64,000 nt of DNA from an uncultured Poribacteria bacterium (GTDB lineage: Bacteria; Poribacteria; WGA-4E; WGA-3G). Location: positions 4,576,001 to 4,640,000 of the forward strand of contig OX638351.1 in assembly GCA_951813565.1 (NCBI GenBank). The letters are read 5' to 3'. Below are positions 1 to 64,000 of this stretch, one piece after another (positions within the stretch are counted from its first letter, which is position 1; every line of letters starts with the position of its first letter). The position numbers and the translations under genes are program-made. The notes beneath the pieces are model-generated. The model was not told the origin of the DNA. It saw nothing but the letters and a program-made list of their open reading frames with translations, and did not search any database.

Positions 1-37
1 TATCAAACTCACGTTAAATTTATCAATAGGAGAATTA

Positions 38-904
38 GTGGACACGAATACAACATTCGAGGAACAGAAGTTTAGATTGACGCCTGAAGAACGATCATCT
101 TGGGAAGAAAACGGATACTTTATCCGTTACGACGTTTTTACAAAAGAAGAAAACGACTCATTAGCACAAGTCGCCGATGACATTGCCACAGGAAAACGTC
201 CGTTCCCCGCCAAGCAAATCCACCAAAACGCGTTGGTCAGAGATGGAAAGGTAAAAGCAGCTGGTTCCAATGCGATGCACTGTATACATCATATTAATAA
301 ACATTCACCTGAATTCCTTGCACGAACACGCGACATTCGTTTAACTGATCCAATCGTTGACTTAATCGGTCCAGATATCCTCGGTCTCAACAATCTGTAT
401 ATCTGGAAACCGCCAAGAATCGGTTTAGGTTTCCCATGGCATCAGGATAAATGGTACTTTAACCATCAATACATAACTACAAAAACCGTTGGAACATGGA
501 CTGCCATTGATGATGCAGATTTAGACAATGGATGTCTTTACGTTATACCCGGCAGCCATAAGAACGAGGTTCATGAACATGTTCAACTTGAAGGTTCGCA
601 ACAAAACGAGTTTAAACAAGCACTCGGTGCAAGAGATGAGGATGAGGTTGCCGTTGAGGTGCCATCTGGTAGCGTTATTTTCTTTAACAACCAACTACTA
701 CATAAAAGCACAGATAACCACAGTGATCGTTTTCGCAGATGTAATGTTGCACATTATATCTGTGCACATTCAGAACGGGTTCAAGGTCAGAACAGAAACT
801 ATATTCGTCCAGTCTCATGGATAAGAGGTGATTCCTACTCAAAAAAGATGGAACCTGTTTATCACGATGCTTTACCAATCCCCGAAGAACAGGAGAATAA
901 ATGA
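38..904 (+). CDS. PhyH-family Fe(II)/2-oxoglutarate dioxygenase
   Basis: WHQD (HxD) motif, WTAIDDA..NGCLYVIPGSH, distal LLHKS..N...R; GGAG RBS before GTG. Confidence 0.9.
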   Translation: MDTNTTFEEQKFRLTPEERSSWEENGYFIRYDVFTKEENDSLAQVADDIATGKRPFPAKQIHQNALVRDGKVKAAGSNAMHCIHHINKHSPEFLARTRDIRLTDPIVDLIGPDILGLNNLYIWKPPRIGLGFPWHQDKWYFNHQYITTKTVGTWTAIDDADLDNGCLYVIPGSHKNEVHEHVQLEGSQQNEFKQALGARDEDEVAVEVPSGSVIFFNNQLLHKSTDNHSDRFRRCNVAHYICAHSERVQGQNRNYIRPVSWIRGDSYSKKMEPVYHDALPIPEEQENK

Positions 905-1758
905 GTACAAACACATCACCACCGGAACGCCAATTTGCCCTAACTTCTGATGAACTATCATTTTGGAATGATAACGGTTACTTTGTCCGTTATGACGTCT
1001 TCACAGAAAAAGATAACAACGTCTTACGGCAAATCGCTGATGACATTATTGATGGAAAACGACCTTTTCCGACAGAGAATATCGATCAAAACGCATTAGT
1101 CAGAGACGGAAAAGTTGAAGCATCTGGAATCCATGCAATCCATAAAATCCATCATGTGAGTTGTTATTGCCCTGAATTCCTCGCGCGTGTGCGTGACCAG
1201 CGCCTAACAGATCCAATTGTTGACCTACTCGGTCCAAATCTGCTGAGTCAAGGCAATCTGTATATCTGGAAAGCGCCAAAGATCGGTTTAGGTTTCCCCT
1301 GGCATCAAGATAAATGGTATTTTAACTGGCAGTATAAAACTGATATGACTGTCGGAACTTGGACTGCTATTGATGCTGCAGACCGAGACAACGGATGTTT
1401 ATACGTTATACCCGGTAGCCACAAATACGGGATTCTTGCGCATGAGGACCTGGAAGGTTCACAACAGAATGAGTTTAAGATAGCACGCGATGCCCGTGAC
1501 GAAGATGGTGTGGCTGTTGAAGTGCCGCCTGGAGCAGTAGTCTGGTTTAACAACCAACTTCTCCATAAAAGTACTGATAACCACAGTCTGCGCTTTCGGC
1601 GTTGTAATGTTGCACATTATATCAGTGGAAATGCAGAACGTGTCCCTAAAAAGGATGGCAAAAATGTCCGTCCCGTCATGTGGGTTCGCGGAGATATATA
1701 CTCAGAAAAGATGGAACCCGTCTATCGTGACGTTTTACCGATCCCGGAATCCGATTGA
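901..1758 (+). CDS. PhyH-family dioxygenase, tandem paralog of 38-904
   Basis: Same motifs, long identical blocks (IGLGFPWHQDKWYFN, NGCLYVIPGSHK); ATGA overlap with upstream stop. Confidence 0.9.
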   Translation: MSTNTSPPERQFALTSDELSFWNDNGYFVRYDVFTEKDNNVLRQIADDIIDGKRPFPTENIDQNALVRDGKVEASGIHAIHKIHHVSCYCPEFLARVRDQRLTDPIVDLLGPNLLSQGNLYIWKAPKIGLGFPWHQDKWYFNWQYKTDMTVGTWTAIDAADRDNGCLYVIPGSHKYGILAHEDLEGSQQNEFKIARDARDEDGVAVEVPPGAVVWFNNQLLHKSTDNHSLRFRRCNVAHYISGNAERVPKKDGKNVRPVMWVRGDIYSEKMEPVYRDVLPIPESD

Positions 1759-1776
1759 AAAGCGAAGAAGAAAGAT

Positions 1777-1911
1777 TCAAGCACTCCTACCAGAAAACAG
1801 GGTCTTCTTCAACAAATCACCGGTGTAAATAGCACTCGGCAGCACTTCGCACTCCGCCCAACACCCCGGACATTTATATATCCAGTCTCGTTGCTTCTCA
1901 ATGTCAGCGTT
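1777..1911 (-). pseudogene. C-terminal remnant of a probable radical SAM/SPASM protein
   Basis: Minus frame reads NADIEKQRDWIYKCPGCWAECEVLPSAIYTGDLLKKTLFSGRSA*; CxxCxxxC near C-terminus; 5' part replaced by repeats. Confidence 0.5.
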
Positions 1912-2003
1912 CACCCGGAGGTCTTTGAATTTCTGATCGCGAAAATTTCCGACACTTGCCGTTATGAATGCCTAAATGGCATTCCCCGTATGGTATTTGT
2001 CGG

Positions 2004-2028
2004 GTCGCGACCAGGAGGTCGCTCCTAC
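2004..2028 (-). repeat. GTAG-type REP palindrome (identical copy at 37797-37821)
   Basis: gtcgcgaccaggaggtcgctcctac = revcomp of GTAG+hairpin. Confidence 0.8.
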
Positions 2029-2224
2029 AGAATGTCCGAGGCGACAAGTCATGGCGAATACCACACGGGGAGTGCCTACTACTTTGCATCGCACATCTTT
2101 TTTGTAAGTTGAGGCTATGGATAGAGTGATAGCGAAACCCGACCACAATGCTGCTATAAAACATTAACGTTTGTGATGAAATACGCCAGAAAAACCGAAA
2201 ACTAAATAACCCTGTGAATGCGTT

Positions 2225-2253
2225 TTGACAAAAGATTTTTTATGCGTTATACT
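2225..2253 (+). promoter_or_regulatory. sigma70-like promoter
   Basis: TTGACA-17bp-TATACT. Confidence 0.55.
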
Positions 2254-2288
2254 AACATTTGAAAGAAATATCCTCATGGAATATCTCT

Positions 2289-2536
2289 TATAGTGAAACC
2301 ATAATTATTTGGACATTTTGTTCTTATGTGGATTTTAAACACGCGATAAATGTCCGAGGCGCAGCATGCCACACGGGGAATGCCATAAGGCATTCGGACC
2401 CGGTGAATGACTAAATGTCGTTCATACCTTTGATTTCTTGATTTGGCGCATGCTGCGTTGATTTGGCAATGAATTGCGCGACTACAAACACCGCTAACCT
2501 TAAGAAAATGTCCAGGTATTTTTAGATTTTACTATA
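2289..2536. mobile_element. MITE with IS630-like ends, carrying REP cargo
   Basis: TATAGTGAAA...GGACATTTT / AAAATGTCC...TTTTACTATA imperfect inverted repeats with flanking TA; inverted near-copy at 55045-55186. Confidence 0.75.
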
Positions 2537-2562
2537 AAACCCACACGCATCAGGAGAATTAT

Positions 2563-4317
2563 ATGCTTAAGTGCGCTCAAATATTAAAAATCGTAGTGGT
2601 GTCTGTCCTATGTCTTGCAATGATTGCTACGACTACTGCCCAAAAACCCGACTTTCCGGAACGCATACCTATTGTTGAACGTCCCTTTTCTGACGACCCA
2701 GATAAGTTCACTTTCGCTATCATTGGAGACAAAACTGGTGGTGGATTAGATAAGTGGCCAGTATTTGACCGCGCAATAGATGAAATCAACACCTTAAAAC
2801 CTGACTTTGCTATCATGGTAGGCGACTTAATACAGGGAGATACAACAGACCTTAAACAACTTACTGCAGAATGGAAAGAATTTTGGGATCATCAATCCGA
2901 TTTAATCGTCCCGTTTCTGCCATTGCCCGGTAACCACGATATTACTAACCGCGTGATGTATGACTACTGGGAGAAGCACATCGGACGCACCTATTCGGCG
3001 TTTACTTACAAAAATTGTCTATTCCTATTGCTCAATACAGAGGAGTGGCATACAAACAGTGGTGAATGGACAAACTGGTTTGGGGAAGAACAGATTGAAT
3101 ATGTGAAATCTCAATTGACACAACACACGGATGTGCGGCATACGTTTGTAATGTTGCACAGACCTCTTTGGCTTCAGAAACATTCCGGTTGGGAAGAAAT
3201 TGAAGCGGCACTCGGTGAACGGGCATACACTGTTTTCGCAGGACACTACCATAGGTTGACACTTCATACTCGCAATGACCGCCGATACTTTGTGCTCGGT
3301 GCTACCGGTGGCGGATTCACACCACAGGCAGTGCGAGAATACGGTGCATTCGATCATTATAGCCTTGTAACTGTTGATAACGAAGATGTCAATATCGCAA
3401 TCATTGAACCGGGTAGCATCCACTCTGCAGACCTCTCAACCGCAACGTTTAAAGACAAGGTTTCCAGCCTACTCAAATTTAAACCCGATTTTAACCTCAA
3501 CAAAGATGAATCTTTTTCTTATGGAAGTCTTGAAGTCGCACTTGAAAACACACTTGAAAAACTAATTCAAGTTGAATTAGTTTTTCAACCAAATCAGAAT
3601 TGGCAGATTTCCCCAAACCAATTATCTTTTGAAGCTAAACCGGGACAAACTACAAAAACAATTGTAACCTTTTCTGTTCCAACGGATAACTTCCTCCCGT
3701 TTCCTATTTACAAATATTCCGGGTTATATGGTGGCGAACAATTGTTAAGCGGCAGGCAGTTGTTTCACCCTATTGCCAGAGAACATATGCGCGTCCTGAA
3801 AAATTGGATGCTTCTCGGTCCCTTTGATCTCGGTATAGAAAAGATACCCGCAAACACAAACGAAATTCCGCAAAGTTTTCTTGAAATACCTGTCCCCGAA
3901 CTTAATCTTGAAAAAACCTATCAAGGAAAAGAAGGCGAAATCTCTTGGCAAGAACACAATGCTGAATCGGATAATGTCAAATTAAGGGATATATTTGGAA
4001 ATGCAGAATTGACATACAGTTATGCCATGTCCTATATCAAAAGTCCAGATGCGCGGCATGTTTTTGCCCAGATCAGATGGGGAGGCAACCTCGGCAGACT
4101 CTATCTCAATGGAGTTGAGATTCCTAATGCCGCTATCCCTGGAAAAGACCTATATTCTTGGTGGGCACACTTTGAATTACCTTTGAAAAAAGGTTGGAAT
4201 ACTTTGGCGATTTTGTCGGGTGATTATAATGGGTATTGGGATTTTCGGATGGAAATCGCAGACCCGACGAAGGTACTTGAGTTTGGAGTGGCGCCGACTG
4301 CTGAATATAATAAGTAA
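2563..4317 (+). CDS. Secreted calcineurin-like metallophosphoesterase with C-terminal beta-rich domains
   Basis: Signal peptide; GD, GDL, GNHD, H, GHYH motifs; AGGAG RBS. Confidence 0.85.
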   Translation: MLKCAQILKIVVVSVLCLAMIATTTAQKPDFPERIPIVERPFSDDPDKFTFAIIGDKTGGGLDKWPVFDRAIDEINTLKPDFAIMVGDLIQGDTTDLKQLTAEWKEFWDHQSDLIVPFLPLPGNHDITNRVMYDYWEKHIGRTYSAFTYKNCLFLLLNTEEWHTNSGEWTNWFGEEQIEYVKSQLTQHTDVRHTFVMLHRPLWLQKHSGWEEIEAALGERAYTVFAGHYHRLTLHTRNDRRYFVLGATGGGFTPQAVREYGAFDHYSLVTVDNEDVNIAIIEPGSIHSADLSTATFKDKVSSLLKFKPDFNLNKDESFSYGSLEVALENTLEKLIQVELVFQPNQNWQISPNQLSFEAKPGQTTKTIVTFSVPTDNFLPFPIYKYSGLYGGEQLLSGRQLFHPIAREHMRVLKNWMLLGPFDLGIEKIPANTNEIPQSFLEIPVPELNLEKTYQGKEGEISWQEHNAESDNVKLRDIFGNAELTYSYAMSYIKSPDARHVFAQIRWGGNLGRLYLNGVEIPNAAIPGKDLYSWWAHFELPLKKGWNTLAILSGDYNGYWDFRMEIADPTKVLEFGVAPTAEYNK

Positions 4318-4397
4318 ATCTGGTTTTTGTAGAATTTTGGCGGTTTGTGTGTTGTCTGAACCGAGATTTGCAGGATTACCTGATTTTCAGGCAAACG

Positions 4398-4456
4398 GTA
4401 GGCGCGTTTGTAACGCGCCTACCAGGAGTGGTGGAGGGCTTATAAAGCCCTCCCAC
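4398..4456. repeat. REP-like palindromes
   Basis: GTAGGCGCGTTTGTAACGCGCCTAC and GGAGGGCTTATAAAGCCCTCC hairpins. Confidence 0.7.
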
Positions 4457-4503
4457 AAGAGTGCTGCGCGCCACTTGAATGGCTCTACTAAAACATCTGA
4501 AAT

Positions 4504-4532
4504 TTGACAAAAATCCCTACACACGCTATATT
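4504..4532 (+). promoter_or_regulatory. sigma70-like promoter of phnY/phnZ-like pair
   Basis: TTGACA-17bp-TATATT. Confidence 0.5.
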
Positions 4533-4564
4533 AAACATAAGAGCGTTATCTTCAAGGATGGATT

Positions 4565-5347
4565 ATGACTCACCTCAATTCGGCACTCCACCGAGACTGG
4601 CAAAACAACGGCTACTTGAAAATTCCTACCTTCTTCTCTACTGAAGAAGTGAAAGACCTAAAAACATGGGTATCTGAAATCTCATCTTGGGAACCGACTG
4701 AAGATAAATGGATGCATCACTACGAATCAACACCAGAAGGTGCAAGACTTTCTCGTTCAGAAAATTTTGTGCCATACCATACCGATATGAAAAACACCGT
4801 GACAAGCGGTAAAGTTTTGGGTGTTGTTTCTGAGTTGATGGCAGAATCGGCAGTTCTTTACAAAGAGAAAATCAACTACAAGTATCCCGGTGGCGGCGGT
4901 TACGTTGCTCATCAGGATGCTCCTGCCTACGAGTTTGTTGACTATCACATCACCTGTCTAATCTCAGTAGATTCAGCAACTCCAGAAAGCGGATGTCTCT
5001 ATTTCTCACCAGGCAGGCATAAAGAAGGGTTCATCGCACTTGACGAGAAAGGTTGTGTCGCGCCCGAAACTGCCTTGAAGATGGAGTGGATCGCAGTGCC
5101 AACCGCACCCGGTGACATTCTCCTTTTCGGTTCTTACATTCCGCACAAGAGTCCTCCTAATCGTTCAAATGAATCGAGACGGATTATCTATCTCACCTAT
5201 AACGCTAAGTCTCAAGGTGATTGGCGTGAGCGGTATTATGCCGACAAGCGGCAAGCCTTTTCCCAATATGCAAATGACGGTTCAAAACGAAACAAACAAA
5301 TTAGCAAAATCGCACATTTTCAAGGAAAAGTTATAAGTCATGAATAA
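4565..5347 (+). CDS. phnY: PhnY*-like phosphonate dioxygenase (PhyH family)
   Basis: LYKEKINYKYPGGGGYVAHQD, PHKS..N.S...RR..YLTYN; coupled to a PhnZ-type HD gene. Confidence 0.7.
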   Translation: MTHLNSALHRDWQNNGYLKIPTFFSTEEVKDLKTWVSEISSWEPTEDKWMHHYESTPEGARLSRSENFVPYHTDMKNTVTSGKVLGVVSELMAESAVLYKEKINYKYPGGGGYVAHQDAPAYEFVDYHITCLISVDSATPESGCLYFSPGRHKEGFIALDEKGCVAPETALKMEWIAVPTAPGDILLFGSYIPHKSPPNRSNESRRIIYLTYNAKSQGDWRERYYADKRQAFSQYANDGSKRNKQISKIAHFQGKVISHE

Positions 5348-5936
5348 TTACATTGATCCAAGCCTTGCACGGAAAATGAGCGCCGCAACACTACAACAAA
5401 AGGTTGACATACTATTTACCTACATGGAGAAACGTGGACAGTCATTTTACGATGAGGCCGTGACACAACTTGAACACGCGCTCCAATGTGCTGCACTCGC
5501 AAAGCAGAACGATGCAAGCCCCACACTAATTACAAGCGCATTGCTCCATGACATCGGACATATTATCTTAGATGAGCACAATGCAGATGTCGCTTTTCTG
5601 GACACGGACCTGAATCATGAGGAGATTGGCGCGCAGTATCTGGAACCGTTTTTCCCGGAATCCATCACAACACCGATCCGACTGCATGTCCCTGCAAAAA
5701 GGTATCTGTGTACAACCGATTCCTCTTACTATGACGGGCTATCCGAAGCATCAAAAAGAAGTCTTAAACTTCAGGGCGGTGTAATGTCAGACAAGGAGCG
5801 AGAAGCGTTTGAACAGATTTCGCATTATTTGGACGCGCTCACCTTACGGCGATGGGACGATATGGCTAAGGTGAAAGGGTTAGAGACTGTGGGTTTAGAA
5901 ACCTACCGAGATGTCGTACAACAATGTATAAAGTAG
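5340..5936 (+). CDS. phnZ: PhnZ/TmpB-like HD-domain diiron oxygenase
   Basis: Y.EAVTQLEHALQCA, LLHDIGH, HEEIGA, HVPAKRYL, LSEASKRSLKLQGG, RRWDD.AK. Confidence 0.85.
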   Translation: MNNYIDPSLARKMSAATLQQKVDILFTYMEKRGQSFYDEAVTQLEHALQCAALAKQNDASPTLITSALLHDIGHIILDEHNADVAFLDTDLNHEEIGAQYLEPFFPESITTPIRLHVPAKRYLCTTDSSYYDGLSEASKRSLKLQGGVMSDKEREAFEQISHYLDALTLRRWDDMAKVKGLETVGLETYRDVVQQCIK

Positions 5937-5963
5937 AATCCAATTTTTAGATTTATAGCGTTT

Positions 5964-6252
5964 GTAGTCGCGCAATTCATTGCGCATCTTACATTACCCG
6001 GTCGGAGCGGTTTCCTAACCGCTCCGTATTGTAGTGATACTGTTCGTTCAGTACATCGTAGGTTAAGTAGAATTTGTGAAACCAACATGTAGCAGGCTCC
6101 GCGTGCCGTAGCAAGTTACGGCATACGGAGTATGCCTACTACTTTGCACCATTTATAGGTTGGATAGAGTTTGCGAAACCCAACAATGCCAAGAGAGGCA
6201 ACAAATGCTATACGCGTATTTGACGTTGATTTGGCAATGAATTACGCTACTA
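5964..6252. repeat. Cluster of REP-like palindromes
   Basis: GTAGTCGCGCAATTCATTGCGC, GGAGCGGTTTCCTAACCGCTCC, GGCATACGGAGTATGCCTACTAC. Confidence 0.7.
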
Positions 6253-6344
6253 CACGCGGTTCTTCTTTATGCGCTTTATAAGCGCGCTTTTAATAGTTTT
6301 CAAGTAATTATAGGTTTTATCATAGAAACTGAAAGGAGAAAAAA

Positions 6345-7022
6345 ATGAGTTATGAAGCAATTGAATCAAAGTTTATCGCAACACCAGAAAAAGGCGAAGT
6401 GTCCTCACTTCTCATCCGTCCAGACAATGCAAAATGGATATTAGTGCTTGGACATGGCGCGAGCACAAATATGCACAGTTCAACACTCCAGACGATTTCC
6501 GAACGATTAGCCGATATAAACATCGCAACGTTCCGCTATCAGTTTCCTTACATGGAACGTGGCGGTGGCGGCAGAGAATCGGAGGCGGTTGCCTTACAGA
6601 CTGTCCGATCAGCGGCGGCTGCTGCACACGAGGCTGCAAGCGATCTGTCCATCCTCGTCGGCGGACACTCCTATAGCGGACGTATGTCCTCAATGTCCGC
6701 AGCGAAAGAACCGATTGAACATGTCAAAGGACTTGTATTTTTCGCATTTCCGTTGCATCCTTCTGGCAAGGAAGGTACGGAACGCGCGGTACATCTCGCT
6801 GACGTTACCATACCAATGTTATTCCTGTCTGGCACACGCGATAAGTTGGCAAAACTTGAGTTGTTGGAACCGGTCTGTGAAAAACTTGGCGACAAAGCCA
6901 CCTTACATCTGTTGGATACGGCTGACCACGGATTCAAAGTTCTCAAACGCCGTAATACGGAGGAAGACGTTTTTGTTGAGATGGCACGGGTGCTGAGTGA
7001 ATGGGCAGAAACCCTGGGTTGA
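6345..7022 (+). CDS. Alpha/beta hydrolase (KANL3/Tex30-like)
   Basis: LGHGA, GGHSYSGR nucleophile elbow, FPLHP, GTRD, DH. Confidence 0.85.
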   Translation: MSYEAIESKFIATPEKGEVSSLLIRPDNAKWILVLGHGASTNMHSSTLQTISERLADINIATFRYQFPYMERGGGGRESEAVALQTVRSAAAAAHEAASDLSILVGGHSYSGRMSSMSAAKEPIEHVKGLVFFAFPLHPSGKEGTERAVHLADVTIPMLFLSGTRDKLAKLELLEPVCEKLGDKATLHLLDTADHGFKVLKRRNTEEDVFVEMARVLSEWAETLG

Positions 7023-7077
7023 CCACCTATTTGGATTATTTATAATCCACTATAATCCTTTCTTGTCCTAAGGAGAC

Positions 7078-7881
7078 ATGATGAAATTTACTACTTTGAT
7101 TGTAGCATGTATCCTCTTTTTACTTACATTGTCTCTCAGGGCAGGAACTTATGTTGATACATTTGATGACCGTAAATTGACGGATTGGAAAGAAGTCAAC
7201 GTAAAGGATCCCCGACCTGGCAAATGGAGAGTCTTTAATGGGGAACTCCGTGCCGATAATAAGGATGACGATATCCGGCTACTCGTCCTCAAAGATGTTC
7301 AATGGACCAATTACGATGTTGAGTTAGAGGTGATGCCGCTTGAAAAACCTGGACGGGGGCATATTGTGGTTGCTGCTCGAGTCACTGAAACCAGAGCGAT
7401 TGTTTTTACAATAGGAGATGTCTTTTGGGATGCTCCCTTCCCAATCGTCAAAGGGACTATTCTTGACTTGGAAACTGGAAATTTAGATGGACTGCCGTTG
7501 TGGTTCCGCTTAAATGGCGGTCAAAAAAACATTGACAATATGTTGCGAGATGGGGTCAACTTACCTTGTAAAACTGTTTACGCACACCCATTTCTAAAGA
7601 CAGGTGAATGGAGCCACTTAAAACTGAAAGTAGGTGGTGACCTTTTTATGTTCTGGGTTAATGATGAGTTAGTTCTGACAACAATATGTGATATAGATCA
7701 TTTGGCATTTCTTGATGGGGACCTCGTTATTGGCAGCGTCGGTTTCGGTATTGCTGGTTATACTGCTCTATTTGACAATTTTGTCTTTACAGGCGAAGGA
7801 ATTCCAAACCGTGGTCGGTTGTCGGTTCAGCCACAAGACAAACTCGGAACAACATGGGGGAGATTGAAACAGATGCACTAA
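7078..7881 (+). CDS. Secreted beta-sandwich protein with C-terminal TTWG tail
   Basis: Signal peptide; ends LSVQPQDKLGTTWGRLKQMH; AAGGAG RBS. Confidence 0.75.
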   Translation: MMKFTTLIVACILFLLTLSLRAGTYVDTFDDRKLTDWKEVNVKDPRPGKWRVFNGELRADNKDDDIRLLVLKDVQWTNYDVELEVMPLEKPGRGHIVVAARVTETRAIVFTIGDVFWDAPFPIVKGTILDLETGNLDGLPLWFRLNGGQKNIDNMLRDGVNLPCKTVYAHPFLKTGEWSHLKLKVGGDLFMFWVNDELVLTTICDIDHLAFLDGDLVIGSVGFGIAGYTALFDNFVFTGEGIPNRGRLSVQPQDKLGTTWGRLKQMH

Positions 7882-7907
7882 TTCTATTCTGTTTGAACAA
7901 TTTTTTC

Positions 7908-7936
7908 TTGACAAGCATGAATTTTTGTGTTAAAAT
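7908..7936 (+). promoter_or_regulatory. sigma70-like promoter
   Basis: TTGACA-17bp-TAAAAT with extended TG. Confidence 0.45.
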
Positions 7937-8398
7937 TATTATTACATAGAAACACATTCGCATATCACGTGACACCACAAGAGGAAAACAGCGAAAATAA
8001 AAAAACACGTCCCATTCCTTATGCTGCTTGACATGAACACGTCCATGGGACGTGCAAAACGTCCTACTAAATACAGAATATTAAGGGCAGTTAGGCGGCG
8101 ATGTTATTAACGTAAACCCTGAGACGGTGAAGATTGTTGACAGCTTACCAGAGAAGTATTGATGAGGCACCTGTAAGAAAACTTGACAACCCGCATGAGT
8201 AGTGCACAATTGGGTTCATAACTCACAGAAAAGAAGAAACGTAAACAATGATGAAAAAGATTTTTTCACTAAAAAGTATGTTGGTAATTCTTATAATTGC
8301 TGGAATCATATTCATCATTTCAGGAATTGACACATACGAAGAAAAGTCTATGTCTGAGTGGATAGATGCTCGGCATAATGCTTTTATGAACTATTCTA

Positions 8399-8642
8399 AC
8401 CTAATACCAAATTACCCTAAATCGTAGGGGCGGGTCTCTGTGCCCGCCCTTACCATCGGCAATGAAAACAATGCAATTCTCGTTAATTTGGTATAAGTTG
8501 CTACGGACAAGATTTCAAGCTTGCAGACATTGCTTTTTGCTGAAAAACAAGGATTTCCAGCTAATTCTTATGCTTTCTTTTCTAAATCGGGGTTAGAAAC
8601 CCCTCCTACAAGAGCATTCGCGATATAGGTAGCAACTTGGGT
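8399..8642. mobile_element. MITE (outer) with 7-bp target duplication TATTCTA
   Basis: Ends ACCTAAGTTGCTAC (split by inner element) / GTAGCAACTTGGGT; TSD at 8392-8398 and 8643-8649. Confidence 0.75.
8405..8493. mobile_element. MITE (inner) with TAA duplication, carrying a REP
   Basis: 10-bp IR TACCAAATTA/TAATTTGGTA, TAA on both sides, REP at 8424-8449. Confidence 0.7.
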
Positions 8643-8830
8643 TATTCTAATAAAATTGAAGGCTTTAGTTATATAATTGCAGGAACAGTCTTCATCATTG
8701 CGGGTTTCTATTTTATAGTTAGATTGAAGGAGAAACTCTAAACACCTACTTCCACGTATAAAGAAAAGTTGGACCCAATATTTATTAGAGATTCTTACAA
8801 AACTTAATGACTATCATTGGTAAAATAGCA

Positions 8831-10051
8831 ATGTTTAATACCCTAACCGAACTCATAGAAAAAGTCCATCTCGGCGAAGACGCAACGATAGAATTCAAAA
8901 GAGAGATGCCGCGCAGAAGCAACCTTGCAGACGAAATTGCCGCGTTTGCCAATGCAAAAGGCGGTGTTATACTCATCGGTGTTGACGACGATAGCGAAAT
9001 CATTGGGTTAGACAAAGCGGACTTGGATAAGGCAGAAAAGGCAGTCGTTGAAATCTGCCGAGACAGCATTGACCCCATCGTTCTGATATTCACAGTAAAA
9101 TTACGGATTGACGATAAAAATCTGCTGAAAATAGAGGTGCCGAGAAGCCTATTTGTTCACAAAACCGCGAACGGTTACTTCATTCGCCAAGGAAGTAGCA
9201 AAAGAGAAATGTCCTCAGAGCAGTTAGCGCGGTTGTTTCAAACCCGATCACAGGCACGTATCATCGCCTTTGACGAACAATTCGTCCCGAACACACATCA
9301 AGGGACATTAAAAGAACCGCTCTACCGCCGATTTATCACAGAAGGTGCAGCGGAAGATGAGACAGAAGACCTACTCCTGAAAAGACGTTTACTCGTCAAG
9401 GAAGGTCAGGAGATTCGCGCCTCTATAGCCGGTATCTTGATGTGTCATGACACACCCGATGACTACCTTTACAACAGTTTCATTCAAGCGGTTTTGTATA
9501 AAGGGAAGGAAAAAGACGCAAACAATCAGTTTGATGCCACAGACATTCGGGGACCGTTAGACCAACAGATTATAGAAGCAATGAAATTCGCTGGTAGATA
9601 TAACGCGGTCGCAGCAAAGAAGGATATTGGCAGAATAGACGTCCCGCAATACAGCATGCGTGCCGTTTTTGAGGCAATCGTCAACGCTGTCGTGCATAGA
9701 GATTATTCAAAAAGCGGCTCAAAAATTCGGTTGTTTATGTTTGATGATCGGCTTGAACTTTATTCGCCTGGGGCATTGGCAAATACGGTGACAGTGGATA
9801 ATTTACGTTACAGCCAAGCCACGCGAAATGAACTGCTCGCGCGGCTACTTTCGGAAATTACGTTGGATGATAATATGAGAAGACAAGTAGTCCGCAGGCA
9901 CTTTTTAGAACGCAGAGGCGAAGGTGTCGGTATCATTCTGAACGAAAGCGAGGAATTGAGTGGAAAACCGCCTATCTATGAACTCTTTGACGAGGAATTA
10001 CGTCTGACAATTTTTGCTGCACACACAATTCCTCACTATTATTCAAAATGA
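8831..10051 (+). CDS. Schlafen/AlbA_2 domain + HATPase_c_4 protein (RecG-like regulator family)
   Basis: EDATIEFK, IAAFANAKGG..LIGVDD, EAIVNAVVHRDY, IRLFMFDDRLELYSPG, ERRGEG; start could be 8807. Confidence 0.85.
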   Translation: MFNTLTELIEKVHLGEDATIEFKREMPRRSNLADEIAAFANAKGGVILIGVDDDSEIIGLDKADLDKAEKAVVEICRDSIDPIVLIFTVKLRIDDKNLLKIEVPRSLFVHKTANGYFIRQGSSKREMSSEQLARLFQTRSQARIIAFDEQFVPNTHQGTLKEPLYRRFITEGAAEDETEDLLLKRRLLVKEGQEIRASIAGILMCHDTPDDYLYNSFIQAVLYKGKEKDANNQFDATDIRGPLDQQIIEAMKFAGRYNAVAAKKDIGRIDVPQYSMRAVFEAIVNAVVHRDYSKSGSKIRLFMFDDRLELYSPGALANTVTVDNLRYSQATRNELLARLLSEITLDDNMRRQVVRRHFLERRGEGVGIILNESEELSGKPPIYELFDEELRLTIFAAHTIPHYYSK

Positions 10052-11098
10052 ATACAGTGCCGTTATAGAAACCAACGCCCCCAATTTAAACGCATCGTTA
10101 CCCGATGCAGAATCATCGTATAAAGTTTCCTGCTGCATCGGCAACATAAACGTAATAGAGAGCGGGACGTTGTAAGGTGTCGCGATAGAAGTGCCCAGCG
10201 ATACCAGGCTAAAACGTAGTCCTGTATTGATGTCAATCTCACCATCCCAATGTGCATAAGATTGGTAAAGCCCAAGATAACTTGTCTGCAGCGAAAGCCA
10301 ATCGGTGATACGATAATTCAACCCACCAGTATAGGTAACATCCCATGAACCGCGATAGTTTTTGCTGTTTTCATAGAACGGATACTTACTTCTAACACTT
10401 GCGTTTGCCCTCAATCCGCCATAGACAGGAAAACTATAACGAAGGTCTGCAATCGGATTAAATGTGCCAGTACCGAATTGAATATGAAGATGTTCCATCC
10501 CCATATCTCCGAGTTTCCATGGGTCATTTTCAGTCTTACCGAACGGAATTGTTGTGCCAATTTTCGCGGTCAGCATATCATTTTGCCCGAAGATACCATG
10601 TTTGTGATAAGCTATCAAAAGATCCATATCTGATACACCTTGATAGGTTTCGTCTCGGTGATGAATTTCTTGATAGAGTAAAATCTTCCTTCTTACCTCA
10701 GGATCATCAATGTTCTCAAGTCCGCCGACGTTGGCATCTTGGTCTTTTATCTCATAAGGCACCACTGTTTCCAGTCGCAAATGCTTGTTAAGTTGATATT
10801 TTAGCCCAATATCAAACCGCACAACGTTCATCTCAACTTCATGTTTGTGAGCAGCCACAACTTCGGGTAGACTACCTATTGAAGATAATCCTTTAACCTC
10901 GTCGTGTCCACCTTGTGCATTAAACGTTCGCGTGCCAAAGGAGATTTGAAATTTCTTTTGCTCTGAAGTTAAACTAACTTCACTACCCTCACCTTGTGGG
11001 ATTGTGGGGTTGCTTCACGCACCTCAGCTCTCTTGTGCAAAACCGAGAGAAATGAAAATAAATTGAATGGCTAAAATTACAGAAAGGAGGTTTTTCAT
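10043..11098 (-). CDS. Putative exported selenoprotein (UxxU), His-rich outer-membrane beta-barrel/transporter-like
   Basis: GAGGT RBS, ATG 11098, signal peptide, in-frame TGA at codons 25 and 28, open frame to 10043, C-terminal Phe (LYSF). Confidence 0.8.
10975..11011 (-). promoter_or_regulatory. Candidate bacterial SECIS hairpin
   Basis: mRNA AAC-CC-CAC-A-AUCCCAC-AAG-GUGAGGGU-A-GUG-AA-GUU just 3' of the second UGA (folded by eye). Confidence 0.5.
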
Positions 11099-11191
11099 AT
11101 CTGTTTTTACCTCAGGAATGTGTTTTGTACAGTTAGTAGAATTTTATTGTTCAGTTGTTCGGTTAAATTCATTTTGTCCCAATCTCATTAT

Positions 11192-11221
11192 ATTTTAGCA
11201 GATTATTTCTCACCGTGTCAA
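11192..11221 (-). promoter_or_regulatory. sigma70-like promoter of the UxxU gene
   Basis: Minus strand TTGACA-18bp-TAAAAT with extended TG. Confidence 0.5.
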
Positions 11222-11244
11222 GGCAAATCAGAATCAAATTGATG

Positions 11245-11273
11245 TTGACATCTCTGAACTGATAACATATACT
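11245..11273 (+). promoter_or_regulatory. Divergent sigma70-like promoter of S9 peptidase
   Basis: TTGACA-17bp-TATACT. Confidence 0.55.
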
Positions 11274-11355
11274 TTATTGAGCAATAATTATGCGATAGAT
11301 AGGCAGAATTAGATTGGTTTGTGTCATGCAACATAAAACATAAATGAGGTAAAAG

Positions 11356-13551
11356 ATGGATCACAAAACGTTAAAGATTTCAGATATATTAAAAATGAAA
11401 TCTTTTTCAATAACTTCAATATTGCAGCTTTCGCCAGATGGTGAGTGGCTTGCCTATGTCGTGAAGGATCCCAATCGGAAACCCTCATCTCAACAAGAAA
11501 TCACAGAATTCTCAGGATCTCTATCTACTGGAGCACCAGTTCATGCTTATTGTAGTGAAATTTGGGTTACCAATATCAGGACAAACGAGTCATATAGGCT
11601 TGGTTCAGAAGTGGGAGTTGACTGGGCACCACGGTGGTCTCCAGATGGACGTTATCTTGCATTTTGTTCTGACCGAATGGGCGCACCACAACTTTGGGTT
11701 TGGGATAGGATAGAAAATAAACAGCGGCGAATTAGCGATAAACCGATTTGTCCAATAGACGATTTTGAAGCACCACAGTGGACATCAGATGGAAAACAAC
11801 TCATTTCAAGATTACGACCAGATGATATGGATACTTCCACCATAATTTCTACCGATTCTAATGGACAAGCAATAAACGTCTGGCAGACAGAAACCGACGA
11901 ACAGTTTTCTTCAGAGGATAAACTAAATCCAGTCGCTTATCTTAAGGCTGATTTAGCGGTTTTCAATTTTGAGACGGGGGACGTATCGATTCTGATGCGA
12001 GGATTATATTCATTAGACATGTCTCTTTCTCCGAATAACACTACAGTTGCGGTAATGAACTTGACAGGACCAGAAAAATTGACATCTCAGGCAACCCTTT
12101 TTGAGTTGTTATTAGTGCCTTTAGATGGAACACCAATTCGACGCTTGGCTACAAAAATCAGACATGGAGCAAGAGTCGTAAGTTGGGCACCAGATGGTGA
12201 ACAGCTGGTATATGCTGCTCACCCGGATGGCCTATTTTTAGCTTCAACACAGAATGAGGAACAGAAAAACCTTACTGCGAACATTGCAGAGAGCCCTCGT
12301 TTTTTCACACGTCCGTTATGGAGTACATCGGGAGATACGATTTTTTGCGGTTTCGATGAAAATGTGTGGGAACTTGCAGCAGATGGGAGTGGGGCGCGGA
12401 AACTTACAGAAGGCTTGAATCGAGATATCGTTGGCATCATAGCGAAGGTGGGAACACATACCGTTTGGCAGTCAAGCGAAGAACGATCTATCTGTATTCA
12501 AACACACGATCGTGAATCAAAGAAAGATGGTTTCTATATGTTGAACACTGCTGAAGCAAGTGCTACCTGTCTGTTTGAGGAGCCGATTCACCTATATCAT
12601 CCTTGGTCGATTTTAGAGGATTTTGAGGTTGTGGGTGATGGCACACAGATTATATATAGATCAGAAGATACGACTGGACCAGAAGAAATCTGGACATTCG
12701 ATATAGCTACAGGAAAACGACGCCAAGTTACTGAGCTCAATCCACATTTATATAATTTAGACTTTGGTGAAATCCGTATCATCAAATCAGAAACAGTGGA
12801 AGATCAATGTTTCCGTCATGTTTTGATGCTGCCAGCCAACTACGAAGCAGGAAAGTGTTACCCTTTAATTGCATGGGTTTATCCCGGAGAGAGCTTATCA
12901 AGTTTTGCTTATTGTTTTGGGTTCCAAAAGAGAACGGAGATTAACTTTCAACTACTTGCAGCACAAGGTTTTGCAGTCCTTGGTGTTGATATGCCACTTG
13001 AATCCAACGAATCGCTAAAAGATATGTCTGAATTCGTGCTATCGGTAGTAGACGAAGTAATTGAAATGGGGATCGCCGATCCAAATCGTTTGGGGTTAAT
13101 GGGATTCAGTTACGGTGGATACAGTACGGCGGGAGTGATTACGCAAACCACTCGTTTCAAAGTAGCTGCGTGCGGCGGGGGTCTCTACAATCTGACCAGC
13201 TTTTACGGGCAACTTTCTAAACAGGGACATAGTAGCCGCATTGGTTGGGCAGAAGAGGGGCAGGGACGTATGGGAGGTTCACTCTGGGAACAACGCCAGC
13301 GATACATTGATAATTCGCCGATATTTCATTTGGATAAGATTGAAACACCTTTATTCATCTATTGCGGTGATGGTTTTGAAGGGGCTGACTACGCGCAATC
13401 TGGAGAACTTTTCTCCGGATTACGTAGACTAAATAAAAAAGCTACTTTCGCATGGTACAGAGGCGAAGGACATCATCCATTTGGTTGGAGACTTGAGTGC
13501 CAAACTGATTGCTGGGAACGAATTTTGGATTGGTTTGAAAAACATCTATAG
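11356..13551 (+). CDS. S9 family peptidase (acylaminoacyl/prolyl oligopeptidase) with PD40 propeller
   Basis: WSPDG repeats; GFSYGG nucleophile; EGH catalytic His. Confidence 0.9.
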   Translation: MDHKTLKISDILKMKSFSITSILQLSPDGEWLAYVVKDPNRKPSSQQEITEFSGSLSTGAPVHAYCSEIWVTNIRTNESYRLGSEVGVDWAPRWSPDGRYLAFCSDRMGAPQLWVWDRIENKQRRISDKPICPIDDFEAPQWTSDGKQLISRLRPDDMDTSTIISTDSNGQAINVWQTETDEQFSSEDKLNPVAYLKADLAVFNFETGDVSILMRGLYSLDMSLSPNNTTVAVMNLTGPEKLTSQATLFELLLVPLDGTPIRRLATKIRHGARVVSWAPDGEQLVYAAHPDGLFLASTQNEEQKNLTANIAESPRFFTRPLWSTSGDTIFCGFDENVWELAADGSGARKLTEGLNRDIVGIIAKVGTHTVWQSSEERSICIQTHDRESKKDGFYMLNTAEASATCLFEEPIHLYHPWSILEDFEVVGDGTQIIYRSEDTTGPEEIWTFDIATGKRRQVTELNPHLYNLDFGEIRIIKSETVEDQCFRHVLMLPANYEAGKCYPLIAWVYPGESLSSFAYCFGFQKRTEINFQLLAAQGFAVLGVDMPLESNESLKDMSEFVLSVVDEVIEMGIADPNRLGLMGFSYGGYSTAGVITQTTRFKVAACGGGLYNLTSFYGQLSKQGHSSRIGWAEEGQGRMGGSLWEQRQRYIDNSPIFHLDKIETPLFIYCGDGFEGADYAQSGELFSGLRRLNKKATFAWYRGEGHHPFGWRLECQTDCWERILDWFEKHL

Positions 13552-13705
13552 TGAACTATAAGATTAAGTGAACATTTTTTAGCATTTGCGGCGTTTGCAG
13601 TCGCGCAATTCATTGCGCCTCTTACATTCATCGGTAGGTGTGCTTTGTAAGCGCGCCGATCAGCATTTCAAATTGATGACATATTGACAAAATTTGGTGA
13701 AAAAA

Positions 13706-14557
13706 ATGAGCAATTATGAAGTAATAGTTAATGCAAGAACACATTTAGTTGTTGATACCGACACTGGACGTTGTTTAGGCGGCGTCGGTACAAACTTTTA
13801 TCGTCCCTTTGTCTTTCCATTTTATACACCTGCTGGACATACCGTGATTCAGGAATTCGCTTTTGATCATCCGTTTCACAACGGCATCTTTGTTGGACAA
13901 GCGCCTGTGAAGGTTGGTGAACGGGAAGCATGGTTTTGGGGAGCACCGCCGCGCCGTTCCTTCACGGACAGGCTTTTTGAGCAATTAGGTCGTATGGAAA
14001 CGGAGAAAGAAATTGACATGGCACCACATGCAGATGGTGTTCAGTTCGTTCAGAAGGTTGTCTGGCGCGATGCCAACGAAGAGCCTTTAGTCGACGAAAT
14101 TCGAACTGTCAATCTATATTCGATTGCGGATGGCACGGTATGCGAAATGACAAGCGAAAAGATTGCTAACTACGGTGCTGTCGAATATCCGCAAACCAAG
14201 TATGGGAGTATCGGGATGCGTGTTGAACCGAGACTTTTGCCTGTTATGGGAGGCGTTGTCATTGGTGACAACAACCGTAGAGGTAAAGTCGAAGTCATAG
14301 ACGAAAACATATCAGATTTTGTTGCATACCAAAACCAACTACCTGGGCACGGTCATTTTGGTGTCTTTATGACAATTCTTGAAGAAGGTATCCGCGGTCC
14401 GTGGTTCATTCGAGATTACGGTATGGCGCTCTATAATCCCACACAGACTGGTACAGTTTCAACACCAGCAAATGGGACATGGAAGATTGCCCTTCGATTT
14501 GTTGCTTATGACGGAGAGTTGACTACTGCCAGAGCTGAGAAGTGGTGTATGGTGTAG
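13706..14557 (+). CDS. DUF6807/PmoA-Pfam-like protein
   Basis: RPFVFP..TPAG, DHPFHNGIF, KYGSIGMRV, PWFIRDYG. Confidence 0.65.
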   Translation: MSNYEVIVNARTHLVVDTDTGRCLGGVGTNFYRPFVFPFYTPAGHTVIQEFAFDHPFHNGIFVGQAPVKVGEREAWFWGAPPRRSFTDRLFEQLGRMETEKEIDMAPHADGVQFVQKVVWRDANEEPLVDEIRTVNLYSIADGTVCEMTSEKIANYGAVEYPQTKYGSIGMRVEPRLLPVMGGVVIGDNNRRGKVEVIDENISDFVAYQNQLPGHGHFGVFMTILEEGIRGPWFIRDYGMALYNPTQTGTVSTPANGTWKIALRFVAYDGELTTARAEKWCMV

Positions 14558-16141
14558 ATGGAAACAGAAAACATCCTTGAACTTCGGAACCTTACGAAGA
14601 CATTCGGTGACCTTGTTGCTGTTGACAACGTAAATTTTGAACTGCAAGCTGGCGAAATCCACGCGATTTTAGGGGAGAACGGTGCTGGAAAATCCACCCT
14701 CATGAATCTCATTTATGGGCTTTACCAACCATCAGGTGGGAGTATCCATATTTCTGGTAAATCAAAAATATTCAAATCCCCGCGCGATGCAATTGCCAAC
14801 GGTATCGGCATGGTGCATCAACATTTTATGCTCATTGAGAATCTCACTGTCGCTGAAAATATTGCACTCACTGTTGCGCAATTCAGTTCAAGAGATGACA
14901 CATTAACCTATGTGGAATCCCCACCAAAAGAAAGCGTAAACACCATTAAACTTAGCAAATTTCGGTATAAAAAGAAAGACGCAGTTCAGATTACCGAAGC
15001 ACTTTCGCAAAGGTTTGGTCTGGCTGTTGATCCAAATTCGCTTGTACGGACACTTTCAGTCGGACTGAAACAGCGGGTTGAAATTCTAAAAGCACTTGCC
15101 GTGGATGCGCGCATTCTAATTCTTGATGAACCGACAGCAGTTCTCAGTCCACATGAAGTTACCGGCTTTTTTCAAATTCTGCGCGCACTACAAGACGATA
15201 ATCGATCAATCATTTTTATTAGCCACAAAATGAAAGAGGTGTTAGAAATTAGCGATAGGATTACGGTCTTGAGGCGTGGTAAGAAAGTTTACAACGGAAA
15301 GACAGGGGAACTTTCAACCCGTGGACTTGCCAGAGAGATGCTTGGTGAGGAAATCTCAGAGGTAGAACGGAAAAAAAACAAAGCAACAACAGACGTGGTG
15401 CTTAATATTTCTGGATTGACAGTCCTGGGGAGCCGCAATGAAATTGCTGTTTCGGATGTTTCTATGCAAACATATCGCGGTGAAATTGTCGGAATTGCTG
15501 GGGTTGATGGAAACGGACAACGCGAATTGGCAGAAGCAATTATGGGATTGCGTCTATCCAAGTATGGCACCGTAGAGATTTTAGGCAGGCAACCGTCGGG
15601 AACAAAAAATATACGCCGGTGTGGTGTTGGTTATATTCCTGAAGATAGGCGTACAATGGGCATAATCACTTCGTTTACTATAGCGGAGAATCTGATGTTG
15701 AACATAACGCATTTTGAACATTTAGCGAAACGCGGGATAATAGGTCAGAAAGCGAAAAATATAGCAGCGATGAAGCTTATTGAAACCTACGATATCCGAC
15801 CACCGTTTGCGAACATACCTGCTGCTGCTTTGTCGGGCGGAAATCAACAAAAAATCGTTCTCGCCAGAGAAATATCACCACAACCTGAGCTGCTTGTTGC
15901 TGTTAACCCTACACGTGGATTAGATGTTAGTGCTGCACGATATGTACATCAGAATTTACTCGCGCAGCGCGACCAAAAAAAATCTGTGCTATTAATTTCT
16001 ACAGAATTAGACGAAGTTTTAGAGATGAGTGATAGAATATATGTGATTTCAAGAGGAAGACTAATTGATGCCACTACACACCGAGATAACATTGAAGCAT
16101 TAGGGTTATTGATGACGGGAGAGACAGATACAGATGTTTAG
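14558..16141 (+). CDS. Nucleoside-type (CUT2) ABC transporter ATP-binding protein
   Basis: GENGAGKS, GMVHQHF, LSVGLKQRVEI, LSGGNQQK, PTRGLD. Confidence 0.92.
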   Translation: METENILELRNLTKTFGDLVAVDNVNFELQAGEIHAILGENGAGKSTLMNLIYGLYQPSGGSIHISGKSKIFKSPRDAIANGIGMVHQHFMLIENLTVAENIALTVAQFSSRDDTLTYVESPPKESVNTIKLSKFRYKKKDAVQITEALSQRFGLAVDPNSLVRTLSVGLKQRVEILKALAVDARILILDEPTAVLSPHEVTGFFQILRALQDDNRSIIFISHKMKEVLEISDRITVLRRGKKVYNGKTGELSTRGLAREMLGEEISEVERKKNKATTDVVLNISGLTVLGSRNEIAVSDVSMQTYRGEIVGIAGVDGNGQRELAEAIMGLRLSKYGTVEILGRQPSGTKNIRRCGVGYIPEDRRTMGIITSFTIAENLMLNITHFEHLAKRGIIGQKAKNIAAMKLIETYDIRPPFANIPAAALSGGNQQKIVLAREISPQPELLVAVNPTRGLDVSAARYVHQNLLAQRDQKKSVLLISTELDEVLEMSDRIYVISRGRLIDATTHRDNIEALGLLMTGETDTDV

Positions 16142-17237
16142 TTTTTCTGCCTTATTTCGTAAGGTAAAATCTTTTTCTCTCATCATAGGAAAAAAAATTC
16201 TGTTTTTTTTTCTATGGATGTTAACACCCATTTTGATTTTATTGGTTGCCTTCATAACGAATGGCATCATCATATTCTTGTTTGGCTATAATCCAATAGA
16301 GGCTCTTGTTGCAGCTATTGATGTGACATTTGGTTCTCCACGTGGGATAGGTGAGACTTTAGTAAAAAGCACTCCTTTTCTTATGACAGGACTTTCTGTT
16401 GCCATCGCCTTTCGATGTGGAATATGGAATATCGGCGCTGAGGGACAGTTTCTGATGGGTGCTTTGGCGGCAACTTGGTTCGGAACTAAGATTGCCACAC
16501 TCCTTCCTAATACCTCTTGGATAGCGGTGCCGGTCTGTCTTTGCCTCGCAGTCTTTGCGGGCGGTATATGCGGAATTATTCCTGCAATTCTTAAAGTGAC
16601 ACGTGGTGTCAACGAAGTGATTAGCACGATTATGTTGAACTACATCGCGCTTCATCTGGTAAGCCTGATGATAGATGGAGGCCCGTTGCAGGAAGCATCA
16701 AAAACGGGTCCGCAAAGTGATCCGATAGTCGAATGGGTATTTCTACCACGAATTTTTGAGTCTCATCGAGTTCACCCAGGTATTGGTATAGCAGTTTTAT
16801 TAGCTATTGCCTTAACATTTATTTTGTTTCGAACAACGTTTGGATATCAACTCCGCGCAGTAGGTGAAGGAGGTGCAGCAGCGGAAGCGGCAGGGATTTC
16901 AATAGTACACAACACCTTACGCGTCTTTTTTATTAGTGGTGCACTTGCCGGACTCGGCGGTGCAATTGAACTCATGGCACTTGTTCCGCACCAACTTACC
17001 GAAAACTTTTCCCCTGGATACGGTTACACTGCAATTGCTGTAGCCTTATTGGCGAGACTGCATCCGTTGATGACTGTTACCACTGCACTCTTGTTTGGTG
17101 CACTATCAAGAGGATCGTTTGCTATGGAGGCAGAACTCGGAATATCCAGACAGGTGACGTTGATGATGCAAGCAATAATCCTTCTTTTCGTCATTGGATC
17201 AAGTTCTATAAAATTCTTTCGCAAACGTACACTGTAG
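16134..17237 (+). CDS. Nucleoside ABC transporter permease (NupB/YufP-like)
   Basis: NIGAEGQ, NEVISTIMLNYIA, GYGYTAIAVALL. Confidence 0.9.
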   Translation: MFSFSALFRKVKSFSLIIGKKILFFFLWMLTPILILLVAFITNGIIIFLFGYNPIEALVAAIDVTFGSPRGIGETLVKSTPFLMTGLSVAIAFRCGIWNIGAEGQFLMGALAATWFGTKIATLLPNTSWIAVPVCLCLAVFAGGICGIIPAILKVTRGVNEVISTIMLNYIALHLVSLMIDGGPLQEASKTGPQSDPIVEWVFLPRIFESHRVHPGIGIAVLLAIALTFILFRTTFGYQLRAVGEGGAAAEAAGISIVHNTLRVFFISGALAGLGGAIELMALVPHQLTENFSPGYGYTAIAVALLARLHPLMTVTTALLFGALSRGSFAMEAELGISRQVTLMMQAIILLFVIGSSSIKFFRKRTL

Positions 17238-17282
17238 TATATTGGTTGCATCAGTTAATGTAACCACAGATGTTAATGAGAA

Positions 17283-18227
17283 GTGAATATGATAGAGATA
17301 TTTGAAGATATCCTCGCTGCTACGATCCGTGGAGCAACCCCGCTATTACTTGCTGCATTAGGAGAGGTGGTTTCACAACGTGCCGGCGTGATTAACATCG
17401 GCATTGAAGGCATGATGCTCATCGGTGCGCTTTTCGGATGGGTGGGAACTTTCTATATGGCTGAACTGCCGTTCTTTGCACCATGGGTTGGGCTTTTGAT
17501 AGCAGGGTTAAGTGGACTTGCAACCGCAGCGATCTTTGTGTTATTTTCAATAAAACTACGTGGTGATCAGGTTGTTGTCGGCACAGCGATAACATTATTG
17601 GCGTTAGGATTCACAGAGGTAGTATATAGACGGCTTTTTGGAGTGACAGGCAGCTCACATAATGTTCCGAATTTTAAAGAATTTGATGTTCCATTTCTTT
17701 CACAAATTCCACTGTTTGGAAAGGCGTTATTTTCGCATAATATCATCGTCTTTATAGCTTTTCTACTCGTCCCCTGTGTCTATTTTTTCCTTTACCATAC
17801 GCAGCCAGGTCTAAGAGTTCGCGCCTGTGGCGAACATCCGAAAGCGATTTCTACTATTGGATCAAACGTCTCACTTTTGCGAACAGTGTGTCTGTTATTT
17901 GCCGGTACTATGGCAGGCATCGGGGGAGGTTATCTATCACTTGCAGATGTGCCTTATTTCTTTCCCGGAATGACAGCGGGTCGCGGTTTTATTGCGTTGG
18001 CAATAGTCATTTTCGGGAAGTGGCATCCAGTGAAAGCCTATGGTGCCGCACTACTTTTTGGTCTTGGGTTGGCGTTGGATAATCGATTCCAAGCATTTGG
18101 GTGGGATATCCAATATCAGTGGTTTTTGATGTTACCTTTTGTGCTTTGTTTAGTAGTATTAGCAGGCTTTGTTGGACGTGCAGAAGCACCACTTGCACTC
18201 GGAAAACCTTATGACCCGTCAGAGTAA
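17283..18227 (+). CDS. Nucleoside ABC transporter permease (NupC/YufQ-like)
   Basis: ATPLLLAALGE, NIGIEGMM, GEHP, GRGFIALA, APLALGKPY. Confidence 0.9.
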   Translation: MNMIEIFEDILAATIRGATPLLLAALGEVVSQRAGVINIGIEGMMLIGALFGWVGTFYMAELPFFAPWVGLLIAGLSGLATAAIFVLFSIKLRGDQVVVGTAITLLALGFTEVVYRRLFGVTGSSHNVPNFKEFDVPFLSQIPLFGKALFSHNIIVFIAFLLVPCVYFFLYHTQPGLRVRACGEHPKAISTIGSNVSLLRTVCLLFAGTMAGIGGGYLSLADVPYFFPGMTAGRGFIALAIVIFGKWHPVKAYGAALLFGLGLALDNRFQAFGWDIQYQWFLMLPFVLCLVVLAGFVGRAEAPLALGKPYDPSE

Positions 18228-18237
18228 TCTAACTCTT

Positions 18238-21200
18238 CTAAAATGTGCTCCCAATGCGAAAATAGAAAGAATTTGTTGGCACATCTGGAATTGAGATGAG
18301 AGGTGCGGCATAATCAACTCCAAGCTTGAGAGGTCCGAAGTTTAATCGTAGCCCTGCACCAACCGTGGCCGGCAGCCATTCATACTCAATATTCTCTATT
18401 GTGTCCCATACGTTTCCTGTGTCGAAAAAGAGAACCCCTTGAATTGGGTTAAAAATTGGGAAACTCAATTCGGTATTAAAGATGAACTGAACATTACCAC
18501 GATGTTTTCCGGTACTATCCTTAGGTCCCAGTCCACGCTCTTCATAACCGCGAACTGTGGTACTACCACCTGCCCAGAATCTTTCAAAGGAAATCAATTC
18601 TGCGCCTCGGTCAGTTTGTAAACCAGTGGTAATACCAAATCGGAGTGCGGTTCCTAACACAAGCCCCCATTCATTTAGTTTTCTGTGATATCGTATGTCT
18701 CCTACCGCTTTGATAAAACTGCTTTCTCCCCCCAATAAGGGGCCTCCAGCATATTCGAATGTTGCCTCTTTCAACATGCCTGATGTTGGGTTCAGAGAAG
18801 GTGCTCGAGTATCTTGCCTCCATAATGCACGTAAACTACTAACTGTGGTCTCTGAGAATGCGACTGAAGTATCTTTTAAGTCACGATAACTATATTCTAA
18901 ATTCAGCCTGTGGGCTCTGGATAATTTTCTGCTGAGACTAAAACTACCCTGCAGTGCCCGGACGCCGTCATCTTCTTCCAATTTTCTTCCCAAAAATTGT
19001 AGGCTACCACTTATTCTACCTATGAACCAAGGTTCCGTTAGTGTTGTATCGTATAGGTAGCCGAGTGTTCCCTGTCTGCCCCGTAACCTAAACCGTACAT
19101 TTCGTTTGAAAAGATTGTAATGACTCAGTGCAATTGTGCCGCGAGGACCGTCTGAAGAACCATAACCAACACTTGCACCAATAGCACGCGGCTTTCGTTT
19201 TTGCAGCCGAATTAATACGTCATTGACTACAGGATTACTTGGTTGCTCTTCAATATCTGTTGGAATTCTACGTTCTGGGCGGATTCCAAGTTCAAAAATG
19301 CCTGTATTGTAGAGGTTTTGGATTGCGCCACTCAACTTGTCTTGCGTATAGAGAGTGTCTTCAAGGTGTGCTACCTCACGTTTAAGAACGTTCGAATTTA
19401 CGCCGGTGTCACCATCAAAAAAGAATTTACCAAACGCTATCTGATCACCCTCGTTTACTTCAAACAGTAGGACACCATGTTCAAAAACAGCTAGGTATTC
19501 TTTTTCCTGCTTAAGCGTATAGCGCGCATTACCATCAATATCCTGCATACTCCATTCATCACCTATCTTGGTAGCAATAAACGTACCAGTCAGTGAAAGC
19601 TTGTGTTTTTCAAAAACATCACTTAACTCCTTAGGGAGTACGCCAACATCCAAGAGTTCAGAATAATTGCCTTCTAATAGAAATACTGGATCGTCCATTT
19701 TATTCAGATATTGTGTTTCAACTGTCGCATCAATGTAACCGCGATCTTGATATGTTTTAAGTATTGCGTTTTCAAAATTCTTTTTGACAAGCCGCGCATT
19801 TGGCACTGGGGGTTTGCTTGGTAATACCTCATAGAGAGTGGTAGCATTAAGGACACTGTTTCCACTAAAATGACAATGGAAAATCACTTCTTTGTAGGGT
19901 TCAACAAATGTAAGGTTTATTGAGATTTCTCCAACGTTCCGTTTATTAATGTTCTGTTTTATAATATCGGTTTTTTTTATGGTTAATTTAGGATACCCAG
20001 CTTTTTCATACAAGATTTTTAAACGTTGCGTGTCTCTTGTAAGTGCTTGCTCTGAAAAAAAACGTCTTCTAATGCGGCGAGAGAAAAAATTGGCAGGTTT
20101 AGTTTCCATTTCTTGAAGCAATTCTTCTGCTGAAAATGCCTTATTCCCTGTGAATTTTACGTTTCTTACAATATATCGGGGACCGAGGGTAATAGTAAAC
20201 TTTACATGGAGTGGCGAATTGGTCAATATTTTCCAATCCACTTTAGTTCCATCATATCCTTTTGCTGCAAAGTAATCTTCTACGGTTTCTGTCCAAAATG
20301 GCCGTTTATCCATTATAGATGCAATTTCGTCTCGAAGTTGGTCTCTCTCTCGCTCTTGTTTGATAATGTCTAATTTTGCAAAAAGATTTCGAACAGGGGA
20401 GTCTTGAAAAATAGGTCTCCCGTTCTGATCCACAAAATCAAGTAATAGTTGAATGCCTTCATTTATATTGAACGTCAACACCCCAGTTGTATGTGCAAAG
20501 TCAGGCAAGATTTCAACGTTCGGATAATACTTTTTCTGATAAAGTTCGCGAATTGCGGAGATATCCTCATCAACATCAGATTTGCGATAGACCTTACCAA
20601 TATCGGCACGGCATATCTCTTTGATGTTTTCAGTGAATATAGCTGTATTTCCAAGAATTCGTAATTTTGTGATAGATGTAGGTTTTCTCAAGTTAATCTG
20701 ATATGTTAAACTTCTATCCGATGGAATTGCTTTGACCGCTACATCAACGTTGAAATAGCCGTTTTCAGCACATACTCCCTTAATTGAATCAATATCCTTT
20801 TTGGCAATTATTGGGATATACATTGCTCCCGGTTCTAATTTTATCGCTGTACGGATAGCACGTCTGAGTTCATCAGAAGGTATACCAGTAATATTGATTT
20901 TTTGAATGTGCATTACATTATGTAACTGAAAATTAAGCGCAACCCCTTCAGGTGTCTTTAAGGCATAAACATCAACTTGGGAATACTGTTGTAAGGAATA
21001 TAGTGAAATTACGCTTTGTTGAATAGCATGACGGGAAAACTGTGAACCAACTGCTATGTAGGTTGATTTTTCCAGACTACTGAGAGTCTTATTATCTGTC
21101 ACAGAGTTATTATCAATAAAGTACTCAATTTTAACTACTTTCTTTTCTTTTAACGTTTCACGGGGAGTATCAAGAATTGTAGAGGTGTTGGCAACTTCGC

Positions 21201-21324
21201 CAGAGATCGGTTTTACGGTAAGAACACAGAAAAGGATTAGTAGAAGTCCGAAAAACATGCGTTCCCTAACCGATGCACAAACAGAGAAGGATTTTGGAAT
21301 TTGGTTTAAACACAACTTACACAT
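18238..21324 (-). CDS. Omp85 (BamA/TamA family) outer-membrane assembly protein
   Basis: POTRA-like repeats, ERFWAGGSTTVRGY, FFDTGNVW, terminal GSTF; start uncertain. Confidence 0.9.
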   Translation of the reverse strand: MCKLCLNQIPKSFSVCASVRERMFFGLLLILFCVLTVKPISGEVANTSTILDTPRETLKEKKVVKIEYFIDNNSVTDNKTLSSLEKSTYIAVGSQFSRHAIQQSVISLYSLQQYSQVDVYALKTPEGVALNFQLHNVMHIQKINITGIPSDELRRAIRTAIKLEPGAMYIPIIAKKDIDSIKGVCAENGYFNVDVAVKAIPSDRSLTYQINLRKPTSITKLRILGNTAIFTENIKEICRADIGKVYRKSDVDEDISAIRELYQKKYYPNVEILPDFAHTTGVLTFNINEGIQLLLDFVDQNGRPIFQDSPVRNLFAKLDIIKQERERDQLRDEIASIMDKRPFWTETVEDYFAAKGYDGTKVDWKILTNSPLHVKFTITLGPRYIVRNVKFTGNKAFSAEELLQEMETKPANFFSRRIRRRFFSEQALTRDTQRLKILYEKAGYPKLTIKKTDIIKQNINKRNVGEISINLTFVEPYKEVIFHCHFSGNSVLNATTLYEVLPSKPPVPNARLVKKNFENAILKTYQDRGYIDATVETQYLNKMDDPVFLLEGNYSELLDVGVLPKELSDVFEKHKLSLTGTFIATKIGDEWSMQDIDGNARYTLKQEKEYLAVFEHGVLLFEVNEGDQIAFGKFFFDGDTGVNSNVLKREVAHLEDTLYTQDKLSGAIQNLYNTGIFELGIRPERRIPTDIEEQPSNPVVNDVLIRLQKRKPRAIGASVGYGSSDGPRGTIALSHYNLFKRNVRFRLRGRQGTLGYLYDTTLTEPWFIGRISGSLQFLGRKLEEDDGVRALQGSFSLSRKLSRAHRLNLEYSYRDLKDTSVAFSETTVSSLRALWRQDTRAPSLNPTSGMLKEATFEYAGGPLLGGESSFIKAVGDIRYHRKLNEWGLVLGTALRFGITTGLQTDRGAELISFERFWAGGSTTVRGYEERGLGPKDSTGKHRGNVQFIFNTELSFPIFNPIQGVLFFDTGNVWDTIENIEYEWLPATVGAGLRLNFGPLKLGVDYAAPLISIPDVPTNSFYFRIGSTF

Positions 21325-21326
21325 CT

Positions 21327-24300
21327 TTAGAAACGCCGCTCCAGTAATTGAATATCTACACCAAATTCGCCTTTTTCATCGCCTTCTACTTTAATGGACA
21401 TATTATTTGGCAACGGATATTCTGCGATGATGTGGCGTTCGTTGGGATCGAGACCAGAGGAAATTGTAAAGGTGATCCCGCGAAATGATCGCGAGAATGA
21501 ATTACCCGGTGAAAGGAGCGCGAGAACATCTGCATCTGAAAAGATCTCGGTTGTGGAGGAATTGAGTGGCTCTGCCCCGAAACTAAGCTTTGCCTTATCA
21601 ATATCGCCATTTTCGAGTTTCCCAATAATAGTTGCAGTTACCTCAAGGTCTGCTGTGCTTCCGTCACTCAGTTGGACACCTGGGATTGGGTTCGGTGTTT
21701 TTAGGCGAATATCTAACTCAGGGTTGAAGGCTGTTTCGTCCGGGTTAGTAATAGTTGAACCCTCATCAATTTCAAAAATCTGCGTAACAATGCTAATTTG
21801 CCCTTTGGGGATAAAAAGGGTCCCTGAGAAAATAGGTCGTTGAATTGGGCCTGTGAGCCGGCCACCTCTACAAGTGATTTCGATGTTGGTAGACCCACCG
21901 GTTGATGAAACTAAATGAAAACTGTTTGGCATATCAATCCCTAAGTTTAACGTAAGATCGCGTAAAATTGGGGCATCAGAAAATAGGTCGGTTTCACTTA
22001 CAGTACGAGCAGTAAACGAGTCCAGTAGGTCCTGCCAGTTCCAATCCTGTCGGTAGTGACCGGAGTAGATTTCAATGTCACCCACCAGAGTTGTCTTTAG
22101 AGTTGTATCAGTAATATTCCCGGATAGATGTAAATTGTCAGCACTTATTTCGACCTGATATCGGTTATTATCGATGAAGGAGGATTTGTCTAAACTTGCA
22201 TTTAGGTCTATTTCATTAACTTTCAACCACTCCGCAATAATTTCACCATTAGCAGAAAAGTTGCCACCATTCAATTGACCGTTAATACTATCGATTGTTA
22301 TTTTTGATTCAGAGAAATCAAACTCAGCATTTGTATCCTGAAAATAAACAGGTGAACGTTTAAATTCAAGGTCTACCGCATTAAATTCACCATCACCTAT
22401 CAGTTGTGGGGCCATTGGCGTGCCACCAATAGTTGCGGTAATTCTGCCTTCACCATTCGCAGATTCAATTAAAGGTTGAATAAGTGGCAAAACCTCAAGT
22501 TCTTCTAATTGAAAGTCAATCTTAATTTCCATTTCCTCTGATAGCGGTTTTGCTTGCAGATTGGAAAAAGAAAGCAGATAAGGCACTCTCGCAGAACAGG
22601 AGAGTCGATTCTCGCCCAATCTCAATAAAGGTGTATTCTCGGAAATTGTCCATTCCTTGTTTGCATAGCTATAACGAAGTTCTACAGTGAATTCGTCAAT
22701 GTTTGCTTGATTAATTCCGAGTTCATGCCCAACAAGCTTGACCGTTACCTCAGGAGCCGCATAAGTGCCTATGATATTGATATTTGTTGATAACATGCCC
22801 TTCTTTTTGAATCTATCAATATATTCTGAAGGTAAAAGTGGATCTAAAATAGAGATATTGAAATTGTCCAATTTTAGGTTAGCAGACATCTCACCTTGCA
22901 TGTTCCATGACCCAAAACAACTGAACACAATAGGTTGCTCGGATACGTTAGCAGGAATTTGAGCAGTATTTTCGAGCTTAAGTCCTTGAACTCTGAATGT
23001 CCCATAATCCAAAGTAATTGGAATTGGTTCCGAATTTTTAAAACTGAATTGTTGATCTAAGACAACAAAACCTAAAGATATGTCATCAATTGAGAATTCT
23101 GCTTTTGTTTTTTGACTAAGCCTATCAAAGGTGATTACTTCGCGTATTTTCGGAATTGGGGTTTTCTCTCCATTTTCAAAGAAACTATCAAACGGTATGC
23201 TCAGTTTTGTAAGCGTCGCCGTAACATTTCCATCCAAATTCGATAACACTTCCTCCGAGATTACTCGCCGTAGGGTTAAACCGAGAGGGTATTGCTTAAA
23301 TGTCAGACCAGCCAACTCAAATCGTTCTGGTGTCAAGCCATCAAGTTGCAATTTGCATTGAGCGAGATTACACGTCCCATCTTCCATATTAAATTGGAAC
23401 TTTGCAAGCTCAATAACATTTTCACGTGCCATGATCTGTACTGTCACGTTCTCAAGCGGTTGCGTGAAACTTTTGGGGCGGAGATGTGGTGCAAAAAGAA
23501 AGACGTTCCCTTTTAAGTATGGGGTGCGCGTTGTGCCTTGAAGTGTCAAATTAATATCCGTAACGCCTTCCGCTTCCGAAAAGATATTATCAAGCCATGG
23601 GAAAAAAGTGAGCGGAAGTTCCTTTCCGGTGAGTTGCACATTTATTGGCGCATCAATGAAACGTTCTGAGATGTTTAAATTTGCAAAAGACAAATCAAAC
23701 GGAATCATACCGTTGAGTGTTAATATGTTTCCATTATTCGTAAGTTCAATTCTATCCAATTTAATCTGTTTGTCTGCATATTTAACATCTCCCTGCCACT
23801 GTAGGAGCGATTCTGTTTCTTTCTGCAACAGGTGATTCAATGTTCCTTGCCATTTTGCGGATATGTTTGGCGTAGTAAATGGTCCATCAAAATTAACATC
23901 AACTTTAGTTTCCATAATAGAAGAGCTGACTTGCAAAGGCAGAAGGGAAGTAATGTTATTGTTATGTAATTTGAAGTCTATGGGTGAGGTGTTAGAAATT
24001 TGATGGTTATATGCTTGAAGATTGAGTTCATCTATCTTGCAAGTCGCTTCCATAAGCGCCGAGGTAAAACCTGTTCCGCTTAACTTAGCTGCTCCCGACA
24101 AGGTTCCGTGTACAGGTGACGGGCGTTGTAGAAACAAATTTGCCAAATCTCCTATCTCCAGTTCCTCCAGAGATATATCCATATCAAAAGTGGTTTTGTC
24201 TCTATTTCGGGTTGAAAACAAAGTTTCGCCATTTATCTGAAAATCGCTTGTTCCAATCTGCCCACTGGTAAGAAAGTTCTGTATTTGTACCGCTTCTTCT

Positions 24301-27300
24301 CTAATAGTAGTTCGGGCGTGCAGTTTGTCCAATATAATTGGTTTAGCAAACGCGCCAAAGTGAATAGGTTGGTTTTCAGTTGTCCGTGCGTTTAGATCAA
24401 AAATTGGTTCAGCAATAGTTCCAGCCACATTTAGCGAAACACCGACTTTTCCTTGAATTAAGGCAGATTTGTCAAAGGATAGGCGTTTTACTGTCTCAGC
24501 AGGCATACTGTTCCTAACCATGTGTGAAAAATTCAATAAATTGAGACTTGGAGCACTGAGGTTAAAGTTCAGTTTTGAATTGTTAAAATCGTCAGGATTG
24601 ATTGCTATATTCCCATCTATCCCGAATAAATTTTCCAAGACCTGTATTGAAAATGGTTTGATGTGTAAGGTGTTATTTTGGTATTCTATTTCACCGTTCG
24701 CATCACTTATACCAATATCTCCTATATCAGTCTTCACAACTAACGTTGATACCTTCCATTTGAGATCAACGATAGGATCGGTCAAAGTTCCCCTCGTCTT
24801 CAATTCATATTGTGCAGTACCAGAAATCGGAAGTCCTAATGCTGTGCCAAAAGATTCCAAGGCTAAATCTTGGTTGTGCTTGGAGGCAATGTCAATTTCC
24901 TTAGTTTTGGCATCAATAGTGCCGATAAGTTGAATGAATGGCGTGTTTTCACCCGCCACGGATAGTGAACTGTCAGAAATAGTGAGTATGTCGTTTTCTA
25001 ATTTGAAAAGCATCGGCTTAAGGTTGGTGAAGCGCAACACATTGTATTGAAGTTGTGTCTTGTTAATAACTATGTCAACATCATAAGGGTATACACGTTT
25101 TTTAGAAGGTCCAACGAGTTCTGAAATTGTGCCTTCTACTTCAACAGTGCTATCAACAGTGCCAGTAATTACATCAAGTGCCGGATGAAAAATGCGCAGA
25201 ATGGGTGAAGCTGCTGTTTCTTTACTCTTCAGGGTAAACTTGTATGGATTAGGGAGGGTATTACTGATTGTGCCCTCAATGCTACTTGTACCTTCAAATG
25301 CTTTTCCCGTAAATTTGAAATGATTTTCTTGTTCTATGAGGACACCATGCAAATCTGCATCACCAAGCGGGTTGCCTTCAAATGTTAAATCAGAAAAGTC
25401 AAAATTTACTTCAAAAACAAAATCTCTCTGCTTTTTTTGGTGTGAAACCATGTTAATATCCATTTTGCCATCAAGCGGAAAATCGGCAATGCCCGCAGCG
25501 CGTGCAAGTTCTGTCAATTGAACTGGTCTGTCCGGACTATTTTTTAGGCTAAAATCAAAGTCTCCATTGTTTCCTACATGGGCGTTGAACGTAACTACTT
25601 GACCGCGCGTTGTTATCACAAAATTGGGAATAGTAAGAGAGTAATCATCAATCTTTAACTCCAATGTTGCAGGATCTAAATTCATGCTCCATGCGTTTCC
25701 AGAATCGATGACAAAATTACCGCTGCCATCAAGATGGTCAATGAGTTGACCGTATAAATTTAATTCTCCTTTTATATTACCTTCAATAGGGTACTCTGCA
25801 ATAAAAAAGAGTTTGTTATAGTCAGCATCCAGCACAAGCGGTTCAGCGACGATACGAAAATTAGTGGATAATTTATCCTCTAAACTGATATTGCCCTCTA
25901 TGGAAACGTTGGTATTTCCGTTCTCACCTTCTTTTGTTAGGTGTGCATTTTCAAAATACACAACCCGATCTACGTACCGAAAATTCCCGGTTAAACGACC
26001 AACTGGAATTGGATCATTATCGCTGCGCCGATAGAATGCCTCAGGTATCTCTGCATATCCATTGGCAGTGCCGTCTTTTTTTATTTTTGCAGTAATGCTT
26101 CCAACACCTTCAAAGGGGATAGAGTTGAAAATTTTAGATAGTTTTCCAAAGTCAACATTTCCAAGTTGGACATCAAGACTTTCATAGGAGCCACTAATGT
26201 CAACTTTTGTGTCATCTATGATGCCATCTATACTTACATTTGAGCCGTTCGTGTTTTCTGCAGAAATTTTATAATTCAGAGATGAATTTTTTAATGGTAT
26301 AGATTCGTTTTTTACAAGAAAACCTGTATCTGAAAGTTTTACATTGCTATCAAGGTGAAACTTGCCTGTTGTATTACCGTTTATTAGCGCTGTGCCTGTT
26401 AATGTCCCAGATTCGATTTGCGGTATCTGTTCTGACAACTCCCCGAACATTGACAATAGTGAATAGAGCTGAATATCCGATATTTGCCAATTACTGTCGT
26501 AGGTGATGGGCTGTTTTATAAAGTGCTGTAATCGTTCAATCAAATTCCCCTCGGAAGTATTCTTAAATGTAGCACTGCCGCTTCCTGTGAGTGTTCCGTC
26601 AGCGATCTGTGCACTAAATTTATCCAACGTTACTTTTGGAACTTTCTCTAAATTTATGGTAGTGTCAATCGTTAGGTCTGAAATATCTATTTGTCTATTT
26701 TTAGATTTAGATTCATAACTTTCCTTGATTGAGAAAGCGTCCGATGTGCCAGTGAGTGTGCCGTTTAAAGTAGAATCAGTTCCCTTTAAATCCAGTACAA
26801 TTACGCCTGAACCTCCAAGTTCAATATTGTCACCAAGAAATTTTTGGACATCTGAAGCATCAATTGTCATTCCTGCGTATACTTCCCATGCATTAGCCTC
26901 CCAATTTCCCTTCATGGTCAAAACTGAATTTCCGAATTTAAGTTTGTGTTCGGGTAGATCACCACCTATTGTTGACACAGAAAACTCTATTTTTTTCAAT
27001 GGATCAATAGATAATTTTGTTCCATTCAACGTGAAACTACCCTGATTAAAAGAAACGTTACCCGTGTGATTCCAATCATCTAACGAACCCCCCAGTTCCA
27101 GTTTTATATTTGGGAGTTCCAGTTCAATGTTCTGCTGTGTATCCGTGAAAACAATCTTACCTTCATTGATTTTAACATTGGATACGGCAAAAGCGAAGGA
27201 ATCAGTTGAATCAGGCGGCGGCTCAGATTCCCGAAGTACCTGAGTTAGGTTTACTTGTCCTGCCGCATTTCGCTGCAGGTTTACCTCTGGAGAGTCGATC

Positions 27301-27629
27301 TCTAACGCAGTTACAAGAAATTTGCGTTGTAGCAGGGCAAAAAAGTTATATTTTAGGGTTATCTTTTTTGTAGAGAATATTGGTGATGTTTCGGATTCTT
27401 TTTCTTTTACCGATAAATTCTCAATTTCAACGCCAGTGAAAATATTCCCGCGCAATTTTTTGAGTTGGATAATGTATTTGTCGTCAATCTGGTCTTGTAA
27501 TACATCTTTAAGGCGAGTTTTGACGAAATTATTAAGAAAAGAGTCTGAACGGACATAGAAAAATCCTCCGACTCCTAAAAGAAGGATTATTAACGGTATT
27601 GAAATTAATAAAATTTTGCGTCTTGTCAT
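21327..27629 (-). CDS. tamB: TamB/AsmA-like translocation and assembly module protein
   Basis: N-terminal anchor, 2100 aa beta-taco repeats (GTxxxP), DUF490-like C-terminus; adjacent to Omp85. Confidence 0.85.
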   Translation of the reverse strand: MTRRKILLISIPLIILLLGVGGFFYVRSDSFLNNFVKTRLKDVLQDQIDDKYIIQLKKLRGNIFTGVEIENLSVKEKESETSPIFSTKKITLKYNFFALLQRKFLVTALEIDSPEVNLQRNAAGQVNLTQVLRESEPPPDSTDSFAFAVSNVKINEGKIVFTDTQQNIELELPNIKLELGGSLDDWNHTGNVSFNQGSFTLNGTKLSIDPLKKIEFSVSTIGGDLPEHKLKFGNSVLTMKGNWEANAWEVYAGMTIDASDVQKFLGDNIELGGSGVIVLDLKGTDSTLNGTLTGTSDAFSIKESYESKSKNRQIDISDLTIDTTINLEKVPKVTLDKFSAQIADGTLTGSGSATFKNTSEGNLIERLQHFIKQPITYDSNWQISDIQLYSLLSMFGELSEQIPQIESGTLTGTALINGNTTGKFHLDSNVKLSDTGFLVKNESIPLKNSSLNYKISAENTNGSNVSIDGIIDDTKVDISGSYESLDVQLGNVDFGKLSKIFNSIPFEGVGSITAKIKKDGTANGYAEIPEAFYRRSDNDPIPVGRLTGNFRYVDRVVYFENAHLTKEGENGNTNVSIEGNISLEDKLSTNFRIVAEPLVLDADYNKLFFIAEYPIEGNIKGELNLYGQLIDHLDGSGNFVIDSGNAWSMNLDPATLELKIDDYSLTIPNFVITTRGQVVTFNAHVGNNGDFDFSLKNSPDRPVQLTELARAAGIADFPLDGKMDINMVSHQKKQRDFVFEVNFDFSDLTFEGNPLGDADLHGVLIEQENHFKFTGKAFEGTSSIEGTISNTLPNPYKFTLKSKETAASPILRIFHPALDVITGTVDSTVEVEGTISELVGPSKKRVYPYDVDIVINKTQLQYNVLRFTNLKPMLFKLENDILTISDSSLSVAGENTPFIQLIGTIDAKTKEIDIASKHNQDLALESFGTALGLPISGTAQYELKTRGTLTDPIVDLKWKVSTLVVKTDIGDIGISDANGEIEYQNNTLHIKPFSIQVLENLFGIDGNIAINPDDFNNSKLNFNLSAPSLNLLNFSHMVRNSMPAETVKRLSFDKSALIQGKVGVSLNVAGTIAEPIFDLNARTTENQPIHFGAFAKPIILDKLHARTTIREEAVQIQNFLTSGQIGTSDFQINGETLFSTRNRDKTTFDMDISLEELEIGDLANLFLQRPSPVHGTLSGAAKLSGTGFTSALMEATCKIDELNLQAYNHQISNTSPIDFKLHNNNITSLLPLQVSSSIMETKVDVNFDGPFTTPNISAKWQGTLNHLLQKETESLLQWQGDVKYADKQIKLDRIELTNNGNILTLNGMIPFDLSFANLNISERFIDAPINVQLTGKELPLTFFPWLDNIFSEAEGVTDINLTLQGTTRTPYLKGNVFLFAPHLRPKSFTQPLENVTVQIMARENVIELAKFQFNMEDGTCNLAQCKLQLDGLTPERFELAGLTFKQYPLGLTLRRVISEEVLSNLDGNVTATLTKLSIPFDSFFENGEKTPIPKIREVITFDRLSQKTKAEFSIDDISLGFVVLDQQFSFKNSEPIPITLDYGTFRVQGLKLENTAQIPANVSEQPIVFSCFGSWNMQGEMSANLKLDNFNISILDPLLPSEYIDRFKKKGMLSTNINIIGTYAAPEVTVKLVGHELGINQANIDEFTVELRYSYANKEWTISENTPLLRLGENRLSCSARVPYLLSFSNLQAKPLSEEMEIKIDFQLEELEVLPLIQPLIESANGEGRITATIGGTPMAPQLIGDGEFNAVDLEFKRSPVYFQDTNAEFDFSESKITIDSINGQLNGGNFSANGEIIAEWLKVNEIDLNASLDKSSFIDNNRYQVEISADNLHLSGNITDTTLKTTLVGDIEIYSGHYRQDWNWQDLLDSFTARTVSETDLFSDAPILRDLTLNLGIDMPNSFHLVSSTGGSTNIEITCRGGRLTGPIQRPIFSGTLFIPKGQISIVTQIFEIDEGSTITNPDETAFNPELDIRLKTPNPIPGVQLSDGSTADLEVTATIIGKLENGDIDKAKLSFGAEPLNSSTTEIFSDADVLALLSPGNSFSRSFRGITFTISSGLDPNERHIIAEYPLPNNMSIKVEGDEKGEFGVDIQLLERRF

Positions 27630-28483
27630 GATTTTTGTTCCGAATTTTCTACCCCGTTTGCATGAAAAGCGCGATGCGCAGCATTAACGATATTGCTAAC
27701 GGAGTCTATCTCTGCTGAAGAGAGAATTTCTAATTCAGATTCTGATTGTTTTACAGTAGCAGATTTCTGAAGCCAGAGTAGATATTCAATGTTGCCTATG
27801 TCTCGGTGAATTGGCGAAAAGGTTAATCCCATAGGTATTACTGAACAGCTTTTCCGCACAAAGTCAATTAAATTAACCAATGTTTCCTTATGCACACTTG
27901 GGTCATCAACAATACCGCCTTTTTTGACGTGAACACGTCCTGCCTCAAACTGAGGTTTGACGAGTACTATTATTTCAGGGACTGCTAATCTTTCAATTAC
28001 TACAGGTATTACTTTCCGCAAGGAGATAAAAGACACATCAATCACTGCGATGTCAAGTGGATGCGAAAATAGGTGTTGGTCAATATGGCGGATGTTGGTT
28101 TTGTCAAGGACGTGAACACGTGGGCTTTTGCGAAGTTTCCATGCAAGTTGTCCATATCCGACATCAACAGCATAGACGAAATCTGCACCGTGTTGAAGCA
28201 AGCAATCAGTAAAGCCACCTGTGGATGCACCTACATCAATCGCTACTCTGTTTCGGACAGTAATTTCAAAATCTTGTAGTGCCTTTTCAAGTTTCAACCC
28301 GCCTCGACTGACATATTTTGGCGGTTGTTCAACTTCTATCGCAGCATTCGGTGATATGCGTTGTCCTGGTTTAACCAGTGAGTTTTTATTTACTTTGATA
28401 GCTCCAGCTAAAATCAAACGTTTCGCTTGGAGGCGGCTTTCAACTAAGCCTCGCTGAACAAGGACTATATCTAACCTTTCCAT
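27626..28483 (-). CDS. tlyA: TlyA rRNA methyltransferase
   Basis: ERLD S4 domain, YVSRGGLKL, DVGASTGGFTD, DVSFISL, LVKPQFE, GNIEY. Confidence 0.95.
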   Translation of the reverse strand: MERLDIVLVQRGLVESRLQAKRLILAGAIKVNKNSLVKPGQRISPNAAIEVEQPPKYVSRGGLKLEKALQDFEITVRNRVAIDVGASTGGFTDCLLQHGADFVYAVDVGYGQLAWKLRKSPRVHVLDKTNIRHIDQHLFSHPLDIAVIDVSFISLRKVIPVVIERLAVPEIIVLVKPQFEAGRVHVKKGGIVDDPSVHKETLVNLIDFVRKSCSVIPMGLTFSPIHRDIGNIEYLLWLQKSATVKQSESELEILSSAEIDSVSNIVNAAHRAFHANGVENSEQKS

Positions 28484-28540
28484 CTTTCTATCAATTTCTT
28501 CACCTTGTTAATGTTCATCATATACAATATGGCTCATTTC

Positions 28541-29781
28541 TTATAAATGAGAACTCTTGTTGTTACTATCACTATCAAAAAAAGAACTGACCGTAATATT
28601 CTTGAGCGTATCAGCTTGAGTTTGTTGAAGTTCTCGAAATAACTGCATCAATTTAGGCGATGCTGGCAACGTATCAGTAAAATGGGCAGTTAGATCTTTA
28701 TCCACAACTGCTACAAGCGAATCAAAGGTGATCTCGCTTAACGAGCAGGCGGGCAGATACCCTTTGTATCACCCTCTACCTCATAAATGAGCTTTGCTGC
28801 TTTAAAATGATTAAAAATTTTATGGACTAATGATTCAGAAACTCTTGCCGTTGCAGCAGCATCTGCAGCTGAACATGCCCCCTTACCTTCATGAAAGTTT
28901 GCTGCAACAATGAGAAATAGTGTTATGATGCCGAGATCATTGATATAATCGTTGCTTTCGTTGATAATCTTTCCGTACAAACCCTTTTTATAATTGGAAT
29001 ACTGAATTGAGTGCGTCACCTCAACACCTAATAGAATCACAATCCATGTAACGTAAATCCATATAGCCAAGATTACCAACAATGCCAGCGTCCCATAGAC
29101 GGCCTTATAGTTCTGCCACACTAATTCAAAGTAATTGCTAAATACAATCCGTGCGATCTGGAAAAGTGTTCCTGCTATAACTGCGCCGATCAGTGCAGCT
29201 TTCCAGTGGACGGTAGGGTTAGGTAAGGATATATACATGAAAAACAAGAAAAAACAGATTAAAATTCACGGAAATAGGTTTGCCAGCAACCGATTATTGA
29301 CACCTGAAAAAATGAAAAAGATGACAAGTGGTCCTACCAACAACAGCATGCAAAAGAGTAAGTATTTCTGGAACGCTTTTACAAACGGCAAACGCTGATG
29401 GCTACCCCAAATATCATTGAAATGCCCTTCAATAGACATAAACAAGATTACGGAAACCACAAGGAATAGTAGAAAACCACCTATACCGAGCCCTGTTAGA
29501 TTTCTGTTGGTAAATTCTGATATCCCTGCTACTATTTCGTCTGCTCTATAACGTGGGAAGAAATTGTTCAAGGTAGCTATCAACGGAGATTCTTCATTTT
29601 CAACGACTCCGAAGGTTTTGAGTAAGTAGAGCGTAACCGCTGACAAAGGCACAAAACCGATGAGTGAACTAAACGCAAGCGATGCAGCATGATGAAAACA
29701 TTTATGTTGCTTGAATTGAGATAATACGTTTACACTGATCCCGCCAAAATGTGTGAAGAATGACCTAAGTGAAGGAAACAT
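28541..29781 (-). pseudogene. YihY/BrkB family membrane protein with C-terminal winged-helix-like domain, inactivated
   Basis: AASLAFSS, FNDIW, AVYGTLA; in-frame TGA at 29266-29268 and a frameshift near 28762 (GYLPA frame continues to 28541). Confidence 0.8.
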
Positions 29782-29938
29782 CTTATATTGTCTAATTTGT
29801 ATGTACAAAGCAGTGAGAAACGGCGGTAAGGTTGAACGTCTGTAACCCTCATCACGGATAACTATATCTACTTTTTGTATCATGCAGTAAGTCTGAAAAA
29901 ACTTGCAGAATTCAGAAACAACCTCATCAAGTTTTAGA

Positions 29939-31798
29939 CTACGATCCCACAGCTAACGCAATTCCGGCACGAATAATGGCTTCTGTATCATAACCATAAC
30001 GGTCATATAATGTATTAACGTCTCCATGCTCAACAAAACGGTCTGGTACACCCAGTGAAGTCACACGGACATCTGTTACACTTTCGGCTGCAAGTGTCTC
30101 AAGTATAGCACTACCAAATCCACCCATCAATACACCATCTTCTACAGTAATGATTTTGCCAATCTGTTTTGCTAAATCTGCGATCAACGTGGTATCCAAA
30201 GGTTTGATAAAGCGTGCATTTACCACTGTTGTTTCTACCCCGGTTTCACTCAAAGTCTGTGCTGCCTCAAGCGCTGGGTATACTCGGTTTCCGAGTGCTA
30301 CAATTAGGAGATCATCACCTTCGCGGCATATCTCGGCTTTTCCAATAGGGAGCGGCATAGGTTCTGATGCCAACTTAGTGCCGATGCCGGTTCCGCGTGG
30401 ATAGCGCAACGCAATAGGACCAATCTCGTAGGTAAGTGCAGTTTTTAGCATGTGCTGCAATTCATTCTCATCTTTTGGTGCCATTGATACAATATTGGGA
30501 ATTGAACGTAGATAAGCAATATCAAAAACGCCATGATGTGTTGGCCCATCAGCGCCAACAATTCCGGCACGATCAAGCGCGAAGACAACGGGTAGATTCT
30601 GAATACAGACATCGTGGAGGACCTGGTCATATCCGCGTTGTAAGAAGGTTGAGTAGATAGCAACGACAGGTTTCAAACCTTCAGTTGCAAGGCCAGCAGC
30701 AAAGGTGACAGCACACTGCTCAGCTAAACCAATATCAAAACACCGATCTGGAAATGCCTCCGAAAACTTGTCTAAACCAGTTCCGCCTAACATAGCAGCT
30801 GTTACACCAATAATCCGTGAATCCTGTTTAGCTTCTTCAATGAGAGTACGGCTGAAAACATCTGTGTATTTAGGCGTTGCGGATGTGGGACGGAGTGATT
30901 TGCCAGTTTTCACGTCAAACTGACCGCTGACGCTATAAAACTTAACTGGGTCTTCTTCGGCAGGAAGATAACCTTTTCCTTTTTTTGTTACAACATGCAC
31001 CAAAATCGGACCAGTTAACTCACGAATACCTGTAAGGACAGGAATTAATGCTTCTAAATCATTGCCATCAAGAGGACCAAAATATCTGAACCCAAATTCC
31101 TCAAACAACGTACCCGGTTTGAGCGATGCTTCAATTTTTTGCGCGAGTGCTTTGGCATCGGAAGAGATAAAGTTCACCAATTCCTTAGCACCCGTACGGA
31201 GACGATTGTAGCCGCGCGAACTAATCAACTTATGGAAATGTTTTGAGATTGCGCCGATAGTAGGGGAAATCGACATCTGGTTATCGTTTAGGATAACGAG
31301 CATGTCCTTTTTGAAGTCCCCCGCGGCGTTTAACCCTTCAAGTGCCATTCCTCCTGTTAAGCCACCATCACCGATAACAGCAATAACCTTGAAGTCATCG
31401 TTATTAACATCACGAGCAGCAGCAATACCTAACGCAGCAGAAATTGAGGTACTTGAATGTCCTGCGCCAAAAACATCGTACTTGCTTTCTTCACGACTTA
31501 AAAATCCGCTAATACCATCGGTTTGCCGAAGTGTATCAAAAGTATCAGCTCGACCTGTAAGTAGTTTGTGCGGATATGCCTGATGCCCTATATCCCAGAT
31601 TAGTTTGTCGCGAGGTGTATCAAAAACTGTATGCAAGGCTATCGCTAATTCGATAGTCCCGAAATTAGGCGCGAAATGTCCGGGATGTTTGGATAGCACC
31701 GCCAATAGATAGGCGCGCATCTCCTCAGCGAGTGTTTCAAGCTCGCCTATATTTAGCGTCTTTAGATCTGCTGGTGACTTAATTTTTTCCAAAACCAT
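29939..31798 (-). CDS. dxs: 1-deoxy-D-xylulose-5-phosphate synthase
   Basis: WDIGHQAYPHK, GHSSTSISA, GDG..NDN, YSTFLQR, DGPTHHG. Confidence 0.97.
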   Translation of the reverse strand: MVLEKIKSPADLKTLNIGELETLAEEMRAYLLAVLSKHPGHFAPNFGTIELAIALHTVFDTPRDKLIWDIGHQAYPHKLLTGRADTFDTLRQTDGISGFLSREESKYDVFGAGHSSTSISAALGIAAARDVNNDDFKVIAVIGDGGLTGGMALEGLNAAGDFKKDMLVILNDNQMSISPTIGAISKHFHKLISSRGYNRLRTGAKELVNFISSDAKALAQKIEASLKPGTLFEEFGFRYFGPLDGNDLEALIPVLTGIRELTGPILVHVVTKKGKGYLPAEEDPVKFYSVSGQFDVKTGKSLRPTSATPKYTDVFSRTLIEEAKQDSRIIGVTAAMLGGTGLDKFSEAFPDRCFDIGLAEQCAVTFAAGLATEGLKPVVAIYSTFLQRGYDQVLHDVCIQNLPVVFALDRAGIVGADGPTHHGVFDIAYLRSIPNIVSMAPKDENELQHMLKTALTYEIGPIALRYPRGTGIGTKLASEPMPLPIGKAEICREGDDLLIVALGNRVYPALEAAQTLSETGVETTVVNARFIKPLDTTLIADLAKQIGKIITVEDGVLMGGFGSAILETLAAESVTDVRVTSLGVPDRFVEHGDVNTLYDRYGYDTEAIIRAGIALAVGS

Positions 31799-31800
31799 CC

Positions 31801-32031
31801 CTATTCTCCGTTTTCATTTTCGGATATAAATTCCGCTGTGGTGTCCCCATTCTCTTCTTGAGACACGTTTTGCACTCTCACCTCTGCAGCTTCAAGGAGT
31901 TCCCTACACGAACGGACTAAACCAACCCCTTCTTCAAACAGTGTCAGAGACGCGTCTAATTCCAAAGTATCAGGCGATTCTAACGTTTCTACAATCTCTT
32001 TTAGTCTTTCAAGTTTTTCTTCAAATGTCAA
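31801..32031 (-). CDS. xseB: Exonuclease VII small subunit
   Basis: FEEKLERLKEIV..LE, SLTLFEEG..L. Confidence 0.93.
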   Translation of the reverse strand: MTFEEKLERLKEIVETLESPDTLELDASLTLFEEGVGLVRSCRELLEAAEVRVQNVSQEENGDTTAEFISENENGE

Positions 32032-32077
32032 GCGGTTTCTCCTTACCTAACAACATCATATAGTTTTCGTCAATCTT

Positions 32078-33298
32078 TTAATCTAAACATTCATCAACTG
32101 TACAAACGAGGCTACCTTGTGAGAGCTTTACATCAAGTCTATCACCAGTGTTCACCTGACGACTTGATTTTACAACATCTTCGGTGACATTTCTAATAAT
32201 GCTATACCCTCGTTCCAAAGTTGCTAAAGGGCTAAGCCCGTTTAACCGAGCGGCTAAAGATTGTACCTGATTATCCACCAACCCTAATTTATCCGTCATG
32301 GTTTTTTGGCATGTTGCCTCAAGATTGTCAATTGATTGGTACAACTGATAAATGGTATCCATTCGTTTCGTTGGTGAAAGACCCGATTCCAATGCATCTA
32401 TTTCGGTATGTTGTGTCGTAATCTGGCGCATTATGAGTTCATTTAAACGATTTATCACGCCATTTAACTGTGCTAATAAATCCAATCTGTCGGGGACAAC
32501 ATGCTCCACTGCAGCAGATGGTGTTGGCGATCGGTGATCCGAAACCATATCCGAAATAGTGAAATCTGTTTCATGACCAACAGCCGAGACAACAGGTATT
32601 TTAGAATTAAATATCGCGCGCGCTACAATTTCTTCATTAAATGCCCATAGGTCTTCCATTGAACCGCCGCCACGTCCTACGATCAAAACATCAATGTCCG
32701 TTCTACTGTTCATAGCACGTATTGCATTTGCAATTTGTGCCGCAGCATATTCACCTTGCACGAGTGTAGGATGGAGCAAGAGTTCAGCTAACGGATAACG
32801 TTTTTGGAGTTGTTGCTGAATATCTTGAATAGCTGCACCTGTTTCAGAGGTAATCACCCCGATTTTCTTTGGAAATATCGGTAACGGCTTTTTGTGAGCA
32901 GCATCAAATAGTCCTTCATCTGAAAGTTTCTGTTTTAGTTCCTCAAAAGCTCGCTGCAGTGCACCGATTCCAAGTGGTTCGATTGTATTTACAATTATCT
33001 GATATTCACTGCTCGTAGCATAAATGTTGATTCGCCCCTGGACCAGAATTTCTTCACCATCACGCGGTAAAAATTGTAGTCGGGAAGCACTACTTCGCCA
33101 CAAAACACTCCTGATATTACTGTTTTCATCTTTAAGTGTGAAATAGATATGTCCAGACGCGGGACGACTCAGATTTGAAACTTGTCCTTTCACCCACACA
33201 TTTTGAAGTACTGGTTGCTGCTCAATTATGCGAGATAAGGTATTCGTTATTTGCGTAACACTGAAAATAGTCCGAGGCATCGGAAGTTCTAATTGCAT
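32078..33298 (-). CDS. xseA: Exonuclease VII large subunit
   Basis: SGHIYFTLKD, GRGGGSMEDLWAFN, AVGHETD, PTPSAA. Confidence 0.96.
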   Translation of the reverse strand: MQLELPMPRTIFSVTQITNTLSRIIEQQPVLQNVWVKGQVSNLSRPASGHIYFTLKDENSNIRSVLWRSSASRLQFLPRDGEEILVQGRINIYATSSEYQIIVNTIEPLGIGALQRAFEELKQKLSDEGLFDAAHKKPLPIFPKKIGVITSETGAAIQDIQQQLQKRYPLAELLLHPTLVQGEYAAAQIANAIRAMNSRTDIDVLIVGRGGGSMEDLWAFNEEIVARAIFNSKIPVVSAVGHETDFTISDMVSDHRSPTPSAAVEHVVPDRLDLLAQLNGVINRLNELIMRQITTQHTEIDALESGLSPTKRMDTIYQLYQSIDNLEATCQKTMTDKLGLVDNQVQSLAARLNGLSPLATLERGYSIIRNVTEDVVKSSRQVNTGDRLDVKLSQGSLVCTVDECLD

Positions 33299-33366
33299 TT
33301 TTGTCTATCTCTAAGAATGAATACTTATATGAATTTTGTTGGCGAATCAATTATCTCATCTGATTT

Positions 33367-34155
33367 TCAAAGCTGATATTGTATCCTTTCAATACTGAGT
33401 GCTAATCCTGTTTCATCATCCAATTCAATCTCAACTGCATTTAGCTTGATATTATCTTTTGCCACACCAAAGCGCGCAGGCATCATTGTCAAAAAACTTT
33501 CAACTACCTTCTCTATTCTGCTTCCAATAACCGAATCATGAGGGCCTGTCATGCCAACGTCCGTAATATAAGCGGTGCCCTGTGGCAGAACACGCTCATC
33601 TGCTGTTTGAACGTGTGTATGTGTGCCGATAACTGCACCCACCTTACCATCCGCATGCCATCCCATTGCGATCTTTTCTGAAGTCGCTTCAGCATGAAAA
33701 TCAAGAATCACATACGGCGTTTCCAATTTCACTTCAGATAGAATCGTATCCAATGCGTGAAACGGATTTGTATATCTATTCATGAATATCTGCCCCGCGA
33801 GGTTGATTACACCAAGTTTAGCGCGTCCATCCATTGAAGGGACTATGGTAAAACCGCGTCCAGGAACTTCCGCAGGATAGTTTGCAGGACGAATCAGCTG
33901 CGGCGTTGTATCAACAAAGTCAAATATCTCTTTCTGATCCCAAACATGGTTTCCAGTCGTAATTGCAGAAACGCCAGATGCCAACAACTGATCAACAATT
34001 TCAAATGTTAGACCTTTTCCTCCAGCAGCGTTTTCACCATTGGCAATGATGAAGTCGTAGGAATTTTCAGACGGTTTGCTAAGTTCCTTCAAGAATTCGG
34101 TTACTGCTCTTCTCCCCGGATTTCCGACAATATCTCCAATAAAAAGTATTTTCAT
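33367..34155 (-). CDS. ymdB: YmdB-like metallophosphoesterase (TIGR00282)
   Basis: FIGDIVG, NGENAAGG, GNH, DFHAEATSEK, GTHTHV. Confidence 0.92.
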   Translation of the reverse strand: MKILFIGDIVGNPGRRAVTEFLKELSKPSENSYDFIIANGENAAGGKGLTFEIVDQLLASGVSAITTGNHVWDQKEIFDFVDTTPQLIRPANYPAEVPGRGFTIVPSMDGRAKLGVINLAGQIFMNRYTNPFHALDTILSEVKLETPYVILDFHAEATSEKIAMGWHADGKVGAVIGTHTHVQTADERVLPQGTAYITDVGMTGPHDSVIGSRIEKVVESFLTMMPARFGVAKDNIKLNAVEIELDDETGLALSIERIQYQL

Positions 34156-34291
34156 TTTCTTTATCACATTTCTCGTAATCTCTTACGGTTTGCTCGCGTT
34201 ATCTTACTTTAGCGGAATTTTCTATCTGCCTGATTGTCTATTAATTTTACTTATGAAGTCTGTTTTAGTGTTCTGTCCAAATCAAAAGATG

Positions 34292-34825
34292 TTATACTAC
34301 TTCTAACTCCGCAAGTGTAAAAACCGATGCGAATGAACATCCGAGCGCATTAATTTTTTCCTCTCCCCCCGCTTGCCTGTCAATGGCTGCTACAACATGT
34401 TCCACTGTGTGTCCCTCTCCACGAATCTGTTCTATAGATGTGCAAACCTGTCCTGCAGTCGTAATAACATCTTCTATAACAACAAGTGAACTTTTCTCTT
34501 GGACACCTCCTTCTATGAGATTGCATGTGCCGTAATTTTTTGCTTCCTTACGGACATAAAAACAAGGAATACCAGTTTTCAAAGAGATTGCTGTCGCAAG
34601 TGGAACACCTCCTAATTCCAATCCTGCTAAACCATCACATTCTATTGGGAGCAGTTTAGCCATTTCTTTGGCGATTGCAGTTAGCAGCTCCGGATCACTT
34701 TCAAACCGGTATTTGTCCCAATAGAAATTACTAATATTCCCTGAACGCAGCTTGAATTCACCTGTAAGATATGAAACAGCACGAATCTGCTTTGCCAATT
34801 CAGTTTTTGTCATATAGGTTACCAT
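34292..34825 (-). CDS. pyrE: Orotate phosphoribosyltransferase
   Basis: GEFKLRSG, ELGGVP, RKEAKNYGT, IEDVITTAG. Confidence 0.9.
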   Translation of the reverse strand: MVTYMTKTELAKQIRAVSYLTGEFKLRSGNISNFYWDKYRFESDPELLTAIAKEMAKLLPIECDGLAGLELGGVPLATAISLKTGIPCFYVRKEAKNYGTCNLIEGGVQEKSSLVVIEDVITTAGQVCTSIEQIRGEGHTVEHVVAAIDRQAGGEEKINALGCSFASVFTLAELEVV

Positions 34826-34837
34826 TTCAGAAGTGGT

Positions 34838-35884
34838 CTAATGCACCTCAATATGTGCACCATCTGCTGCGATGACTTCACCAATTACCGCGGCTTCAGG
34901 ACAATCATCAGCGTGAAGTTCTTTTACGGCTGCATCGGCATTTTCTGCTGGCAGCGCAAATAATAGACCGCCTGACGTTTCTGCTTCCATCAAAATATGG
35001 CGCATCTCCTCTGAAACTGATGACCTGAACGAGACCTTATCCGAAAGGAATTTCGTATTTGCCAGATATGCTTGCGTGTAGGTTTTCTTTTTAACGAGTG
35101 ACGGAGCATCTTCAAAGTACGGAATCGCACTGCTATCTATTTTTAGACGCACATTGTTACCTGCTGCCATTTCTGACGCGTGTCCTAACAATCCATAACC
35201 TGTGACATCTGTGCATGCGGATGCATTATATTTTAACATAACTGCAGATGCAGAAGAGTTGAGTCGCGCCATAGATTCAACCAATTGCGGCAAGACTTCT
35301 TCACCAATTTTGTTGAATTTCAAGCCTGTCGTCAGAATGCCGATACCGAGATTTTTCGTTAAAATGAGAACATCACCGGGACGCGCGCCGTAGTTTTTTA
35401 CAAACTTTTCTGGATGCACAATACCGGTTACTGCAAGTCCATACATCAGTTCTGGTGAATCCACCGTATGCCCACCGAGAAGTGCTGCTCCTGCTTCTGC
35501 AGCCTTTTCAGCTCCTCCTCTTACAATATCACCAAGGATCGATAGATCAAGGTCATCCCTGGGCCAGCAGGTAATATTCAACGCAGTTTTCGGTGTGCCG
35601 CCCATGCTATAAACGTCGCTCAGTGAATTTGTGGCTGCAATCGCGCCGAATGTATAGGGATCATCTACGATAGGGGTAAAATAGTCCACCGTGTTCACAA
35701 GCGCAAGGTCATCAGAAATACGGTATATCCCCGCGTCATCAGAGGTTTCTGTGCCAACAAGCAGGTTCGGGTCAGTAGATTTCGGAAGGTTACTTAAAAT
35801 GTGTGAAAGCTCGCCCGGAGCAAGTTTTGACGCTCACCCAGCGCATTTGACGGTTGCAGTAAGACGGATTTTCTTGTTTGTCAT
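34838..35884 (-). CDS. selD: Selenophosphate synthetase, Sec-containing (U17)
   Basis: MTNKKIRLTATVKCAG-TGA-ASKL...DDAG...TVDYFTPIVDDP, GGHT, DVTGYGLLGH, ETSGGLL; TGA at 35834-35836 in frame. Confidence 0.95.
35808..35827 (-). promoter_or_regulatory. Candidate SECIS of selD
   Basis: mRNA AAAA-CUUGCU-CCG-GGCGAG-CUUU hairpin just downstream of UGA. Confidence 0.55.
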
Positions 35885-36112
35885 AATTTTGGAGTGTAAA
35901 ATTGAGTAGGTCTAATACCCGATTAACCCGATTCGTAGCGCGAGGTCTCTGTGCCTCGCAATGTTGACTTTAGCAGAAGACTCCCAATCAAATTAATTGG
36001 TATAATAGTTGAAGTAATTTAGAAGTTCCTGAACTATGTTAATCGTGTTGGTCAAAATCGCAGCTGTTTCAGAAATACCCATTAATTTATGAATTTATAG
36101 TTGCAGATTACG

Positions 36113-37012
36113 CTACGACTTAAGCTCTGCCACAACTGATTTTACATACGCGACACTCCGACCATCTTGATGAAACTGATCACCGTAACGGACACCTTCA
36201 ATTGCAAGATATCCGTCAAAGTTCGCGTCTAACAACGCAGCGATTGCGAAACGATAATCAATTTCCCCATCTGGGAGTGGGACTTGGACGTAGATTGCAG
36301 TTTCTAAATCTGGTATATGCACACGATAGAGACTCTTGCAATGCCAATAGTTGACATGCGGTGCAAGCGCTACAATGGCATCTTCGCACGATTCCTCTGG
36401 AATGTCATAAGTCCAATAGATGTTCCCTAAGTCCGGATTGATACCGACATTCGGTACATCAATCAACTCAAGTAGATGTAACGCTGACCAGCTGTTGTCC
36501 ACAATTGAATTTTGATGGATCTCAATGGAGATAGAGACGTTTTGATCTGCAGCAATAGAAGCCACCTCAGAGACAGCAACCGCTGTCCGTTCATAGTCTA
36601 TTGTACTTGCTTGGCGGCTTGAGCCTTGCGAGACAGATTCACCACGATATGTGCCTTTGCTGTTTGGGTCTCGTGGCGGCGTAGTGACTGTGGAATTCAC
36701 AACGTTTGCACCTATTTTGGCAGCAAAATTAACAGCATTTATCATAGATTGTTTATTACCAGCAGCAACACGTGGATGTGCAGCACCGCCGCCTCCACGG
36801 ACTGCTACACACGGCATGCCTACCTCTTCAAGTTGTGTTCGGAGTGTCCCAATCTCTGCATCTGGCAGGTTCATTGTCGGAAGTTCAATACCTTCAAATC
36901 CGATTTCTTTCGCCTTTTGCAGAAACTGTTGTCTATTTTTGGCATCGGTGGGTAGTCCACCGCCATTATATGGATAAGATGCACACCTCCGAAAAGCATA
37001 CGCAATTTTCAT
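36113..37012 (-). CDS. Sugar phosphate isomerase/epimerase (xylose-isomerase-like TIM barrel)
   Basis: GFEGIEL, IEIHQ, NPDLGN, HCK, GEIDY, FDGYLAIE. Confidence 0.85.
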   Translation of the reverse strand: MKIAYAFRRCASYPYNGGGLPTDAKNRQQFLQKAKEIGFEGIELPTMNLPDAEIGTLRTQLEEVGMPCVAVRGGGGAAHPRVAAGNKQSMINAVNFAAKIGANVVNSTVTTPPRDPNSKGTYRGESVSQGSSRQASTIDYERTAVAVSEVASIAADQNVSISIEIHQNSIVDNSWSALHLLELIDVPNVGINPDLGNIYWTYDIPEESCEDAIVALAPHVNYWHCKSLYRVHIPDLETAIYVQVPLPDGEIDYRFAIAALLDANFDGYLAIEGVRYGDQFHQDGRSVAYVKSVVAELKS

Positions 37013-37620
37013 TCTATTTCCCCTTCAAATAGATACATCACAGCTTGCTGCAATTGCCGAAAAATAACGCTGAATTGTTCATGAGCAGCCCCATCGTACG
37101 ACACTTTTTTATTATGTTCTATATGTGTTCGCATACTTTCCAAAATACTTTGGTAGTACCACGCTTGCGCCTCTAACCCACCGTGAAAACGCTCCCAGAC
37201 CACATCACCGATGTTATCGTATTCCGAAATAACAGTCCGTAGATTATGAAGTTTATCCGCACAAGTTACAAGGCAAACCTCTGTGGAAGCATCCTTTAAG
37301 GCTTCAATACGTTCAATCTTTCGTTCACGCCATCGCAGTGACTTATTCTCAGAACATTCATCAACAATGTCCGCGACAGATTCGCCAAAGTCTTTTCGGA
37401 TACACGCTAACGTCAAGTCGGTGTCTTCAACCGTATCATGTAGAATTCCTGCTATGACCACCGTTTCCGCACATCCCGCATTCATTAACATCAGTCCAAC
37501 AGCATAGGGATGCGTAATATAAGGCGTGTTAGTGCCTTTCCTAAACTGTCCATCGTGCGCTTGTGCGGCGAGTTCTATCGCTGCTTCAATACGGTTTTTC
37601 CGAATGTCATTTTTCGCCAT
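37009..37620 (-). CDS. Stand-alone HD hydrolase (Mesh1/small alarmone hydrolase-like)
   Basis: AHDGQFRK..PYITHP, ILHDTVEDT, ADKLHNL. Confidence 0.85.
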   Translation of the reverse strand: MAKNDIRKNRIEAAIELAAQAHDGQFRKGTNTPYITHPYAVGLMLMNAGCAETVVIAGILHDTVEDTDLTLACIRKDFGESVADIVDECSENKSLRWRERKIERIEALKDASTEVCLVTCADKLHNLRTVISEYDNIGDVVWERFHGGLEAQAWYYQSILESMRTHIEHNKKVSYDGAAHEQFSVIFRQLQQAVMYLFEGEIE

Positions 37621-37948
37621 GCGTCCTATCGCTACTCAATTCACGCCTATAAATATCAGCAAACAATACATCTGTTAGAAATTCAAAGATTAAAACAGTG
37701 TTAAATGATACACTATTTCTGCTTGTTCAGTCAAGATATTTTTAAAATGCTTCCAGAGCCATTCAATTGTCGGGTTTTTCTCAATATTTACACACGGTCG
37801 CGACCAGGAGGTCGCTCCTACAAGAAGAGATATTGAAGATGTTAGAAAGTATTGGAAATTGAATGGTTCTGAAAATACTTCAGAGTTGGCATTATAGAAT
37901 ATCCATAATAATTTTTCAGAACACAATGACATTTACAGGAGAAACATT

Positions 37949-39403
37949 ATGGCTACGATTGCTATCGGTGGGATCATGCACGAATCTAATACATTTAGTA
38001 ACACACCAACCGACTTTGAGGCGTTTTCTCACAGCATTGGAGAAGATTTATTCCCGGTTTGGAAGGGGACACATCATGAAATGGGTGGGTTTATTCAAGG
38101 CGTAGTTCAACAAGGCTTCACAGCTTACCCGACCTTAATGGCTACGGCGACACCTGCTGGTCCTGTAACTGACGCTGCTTTTGATAAACTCACTGATATT
38201 CTCATACAGCAACTCAAAGCAATACCGAAACTGGATGGATTACTGCTCGCACTGCACGGCGCGATGGTGGTAGAGAGTTATCCTGATGGTGATGGCGAAG
38301 TGTTAAAAAGACTACAAGAAATCTTCGGAGAATCTCTGCCTATTGTTGTGACACTTGACCATCATGCAAATGTCTCTCAACAGATGGTTGACAGATCAAC
38401 AGCACTCGTAATTTATAAAACAAATCCACACATCGATCAGCGGCTGCGTGGGTTACAAGCAGCAGAATTAATGATGCACATTCTCAAAGAAAAAGTAATA
38501 CCTACGCAGGTACTTGCTAAACCGCCTATGATTCTCAATATCCTATATCAAAATACAAGTGCCGAACCGATGCGTTCCATTATAAAAGAAGCCGAACAAT
38601 TAGAACGTGATGCTAATATTCTTGTAGCTAATGTTGCAGCGGGATATCCTTATGCAGATGTCTATGAGGTAGGTCCATCCTTCGTTGTTGTAACAAATAA
38701 CGACCCGAAACTTGCACAAGCTGAGACTAATCGGTTATCAGATATGTTGTGGAATATCCGTGACCAATTAACACTGGATCTGCCTGACGCAGTAGACGCT
38801 GTGCGGCAAGCAATTTCGAGCCACGAACATCCGGTGATACTTGTTGAAATGGGCGATAATATAGGCGGCGGTTCACCCGGTGATAGCACTTTCATACTTG
38901 CAGAGTTGTTACGACAAAAGGCATCCGGGTTTGTCGTTGTTCTGTGCGACCCTGAGAATGTGCAAGCCTGTATTCAGGTAGGTGTCGGCAATGAAGTGTC
39001 TTTACAGGTCGGTGGGAAAACTGACAATCAACACGGAGAACTTGTTTCAATTCAAGGCAAAATCCGCTTAATTCATGATGGACATTTTATTGAGACGGAA
39101 CCGCGTCACGGTGGACAAAAATATCACAATCAAGGATTGACAACGGTCGTTGCTGTAGGAGACTCGTTAGTGGTGCTGACAAGCAACCGTCAAACACCTT
39201 TTAGTCTACAGCAGTTGCTGAGTCTCGGCATCAATCCGAAAGCGATGCGTATGATTGTTGTCAAAGCCGCAATCGCATATCGCGCTGCTTATGAAACGAT
39301 TGCTGGGAAGATTATTGAGGTGGATACGCCCGGATTGACAGCAGTGAATCCGCTGCATTTTAAGTATGAGAATGTTCGGCGGCTGTTGTTTCCATTGGAT
39401 TGA
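37949..39403 (+). CDS. M81 family metallopeptidase (MlrC-like)
   Basis: HESNTFS, LHGAM, LDHHAN, YKTNPHID, DNIGGG.PGD. Confidence 0.9.
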   Translation: MATIAIGGIMHESNTFSNTPTDFEAFSHSIGEDLFPVWKGTHHEMGGFIQGVVQQGFTAYPTLMATATPAGPVTDAAFDKLTDILIQQLKAIPKLDGLLLALHGAMVVESYPDGDGEVLKRLQEIFGESLPIVVTLDHHANVSQQMVDRSTALVIYKTNPHIDQRLRGLQAAELMMHILKEKVIPTQVLAKPPMILNILYQNTSAEPMRSIIKEAEQLERDANILVANVAAGYPYADVYEVGPSFVVVTNNDPKLAQAETNRLSDMLWNIRDQLTLDLPDAVDAVRQAISSHEHPVILVEMGDNIGGGSPGDSTFILAELLRQKASGFVVVLCDPENVQACIQVGVGNEVSLQVGGKTDNQHGELVSIQGKIRLIHDGHFIETEPRHGGQKYHNQGLTTVVAVGDSLVVLTSNRQTPFSLQQLLSLGINPKAMRMIVVKAAIAYRAAYETIAGKIIEVDTPGLTAVNPLHFKYENVRRLLFPLD

Positions 39404-39423
39404 AAAATCTATCAAACACCCTC

Positions 39424-39452
39424 TTGACAACTACATCTCCTTATGCTATCCT
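39424..39452 (+). promoter_or_regulatory. sigma70-like promoter
   Basis: TTGACA-17bp-TATCCT with extended TG. Confidence 0.45.
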
Positions 39453-39487
39453 TATCTCCGTAAAATACTATAGATTAGGAAAAGAAA

Positions 39488-41107
39488 ATGAGACGTTTTG
39501 GAACACAGGGCCCTGTCCATCCAGAGAAGAACTATGTTGTCAGTCGTGCTGCGGAGCTTAATGATTTCATTGCGCGTATCAAAGACGGACGTTATATCGT
39601 TATCTTCGCACCGCGTCAGACTGGCAAGACCACCTTCTTTCAAAATGCGCTGAACGTATTCACAGACAGCGAACCAACTTGCTTACCAATTCAGCTGAAT
39701 TTTGAGGAATTTGAAGGATCCATTCCATCAATATTTTACAACTATTTCTATCAAGATTTATGTGATGAAATAGTAAATGTTTTGGAAAAAAAAGGACACA
39801 CGCTATCAGAAACACTTCGTCAATATTTAGAAAATACGAATATTACCGATCAAGTTTCAATGCGAAGATTCTTTAGAATGTTAGACAATATTCTAAAATC
39901 TGAATATAATATGCATTGGGTTATTCTAATCATAGACGAATTTGACGGCATCCCACAAGAAGCATTAGTAGGTTTTCTTCATTCACTTCGTCGTATCTAT
40001 ATTTCAAATTCCACCCCGAAATGTCCTCACAGCGTTGGTATTGTCGGCGTAAAAAGTATCGCGCAACTTAATTATGACCGCTCTATATCCCCTTTCAACA
40101 TTCAAGATGAATTTCACCTCCCGAACTTTACACCTGAACAGGTACGGGAACTACTACAGCAGTACACAGAAGAAGTTGGACAACCCTTTAAGTCTGAAGT
40201 AATTGAATCCATACACAAGCAGACTGCGGGGCAGCCTTTTCTCGTCAACCGATTGGCACAAATACTTACTGATGAGTTTGAGATTCCAAAGACAGAATCT
40301 ATTACGATGGACCATTTCTTACAAGCACACTTCCAGCTGCTCCATGAACGAAATACGAACATTGACCATTTGACAACAAATATCCGCAGAAACCCACGTT
40401 TTGAAAGTATTTTGATGCGAATTACTGCATCTGATGATGGTCCGGCTTTTAATCTTCGCGATGATCTTATCAGTGAACTTGCAACCTATGGAGTCATAAA
40501 ACAAGGCACGGACGGTATGTGTGAAATTGCTAACCCAATTTATTTTTATTGTATCTTACAGATGTTCAAATCTGCAGTGAACGGGTTAGAGCAGGAATAT
40601 CTCCCTGAAGACACTCGCGAAGGTTTCCTTGATTACCTCTCAACGACTGGAAATATAGAGATGGGGACGTTGCTTGATAACTTCCGAGATTTCATAGCAC
40701 GCGCGGGCTTTAAGATACTCCAAGTACCAGACACGCCGCAAGAATCTGTGGGGAGGCATCTGCTATTAGCGTATCTTGAGCAGTTTGTCCGGTTGGTAGG
40801 TGGATTTATGCACATTGAGGTGCAAACCGGACGTGGTAGGATGGACCTACTCATCACTCATAATCAGCGAAAATACGTGGTCGAAACAAAAGTGTGGAGA
40901 GGCGAAGTAAGTTATCAGAAAGGTAAGCGGCAACTTGCATCATACCTCAAATTGGAAGGTGCAATAGAGGGCTACTATGTTGTCTTTGACCATCGCACCA
41001 ATCCAGAACCACGTTCTGAGACAGAAGAAATTGAAAGTTTTAAAATTCGGAGTTATGTTATTCCTGTTATGCAGGAACGCCCCTCAGCAGAAAGTTTTGA
41101 CAATTAA
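39488..41107 (+). CDS. AAA-like ATPase with C-terminal PD-(D/E)XK nuclease
   Basis: APRQTGKTT, IIDEFD, SPFNI, T.GQP; GRMDL..ETK..QL..Y. Confidence 0.85.
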   Translation: MRRFGTQGPVHPEKNYVVSRAAELNDFIARIKDGRYIVIFAPRQTGKTTFFQNALNVFTDSEPTCLPIQLNFEEFEGSIPSIFYNYFYQDLCDEIVNVLEKKGHTLSETLRQYLENTNITDQVSMRRFFRMLDNILKSEYNMHWVILIIDEFDGIPQEALVGFLHSLRRIYISNSTPKCPHSVGIVGVKSIAQLNYDRSISPFNIQDEFHLPNFTPEQVRELLQQYTEEVGQPFKSEVIESIHKQTAGQPFLVNRLAQILTDEFEIPKTESITMDHFLQAHFQLLHERNTNIDHLTTNIRRNPRFESILMRITASDDGPAFNLRDDLISELATYGVIKQGTDGMCEIANPIYFYCILQMFKSAVNGLEQEYLPEDTREGFLDYLSTTGNIEMGTLLDNFRDFIARAGFKILQVPDTPQESVGRHLLLAYLEQFVRLVGGFMHIEVQTGRGRMDLLITHNQRKYVVETKVWRGEVSYQKGKRQLASYLKLEGAIEGYYVVFDHRTNPEPRSETEEIESFKIRSYVIPVMQERPSAESFDN

Positions 41108-41121
41108 AATGAGGATTGAAA

Positions 41122-41883
41122 ATGCCTTACTGTACCGTGTGTAAACAATTTGCTGACTATGAATACGATATCGATTTATCTAACAGCAACCATCTCCATC
41201 CTTCTTGCCTGATAAAGCTGCAAATGCGGGAAGAAGAAATTGAAGGAATTTTGCGTCAAAAGAGATCACAACTCATTTTGTCACTCTTTGTGCGTGACGA
41301 AGTTCCAGATAGAGAGGTCGCATCGGAGGAAGAGGTAAGAAGTTTATCCGCTGAACTAACAAAACTAAAAGACACTTTAACCTTAATTTATGACTTTTTG
41401 CCGAGTTGGCCACCGGATTGGAATGAACGCAAACGTTACCTCATCCAGCAGAACGGTTCAATCTGTTCAAGCTGCGGAGAAGAAGGAGACGTTTATCTAG
41501 TCCATGAGATTGATTTATGTGAAGGCGGAACAAACGAGTTGGATAATCTCGAATTGATTTGCAAGCCGTGTCATGAAAGCATGTATGAAAAAGGCGACAT
41601 TTTTGGGGACTTTACCCTGAATCCGTCCCAATCAGAGTTCGCGCCACAAGTTAAGGAGATCCAATCTGCTATTAACAACAATCAGAGAATTCAATTTGAC
41701 TATAAGAAGCCAAACGCTAAGACATGGATGACACGCGTGGTTGTCCCAGATCGACTATTTAATATACCGAACAGTCGCGAGTCTGGACAAACATTGTGTG
41801 TAGAAGGGTTTTGCGAATTGCGCCAAGATACTCGTGTTTTCGCACTTGAGCGGATGCAAGATTTAGAAGTAATTGACTATTAA
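41122..41883 (+). CDS. Zn-binding HNH-like + WYL domain protein
   Basis: CxxC..HxxC; CSSC..GGTN..NL..ICKPCH; C-terminal FDY.K...R.V.P...GFCELRQDTRVFALERM. Confidence 0.75.
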   Translation: MPYCTVCKQFADYEYDIDLSNSNHLHPSCLIKLQMREEEIEGILRQKRSQLILSLFVRDEVPDREVASEEEVRSLSAELTKLKDTLTLIYDFLPSWPPDWNERKRYLIQQNGSICSSCGEEGDVYLVHEIDLCEGGTNELDNLELICKPCHESMYEKGDIFGDFTLNPSQSEFAPQVKEIQSAINNNQRIQFDYKKPNAKTWMTRVVVPDRLFNIPNSRESGQTLCVEGFCELRQDTRVFALERMQDLEVIDY

Positions 41884-42237
41884 CCGGGAACTCCTTCTTT
41901 TAAAGTTGTTTATGGCTTCCAGTTAGACTTGAGCAAAGCACAACCTACCCTGCAGAAGATACCCTTCCTTATTAATGGCAACGTATTTCTCCATACTTCA
42001 GACATTGACAACCCCAGTCAACCTGTGCAAATATCGCCACAAAATTAATCCGTCTCTCCGTAAGCATAAAAAATTTTACTTCAACTTTTCCCTTCAAAAT
42101 TCGTTAAATAGAAAAGTCTTTAATAAAAAACTATAATTACTTTGACATCATTGAGCGTACGCTCCTGAAGTGCGTCTGCAGATGGATGTCTATATATTTT
42201 GTGATTTAGTATAAATTAATTCTGTGGGGTTTGATTT

Positions 42238-44754
42238 ATGCACGATCCGATGTCAGGTTCAAGGCGCGGGAGATCCCACCGGATGGGGTCTTATAATGGT
42301 AAACTCCGTTTCCGAAAGAAAGGGAATAACGAGTTAACGACGAAGGAAGAAGTACCTGAAATCCTACAAAAACAGGCACAAGGACTATTTGAAAAAGGGG
42401 AGGAAATTAAAGTTGCCGTTTCAACCGACTTACGGTTTGATGGAACTTATGGAAAAGATTGGCTATTAGCTACAGATAAGCGACTGATTGCTTTTAATCA
42501 GCGCGGTGTCCTTGGACACGATATTCGAGAGGTGGCTCTCACCTCCGTTGAAGACATTGAAATCCTTGAGATGTACGGCAATAACATACTCAAGGTTACG
42601 ACATCAGAAAATGCCTTTGAATTGGCACGTTATTCAAAAAGGTTAACCCCAAAATTCAACCTTGCTGTATCGGAATTGGAAAAATTTTCTCTACAAAAGG
42701 AAGGCGATTCAGAAGATGGCGCGCGTGGCAGCGGTGGTCGCGGCCCAGGAGGCAGACGGCGTGGCAGGCGCGGCCCTGGTGGTCCCTCCGGAATGCAGCC
42801 AGGCGGCGATAAAAGCCGATGTGAGAAATGCGGAGAACCAATTCCCAGTTGGTCTGGTGTTTGTGTAAACTGTGTTCAAAACAGCAAACTTATTTTCCGC
42901 CTGTTCAAATATGCTGTCCCATTTTTACATGTCATGATTCCGGCTTTCCTATTGATGCTGATAATTCGGTTTGTCGCTGTGCTTCCACCTATTCTAAGTA
43001 AAGAGTTAGTTGACAATATCCTTGAACCCGCGGGAACTGTTGTCTCTGCCGCTGTTGCTAATGAAGATCCGATTCCCGCTCAACTTCCAGAAACAAGTTG
43101 GGGACACCTGGAAGGCATAAAAAATACGCTAAGCGGATGGTTAGGTAGTATGCCACTCGGTGGTAGTTTTGGACATCTAATTTGGCTTATTTCATTCATG
43201 GCAGGTATTAGAGTCTTTACGATGGTAATTTCCTCTGTTCGTGGGTATATGATGGCATGGGTAGGTCAGAATATCACTCGACGACTCCAAAACGAGACAT
43301 ACGAACATCTGAACGCGCTCTCCATTGACTTTTTCCATGAACGCGACACTGGTAATCTGATGTCCAGAATCACACACGATGTATCAAGACTTCGGGATTT
43401 CATTGCAAATGGAGTACAGGATATTGTTGGTGATTCTCTAACTCTGATCAATATGTGTATTATCATGTTCATTTTCAGTTGGAAACTTGCGTTATGGACG
43501 TTAATTCCAATTCCTTGTCTTATCTTTTTCACTATCTTCTTTGGCAAAAAGATGGGAAAAGTATATTCTGCATTATGGAAACGCTATGCAAACATTAGCA
43601 CAATTCTATCCAGCACAATTCCTGGGGTGCGCGTTGTTAAAGCGTTTGCACGTGAACGGTATGAGATTAGTCGATTCAGCGACCTAACCCATCAGGTATT
43701 TTCCGGTGAAATGAACGCAGCCAAACTTGGAACGCTTTACCGTCCAATGATGCAATTTTTTACCTATTCTGGGTCTATCATAATCTGGTTAGTTGGAGGA
43801 TGGCAGCTATTCCAAGGCGATTTAACACTGGGTACGCTGGTCATGTTTCAATCATACATGATGCAATTCTTTGGACCTGTGTATACCCTCTGCCAAATGA
43901 ATGAAAGGTTTATCCGCGCAGGCACCTCCGCAGAACGTGTATTTGAAATTTTGGATACGCCACCAAGTGTTGCAGATAAAAGGGATGCTGTTGCACTCGC
44001 GAATATTAGCGGGGCAATCGAATTTAAGGATGTCTATTTCTCTTACGACAGTGAAAAGGATGCACTAAATGGTGTAAGTTTTCAGGTGCAGCCCGGTGAA
44101 ATGATAGGATTAGTTGGACACAGTGGCGCGGGGAAAAGCACGCTCATCAATTTGATTACCCGTTTTTACGATCCAAATGAAGGCACAATAGAAATTGACG
44201 GTCACAACAGCAAAGATATTCGGCTCAAGGCACTACGACAGCAGGTTGGGGTTGTATTACAAGACCCATTCCTGTTTGCAGGCACAATCGCTGAGAATAT
44301 AGGGTACTCAAAACCTGGCGCATCTCGGCATGAGATTATCGCATCTGCTAAGGCTGCAAATGCGCATGATTTTATTATCAAATTCCCTGACGGTTACGAC
44401 ACAATGGTCGGTGAACGAGGTGCACGCGTCTCAGGTGGTGAACGTCAAAGGATCTCTATCGCACGCGCAATCTTGAAAAATCCGCGCATCCTGATTTTAG
44501 ACGAAGCCACTTCATCTGTTGACACTGAGACGGAATCTAAAATCCAAGAAGCGTTGGAACGGCTCGTACAAGGTAGGACAGTCTTTGCAATCGCGCATAG
44601 GTTATCAACCCTAAAATATGCCGATCGACTCATCGTTTTGAAAGAAGGTGAAGTTGACGAAATGGGGACACATGAGGAACTGATCGCTAAAGACGGCACT
44701 TACGCCAGTCTGTGTCAAAAACAGACTGAATTGTCTAAAATACGCGCTTGGTAG
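42238..44754 (+). CDS. ABC exporter (TMD+NBD) with N-terminal PH-like domain, Gly/Arg linker and Zn ribbon
   Basis: GHSGAGKS, VSGGERQR, ILDEATS; CEKC..CVNC. Confidence 0.9.
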   Translation: MHDPMSGSRRGRSHRMGSYNGKLRFRKKGNNELTTKEEVPEILQKQAQGLFEKGEEIKVAVSTDLRFDGTYGKDWLLATDKRLIAFNQRGVLGHDIREVALTSVEDIEILEMYGNNILKVTTSENAFELARYSKRLTPKFNLAVSELEKFSLQKEGDSEDGARGSGGRGPGGRRRGRRGPGGPSGMQPGGDKSRCEKCGEPIPSWSGVCVNCVQNSKLIFRLFKYAVPFLHVMIPAFLLMLIIRFVAVLPPILSKELVDNILEPAGTVVSAAVANEDPIPAQLPETSWGHLEGIKNTLSGWLGSMPLGGSFGHLIWLISFMAGIRVFTMVISSVRGYMMAWVGQNITRRLQNETYEHLNALSIDFFHERDTGNLMSRITHDVSRLRDFIANGVQDIVGDSLTLINMCIIMFIFSWKLALWTLIPIPCLIFFTIFFGKKMGKVYSALWKRYANISTILSSTIPGVRVVKAFARERYEISRFSDLTHQVFSGEMNAAKLGTLYRPMMQFFTYSGSIIIWLVGGWQLFQGDLTLGTLVMFQSYMMQFFGPVYTLCQMNERFIRAGTSAERVFEILDTPPSVADKRDAVALANISGAIEFKDVYFSYDSEKDALNGVSFQVQPGEMIGLVGHSGAGKSTLINLITRFYDPNEGTIEIDGHNSKDIRLKALRQQVGVVLQDPFLFAGTIAENIGYSKPGASRHEIIASAKAANAHDFIIKFPDGYDTMVGERGARVSGGERQRISIARAILKNPRILILDEATSSVDTETESKIQEALERLVQGRTVFAIAHRLSTLKYADRLIVLKEGEVDEMGTHEELIAKDGTYASLCQKQTELSKIRAW

Positions 44755-44783
44755 CATCACAATAGATTAGAGGAGAGAGGCTA

Positions 44784-45293
44784 ATGAATGAAGCGATTAA
44801 GGTTGCTGATGAGTTAAAATTCCTTGACGCAAGCAAGGTTAGTATTGGTCGAAACGCATTTGCAGAACTTGTTGTCCAACTCCCGGATGGAACAACTCAC
44901 ACGAAGGTTGAACCTGTGCGTAGTTTTCCAGTAAGTGAAACCACGCGGTACATCGCCCTTTTAGACAACGAGGGAAACGAACTCGGTATCGTTGAGGATG
45001 TCAAAAAACTCACGCCTAATTCACGCGATGTCCTCACGGAAGAGTTGCAAAAACGATATTTTATGCCGAAAATTACCAAAATCAACTCGCTTGATGGACA
45101 ATTCGGCGTTACAACGTGGGATGTCGAAACTACTCAAGGCGATGTAGAGTTCGGTATCCGCACCCGATACGATATTGTCACCCTTGAAAGCGGACGCGTC
45201 CTCATTAAAGATGCTGATGGCAACCGATATGAAATTGAGAACTATAACAAATTAGACCCGAAGAGCATTGCTTTACTTCAAACGCAAATGTAG
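44784..45293 (+). CDS. DUF1854 family protein
   Basis: PVRSFP, EELQKRYFMPKI, WDVET..G, IKDADGNRY. Confidence 0.85.
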   Translation: MNEAIKVADELKFLDASKVSIGRNAFAELVVQLPDGTTHTKVEPVRSFPVSETTRYIALLDNEGNELGIVEDVKKLTPNSRDVLTEELQKRYFMPKITKINSLDGQFGVTTWDVETTQGDVEFGIRTRYDIVTLESGRVLIKDADGNRYEIENYNKLDPKSIALLQTQM

Positions 45294-45312
45294 AATGTAT
45301 CTCATAAACATT

Positions 45313-45382
45313 GTAGGGCGAGGTCTCTGTGCCTCGCCATATCTTGGCAAGAAAATAGCGGGCGGGCACAGCCCCGCCCTAC
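45313..45382. repeat. Inverted pair of GTAG REPs
   Basis: GTAGGGCGAGGTCTCTGTGCCTCGCC ... GGCGGGCACAGCCCCGCCCTAC; related copies at 8424, 35935, 47389, 47589. Confidence 0.75.
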
Positions 45383-45468
45383 AATTAAGATTTTATTTTC
45401 TGAGAGAAATCATGAAATGATTTATGGGATAGACTGTAGATAATTCTGAGTTAGTAAGGAGAACGTCT

Positions 45469-46593
45469 TTGGAAAATGCAAAAATAGAACGAATTGAATG
45501 GGCACGTTTGACAGGTGAACGTCCGCGCAAAGCCGGATGCAACTCGCGGCTCGGTGAACACGGATTACATGTGCGACCTCCCATTGCACGCATCACAACC
45601 TCTGACGGTGCAAGCGGTATTGGGTTTTCGTCAATTTCACGTGAGAAAGCGGAAGCCATCGTCGGATTTCAACTGAACGAGGCGTTTGATACAGAAAACG
45701 GCGTGACCGAAGAATTTAGGTTCATGGAATATCCACTTTGGGACCTCGTTGGACAGTTGGAACAAAAACCTGTCTACGCGATGTTATCCGGTGAATATGG
45801 CGACTTTCAAGCGCCGTGCTACGATACCTCTCTCTACATTGATGACTTACATCTTGAGGACAATGCGGAAGCTGCAGCGCTTATCGCTTCTGAAGCACTT
45901 GAGGGTAAAGCACGCGGACACAACGCTTTCAAGATAAAGGTTGGACGTGGCGCAATGCACATGCCGCTTGAAAAAGGCACACAACGCGATATTGACGTGA
46001 TCCATGCTGTGCGTAATGCAGTGGGACCCGATGCCGCAATTCTAATTGATGCAAACAACGGCTACAATCTTAACCTTACCAAGCAGGTATTAGGCGGAAC
46101 AGCAGACGCAAACGTGTATTGGATGGAGGAAGCATTCCACGAGGATGCACGGGTTTATAGTCTACTGAAGGAATGGCTAAACGCTGAAGGAATAGAGACT
46201 AAAATCGCTGATGGTGAAGGTGGCGCATCTCCTCACTTAGTTAATTGGGCGAAAGACGGACTGATTGACATCGTGCAATATGACATTTTCCATCCCGGTT
46301 TCTCAAGATGGTTGGAATTAGGGCCTGAATTGGATGCAGTCAACGTCGGCACAGCACCACACCACTACGGTGGATACTACGGTAATTTTGTAACAGGTCA
46401 TCTCGCTGCAAAAGTAGAAAAATTTGAGTTTGTTGAATGGGATCATGCAACAACACCAGGAATAGATGACTCCAGCTATTCTATTTCAAATGGATATGTA
46501 AATGTCCCCGATCTCCCCGGTTTTGGGTTGAGAATAGATGAAGATCCGTACCAAAAAGCAGTTGAAGAGAACGGATTTACTGTCAACGCTTAG
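45469..46593 (+). CDS. Mandelate racemase/enolase superfamily protein
   Basis: FKIKVG, IDANN, WMEE, ADGE; AAGGAG RBS before TTG. Confidence 0.85.
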   Translation: MENAKIERIEWARLTGERPRKAGCNSRLGEHGLHVRPPIARITTSDGASGIGFSSISREKAEAIVGFQLNEAFDTENGVTEEFRFMEYPLWDLVGQLEQKPVYAMLSGEYGDFQAPCYDTSLYIDDLHLEDNAEAAALIASEALEGKARGHNAFKIKVGRGAMHMPLEKGTQRDIDVIHAVRNAVGPDAAILIDANNGYNLNLTKQVLGGTADANVYWMEEAFHEDARVYSLLKEWLNAEGIETKIADGEGGASPHLVNWAKDGLIDIVQYDIFHPGFSRWLELGPELDAVNVGTAPHHYGGYYGNFVTGHLAAKVEKFEFVEWDHATTPGIDDSSYSISNGYVNVPDLPGFGLRIDEDPYQKAVEENGFTVNA

Positions 46594-46614
46594 TTATGAA
46601 AGGAACACAAAACT

Positions 46615-47352
46615 ATGCCTTTATTAACAGACGTAGATAAAGAATTTTTCAAAGAAAACGGGTATTTGGTTGCGCGCGGCGCGCTAACTCAGGAAGAAAT
46701 TGATGCCGCATTGGATAGGGTGTGGGAGTCACTTGAAGAAGATCGAAACGACCCCGAATCTTGGATTCGTAAAGGATATCGAACTGCCCCCATCGGTGGC
46801 GAAGATGTTATCAAGGGAACAATCTATGGTAACGAAGTTTTCGCTATGGCTGAGGAAATGGTAGGTGAGGGAAAACTACATCCCGATGGCGGTGCAGGTC
46901 CACACATCAATTTCCCTGACCCAGACAGAGAATGGCGCGAACCTTTAGGACATCTTGACGGTTACCATACCCCTTCAAACGGTGTCCCTAAAGGCGTTGT
47001 AGGTTCTTTTACACTCGGTGCAACCGTTTACCTTGACACAGTTGAAAAACAGGGTGGTGGATTTACCATTTGGCCTGGAAGCCATCGTATCTGGGCGGAA
47101 TACTTCAGACATCACGACTTGGATAGCCTTCCCGGTGGTGTTGCCCCATTTGATCTCGGACCAAGTTATGAATTTACAGGGAAGGCGGGCGATGTCTGTT
47201 TCTGGCATCACCAGATGAGCCATACCGCCGGTCCGAATTGCGGACGGAACGTCAGAATCGCGCTCATCGGTAGGTACCGCAGGAAAGACCTTGATGAAAT
47301 TAAGTTTGATACCCCTGAAGATATGTGGAGATATTGGGATGGGCTTTCATAG
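46615..47352 (+). CDS. PhyH-family dioxygenase
   Basis: HLDG, GGGFTIWPGSH, AGDV..WH...H. Confidence 0.85.
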   Translation: MPLLTDVDKEFFKENGYLVARGALTQEEIDAALDRVWESLEEDRNDPESWIRKGYRTAPIGGEDVIKGTIYGNEVFAMAEEMVGEGKLHPDGGAGPHINFPDPDREWREPLGHLDGYHTPSNGVPKGVVGSFTLGATVYLDTVEKQGGGFTIWPGSHRIWAEYFRHHDLDSLPGGVAPFDLGPSYEFTGKAGDVCFWHHQMSHTAGPNCGRNVRIALIGRYRRKDLDEIKFDTPEDMWRYWDGLS

Positions 47353-47934
47353 AAACACATAGACATTCGGTATTGACTTCTTAATATTGTAAGGCGAGGT
47401 CTCTGTGTCTTGCCATTTTCATTTAAGCAAAACGCTTTTTTGTGGCACAATTGATATGATTTCTACTACTAAGCACATCTCTTACATTATTATGCACACT
47501 CTCAGTTAAATGTAAGGTGTCTATGACTTTGATTTAGGTTACATTACGGGTGTGTAAAGTTTTTGTAGAAATCCGCACAACTCCTATTGTAGGGGCGGGT
47601 CTCCGGGGAATGCCAAAAGGCATTCGGACCCGGTGAATGACTAAAGACGAATGCGCGTATGGCATTCGCCATGGTTCATACCGTTGATTTCTTGATTTGG
47701 TGCCTGCCCGTTGCATGGCACGTCCTGCGCAGTGGCGGGGCACAGGGACCCCGCCCTACAGTGGGAAACGCCGCGTAATCATTGTAAATTGAACCTATGT
47801 AACCAAATATTTACACACCCTTACATTACCAAACTCCTTGACAATTAGTGCTGCATCTGCTAATGTACGCACAACACAAAACCCGATTAAAATCTATCGC
47901 TATACCGTTTTTGGATTTCAAGAAGAGGCACATC

Positions 47935-48750
47935 ATGAAACTTACAGAACACCAAGTAAACTTCTTTAACACATTCGGTTATCTATCAATACCCGGCATG
48001 TTTTCACCGAGCGAAGTTGAGTGGATTACAGAAGAATTTGAAATTTCAATCCAAGAATTTGGTGGTGGTAAGGAGCATGATGGCACATACCGCACAATGT
48101 TTGGAGGCCCCATTGAACATCGTCCTCAACTCTGTGCATTGCTTGATGATGTGCGCCTAAAGGGACTTATCGGTGGTGTTCTTGGAGAGGATTTCAACTA
48201 TGCTGGTGGAGACGGAAACTATTATACAGGTGATACTGGTTGGCATCCCGATGGAAATTGGGGAAGGCTTTTCGCATGTAAAGTTGCGTTCTATCTCGAC
48301 CCACTGACGCGTGAGACCGGATGCTTGCGAATAATTCCCGGTAGCCAAAACCCCGCACATTTTGTACGCGCACAAAAGATTGACCCAAATCAATCAGAAG
48401 CGTTGTTCGGTATTCTACCGCGCGACTTCCCAACAAGCATCGCGTTAGAAAGCAATCCTGGTGACGTAGTGATTTTTAATCACGACACCTACCACGCATC
48501 ATTTGGTGGCGGAACCCAGCGGCGAATGTTTACAATGAATTGCACACAACATTGCATAACAGAACCTGATTTAGAAACACTGCATCAGTATCTGAGCGTT
48601 CATTCAGCTGGTGGCTACAATATTGATACTGGCGCAGGTATGTTCTTTCCAACTATGGTCGACACTGCCGACGAGACACGAAAGATTCATCTACGACAGT
48701 GTAGTGACATTCATGATGAACTGTTTCCGCAATATGCCAGACGATCCTAA
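47935..48750 (+). CDS. PhyH-family dioxygenase
   Basis: FFNTFGYL, WHPD, GCLRIIPGS, PGDVVIFN...YHAS. Confidence 0.85.
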   Translation: MKLTEHQVNFFNTFGYLSIPGMFSPSEVEWITEEFEISIQEFGGGKEHDGTYRTMFGGPIEHRPQLCALLDDVRLKGLIGGVLGEDFNYAGGDGNYYTGDTGWHPDGNWGRLFACKVAFYLDPLTRETGCLRIIPGSQNPAHFVRAQKIDPNQSEALFGILPRDFPTSIALESNPGDVVIFNHDTYHASFGGGTQRRMFTMNCTQHCITEPDLETLHQYLSVHSAGGYNIDTGAGMFFPTMVDTADETRKIHLRQCSDIHDELFPQYARRS

Positions 48751-48885
48751 AGTCGGTTATTGTTGAACCTGACCAACCAAACCCAAATTGAAAAATTAAT
48801 ATTACTGTCAACACATTATAACACCTACCTATAGTTTCGCTTACGTTCTACCCAACGGACAATATAAACTTTCAGTAACACTTAT

Positions 48886-49797
48886 TATAGTAAATCCCGT
48901 AATTACTTATACACTTTTATAATATCATCAATAGAGGTCTCAGCGTTGTATTGACGTATCCGCTTGATGTTGGCGAAATCCTTCTCAATCGGGTTCAACT
49001 CCGGTGAATACGGCGGTAAAAACAACAAACTCGCACCGCAATCCCGGATCAATGCCGCCGTCTGTGAACCTTTGTGGAAAGACGCATTATCCATAATCAC
49101 AACATGGCTATCGTCAAGCAATGGACACAACATTTCCGAAAGCCAACTGTTGAAGGCGACCGCGTCGCAACTGCCCTCGAAAAGCACAGGTGCTGTGAAA
49201 CATCCATCAAGCCTTGCAGCAATCAGCGTCGTGGTGGTATACCGATGGCTTGGCACTTTATCTTCAACACGGACACCTTTCGGGGCATAAGCATACCGAC
49301 GGAAAGTGGTTTCAGTGAAACCACTTTCGTCAAGATAAACCGGTGTTTTGCCATGCGCCTGTGTCTCTTGTTGAAGTGCCGAAAGATACTCTTGGCGTTT
49401 TATCGGACACTGTTCTTTGTAGGTCGTGGTCTTTTTTTTCGCGTGATATTGAGTTTTGAGAAGGCATAAAAGATGCCATTTGTTGAAACACCGAAGTGTT
49501 TAGCACGTTCGGCGAGTGTGGAATCTGGGAAATCGGCAACATGTTGCTGAAGTGCGTCATAATCAATATCTCGGGGCCCTTTGGGTCCCGGTTTTTCACA
49601 GGCGAAGGGGTCTTCTGCTTCCAACCAGTTATAGATCGTTCTTCTTGAGACACGAAAAGTGCGTTCTGCGGCGGCTTTACTGCCACCATTATTGATGAAA
49701 TCAAGCACGCGTTTGCGTAAATCTGTTGAATATGCCATAATTATAAAGGCTAGCATAAATCCCAGAAAATGTAAACTTATTTTCAATATCTACTATA
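48886..49797 (-). mobile_element. IS630-family insertion sequence
   Basis: TA-TAGTA...TACTA-TA ends; split transposase inside. Confidence 0.9.
48903..49738 (-). CDS. IS630 transposase, -1 frameshift at A8G (49431-49439)
   Basis: MAYSTDLR HTH; YLDESGF, MDNASFH, PPYSPELNPIE (DDE). Confidence 0.9.
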
Positions 49798-49815
49798 ACT
49801 GACAATTCTTAAAAC

Positions 49816-49918
49816 TATAGTGAATTAAAAAAATACATTGACACTTTCGTCTGTTGATAGGTGAGGTTTCCTAACCTCGCCTATGCAAAGTGTCCAAGTA
49901 ATTCTAAAATCTGCTAAA
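49816..49918. mobile_element. MITE, IS630-like ends, REP cargo
   Basis: TATAGTGAAT...TTGACAC / GTGTCC...AATCTGCTA; internal GGTGAGGTTTCCTAACCTCGCC hairpin. Confidence 0.6.
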
Positions 49919-50220
49919 AATAACTCTGCAAGTAGAGCGTGCAAAGTATTATAAAAAGAAAATCAGATATTCTGTGTATCCGAAGGGTAGAGTTTATCTC
50001 TATCACGAACTTTTTTGGCTTCAACATGTCTAATTTGAAAGACGTTAAACCGAATTTGTTATTAACCGTTCTTTTCCTTGTAGGAGGGAATCAACGCTGA
50101 ATACGACAAGTGTGATACGCGCGCTTTACGTTGATTCAAGGTTGCTCCCACAGAATCTGCGTAATCCGTGAAGGGAATTAACTGACAATCCCAAGCATTT
50201 ATGCTTGGGTCCAAAAACGC

Positions 50221-50250
50221 TTGACATTTACATGTATTTATGGTTATAAT
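50221..50250 (+). promoter_or_regulatory. Consensus sigma70 promoter upstream of tnpB
   Basis: TTGACA-18bp-TATAAT. Confidence 0.6.
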
Positions 50251-50332
50251 TATAGGACTGACTCAGTGGTGGGTGCTTCTAACACCTGCCACACCATTAG
50301 AAGTGGGAGCCAGCATCTTATCAGGGTCAGAT

Positions 50333-51409
50333 ATGCCATATAGCACACATAAAATCACATTAGATCTAACATTTAAGCAGAAGCGTTGGTTTTCCCAGCA
50401 ATGTGGCTACGCAAGGTTTGCCTACAATCAAGCATTATCAGATTTCAAGATGGGCTTAAAAGCGGATAACCTCTAGTCATGGCGAACCCTCAACAATAAC
50501 TTCAATAAAACGAAGAAAGACTATGATTGGACAAGTTCACAAGATCAGCGAGCTGCGTTATATGCTATCAAAAATCTGGGTCAAGCGATTGCGCATTGGG
50601 TATCCAAACGTGCGAAGTTTCCGAAGTATAAGAAGCGTAGTTGTCGCCAATCCTATATAACGGATGAGCAATCGGTTCGTGTTGAAGGAAAGCGTATCCG
50701 ATTAGCCAAAATCGGTTAGGTCAAAATGTTTCAAGCATTGCGTTTTGAAGGCAAGATTATCAGCGTGACGATTTCAAGGACGGCGCATCGTTGGTTTGTA
50801 TCTATCACCGTAGAAACAGAGGACACCGAAGCAGTTGACATCTCAACGCACCCTGTAATCGGTATAGATGTCGGTATCAACATATTAGCCACCTTGAGTG
50901 ATGGCACGAAGTATGATAATCCGAGACCTCTGAAACGCTATGAGAGAAAACTTAAACGAGAACAACGCAAGTTGAGTAGAAAAGTGTTTAAGTCTAATAA
51001 CTGGTTCAAGCAAAAACACAAGGTCCAACGTATCCACTATCGTATTGCTTGTATCCGAAACGATGTGCACCACAAAGCAACGACTGATATTGTCGATCGC
51101 GTATCTGCTATCGGCATTGAGACACTCAAGGTGGCGAACATGCTAAAAAATAGAAAGTTAGCAAAAGCGTTATCGGATAGTGCATTCGGTGGGTCTCTTC
51201 ACAAACTCAAGACAAAAGCGGATGCACGTAGGATACCTGTCAAAGAAGCATCGCGATTCTTTGCAAGTAGCAAAACCTGTTCAAGTTGTGGACACAAGAA
51301 AAAAGAACTAACACTATCAGAAAGAACGTATCATTGCAGTGTCTGCCAATATCAAATAGATAGAGATGTCAACGCTGCAATAAACCTTAAATACCTCGCT
51401 GTCGGATAG
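50333..51409 (+). pseudogene. tnpB: TnpB RNA-guided nuclease with two in-frame TAG stops
   Basis: ARFAYN, GIDVG, IETL, SSKTCSSC, CSVC, DRDVNAAIN; TAG at 50474-50476 and 50717-50719. Confidence 0.9.
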
Positions 51410-51713
51410 ACAGAGAGAATAAACGCCTGTGGAGTCCAAATAAGACCTCATTAGTTCAGGATAGGGGCATGAGAGACGGAAGCAGGAATCACATAGGAGA
51501 GTTGTGTGTTTCAAAGAAGCACACGGCTTTAGCCGTAGTGAGTATCACCAAACAATTGATAAAATATTTATACACCCTATAGTGTTTTCCAGTTGTGCTA
51601 CTACACGCATTCATGGTATCCTATATATACACTGATGTTGATTTGAGCAAGTATTTCCGATAAAATTCAGCATAAATTAAAAATCACAATAAACACAAAT
51701 ATTTTATATTAAA

Positions 51714-52325
51714 ATGAATATAGATTCCCCTTCCAATTTTGATAGTTTTGTTCATAAACACGTAAAGGAACTCTTTGTCGCCCAATCTGAAAGACCGGCG
51801 GCTTTGAAAGATATTAATCTTACCCGATTAACACCATTCCATAGAGCTTTACTTGTCACAGATGGAACCGTCACCCGTTTTATTGAAGCGTATCAGCTGT
51901 CGCCTGTGCAGGTTGTACTCCTGTACCAAGCGAGGCGTACACTTCACAACGAACACAGCTGGCTTAGACTTCCAACAGGCGGTAATATCATTGCGCGAGA
52001 AGTAGTTCTACAGACACCTTCCACAGAAAATCAAACTCCAAAAATCCATGCCTACGCAGTGTCCCAAATTGTCCATGAACGTTTGCCAAAATCTGTCGCA
52101 GAAGGATTAGAAGCGGGAATTGACGGTTTAGGGGTTCTCTTGAAACACAGCCAATTGGAAACCCGTCGCGACTTGCTTTGGTGGGGCATTGAACGGGCGA
52201 CTGGTTTACCAAGCAGCATTGCGCGTTTTGAAGGGCAACTTTTTCTTAGTAGAACCTCTAGAATTGTCGCTAACAGAAATCCCCTTATGCTCATAACCGA
52301 GAAATTTCCACTTGATAATTCATAG
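51714..52325 (+). CDS. Chorismate pyruvate-lyase family protein (Rv2949c/DUF98-like)
   Basis: LLVTDGTVTRFIEAY, REVVL, AYAVS, LETRR, LITEKFP. Confidence 0.85.
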   Translation: MNIDSPSNFDSFVHKHVKELFVAQSERPAALKDINLTRLTPFHRALLVTDGTVTRFIEAYQLSPVQVVLLYQARRTLHNEHSWLRLPTGGNIIAREVVLQTPSTENQTPKIHAYAVSQIVHERLPKSVAEGLEAGIDGLGVLLKHSQLETRRDLLWWGIERATGLPSSIARFEGQLFLSRTSRIVANRNPLMLITEKFPLDNS

Positions 52326-52333
52326 TTTGAAAT

Positions 52334-52468
52334 TATAGCGGATTCTACAATTAACTGGACATCTGAGCTGTCCGAGGGAACTCCGATTCCCGACTAACAG
52401 TGGTTTCGTCGCGATTCGGAGATCGCTCCTACAGAATATATGTGAACTTATTTACATAATTTACTATA
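52334..52468. mobile_element. MITE, IS630-like ends, REP cargo
   Basis: TATAGCGGATT...TGGACA / ...AATTTACTATA; internal GTCGCGATTCGGAGATCGCTCCTAC. Confidence 0.6.
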
Positions 52469-52537
52469 ATCAGGGTTGCATATTCCTAAATCCCACAAAA
52501 CGTCATATCTCGTTACACCAAAGGAGGTATAATCTAT

Positions 52538-54790
52538 ATGTCTATTTCCGCTATCAGATATAGATTTTTACGACAGACACTTTGGAGAAGTGGGAAAACC
52601 TTATATCTATTTTGGATATGCCTATTGTTTGCTCCACTGGTCGTATATGCCCAAGCCAAACCCTCTCCACCCCGCACCTCGGCACATCGGATTACCCAAA
52701 ATATTGTTATTGATGGACGACTTGACGAACCTGAGTGGAAAAATGTAGAACCGATTCGTCAGTTATTCCAAATCCAACCAAACGAAGGCGAACCGATGAC
52801 GCAACCGTCAGAAGTGCGTATCCTTTATGATGAAAAGAAACTTTATTTTGGATTTATTTTTTTCGATTCAGAAATAGACAAATTAGTTGCCAATGAGATG
52901 CGCCGTGACTCCTCTGGTTTGCGTTCAAATGACTACGGGTTTCTCTTGTTAGACACCTACAATGACCGTCGCAATGCTGTTTTCTTCAGATTTACACCTA
53001 CGGGTGGGATGGAAGACACTGCTGTTTCCAATAGTGGTGACACGCGGAACACGAGCTGGGATATTGTATGGGAATGTCGTTGCACTATCAACACTAATAC
53101 CCCAGCTAATTGGACTGCAGAACTCGCAATACCTTTCAGCCAACTCCGCTTTGAGCGAAGTGATGTGATGACTTGGGGAATTAACTTTGGACGTGAAATC
53201 GCCCGAAATAATGAAATTGGTGCGTGGCATGCAGCACCTAAAACCTACGGCCCGCTTGGAAAATACCGAACAGCCTATTTTGGTACGTTTGAAGGTTTGG
53301 AAGGAATTTCTCCGTCAAAGCATCTTGAAGTTCTACCGTATGCATTGGCAGGTGCAAGTCATACGTCATCAGAAAACGGTATTGAGGGGGTGTTTGAAGG
53401 TGGTCTGGATCTCAAGTATGGCATTACTCCGAATCTGACTGCCGATTTTACTTTTAACACTGATTTCGCGCACGTGGAGGCAGACCAGGAACAGGTAAAC
53501 CTCACCCGTTTTAGCCTCTTTTTTCCGGAGCAGCGCCCGTTTTTCTTGGAAGGTGCCAGTATATTTGATGTCGGAATTCCACGTCCGAGTTTCCGTAGGC
53601 CGCCACCTTTACTCCTATTTTACAGCCGTCGTATCGGACTTTCACAAGGGCGCGCTATTCCTATTCTCGGCGGCGGCAAAATGACCGGGAAAATTGGACC
53701 CTACGGGATTGGGATTTTGAACGTATTGACTAACGAATATAAAAATGAAGAATTTCGTATAGGTCTGCCCCGAGTCGACGAACCGCGCACTAACTACTCG
53801 GTAGCGCGGGTGAACCGAGACATCTTGGAGGGATCGACTATCGGGGCAATTGTTGTCAACAAACAAGATGCTGGTGCATATAACCGCACAACAGGGCTTG
53901 ATTTTTCGTATCGCCCAACGCGAGAGATTTACATCCAAGGGCTGTGGGCGCGTACCTTTGAAGCGGATGTCTCTGGAAATAGCAATGCCTTCTTTTTGGG
54001 CGGCGATTGGCGAGCGAATCTGTTTCGACTCAACGGTTCGTACACAGACATCGGAGAAGATTTTAATCCCGAAGTCGGTTTTGTTCAACGTACGGATGTT
54101 CGTCGCTTTCGCGGCGGTGCCAGTTATACCCCGTGGCCCGGCAAATTTGGTATTCGCGAAATCCAGATTGGACCGGAGATCGATCTTGTTCTGACACAAG
54201 AGAATGAGTTGGAAACCCAAGAGATAACCTTTGACACGCAATTTGAGTTTGAAACTGGGGATGGCATTGGGTTCCAAATCAGGAACACGACAGAAAATCT
54301 TGAACGGGGTTTTTGGATTCAAGGGGTTAGTATACCAGTCGACGATTACATTTTTACTTCGTTTCAGACCTCGCTCCGCAGCAGTAGCAGTCGGGTGATT
54401 GCTGGAGAACTACGCGTGGAATTCGGAGGGTTTTATAACGGCAATAGGCGCAGCTTTGCAATAGACGCTACTCTCAAACCGACCGTGCGACTCAGTATAG
54501 AACCACTATTCGAATTTAACCGCATCAAACTTCCGGACAAGGAATTTGATGCCAATGTTTTTGGTAGTCGTATAGGTTATTCGTTTTCGACTACGTTTTT
54601 CACCAAATTGTTTGCGCAATGGAGTAGCACCAGAGAGATCGTTTCTGCAAACTTTCTACTAAACTATATCTACCGGCCCGGCAGTGATTTTTACCTTGTT
54701 TTCAACCAAAACTATGATACCCATGGCGGAGGCGTAGAACCTCTTGATTGGAGTGTTGTTGTGAAAATGACATATTGGTGGAATCCATAA
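52538..54790 (+). CDS. CBM9-like + DUF5916 outer-membrane protein
   Basis: IDGRLDE..W, NTDFAHVEAD..VNLTRF.LFFPEQRPFFLEG, YSRRIG. Confidence 0.85.
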   Translation: MSISAIRYRFLRQTLWRSGKTLYLFWICLLFAPLVVYAQAKPSPPRTSAHRITQNIVIDGRLDEPEWKNVEPIRQLFQIQPNEGEPMTQPSEVRILYDEKKLYFGFIFFDSEIDKLVANEMRRDSSGLRSNDYGFLLLDTYNDRRNAVFFRFTPTGGMEDTAVSNSGDTRNTSWDIVWECRCTINTNTPANWTAELAIPFSQLRFERSDVMTWGINFGREIARNNEIGAWHAAPKTYGPLGKYRTAYFGTFEGLEGISPSKHLEVLPYALAGASHTSSENGIEGVFEGGLDLKYGITPNLTADFTFNTDFAHVEADQEQVNLTRFSLFFPEQRPFFLEGASIFDVGIPRPSFRRPPPLLLFYSRRIGLSQGRAIPILGGGKMTGKIGPYGIGILNVLTNEYKNEEFRIGLPRVDEPRTNYSVARVNRDILEGSTIGAIVVNKQDAGAYNRTTGLDFSYRPTREIYIQGLWARTFEADVSGNSNAFFLGGDWRANLFRLNGSYTDIGEDFNPEVGFVQRTDVRRFRGGASYTPWPGKFGIREIQIGPEIDLVLTQENELETQEITFDTQFEFETGDGIGFQIRNTTENLERGFWIQGVSIPVDDYIFTSFQTSLRSSSSRVIAGELRVEFGGFYNGNRRSFAIDATLKPTVRLSIEPLFEFNRIKLPDKEFDANVFGSRIGYSFSTTFFTKLFAQWSSTREIVSANFLLNYIYRPGSDFYLVFNQNYDTHGGGVEPLDWSVVVKMTYWWNP

Positions 54791-54936
54791 CTGTCTAATA
54801 TGATGTGAGTTTGATAAATGCCGTAGTGAAACAACACCGAATGTGTGAATGGCATTTGTCCAAATCAACGCCCAAATGCGCGTATAGCATTTGGCGGATA
54901 TTCTGCATGATTTGACAGGAGCGGTACATAGTGCTA

Positions 54937-55013
54937 CTATGCACATTTCGCCCCGCTGGGCTCGTGTATCTGGGAGTTCCACGTTCTATAGACATTTCGC
55001 CCCGCTGGGGCTT
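54937..55013. repeat. Tandem repeat CTAT.(C/G)ACATTTCGCCCCGCTGGG(G)CT x2
   Basis: Two direct copies 49 bp apart. Confidence 0.7.
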
Positions 55014-55044
55014 CAACACACCTAAAAGATCAGATTCATTTCCT

Positions 55045-55186
55045 TATAGTAAAATCTAAAAATACCTGGACATTTTCTTAAGATTTGCGGTGTTTGTAGT
55101 CGCGCAATTCATTGCGCCTTGAACATTTATGGCGTTTTTAAATCCACATAAGAACAAAATGTAAAATAATTATGGGTTTCACTATA
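55045..55186. mobile_element. MITE, inverted near-copy of 2289-2536
   Basis: Both ends match 2289-2536 in reverse complement; GTAGTCGCGCAATTCATTGCGC REP inside. Confidence 0.75.
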
Positions 55187-55211
55187 AATTGACCCTGATG
55201 GAGTTTTAGAA

Positions 55212-57359
55212 TTACTGTCCCCATGGTCGCGCTTGTTTGATTGAAATCTTACCATCTTGGGTAACCTTGAATTCAATCTCCATAGCAAAATCTTTGGGTT
55301 GCGCTGCGGCACCATACAACTGGCTGAACTTGTTATGTACTGTGCCAAGATATAAATTTAGTTCGCGCAGATATTTGTCCGTCAGTATCCGTTTACTATC
55401 TGTTGTTAGGCTTGAGGTTGACACAACTCTGTAGATACTACTATCCCACCAATCCAGCAAAATCTCCTCTGGCACAGACTGTTCTTCGGGATTTGTCACA
55501 AGGTTCTCGCCTACCTGTGTGTTGAGATAGTAATTTCCTTCAGTCTGATAAACAACATCATCGGTTACAGCAACACCGTTTGCCGATTCGCTTTTAAAAT
55601 TGGGATGGACAAGCACACCCATCGTAGTCGTAAAATGGTCAATACGATAGAAATCTCGTGCCTCAAAAGCCCGGAAATTCCAGAGACTCGCAAAAACCTG
55701 CTTAATAGATTTTGATAGATGTCCTTCATCTGGATTGTGCGTGAAGGAATCGTATAAACCAGCGCCACTGAATCCGGGCAAATCTTCGTTATTCGTGCTG
55801 GAGCGGCATCGGAGAGAGGTTCCTGTTGGAAAAGCTTTCTGTAAGTCCGAAAGCGCAGTCATCATCCACTCTGGCATTTTTCCCATCTCTATTTCTGATC
55901 TAAACTTTTGCAGTTCTGCGTCCTTTGTGTCATGTGAATTCTGAAAATCAGGGTCTTTAAATAATGCCTCAAATTTTTTATAAAAACCGTTATGCTTCAT
56001 GAATTCGTCATAAAAATAGAACGGCACCCCAAATCCATCTGGTACTGTGCCCTCAGGAAATCCAAACGTCCTCAGTGTTGCAACGTTAGCTATTTTAACC
56101 CCGAAGCTGGATGAGTCCTCGAACTTGATTTCGTCGAGTGGCAAGATCTTTTTTACAGAAAGATTACGTTCAGGTTTCTGCGTTTTAGAGGGACGCAAAT
56201 CTGAAAAATGGGTTTCCACCTCTCCGCGTGTCGCTTCCCTAATCTCAAAACCATCAGCGTTTACCTTGTAATAGACATACTTTCCAATAAGTGGTGCGAT
56301 TAATCTGTGTTCCCATGCTTTGGTAATAAACGCGTTTGGAACTTTGTCTTGAATAGCCCGTAAGTTAACATGTGAAAGCGGCGTTTGACGGACACCAGTG
56401 ATTATCCCAGCAACCCGTGACATTTCGTTCGGTAACGTCTTGCAGATGACGATGTCACGTAGCGTTGGACGCTCGTTTGCCTGCAGCACACGTAGCCGAC
56501 CATACGACTCTGCCTGATTCAGCGGAAGATATCCGATATTGGCATAAAGATCATCCTCAAAATACACCGGGAATTCAGCCTTATCGTATAACCTCTTCTC
56601 ACGGTTATAAATACCGATTGCACCCCATAGTGGACAATATCCTAACCTGTTTTTGAGTATCGGCATTTTTGCAACAAGCAGGTCGTGCACAAGTTTAATT
56701 TTTTCAAATGGGAATGCATCGTTTGGATTAAACTCGAATGTGTAAATACCAGGTTCACCATTCGGTGCGGTAAAAAGTGGACGATAGCTGAGCACGCCGC
56801 GCATCTGCTCTTGACCTCTTCCTAAACCAGCAGCCCGCATGAAACTTCCATGGGAACGGTGTGTCTTTGTGTTCATAAAATAAAGTTGTGGGTTTTGTGT
56901 ATGGGTATTTTCAACCTGAATTTTTACAAATTCAATTCCAGCAAGTTGGGTGTCAATACGCACATCTGTACCCTGATATGACAATTTCTTGAAAGTTTCT
57001 CGATCAGGAATTGCAGCCGTTCCATCTTTGAATTTAACCTGTTCTGGGTCAAGGCGCGGCCCTGAAGGTTCTCTTGAACCACGTCCTCTGCTAAATCCAC
57101 CCCTTCCACGGGATTGGTCACGTCGTCCACTGACCATTTCACGAATTTCGCTCTCACTGAATTGGGTACCTCTTCCACTTTCGACCCTCATTACTCTAAC
57201 CATCAGTTCCTTTTCAGAAGTGCTCAGTTCGCCATTCCCATCAAGGTCAAACCGTTTTTCATCTTTTGAGAGTGTTTCTTGCGCCCAAGTGTTTATAACA
57301 ACACCTGACGATAATATCAAAACTAAAATGCATATAATAATGTTGTGTTTGTGTTTCAT
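55212..57359 (-). CDS. PEP/pyruvate-binding (PPDK_N) domain protein with signal peptide and EF-hand-like motif
   Basis: GVK..N, VPDGF.VPF, RCRSSTNNED...FSGAGLY, EIEF...KQARPW; DLDGNGELS. Confidence 0.8.
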   Translation of the reverse strand: MKHKHNIIICILVLILSSGVVINTWAQETLSKDEKRFDLDGNGELSTSEKELMVRVMRVESGRGTQFSESEIREMVSGRRDQSRGRGGFSRGRGSREPSGPRLDPEQVKFKDGTAAIPDRETFKKLSYQGTDVRIDTQLAGIEFVKIQVENTHTQNPQLYFMNTKTHRSHGSFMRAAGLGRGQEQMRGVLSYRPLFTAPNGEPGIYTFEFNPNDAFPFEKIKLVHDLLVAKMPILKNRLGYCPLWGAIGIYNREKRLYDKAEFPVYFEDDLYANIGYLPLNQAESYGRLRVLQANERPTLRDIVICKTLPNEMSRVAGIITGVRQTPLSHVNLRAIQDKVPNAFITKAWEHRLIAPLIGKYVYYKVNADGFEIREATRGEVETHFSDLRPSKTQKPERNLSVKKILPLDEIKFEDSSSFGVKIANVATLRTFGFPEGTVPDGFGVPFYFYDEFMKHNGFYKKFEALFKDPDFQNSHDTKDAELQKFRSEIEMGKMPEWMMTALSDLQKAFPTGTSLRCRSSTNNEDLPGFSGAGLYDSFTHNPDEGHLSKSIKQVFASLWNFRAFEARDFYRIDHFTTTMGVLVHPNFKSESANGVAVTDDVVYQTEGNYYLNTQVGENLVTNPEEQSVPEEILLDWWDSSIYRVVSTSSLTTDSKRILTDKYLRELNLYLGTVHNKFSQLYGAAAQPKDFAMEIEFKVTQDGKISIKQARPWGQ

Positions 57360-57587
57360 GGATTTCCTCGTTGCGCATTGGAATTTTGAATACGAATATT
57401 CAATCAAACATTCTATTGTTGTATTAGGCAAATGAGCGCTAAATTTGTTCAGAAAAACATCCTTTTTGCCTTTAAATGTGGACATCTTCGTAGATGAAAC
57501 ATGATTTTCTTTAACGAATTGATGTATTGTGATATGATATGCAGTACATTTAGATTTCAAGAATACGTATGCAAGGAGATATTTATC

Positions 57588-58373
57588 ATGTTCAACTTTA
57601 AAAAATTGAGATATTGGTTCATACTAATACCCCTTTTGACATGTGTCATTAGTTTTCCCAGTATCGCTCAAGATGAACATACTGTTCTTTTGTACACATT
57701 TGAAACCGGTAAAGGAGATACCGTCAAAGACCTTTCTGGCAACGGAAACGATGGTAAACTGATGGGTAGCACAAAGTGGGGTGACGGCAAACCCGGGGGT
57801 GGACTCGTTTTCGGTGGAAACGGACCAAGAGATTTTGTGCAAATTCCTGATAGCGACAGTCTTGATTTAGTTGAAGGACTCACCGTGGAGATGTGGGTTT
57901 TCCTGAATTCTCCGTCAACTGCTGGTCGTACTGGTGCAACTAAAGAGTCTACCTATAAAGTAGGGCCTCGAAGCGATCAAAAAGTCTTATTGCGGATGAC
58001 TACGAGCTCAAAAGCTTGGGGTAGTGCTGTCGTTATCAGTAATACGGTGTTAGCCCTTGACAAATGGATACATATCGCTGGAACTTACGATGCAAAATCT
58101 GGTGAAGGCAAAATTTACATTGATGGTGAAATAGATAACGAAGGTAACATCGGTGGTGATATTGTTCCGAATAACGATGTGTTTTGGCTTGGTCGTGGTG
58201 CTGGCCCGTTCCTTGATGGTCGCATGGACGAGGTGCGAATCTCCAATATCGCTCGCTCACAACAAGAAATACAGCAGTTGATGAAAATCGGAATTACGGG
58301 TGTGCTTTCGGTAACACCACGCGAGAAGTTAGCAACGACGTGGGGACAACTCAAATCGCGTTTTGCGAAGTAG
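57588..58373 (+). CDS. Secreted LamG/concanavalin-like protein with C-terminal TTWG tail
   Basis: KDLSGNGNDG, WIHIAGTYD, IYIDG, GRMDEVRIS; ends LSVTPREKLATTWGQLK; AAGGAG RBS. Confidence 0.88.
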   Translation: MFNFKKLRYWFILIPLLTCVISFPSIAQDEHTVLLYTFETGKGDTVKDLSGNGNDGKLMGSTKWGDGKPGGGLVFGGNGPRDFVQIPDSDSLDLVEGLTVEMWVFLNSPSTAGRTGATKESTYKVGPRSDQKVLLRMTTSSKAWGSAVVISNTVLALDKWIHIAGTYDAKSGEGKIYIDGEIDNEGNIGGDIVPNNDVFWLGRGAGPFLDGRMDEVRISNIARSQQEIQQLMKIGITGVLSVTPREKLATTWGQLKSRFAK

Positions 58374-58421
58374 TGCTGCATACACAAAGCTATCCTAAAA
58401 ACGCCTATAAATATTCCCACA

Positions 58422-59882
58422 ATGGCAAAATCCTTTCAGACTATCAGCAATATAGAGTATCTATTGGATATAGTTGATTATTATCGGGTTATTCGGTCCC
58501 TTAAAAAATGTCTGCTTTCGATCGTCATTCTCTGTTTTCTGGCGATAAACGGAGATTATGCTAAAAACATAGTTGGCGAAACTAAAATGGATAGAAGTCT
58601 TCCGTCCATCTTTCAGGCATGGAACAGTATCGAAAATTTGTCCGATGAGAGTGAGATACAGCGGCTAGCCCGTCATGATCTCGCTTTTGCCCATCCATAC
58701 ACGCTGTTAAAAATTCATTGGGATATTTCTGATATTCAACCTTATTCAGGGTTGGCAACAAATTTGTCCTCAAACTTGTTGAGTACTGCACGCCAAAGAA
58801 AAAAGGAACTTTTATCTTTAAACCCACATCTTTTACTGCTTGTCGAAATTCGCTATAGAGACGCTAAATATATGTCTGCACAGAATGAGGGGAAAGTGAA
58901 AAATTGGTGGGAAGTCGGTTACTATCCGCCAGATTCCCCTTACTGGCTAAAGGATAAGACAGGTAATCCTGTTATTGGGTGGGGTGAAGACACAGATGGT
59001 GATAAGAAAATAGATAAGAATGACGAAATCTTGAATTTTCTCATTGACTTTACCAATCCCAAAGTTCAAGAACTCATAGTTAAACAAGCGGCGTCGTTAA
59101 ATCAGTCTGGACTGTTTAATGGCATCATGCTTGATTGGTGGAGCGAGGACTTTGCGACCAGTCCGATCGGTGTCAATGACTGGTCGGAGACGATTTTAAC
59201 ACCCGAAGCTGAATTAAAAGCGAGATTGTCCATTCTGCGAAAAATAAGAGCACAAGTAGATGACGATTTCTTAATTCTTGTTAATTCAAATATGCGGCAA
59301 ATTCCGAAATCTACGCCTTATGTAAATGGCATTTTCATGGAGTGTTATAAGCAGGACTACGATAAAGGATATAATCTAAATCAAATAAAGCAGATGGAAA
59401 AAACGCTGCTATGGGCAGAAGAACATCTCAGAGAGCCTCGAATCAATTGTTTAGAAGGTTGGCGAACGGTGACAGATTATATGGGGGATGGGAATACTCG
59501 GATAGCAGAAAGGAACAACGAAAGAAATCTACAATGGATGCGCATGATCACAACACTGAGCCTGACACATTCTGACGGTTATGTGCTTTTTGCCGATGAT
59601 AGCGCGATACCGAGTCCAGACCATTTGCACAACTGGTATGGTTTTTGGGACGTTAATTTGGGACGACCAATTCAGAAAAAAGCCGTTGAATACAAAGGTG
59701 TGACAGGACTCTTTGTGCGAGAATTTGAAAAAGGGTGGGCGGTATATAACCGAAACAGCACTAAACAGGATGTTTCTTTCAATGTTTTGGTTAAAGGCGT
59801 TAGCAGTAGTATACTTCACCTTCATCATGAAATACCTGCGTTTGACGGTGACATCTTTCTAAAACAGAATGATGAAAAGTAA
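58422..59882 (+). CDS. Putative glycoside hydrolase (GHL15-like TIM barrel)
   Basis: PSIFQAW, LARHDL, IDFT, GIMLDWW, NCLEGW, LTHSDGY, REFEKGWAVYN. Confidence 0.65.
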   Translation: MAKSFQTISNIEYLLDIVDYYRVIRSLKKCLLSIVILCFLAINGDYAKNIVGETKMDRSLPSIFQAWNSIENLSDESEIQRLARHDLAFAHPYTLLKIHWDISDIQPYSGLATNLSSNLLSTARQRKKELLSLNPHLLLLVEIRYRDAKYMSAQNEGKVKNWWEVGYYPPDSPYWLKDKTGNPVIGWGEDTDGDKKIDKNDEILNFLIDFTNPKVQELIVKQAASLNQSGLFNGIMLDWWSEDFATSPIGVNDWSETILTPEAELKARLSILRKIRAQVDDDFLILVNSNMRQIPKSTPYVNGIFMECYKQDYDKGYNLNQIKQMEKTLLWAEEHLREPRINCLEGWRTVTDYMGDGNTRIAERNNERNLQWMRMITTLSLTHSDGYVLFADDSAIPSPDHLHNWYGFWDVNLGRPIQKKAVEYKGVTGLFVREFEKGWAVYNRNSTKQDVSFNVLVKGVSSSILHLHHEIPAFDGDIFLKQNDEK

Positions 59883-59951
59883 TTGTTAAAACCCCTACTG
59901 AAGAAACAGAATATCACATCAGACTCCTATCGGATTAGTATGATATCTCGG

Positions 59952-60836
59952 TCAATACGGTAATTCTATAAACAGTGTTGCCAAAAATTCTTCTGCTATA
60001 TGACGATTGTATACACGCGCTGAAATCACGGAACCGTAAATGTTGCCTACATAGAAAATACCGCTGAGTGTGCCGAATCCCCACCCTTTGACCGACGAAA
60101 GTCCATCTCTACGAAAACCGTCATAAGCTTGCCAGCCTGTTAAACCTACGGTGAGCAGAGAGTTCAGGGCATCGCCAAAACGACCTGTATAGATTCGTCC
60201 AGTTCCTGGCACAATTGAAGAAAAAAAACCTGCTAAAAATGGGCTACGAGTAGGTAGTTTTGCGCCTTGCAGGGCATATTTGCTATACACTGATGCCTTT
60301 TCCCGAACCCCCAATACCTCTGATTTCTGCAATGCATTGAATATCTTTTCCGCTTCAAGCCACTGTTTTTGCTTCAGATAAGAGAGTCCAATCAGTTGCT
60401 GCGATTCGGCATGATAACGGACATCTGTTATGCGGGGTAGGGATGCGTCAAGATATTTTACCGATTTATCAAACTGTTCCATGAGAAAATAGGAAACACC
60501 GATCTGGTAATAAGCACTACTCGCAAATTTGCTATCTGGAGATTCCTGTAGAAACGTCTGAAATATCTGGATAGCCTGTTCAGTTTTACCTCCTAAACGA
60601 TAACAGAGCGCAATTCTATATCGGATTATTTCATTTTCTCGCGGTTTATAAAATAAATAACGTTGATATTCACCCACAGCGCGGAGGAAATCTCCCTGCT
60701 CATATAGAAAATCAGCGAATTTAAGGGTATTTTCTGGACTGTAATAGTCGGGAAATTCATCGGAATTTGCTACGGATAGAAACGCAATATTAAGGAGTAT
60801 TATAAGCAGGAATCCCCACATCTGTTTAGTGGTCAT
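59952..60836 (-). CDS. Secreted TPR-repeat protein with C-terminal hydrophobic segments
   Basis: Signal peptide, TPR helices, SP.LAG..S..PG.G..Y. Confidence 0.8.
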   Translation of the reverse strand: MTTKQMWGFLLIILLNIAFLSVANSDEFPDYYSPENTLKFADFLYEQGDFLRAVGEYQRYLFYKPRENEIIRYRIALCYRLGGKTEQAIQIFQTFLQESPDSKFASSAYYQIGVSYFLMEQFDKSVKYLDASLPRITDVRYHAESQQLIGLSYLKQKQWLEAEKIFNALQKSEVLGVREKASVYSKYALQGAKLPTRSPFLAGFFSSIVPGTGRIYTGRFGDALNSLLTVGLTGWQAYDGFRRDGLSSVKGWGFGTLSGIFYVGNIYGSVISARVYNRHIAEEFLATLFIELPY

Positions 60837-61266
60837 AATCTGAAATCGGGTCTATGTACTTTCCTGTACTTGGGTCTTTATGGTAGTGTGATGATTTCAC
60901 GCCGTTGCATCGTAGCAACCTGTCAGCAGTAAGAAGTATACCACGTAATACACCGTATTCCTGGATGCATGCCATGCCGAAACGTGAACAGGTGGGTGTA
61001 AAATTGCACGTCGGACCGTCTTGACTTGAGATATATTTCTGATACAGGCGAATTAGACCTGTAGCGGCAAACTTTAACTCCGAAGTTTCCAGAGGATTAA
61101 AGCGGATAACTTCTTGTCGTTTTTCTTTTATGATAGGGTTGACCTCGCGAATAAAGGCGAGGTCGGTCACTTCATCCGCGTAGGAAGACGTGGTGAGGAT
61201 AACAACGACTAAACAGATAGTACAAATAGGCACAAATTTATTACGATAAACAGCATAATTTACCAT
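60826..61266 (-). CDS. yidD: YidD-like membrane protein insertion efficiency factor
   Basis: LYQKYIS..CNFTPTCS.F, G..RG..LTADRLLRCN. Confidence 0.8.
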   Translation of the reverse strand: MVNYAVYRNKFVPICTICLVVVILTTSSYADEVTDLAFIREVNPIIKEKRQEVIRFNPLETSELKFAATGLIRLYQKYISSQDGPTCNFTPTCSRFGMACIQEYGVLRGILLTADRLLRCNGVKSSHYHKDPSTGKYIDPISDYDH

Positions 61267-61979
61267 TTAACCACCTTAACTTTCACGGATTCAGGAATTG
61301 TGAAATTCAGAATTGGGTTTGGCGTTTCAGCGTTCACTTGGGGGTTGCTATAAACAATCTTCTCAAACTTTAACACTTCAGACTTCGCACCATACGTATT
61401 GGATGTAACCTTCATCGGAATATAGTTAGTGCCGATTTTGCTGTGGTTCTGATACAACGATCTGCCAATAATATGTCCCTTAGGGTTCTTCACTTCGGCA
61501 GAGATGAGTTTATCATCGCGCATACCTAAGATGATAGTTCCGAGCTGTTCTTTGGCTTTTTCAGGTGGTTTCCAGTAGGTATAAAGCACTTCTTCTGCAA
61601 CATCATGCTTATCTAAGGTATACCCGATTGCGGTTAATCCATATTCTGCTTGTGTGGTCTGGATGATGGATTCAACGAAGGGCAACGGAATGCGTCCTTC
61701 AGAAATAAAACGAAATGCTTGTTTCTCTTCAGGATAATATATTTCCAACACTTTATCCTTCACAACCATTATCTGCTTAAGCGGTTTTGTGACCTCAACA
61801 ACAACTCGTGCTTTTTTGGCGTCGTAGTGGAGTGTTCCTATGATGTGTTCTGTCTTGTCGTTTTCGGTTAGTTCACGCGTGAAATCTAAAGAGAGCGTTT
61901 TTAACGGTGCTGCTTGCAGTGAGAGTGCTAAAAGAAAATAAAATAAAAACGGTGTTGCGAGCTTAATGTTTTTTGACAT
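61260..61979 (-). CDS. LolA-like secreted protein
   Basis: Signal peptide, FT..., P.KQ.MV...LEIYYP, FTIPESVKV. Confidence 0.55.
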   Translation of the reverse strand: MSKNIKLATPFLFYFLLALSLQAAPLKTLSLDFTRELTENDKTEHIIGTLHYDAKKARVVVEVTKPLKQIMVVKDKVLEIYYPEEKQAFRFISEGRIPLPFVESIIQTTQAEYGLTAIGYTLDKHDVAEEVLYTYWKPPEKAKEQLGTIILGMRDDKLISAEVKNPKGHIIGRSLYQNHSKIGTNYIPMKVTSNTYGAKSEVLKFEKIVYSNPQVNAETPNPILNFTIPESVKVKVVKW

Positions 61980-62019
61980 CAGTTTTTACAAACGTCAGAA
62001 CGGCAAATATCTAAAGTTA

Positions 62020-62487
62020 TTACTGTGTTGATATTCGTACTGCATCCAACCTTATTCCAACTCCCATTCCAACAGCTATCAACCCAACTGCAGCACCACC
62101 ACTGAGACATCCTGCAGATGACCAACTGGCTTGAACACTTCCTCTTTTTGTTTTGTAGGTTGATGTGTAAACATCTACATATTCTGGCGTTCTTCCAATC
62201 AGTCGCGAAACAGGAGGAGCGGGGCGATAGAAATAGGTTCCAGTAAGACCGACTGGCGGTAAAAGACAGCTGTACCAACCAGGCAAAGGCAAAAATACGA
62301 GTCCGGAAATCAGACAACCCGTACCAAACCATAGCGGTTTATTAACATCTTTATTAGCATCTGCTGTTGCATCTGCTTCAGCTTGTGCCACCACTAAATT
62401 TCGTTGGGCAAGAGCGGCAAAAGGCATACTAAAAGTTAGCAACACAACCCAAAAAACTAAGACTCGAAATATTGAATTTGTTTTCAT
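62020..62487 (-). CDS. Hypothetical membrane protein
   Basis: Signal peptide plus hydrophobic segments; AAGGAG RBS. Confidence 0.7.
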   Translation of the reverse strand: MKTNSIFRVLVFWVVLLTFSMPFAALAQRNLVVAQAEADATADANKDVNKPLWFGTGCLISGLVFLPLPGWYSCLLPPVGLTGTYFYRPAPPVSRLIGRTPEYVDVYTSTYKTKRGSVQASWSSAGCLSGGAAVGLIAVGMGVGIRLDAVRISTQ

Positions 62488-62531
62488 TTAATGCTCCTTA
62501 AATATAGTGGTTTACAACTTGAATTGTCGAC

Positions 62532-63302
62532 TCAATCATCCTGCTTCGGCAGGTTAAGATGGGTTCGAACGGCTTGACGCACCTCGTCGCATATATGCAT
62601 TGCATGTTGTGTATTTTCATCGGTCGCAGTATCACCAGGATAACGCGATTCCACTGCATAAGCTGTTATTATCTTAAAATCAGACTGCCAAGTTTGCCAA
62701 GCGGATAGCGTTGGTACAATCAGATTTAGCAATTCTTCAAGATCGTGCGTTTTTGAAAAAGGAATATTCGCCTCTTGCAGCCAGGCTTTTAGATACTTTT
62801 CAATACACTGTTGGACATGAAAACAGATAGAGTTATGAACAGGATTTGGAGATTCCTGAAGCCACTTTGCCGCGTTATAATCTTCTTCGGCTTTTTCAAT
62901 CCATTCCAGTGTCAAAGGGTTCATACATTCCTTTTTCTCTTTGACAAGGTTCGACATGTTTTTAGTGTTTTCTAAAATGTAGTGTACATTGGAACCATGA
63001 AGTAGCTTGCCCTTTTCAGTAATCTCGCGAAGAAACCAATCGTTATATGAAACGCGATAAGCAATCTCTTCCGGTGAACGCACCAACAAGTCCATGCTGA
63101 AGCGATATGGAATACGTTGCCGTATCTCTACAGCTTTGTTGCGAAACTCCGATTTGGGAATAGGCATCACGACAAGCAGATCAACGTCAGAGTCTTCCGT
63201 AGGAGTTCCATAAGCATAAGAGCCAAAGAGGATAACCTGTAGCGGCGCAAATTCACGGACAATGTCGTCACATGTCGCTTGAATCTCTTGTTGACTAACC
63301 AT
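62532..63302 (-). CDS. Fused MNT nucleotidyltransferase-HEPN protein
   Basis: LFGSYAYG...DSDVDL; then EWIEKAEED, FHVQQCIEKYLKA, KTHDL, SRYPG in one frame. Confidence 0.85.
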   Translation of the reverse strand: MVSQQEIQATCDDIVREFAPLQVILFGSYAYGTPTEDSDVDLLVVMPIPKSEFRNKAVEIRQRIPYRFSMDLLVRSPEEIAYRVSYNDWFLREITEKGKLLHGSNVHYILENTKNMSNLVKEKKECMNPLTLEWIEKAEEDYNAAKWLQESPNPVHNSICFHVQQCIEKYLKAWLQEANIPFSKTHDLEELLNLIVPTLSAWQTWQSDFKIITAYAVESRYPGDTATDENTQHAMHICDEVRQAVRTHLNLPKQDD

Positions 63303-63371
63303 GGCATTATTCCTTCTATTACCGATTTGAATTTGGGATAAACCACAAACGCTATTCAAACAGTCTCCAAA

Positions 63372-64000
63372 TCAAAACCACCAACATCCCGATCTACCAG
63401 GAACATAATGTTGCGAGAAAAAGATTCCAATTGAAATAGGCATCATGTCTTGATTTGGCAATGAAAAGAAGGGTCTATCCACTCGCAATTCAAGTTTCAG
63501 ACGACTCTTCGTAAGACGAAGCATTGAGACTCCACCAACAACATAAGCACCTAAGCCGCTATCGTTATCTGCATAGTAATAATCGTAATAATCGTAACTG
63601 TTTCTGCCGTTAAAGTTATGATACTCTCCACGAAATATTGAGAATCCTCCGCCTACATAGGGTGAAATATTCTTATTATTGAAGAAGTAACGTCCACCAA
63701 TTGACCAAGATGTGAACATAAAATCGTCGTCTGCGCTGTCGCCGCTGCTGAATCGGAATTCTGTGCCTACAGCATACTTTGGAGTCTCGTAAGACCACCC
63801 AAATTCCCAACCGGGTTCCCCGACCACATCTGTTCCTGGTAAGGAAACGCCAAAGATTCCGATATTCCAAAGAGATTCACCTGTCATTTTGTTGAGTTTG
63901 GCTGCTTCGTGTTCAGTAACACTCTCCATATCCACATTAGAGTCAATAGGTTTATCATTGACAAGTGCATCAACCAATCTGGGAGCTGCCTGAATTATCT
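63372..64000 (-). CDS. Outer-membrane beta-barrel protein (5' end outside window)
   Basis: Amphipathic strands, GGRYFF..ISPYVGGG; frame open to window edge. Confidence 0.6.
   Translation of the reverse strand, partial: IIQAAPRLVDALVNDKPIDSNVDMESVTEHEAAKLNKMTGESLWNIGIFGVSLPGTDVVGEPGWEFGWSYETPKYAVGTEFRFSSGDSADDDFMFTSWSIGGRYFFNNKNISPYVGGGFSIFRGEYHNFNGRNSYDYYDYYYADNDSGLGAYVVGGVSMLRLTKSRLKLELRVDRPFFSLPNQDMMPISIGIFFSQHYVPGRSGCWWF

Follow-up and report, generated by a model that had tools for sequence, protein, structure and literature searches.

The outer-membrane copper proteins PcoB and CopB, encoded in copper loci, combine a barrel with a disordered periplasmic N-terminal extension rich in Met and His metal ligands, and the known channels of the COG4313 family carry hydrophobic compounds and are not known to carry metals. 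The protein described here, encoded in a 64,000-nucleotide stretch of the genome of a Candidatus Poribacteria sponge symbiont (the window), recalls PcoB/CopB in joining a barrel to an N-terminal extension, but its putative ligands are Cys/Sec rather than Met/His, and it has no Pfam CopB match. Its barrel, twelve-stranded in the predicted model, is similar to that of COG4313/Phenol_MetA_deg (PF13557) proteins such as PDB 4RL8 from Pseudomonas putida, a domain pre-annotated in a few database relatives; to this fold it adds a (U/C)xx(U/C)-x-NP tip at the N-terminus and a set of His residues that do not vary. The FapF amyloid-secretion channel (PDB 5O65/5O67), at 13–14% identity, shows no sequence-level relation, its N-terminal element differs, and no fap genes lie near the window gene.

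Among selenoproteins, the GSU2204 family of MtrB-PioB-type barrels (NF041027) is the sole outer-membrane barrel in the catalogue tables searched (PMC13188914, PMC9312934). It has one Sec, a CXXCH haem motif and a function in extracellular electron transfer, whereas the window protein would have two Sec in a UxxU motif at its mature N-terminus. The UxxU_metal_bind family (NF041115), an HMA-like metal-binding (seleno)protein, likewise combines two Sec in UxxU with Cys counterparts and is presumed to bind soft metals, but it consists of a small, soluble domain of ferredoxin fold; the window motif, by contrast, sits on the tail of a barrel. The sequence-only reading of this DNA had compared the motif with that of SelL. 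The UxxU motif and its spacing do agree; the fold does not, SelL being a Prx-like, thioredoxin-fold protein (PMC2398784). Since the window protein is a predicted membrane barrel, with no AhpC-TSA or thioredoxin match, the likeness is one of motif alone. That reading had also recognised no described selenoprotein family here, and this held for the sources searched: the catalogue tables consulted (PMC13188914, PMC9312934) do not list the barrel family, and no Pfam or NCBIfam family covers the barrel, Cys form included (no NCBIfam family at E ≤ 1 for the window barrel, NF041027 included, and none for the Sec or Cys barrel forms). This unnamed family is widespread, and its other members carry CxxC or CxxU in the corresponding position.

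Gene model and upstream signals

Positions 10043–11098 of the minus strand very probably constitute one real gene of the Candidatus Poribacteria genome, encoding an exported protein of 351 residues, with both UGA codons specifying selenocysteine; the soft-metal mechanism discussed below is judged separately. The gene and its signals are as follows.

10043–11098, minus strand: entire coding sequence, comprising 351 codons and a terminal TGA (10043–10045)
11192–11221, minus strand: sigma-70-like promoter, TTGACA / 18 nt / TAAAAT with a TG extension, by consensus match only (11 of 12 positions)
11109–11113, minus strand: GAGGT ribosome-binding site, 10 nt 5′ of the ATG
11036–11098, minus strand: signal peptide, codons 1–21 (MKNLLSVILAIQFIFISLGFA), judged by eye from the sequence, with likely cleavage between GFA and Q
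11024–11026, minus strand: putative first selenocysteine codon, U25; TGA in 47, TGT in 1 and TGC in 2 of 50 genes, Cys in full-length homologues
11015–11017, minus strand: putative second selenocysteine codon, U28; TGA in 50 of 50 genes, Cys in CPAC and CAxC homologues

The called ORF begins at GTG 10858, 80 codons downstream of the ATG at 11098–11096. The sequence-only reading had moved the start to this ATG, and the coordinates were confirmed, together with the GAGGT site and the promoter-like TTGACA/TAAAAT sequence that it had placed upstream and its two in-frame TGAs, apart from which the frame is stop-free until the terminal TGA. The frame reads MKNLLSVILAIQFIFISLGFA followed by QES-U-GA-U-SNPTIPQ. 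The His motifs highlighted at the outset (GGHDE, HKHE, IHHRDET and EHLHIQFGTGT) are all present, and the protein ends in the anticipated Phe (...ALYSF). An ATG and a hydrophobic N-terminus ending in A/G and followed by Q, directly before the motif, were found in 50 of 50 copies, and most genus-level orthologues likewise have a motif of GAGG type 5′ of the ATG. Scanning for terminators gave nothing terminator-like 3′ of the stop codon, the sole site being intragenic (10109–10091).

The 120 database proteins listed span just 68–89% of the query, and the Sec-form gene calls among them all start past the TGAs. These truncated calls, the called protein of the window included, lack a signal peptide. 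Weak evidence comes from RNA-library contigs covering the region that gene callers dropped: X1 spans 10705–10997 and X5 spans 10045–11071, bridging both UGAs, with 11075–11300 left uncovered (RNA libraries can contain DNA).

Conservation and probable selenocysteine decoding of the two UGA codons

Analysis of 61 related genomes revealed 88 near-full-length matches in 54 of them, 85 with two TGAs and three with one. The pattern [U/C]xxU occurred in the gene frame at all 130 fetched loci (26 of them duplicates) and extended to [U/C]xxUSNP in 129, the remaining locus reading UGAUSNL. Among 50 genes, TGA was swapped for TGT or TGC only, with synonymous variation in the Gly, Ala and Ser codons around the kept TGAs. 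In homologues annotated normally at full length, both sites are Cys (ACPACSNP, ACAGCRNP, ACAACSNP; CAxCxNP), and 67 metagenomic copies comprised 34 UxxU, 24 CxxC, 4 CxxU and 5 truncated forms. Relatives carry Cys or TGA at both sites, never Trp, Arg or another residue, which is the pattern that the sequence-only reading had named as support. Its upstream segment is conserved as well: the reading frame is kept down to 34% protein identity, as are the signal peptide and the two TGAs. Variable columns in codons 22–80 fell at 23, 16 and 45 of 59 for codon positions 1, 2 and 3, alongside 127, 79 and 249 of 271 in the accepted body, a distribution that marks codons 22–80 as evolving like coding sequence under protein-level selection. 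Residues Q22, U25, A27, U28, S29, N30, P31 and P34 were invariant in 29 sequences, and the most distant members still share six His and CxxC-x-NP.

This conservation supports the reading of both in-frame UGAs as selenocysteine, and the genome encodes the machinery: selA (607 bits) and selB (344 bits), the latter with an adjoining tRNA-Sec gene (78 bits), all above curated cutoffs. Together with selD, which also exceeds its cutoff, these make up the set looked for in the genome, and SelD is indeed encoded in the window, with an in-frame TGA of its own. As a SECIS element, the selD region showed no folding advantage over shuffles (z = 0.85) and so yielded no organism-specific SECIS consensus. 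Two candidate hairpins follow the UGAs of the barrel gene.

34838–35884, minus strand: selD (context only), own Sec codon at 35834–35836; 371.7 bits, one TGA, match at genome positions 4610940–4611866 (window 34940–35866)
10987–11009, minus strand: hairpin 1 (CCCCAC...GUGAGG), beginning 5 nt 3′ of the second UGA, with one C.A mismatch in the window copy
10965–10981, minus strand: hairpin 2 (GAAGUUA-GUU-UAACUUC), with a conserved G-U loop and covariation

The helices of hairpin 1 are 78–84% paired across relatives (pair 27-52: CG 12, UA 12, UG 6; pair 31-45: AU 12, GC 8), and the window's own copy taken alone folds no better than shuffles (z = −0.73). Hairpin 2 is 92.9% paired, with both sides changed in four of seven pairs (pair 63-69: UA 16, CG 14, GU 4); in the window it reaches −9.2 kcal/mol (z = −3.67), which none of 200 shuffles matched. 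Its conserved G-U loop makes it the best SECIS candidate. This loop lies about 40 nt past the second UGA, a distance that exceeds the usual range of bacterial SECIS elements. Under the two-hairpin model 86.9% of cells pair, compared with 77.2% in shuffles (none of 500 reached the observed value) and 31–58% with partners slid. A rival long-range single hairpin starting at the first UGA gave 77.3% pairing and a score of 0.206 versus 0.367 for the two-hairpin model, with shuffle controls that for both models ignore relatedness; the long-range fold ranks second but has partial support of its own, so that the two-hairpin architecture is tentative and either hairpin may be the one that binds SelB. 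A separate lineage with UPAU shows the same two-hairpin layout with unrelated stem sequences and a G-U-containing second loop. With mononucleotide shuffles, z fell below −2 in 8 of 12 UPAU and 37 of 51 UGAU genes versus 4 of 17 all-Cys genes.

Translation could conceivably start at GTG 10858 behind a relic upstream frame, or the UGAs could be read through as Trp, Cys or Arg, in line with the start sites of the public gene calls described above and with the W printed at both positions in database entries P0163 and P0165. These W residues, however, are the output of a gene caller using a TGA=Trp table, and TGA is not generally a sense codon here, because the gene's own stop is TGA. A chance open upstream frame is excluded by the conservation of frame, signal peptide and both TGAs to 34% identity, together with the coding substitution pattern; moreover, Cys alone replaces the TGAs, and a barrel without a signal peptide could not be exported. 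We regard a non-Sec reading as very improbable. In a midpoint-rooted tree the Sec state lies deep in the SNP clade with the CPAC group nested inside, so selenium use may be ancestral in this clade rather than a late substitution.

Predicted barrel fold and genomic neighbourhood

The mature protein divides into two parts in the predicted structure.

10952–11035, minus strand: flexible mature N-terminal tail with the U-G-A-U motif, residues 22–49; pLDDT < 50 for residues 16–32 and 36–45
10046–10951, minus strand: predicted 12-stranded beta-barrel, residues 50–351, with C-terminal Phe; pLDDT 77.7, pTM 0.77

A signal peptide recognised by eye, an even-stranded predicted barrel and a C-terminal aromatic residue together agree with the outer-membrane beta-barrel channel proposed from the sequence, the predicted structure being an outer-membrane-type barrel like those of FapF and COG4313. 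The best structural match in Foldseek was FapF 5o67 (E 2.5e-13, TM 0.55/0.66); the COG4313 channel 4rl8 (E 2.1e-10, TM 0.58/0.74), FadL and TodX were also matched. Sequence profiles gave weaker signals. The Pfam OMP_b-brl match reached 22.5 bits versus a cutoff of 28.7, PF13557 was absent from the Pfam matches of the window protein at E ≤ 0.01 (best relative 18.3 bits versus a cutoff of 22), and a PDB sequence search with the family profile returned nothing significant (best E 0.25). The nearest ESM Atlas clusters carry PF13557, 'phenol degradation/transporter'. Within the barrel, His65, 84, 86, 146, 147, 203 and 205 were invariant in 29 sequences, which suggests metal ligation. A lipoprotein reading of the CxxC forms was dropped, as the residues preceding the Cys, read from the sequences, resemble AxA-like signal-peptidase I sites and not lipoboxes.

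The window gene is monocistronic; a Schlafen/AlbA_2 gene and one for a peptidase S9 flank it, and no metal genes adjoin it. A paralogue in the same genome adjoins an aldo/keto reductase, and in the Poribacteria paralogue group a family-5 solute-binding-protein ABC importer is found alongside in 42 of 45 loci. A search of the window's genome with the query P0292 for an HMA-thioredoxin partner, of the kind described next for relatives, did not find one, returning weak thioredoxin-domain matches only (best E 3.6e-6).

Outside Poribacteria, an HMA+thioredoxin gene lies directly upstream on the same strand in 12 of the 16 loci with usable upstream flank; L171 becomes a thirteenth once the two TGAs of its upstream gene are read as Sec. 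The partner's stop overlaps the barrel start in 7 of 10 loci, and the thioredoxin site of the partner is of the classical WCGPC kind. Among NCBIfam models, the partner's HMA domain fits NF041115 best, at 53.4 bits for the Sec form P0291, below the cutoff of 95 bits. In one relative (P0136) an HMA domain is fused to the barrel C-terminus (43.3 bits, cutoff 24.8). Genes near the barrels of non-Poribacteria relatives further include MerT-HMA, MerA-like reductases, ArsR/CsoR-type repressors, P1B-ATPases, CusBA, multicopper oxidase and MbnP/MauG. The HMA fusion and these mer/cop-type neighbours, all from relatives of the window gene, lend indirect support to the soft-metal role suggested in the sequence-only reading and lead us to infer that the barrel family may handle soft metals.

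A possible role in soft-metal trafficking

After cleavage, the mature protein would start with Q-E-S-U-G-A-U-S-N-P, part of a flexible tail some 28 residues long that precedes the barrel; with the usual topology of even-stranded barrels, this tail would lie where the channel opens into the periplasm. The (U/C)xx(U/C) tip might then bind Cu(I), Hg(II) or another soft metal and shuttle it between periplasmic HMA carriers and the His-lined channel, a mechanism to which we give slightly less than an even chance. In most non-Poribacteria relatives, the co-translated periplasmic HMA-thioredoxin partner could supply the metal or keep the motif reduced, and selenium would bind more tightly and be re-reduced more easily in the oxidising periplasm. 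More tentatively, the family may mediate an outer-membrane step, not recognised before, in the trafficking of soft metals (Hg(II)/Cu(I)), in which a His-lined 12-stranded channel, a dithiol/diselenol periplasmic 'fishing line' and the HMA-thioredoxin protein make up a two-gene module, with both partners containing Sec in some lineages; we consider this broader proposal possible but rather doubtful.

The tip of the same two-Sec barrel could instead be a redox switch, its diselenide or disulfide plugging or opening the channel and the neighbouring thioredoxin domain reducing it, with a cargo that need not be a metal. FapF and COG4313 channels, the closest folds, are both gated by an N-terminal plug. 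The WCGPC site of the partner fits such a switch, as does CxxC, a typical redox motif, and a title in the reference list of PMC2398784 presents the UxxU of SelL as a diselenide redox motif. However, the partner always has an HMA domain as well, one barrel is directly fused to HMA, the surrounding genes are metal-specific, and the seven invariant His point to metal ligation; we judge this switch unlikely. Alternatively, the two-Sec barrel may transport a hydrophobic or other small non-metal solute in the manner of COG4313 or FadL channels, the metal context of the relatives not being transferable to the Poribacteria copies. The Foldseek matches to the COG4313 channel, FadL and TodX, the PF13557 clusters of the ESM Atlas, the ABC importer beside the paralogue group and the absence of metal genes adjoining the window gene all favour such a solute; yet neither the motif nor the His residues change between Poribacteria and the relatives in metal loci, and the PF13557 match stays below threshold; we hold non-metal transport to be improbable.

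If the barrel does handle soft metals, its operon link to HMA-thioredoxin, MerT, MerA-like and CsoR genes would make it a testable candidate for the crossing or handling of Hg(II)/Cu(I) at the outer membrane; for mer systems, this step is poorly defined. A two-Sec exported outer-membrane family would join a selenoprotein catalogue composed almost wholly of soluble redox enzymes, and the Sec positions would mark where function is centred in a barrel family lacking any Pfam or NCBIfam model, even for its Cys form. As a selenoprotein of Poribacteria, it may also be relevant to the selenium and metal economy of sponge symbioses.

Reading frame of the barrel gene and its conservation

The barrel gene lies on the minus strand and reads, from ATG 11098 to a terminal TGA at 10045-10043, MKNLLSVILAIQFIFISLGFAQES-U-GA-U-SNPTIPQ...ALYSF, with in-frame TGAs at 11026-11024 and 11017-11015 and no further stop before the terminal one. 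The start codon, both TGAs, the frame and the two upstream signals listed here had been proposed in the sequence-only reading, and each was found where that reading had placed it.

10 nt upstream of ATG 11098, minus strand: GAGGT ribosome-binding site, read from the sequence
11221-11192, minus strand: promoter-like TTGACA / 18 nt / TAAAAT with a TG extension, 11/12 consensus match

A second promoter-like site (TTGACA / 17 nt / TATACT, 11/12) at window 11245-11273 on the plus strand faces the peptidase S9 gene. Since these oppositely directed sites both fall in the 260-bp spacer, the spacer has back-to-back candidate promoters.

The mechanical ORF list starts the gene at GTG 10858, 80 codons downstream of ATG 11098. 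Among the matches listed, all 120 database proteins cover just 68-89% of the query, and the barrel gene is therefore truncated in public annotation. Two RNA-library contigs reach the dropped 5′ part: X1 (293 nt) matches exactly at 10705-10997, and X5 (1133 nt), from a relative about 91% alike, spans 10045-11071, across both UGAs. They are weak evidence of transcription of this part, because DNA may occur in such libraries.

When the window's own genome and 60 relatives (61 genomes) were searched in six frames, 54 proved to carry the barrel gene. Two TGAs were present in 85 of the 88 near-full-length matches and one TGA in the other 3; the remaining three match rows comprised a split copy in genome G021 (two rows) and one weak match. 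This split copy, the third in that genome (G021:C1:1198170-1198765, minus strand), lies in two frames, retains residues 8-107 and 264-351 only, and is probably a decaying pseudogene. The named relatives that carry orthologues of 89-93% identity are Candidatus Poribacteria MAGs. All 50 copies whose N-termini were read start with ATG and a hydrophobic, signal-peptide-like stretch ending A/G|Q, followed by Q-[ED]-[SA]-U-G-A-U-S-N-P; three carry Cys at the first site (CPAU, CGAU, CSAU). Two retrieval routes yielded 130 loci, 26 duplicates included; in the gene frame, 129 of these encode [U/C]xxUSNP, the one exception being UGAUSNL.

Analysis of the codons in 50 genes gave TGA 47, TGT 1 and TGC 2 at the first site and TGA in 50/50 at the second. 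The flanking codons vary (Gly: GGT 20, GGC 24, GGG 3, GGA 1; Ala: GCG 35, GCC 7, GCT 6, GCA 2), and both Ser codon families are used before the first site. In 23 orthologues without indels, variable columns at codon positions 1/2/3 numbered 23/16/45 of 59 in codons 22-80, the stretch dropped by gene callers, and 127/79/249 of 271 in the accepted body; across the TGAs, the extension is thus evolving in the manner of a protein-coding sequence. Conservation of the upstream segment with both TGAs, on which the proposal depended, is thus borne out.

Most genomes of the genus carry two barrel copies, and genome G004 has a third of the CPAU type. The second UxxU barrel of the window's genome (G000:C1:2495435-2496514, minus strand; L051 / L151:9433-10539) shows 56% identity and is followed by a 143-aa membrane-like ORF.

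Selenocysteine and cysteine forms and the decoding of UGA

A profile search of 1.84 billion representative sequences (E <= 0.001) found 495 relatives of the barrel. Those reaching the N-terminus are full-length proteins of ordinary annotation with Cys at both sites directly behind the signal peptide, in the form ACPACSNP (P0126, P0128, P0136, P0142, P0173, P0241) or, in more distant relatives, ACAGCRNP, ACPACQNP, ACAACSNP or ACSGCTNP. Two entries, P0163 and P0165, have W at both sites (AQDS-W-GA-W-SNP); the DNA has TGA, and the residues evidently come from a gene caller using a TGA=Trp table. The 67 metagenomic loci comprised 34 UxxU, 24 CxxC, 4 CxxU and 5 without the N-terminus, and include a second Sec lineage, UPAUSNP, parallel to the Cys lineage CPACSNP. 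Cys or TGA at both positions in relatives, the support sought for the two-Sec claim, was thus found in full-length CxxC homologues and in metagenomic UxxU, CxxC and CxxU forms; at the sequence level, this pattern gives both sites the Sec/Cys signature in its classical form.

Six changes suffice to explain the Sec/Cys labels on a 123-row tree, versus 32.8 when shuffled. When this tree is rooted at its midpoint, on the distant all-Cys group, the basal branches are UPAU lineages, the Poribacteria UU clade (80 rows, support 99) has a CC clade of 22 rows (support 98) as its sister, and CxxU arose at least three times within Poribacteria; the direction of Sec/Cys change is uncertain because of the root and the long branches.

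The window's genome, one 5.43 Mb contig, encodes selA (607 bits), selB (344 bits) and selD (372 bits), and a tRNA-Sec gene (78 bits) adjoins selB. All score above curated cutoffs, so the machinery on which the claim relied is present, with selD in the window itself.

34838-35884, minus strand: selD, with its own Sec codon TGA at 35836-35834 in the motif KCAG-U-ASK

This selD is itself a selenoprotein; the table-11 ORF list gives 286 aa and puts its start at a downstream GTG, so that it looks truncated. As the barrel gene's own stop is TGA, UGA decoding has to be context-dependent.

An RNA alignment of 34 distinct sequences was used to look for SECIS-like structure. RNAalifold, unaided, found hairpin 2 (window 10981-10965), a stem of 7 bp capped by a GUU loop and preceded in a two-hairpin model by hairpin 1.

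11009-10987, minus strand: hairpin 1, from paired-cell counts in the alignment

The two-hairpin model pairs 86.9% of cells; shuffles give 77.2% (0/500 as high), and sliding the partners gives 31-58%. For hairpin 2 the paired share is 92.9%, both sides are changed in 4/7 pairs (pair 63-69: UA 16, CG 14, GU 4), and the window's own copy folds at -9.2 kcal/mol (z = -3.67; 0/200 shuffles equal it). In hairpin 1 the window's own copy reads GAG for GGG, a C.A mismatch, and folds no better than shuffles (z = -0.73). A rival long-range fold from the first UGA finds part support, with 77.3% of cells paired and a score of 0.206 versus 0.367 for the two-hairpin model. When the 66 nt downstream of the second U/C codon were folded per gene against mononucleotide shuffles, z fell below -2 in 37/51 UGAU, 8/12 UPAU and 3/6 CxAU genes versus 4/17 all-Cys genes. 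The two-hairpin layout recurs in UPAU genes, with unrelated stem sequences and a second loop with GGU[CU] or GUU. SelB recognises a G-U in the apical loop, and the usual UGA-to-loop distance is shorter than the ~40 nt of hairpin 2. From alignment and folding we conclude that the Sec forms have a specific conserved structure, more than one element of which is a SECIS candidate.

Predicted fold and genomic neighbourhood

An AlphaFold2 model from a 29-sequence alignment (mean pLDDT 77.7, pTM 0.77) is a barrel whose DSSP strands are consistent with 12 transmembrane strands, in agreement with the earlier outer-membrane reading; pLDDT is below 50 at residues 16-32 and 36-45, the UxxU segment included. 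The top PDB matches in Foldseek were FapF (5o67, E 2.5e-13) and the COG4313 channel 4rl8 (E 2.1e-10, TM 0.58/0.74), then FadL and TodX. In the ESM Atlas, a Cys form neighbours PF13557 'transporter' clusters (Myxococcota, Bacteroidota) and one Poribacteria cluster. Pfam gave nothing for the window's protein beyond a sub-threshold OMP_b-brl match, NCBIfam has no family for the barrel in Sec or Cys form, and the PDB holds no sequence relative.

Invariant residues in the 29 sequences are Q22, U25, A27, U28, S29, N30, P31 and P34, and His65, 84, 86, 146, 147, 203 and 205; 6 of the 7 His and CxxC-x-NP are still invariant in the most distant members aligned. From the strand order, we infer that the His residues would lie toward the extracellular half and loops L2 and L3, with both termini periplasmic. 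Q22 directly follows the predicted signal-peptide cut and is Gln without exception in the SNP-type members of protein alignment A2, Sec and Cys forms alike; it may form a pyroglutamate N-terminus or serve in recognition.

The window's barrel gene stands alone between a convergent Schlafen/AlbA_2 gene and the divergent peptidase S9 gene (11356-13551). Its paralogue at G000 2495435-2496514 neighbours aldo/keto reductase, lipid A acyltransferase and S41 peptidase genes. In the Poribacteria paralogue group (L106-L150, 45 loci), an aldo/keto reductase lies upstream in 45/45, and a 721-aa family-5 solute-binding protein (42/45) and an ABC permease (39/45) lie downstream on the same strand, a possible outer-membrane channel-ABC importer pairing. 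Nickel and peptide binders are among the members of family 5.

Outside Poribacteria, the analysis took in 18 metagenomic loci with 145 neighbour ORFs, excluding near-duplicates L159, L168, L173 and L183; 2 of the 18 lack the upstream flank, leaving 16 usable. A gene for a signal peptide, an HMA domain and a thioredoxin (WCGPC) lies directly upstream of the barrel on the same strand in 12/16, and its stop overlaps the barrel start in 7/10 loci. The upstream gene of L171 encodes the same HMA-thioredoxin protein once two TGAs of the HMA metal motif are read as Sec (GMT-U-PSG-U), L169 has a thioredoxin remnant behind a transposase, L172 has a MerT-HMA fusion, and L187 has no comparable gene upstream of the barrel. 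The two-Sec partner in L171 (6150-6947, plus strand) accompanies a UPAU-type barrel, has one extra residue between its Sec compared with the usual CxxC, and begins with a lipoprotein-signal-like N-terminus. At L169:162-1642 (plus strand), a DDE transposase replaces the partner's HMA part, leaving a 111-aa thioredoxin remnant ahead of the barrel. One query did not find the HMA-thioredoxin partner in the window's genome.

Proposed function and relation to known selenoproteins

Metal genes near the metagenomic barrels include MerT-HMA (4 loci), MerA-like flavin disulfide reductases (2), P1B-ATPases (2), the repressors ArsR (3) and CsoR-type (5), CusBA, multicopper oxidase and MbnP/MauG. P0136, a metagenomic Cys form of 442 aa, carries an HMA domain with a CGMC motif at the barrel C-terminus, and this fusion ties the family to heavy-metal binding. 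From the fusion and the metal-gene and HMA context outside Poribacteria, the role we propose for the (U/C)xx(U/C) tip is that of a soft-metal ligand, which would act with periplasmic HMA carriers at a His-lined channel mouth; we give this role slightly less than an even chance. Weighed beside it were a tip acting as a redox gate, which we consider unlikely, and a channel for non-metal cargo, which appears quite improbable. Beyond the role of the tip, the family as a whole is probably involved in soft-metal handling.

In the term-matched table passages of two prokaryotic selenoproteome reviews (PMC13188914, PMC9312934), the sole outer-membrane barrel selenoprotein listed is the GSU2204/MtrB-PioB family (NF041027); the window's protein has no match to that NCBIfam model. 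UxxU stands there in three entries: a Prx-like family, an FmdB-type regulator and NF041115, the HMA-like protein that binds metal. Passages of a preprint on new selenoprotein families mention MerT-type selenoproteins and no barrel (10.1101/2022.07.06.499078). In the main text of openly accessible papers on Poribacteria selenoproteins, UxxU outer-membrane proteins and HMA or mercury selenoproteins, the family is not described. Within that scope, its absence from both reviews and from NCBIfam upholds the claim that it is not a described selenoprotein family. The window very probably encodes a real, uncatalogued two-selenocysteine outer-membrane barrel, and this barrel belongs to a widespread Cys/Sec family that joins known kinds, Sec/Cys-pair proteins and 12-stranded channels, in a new architecture.
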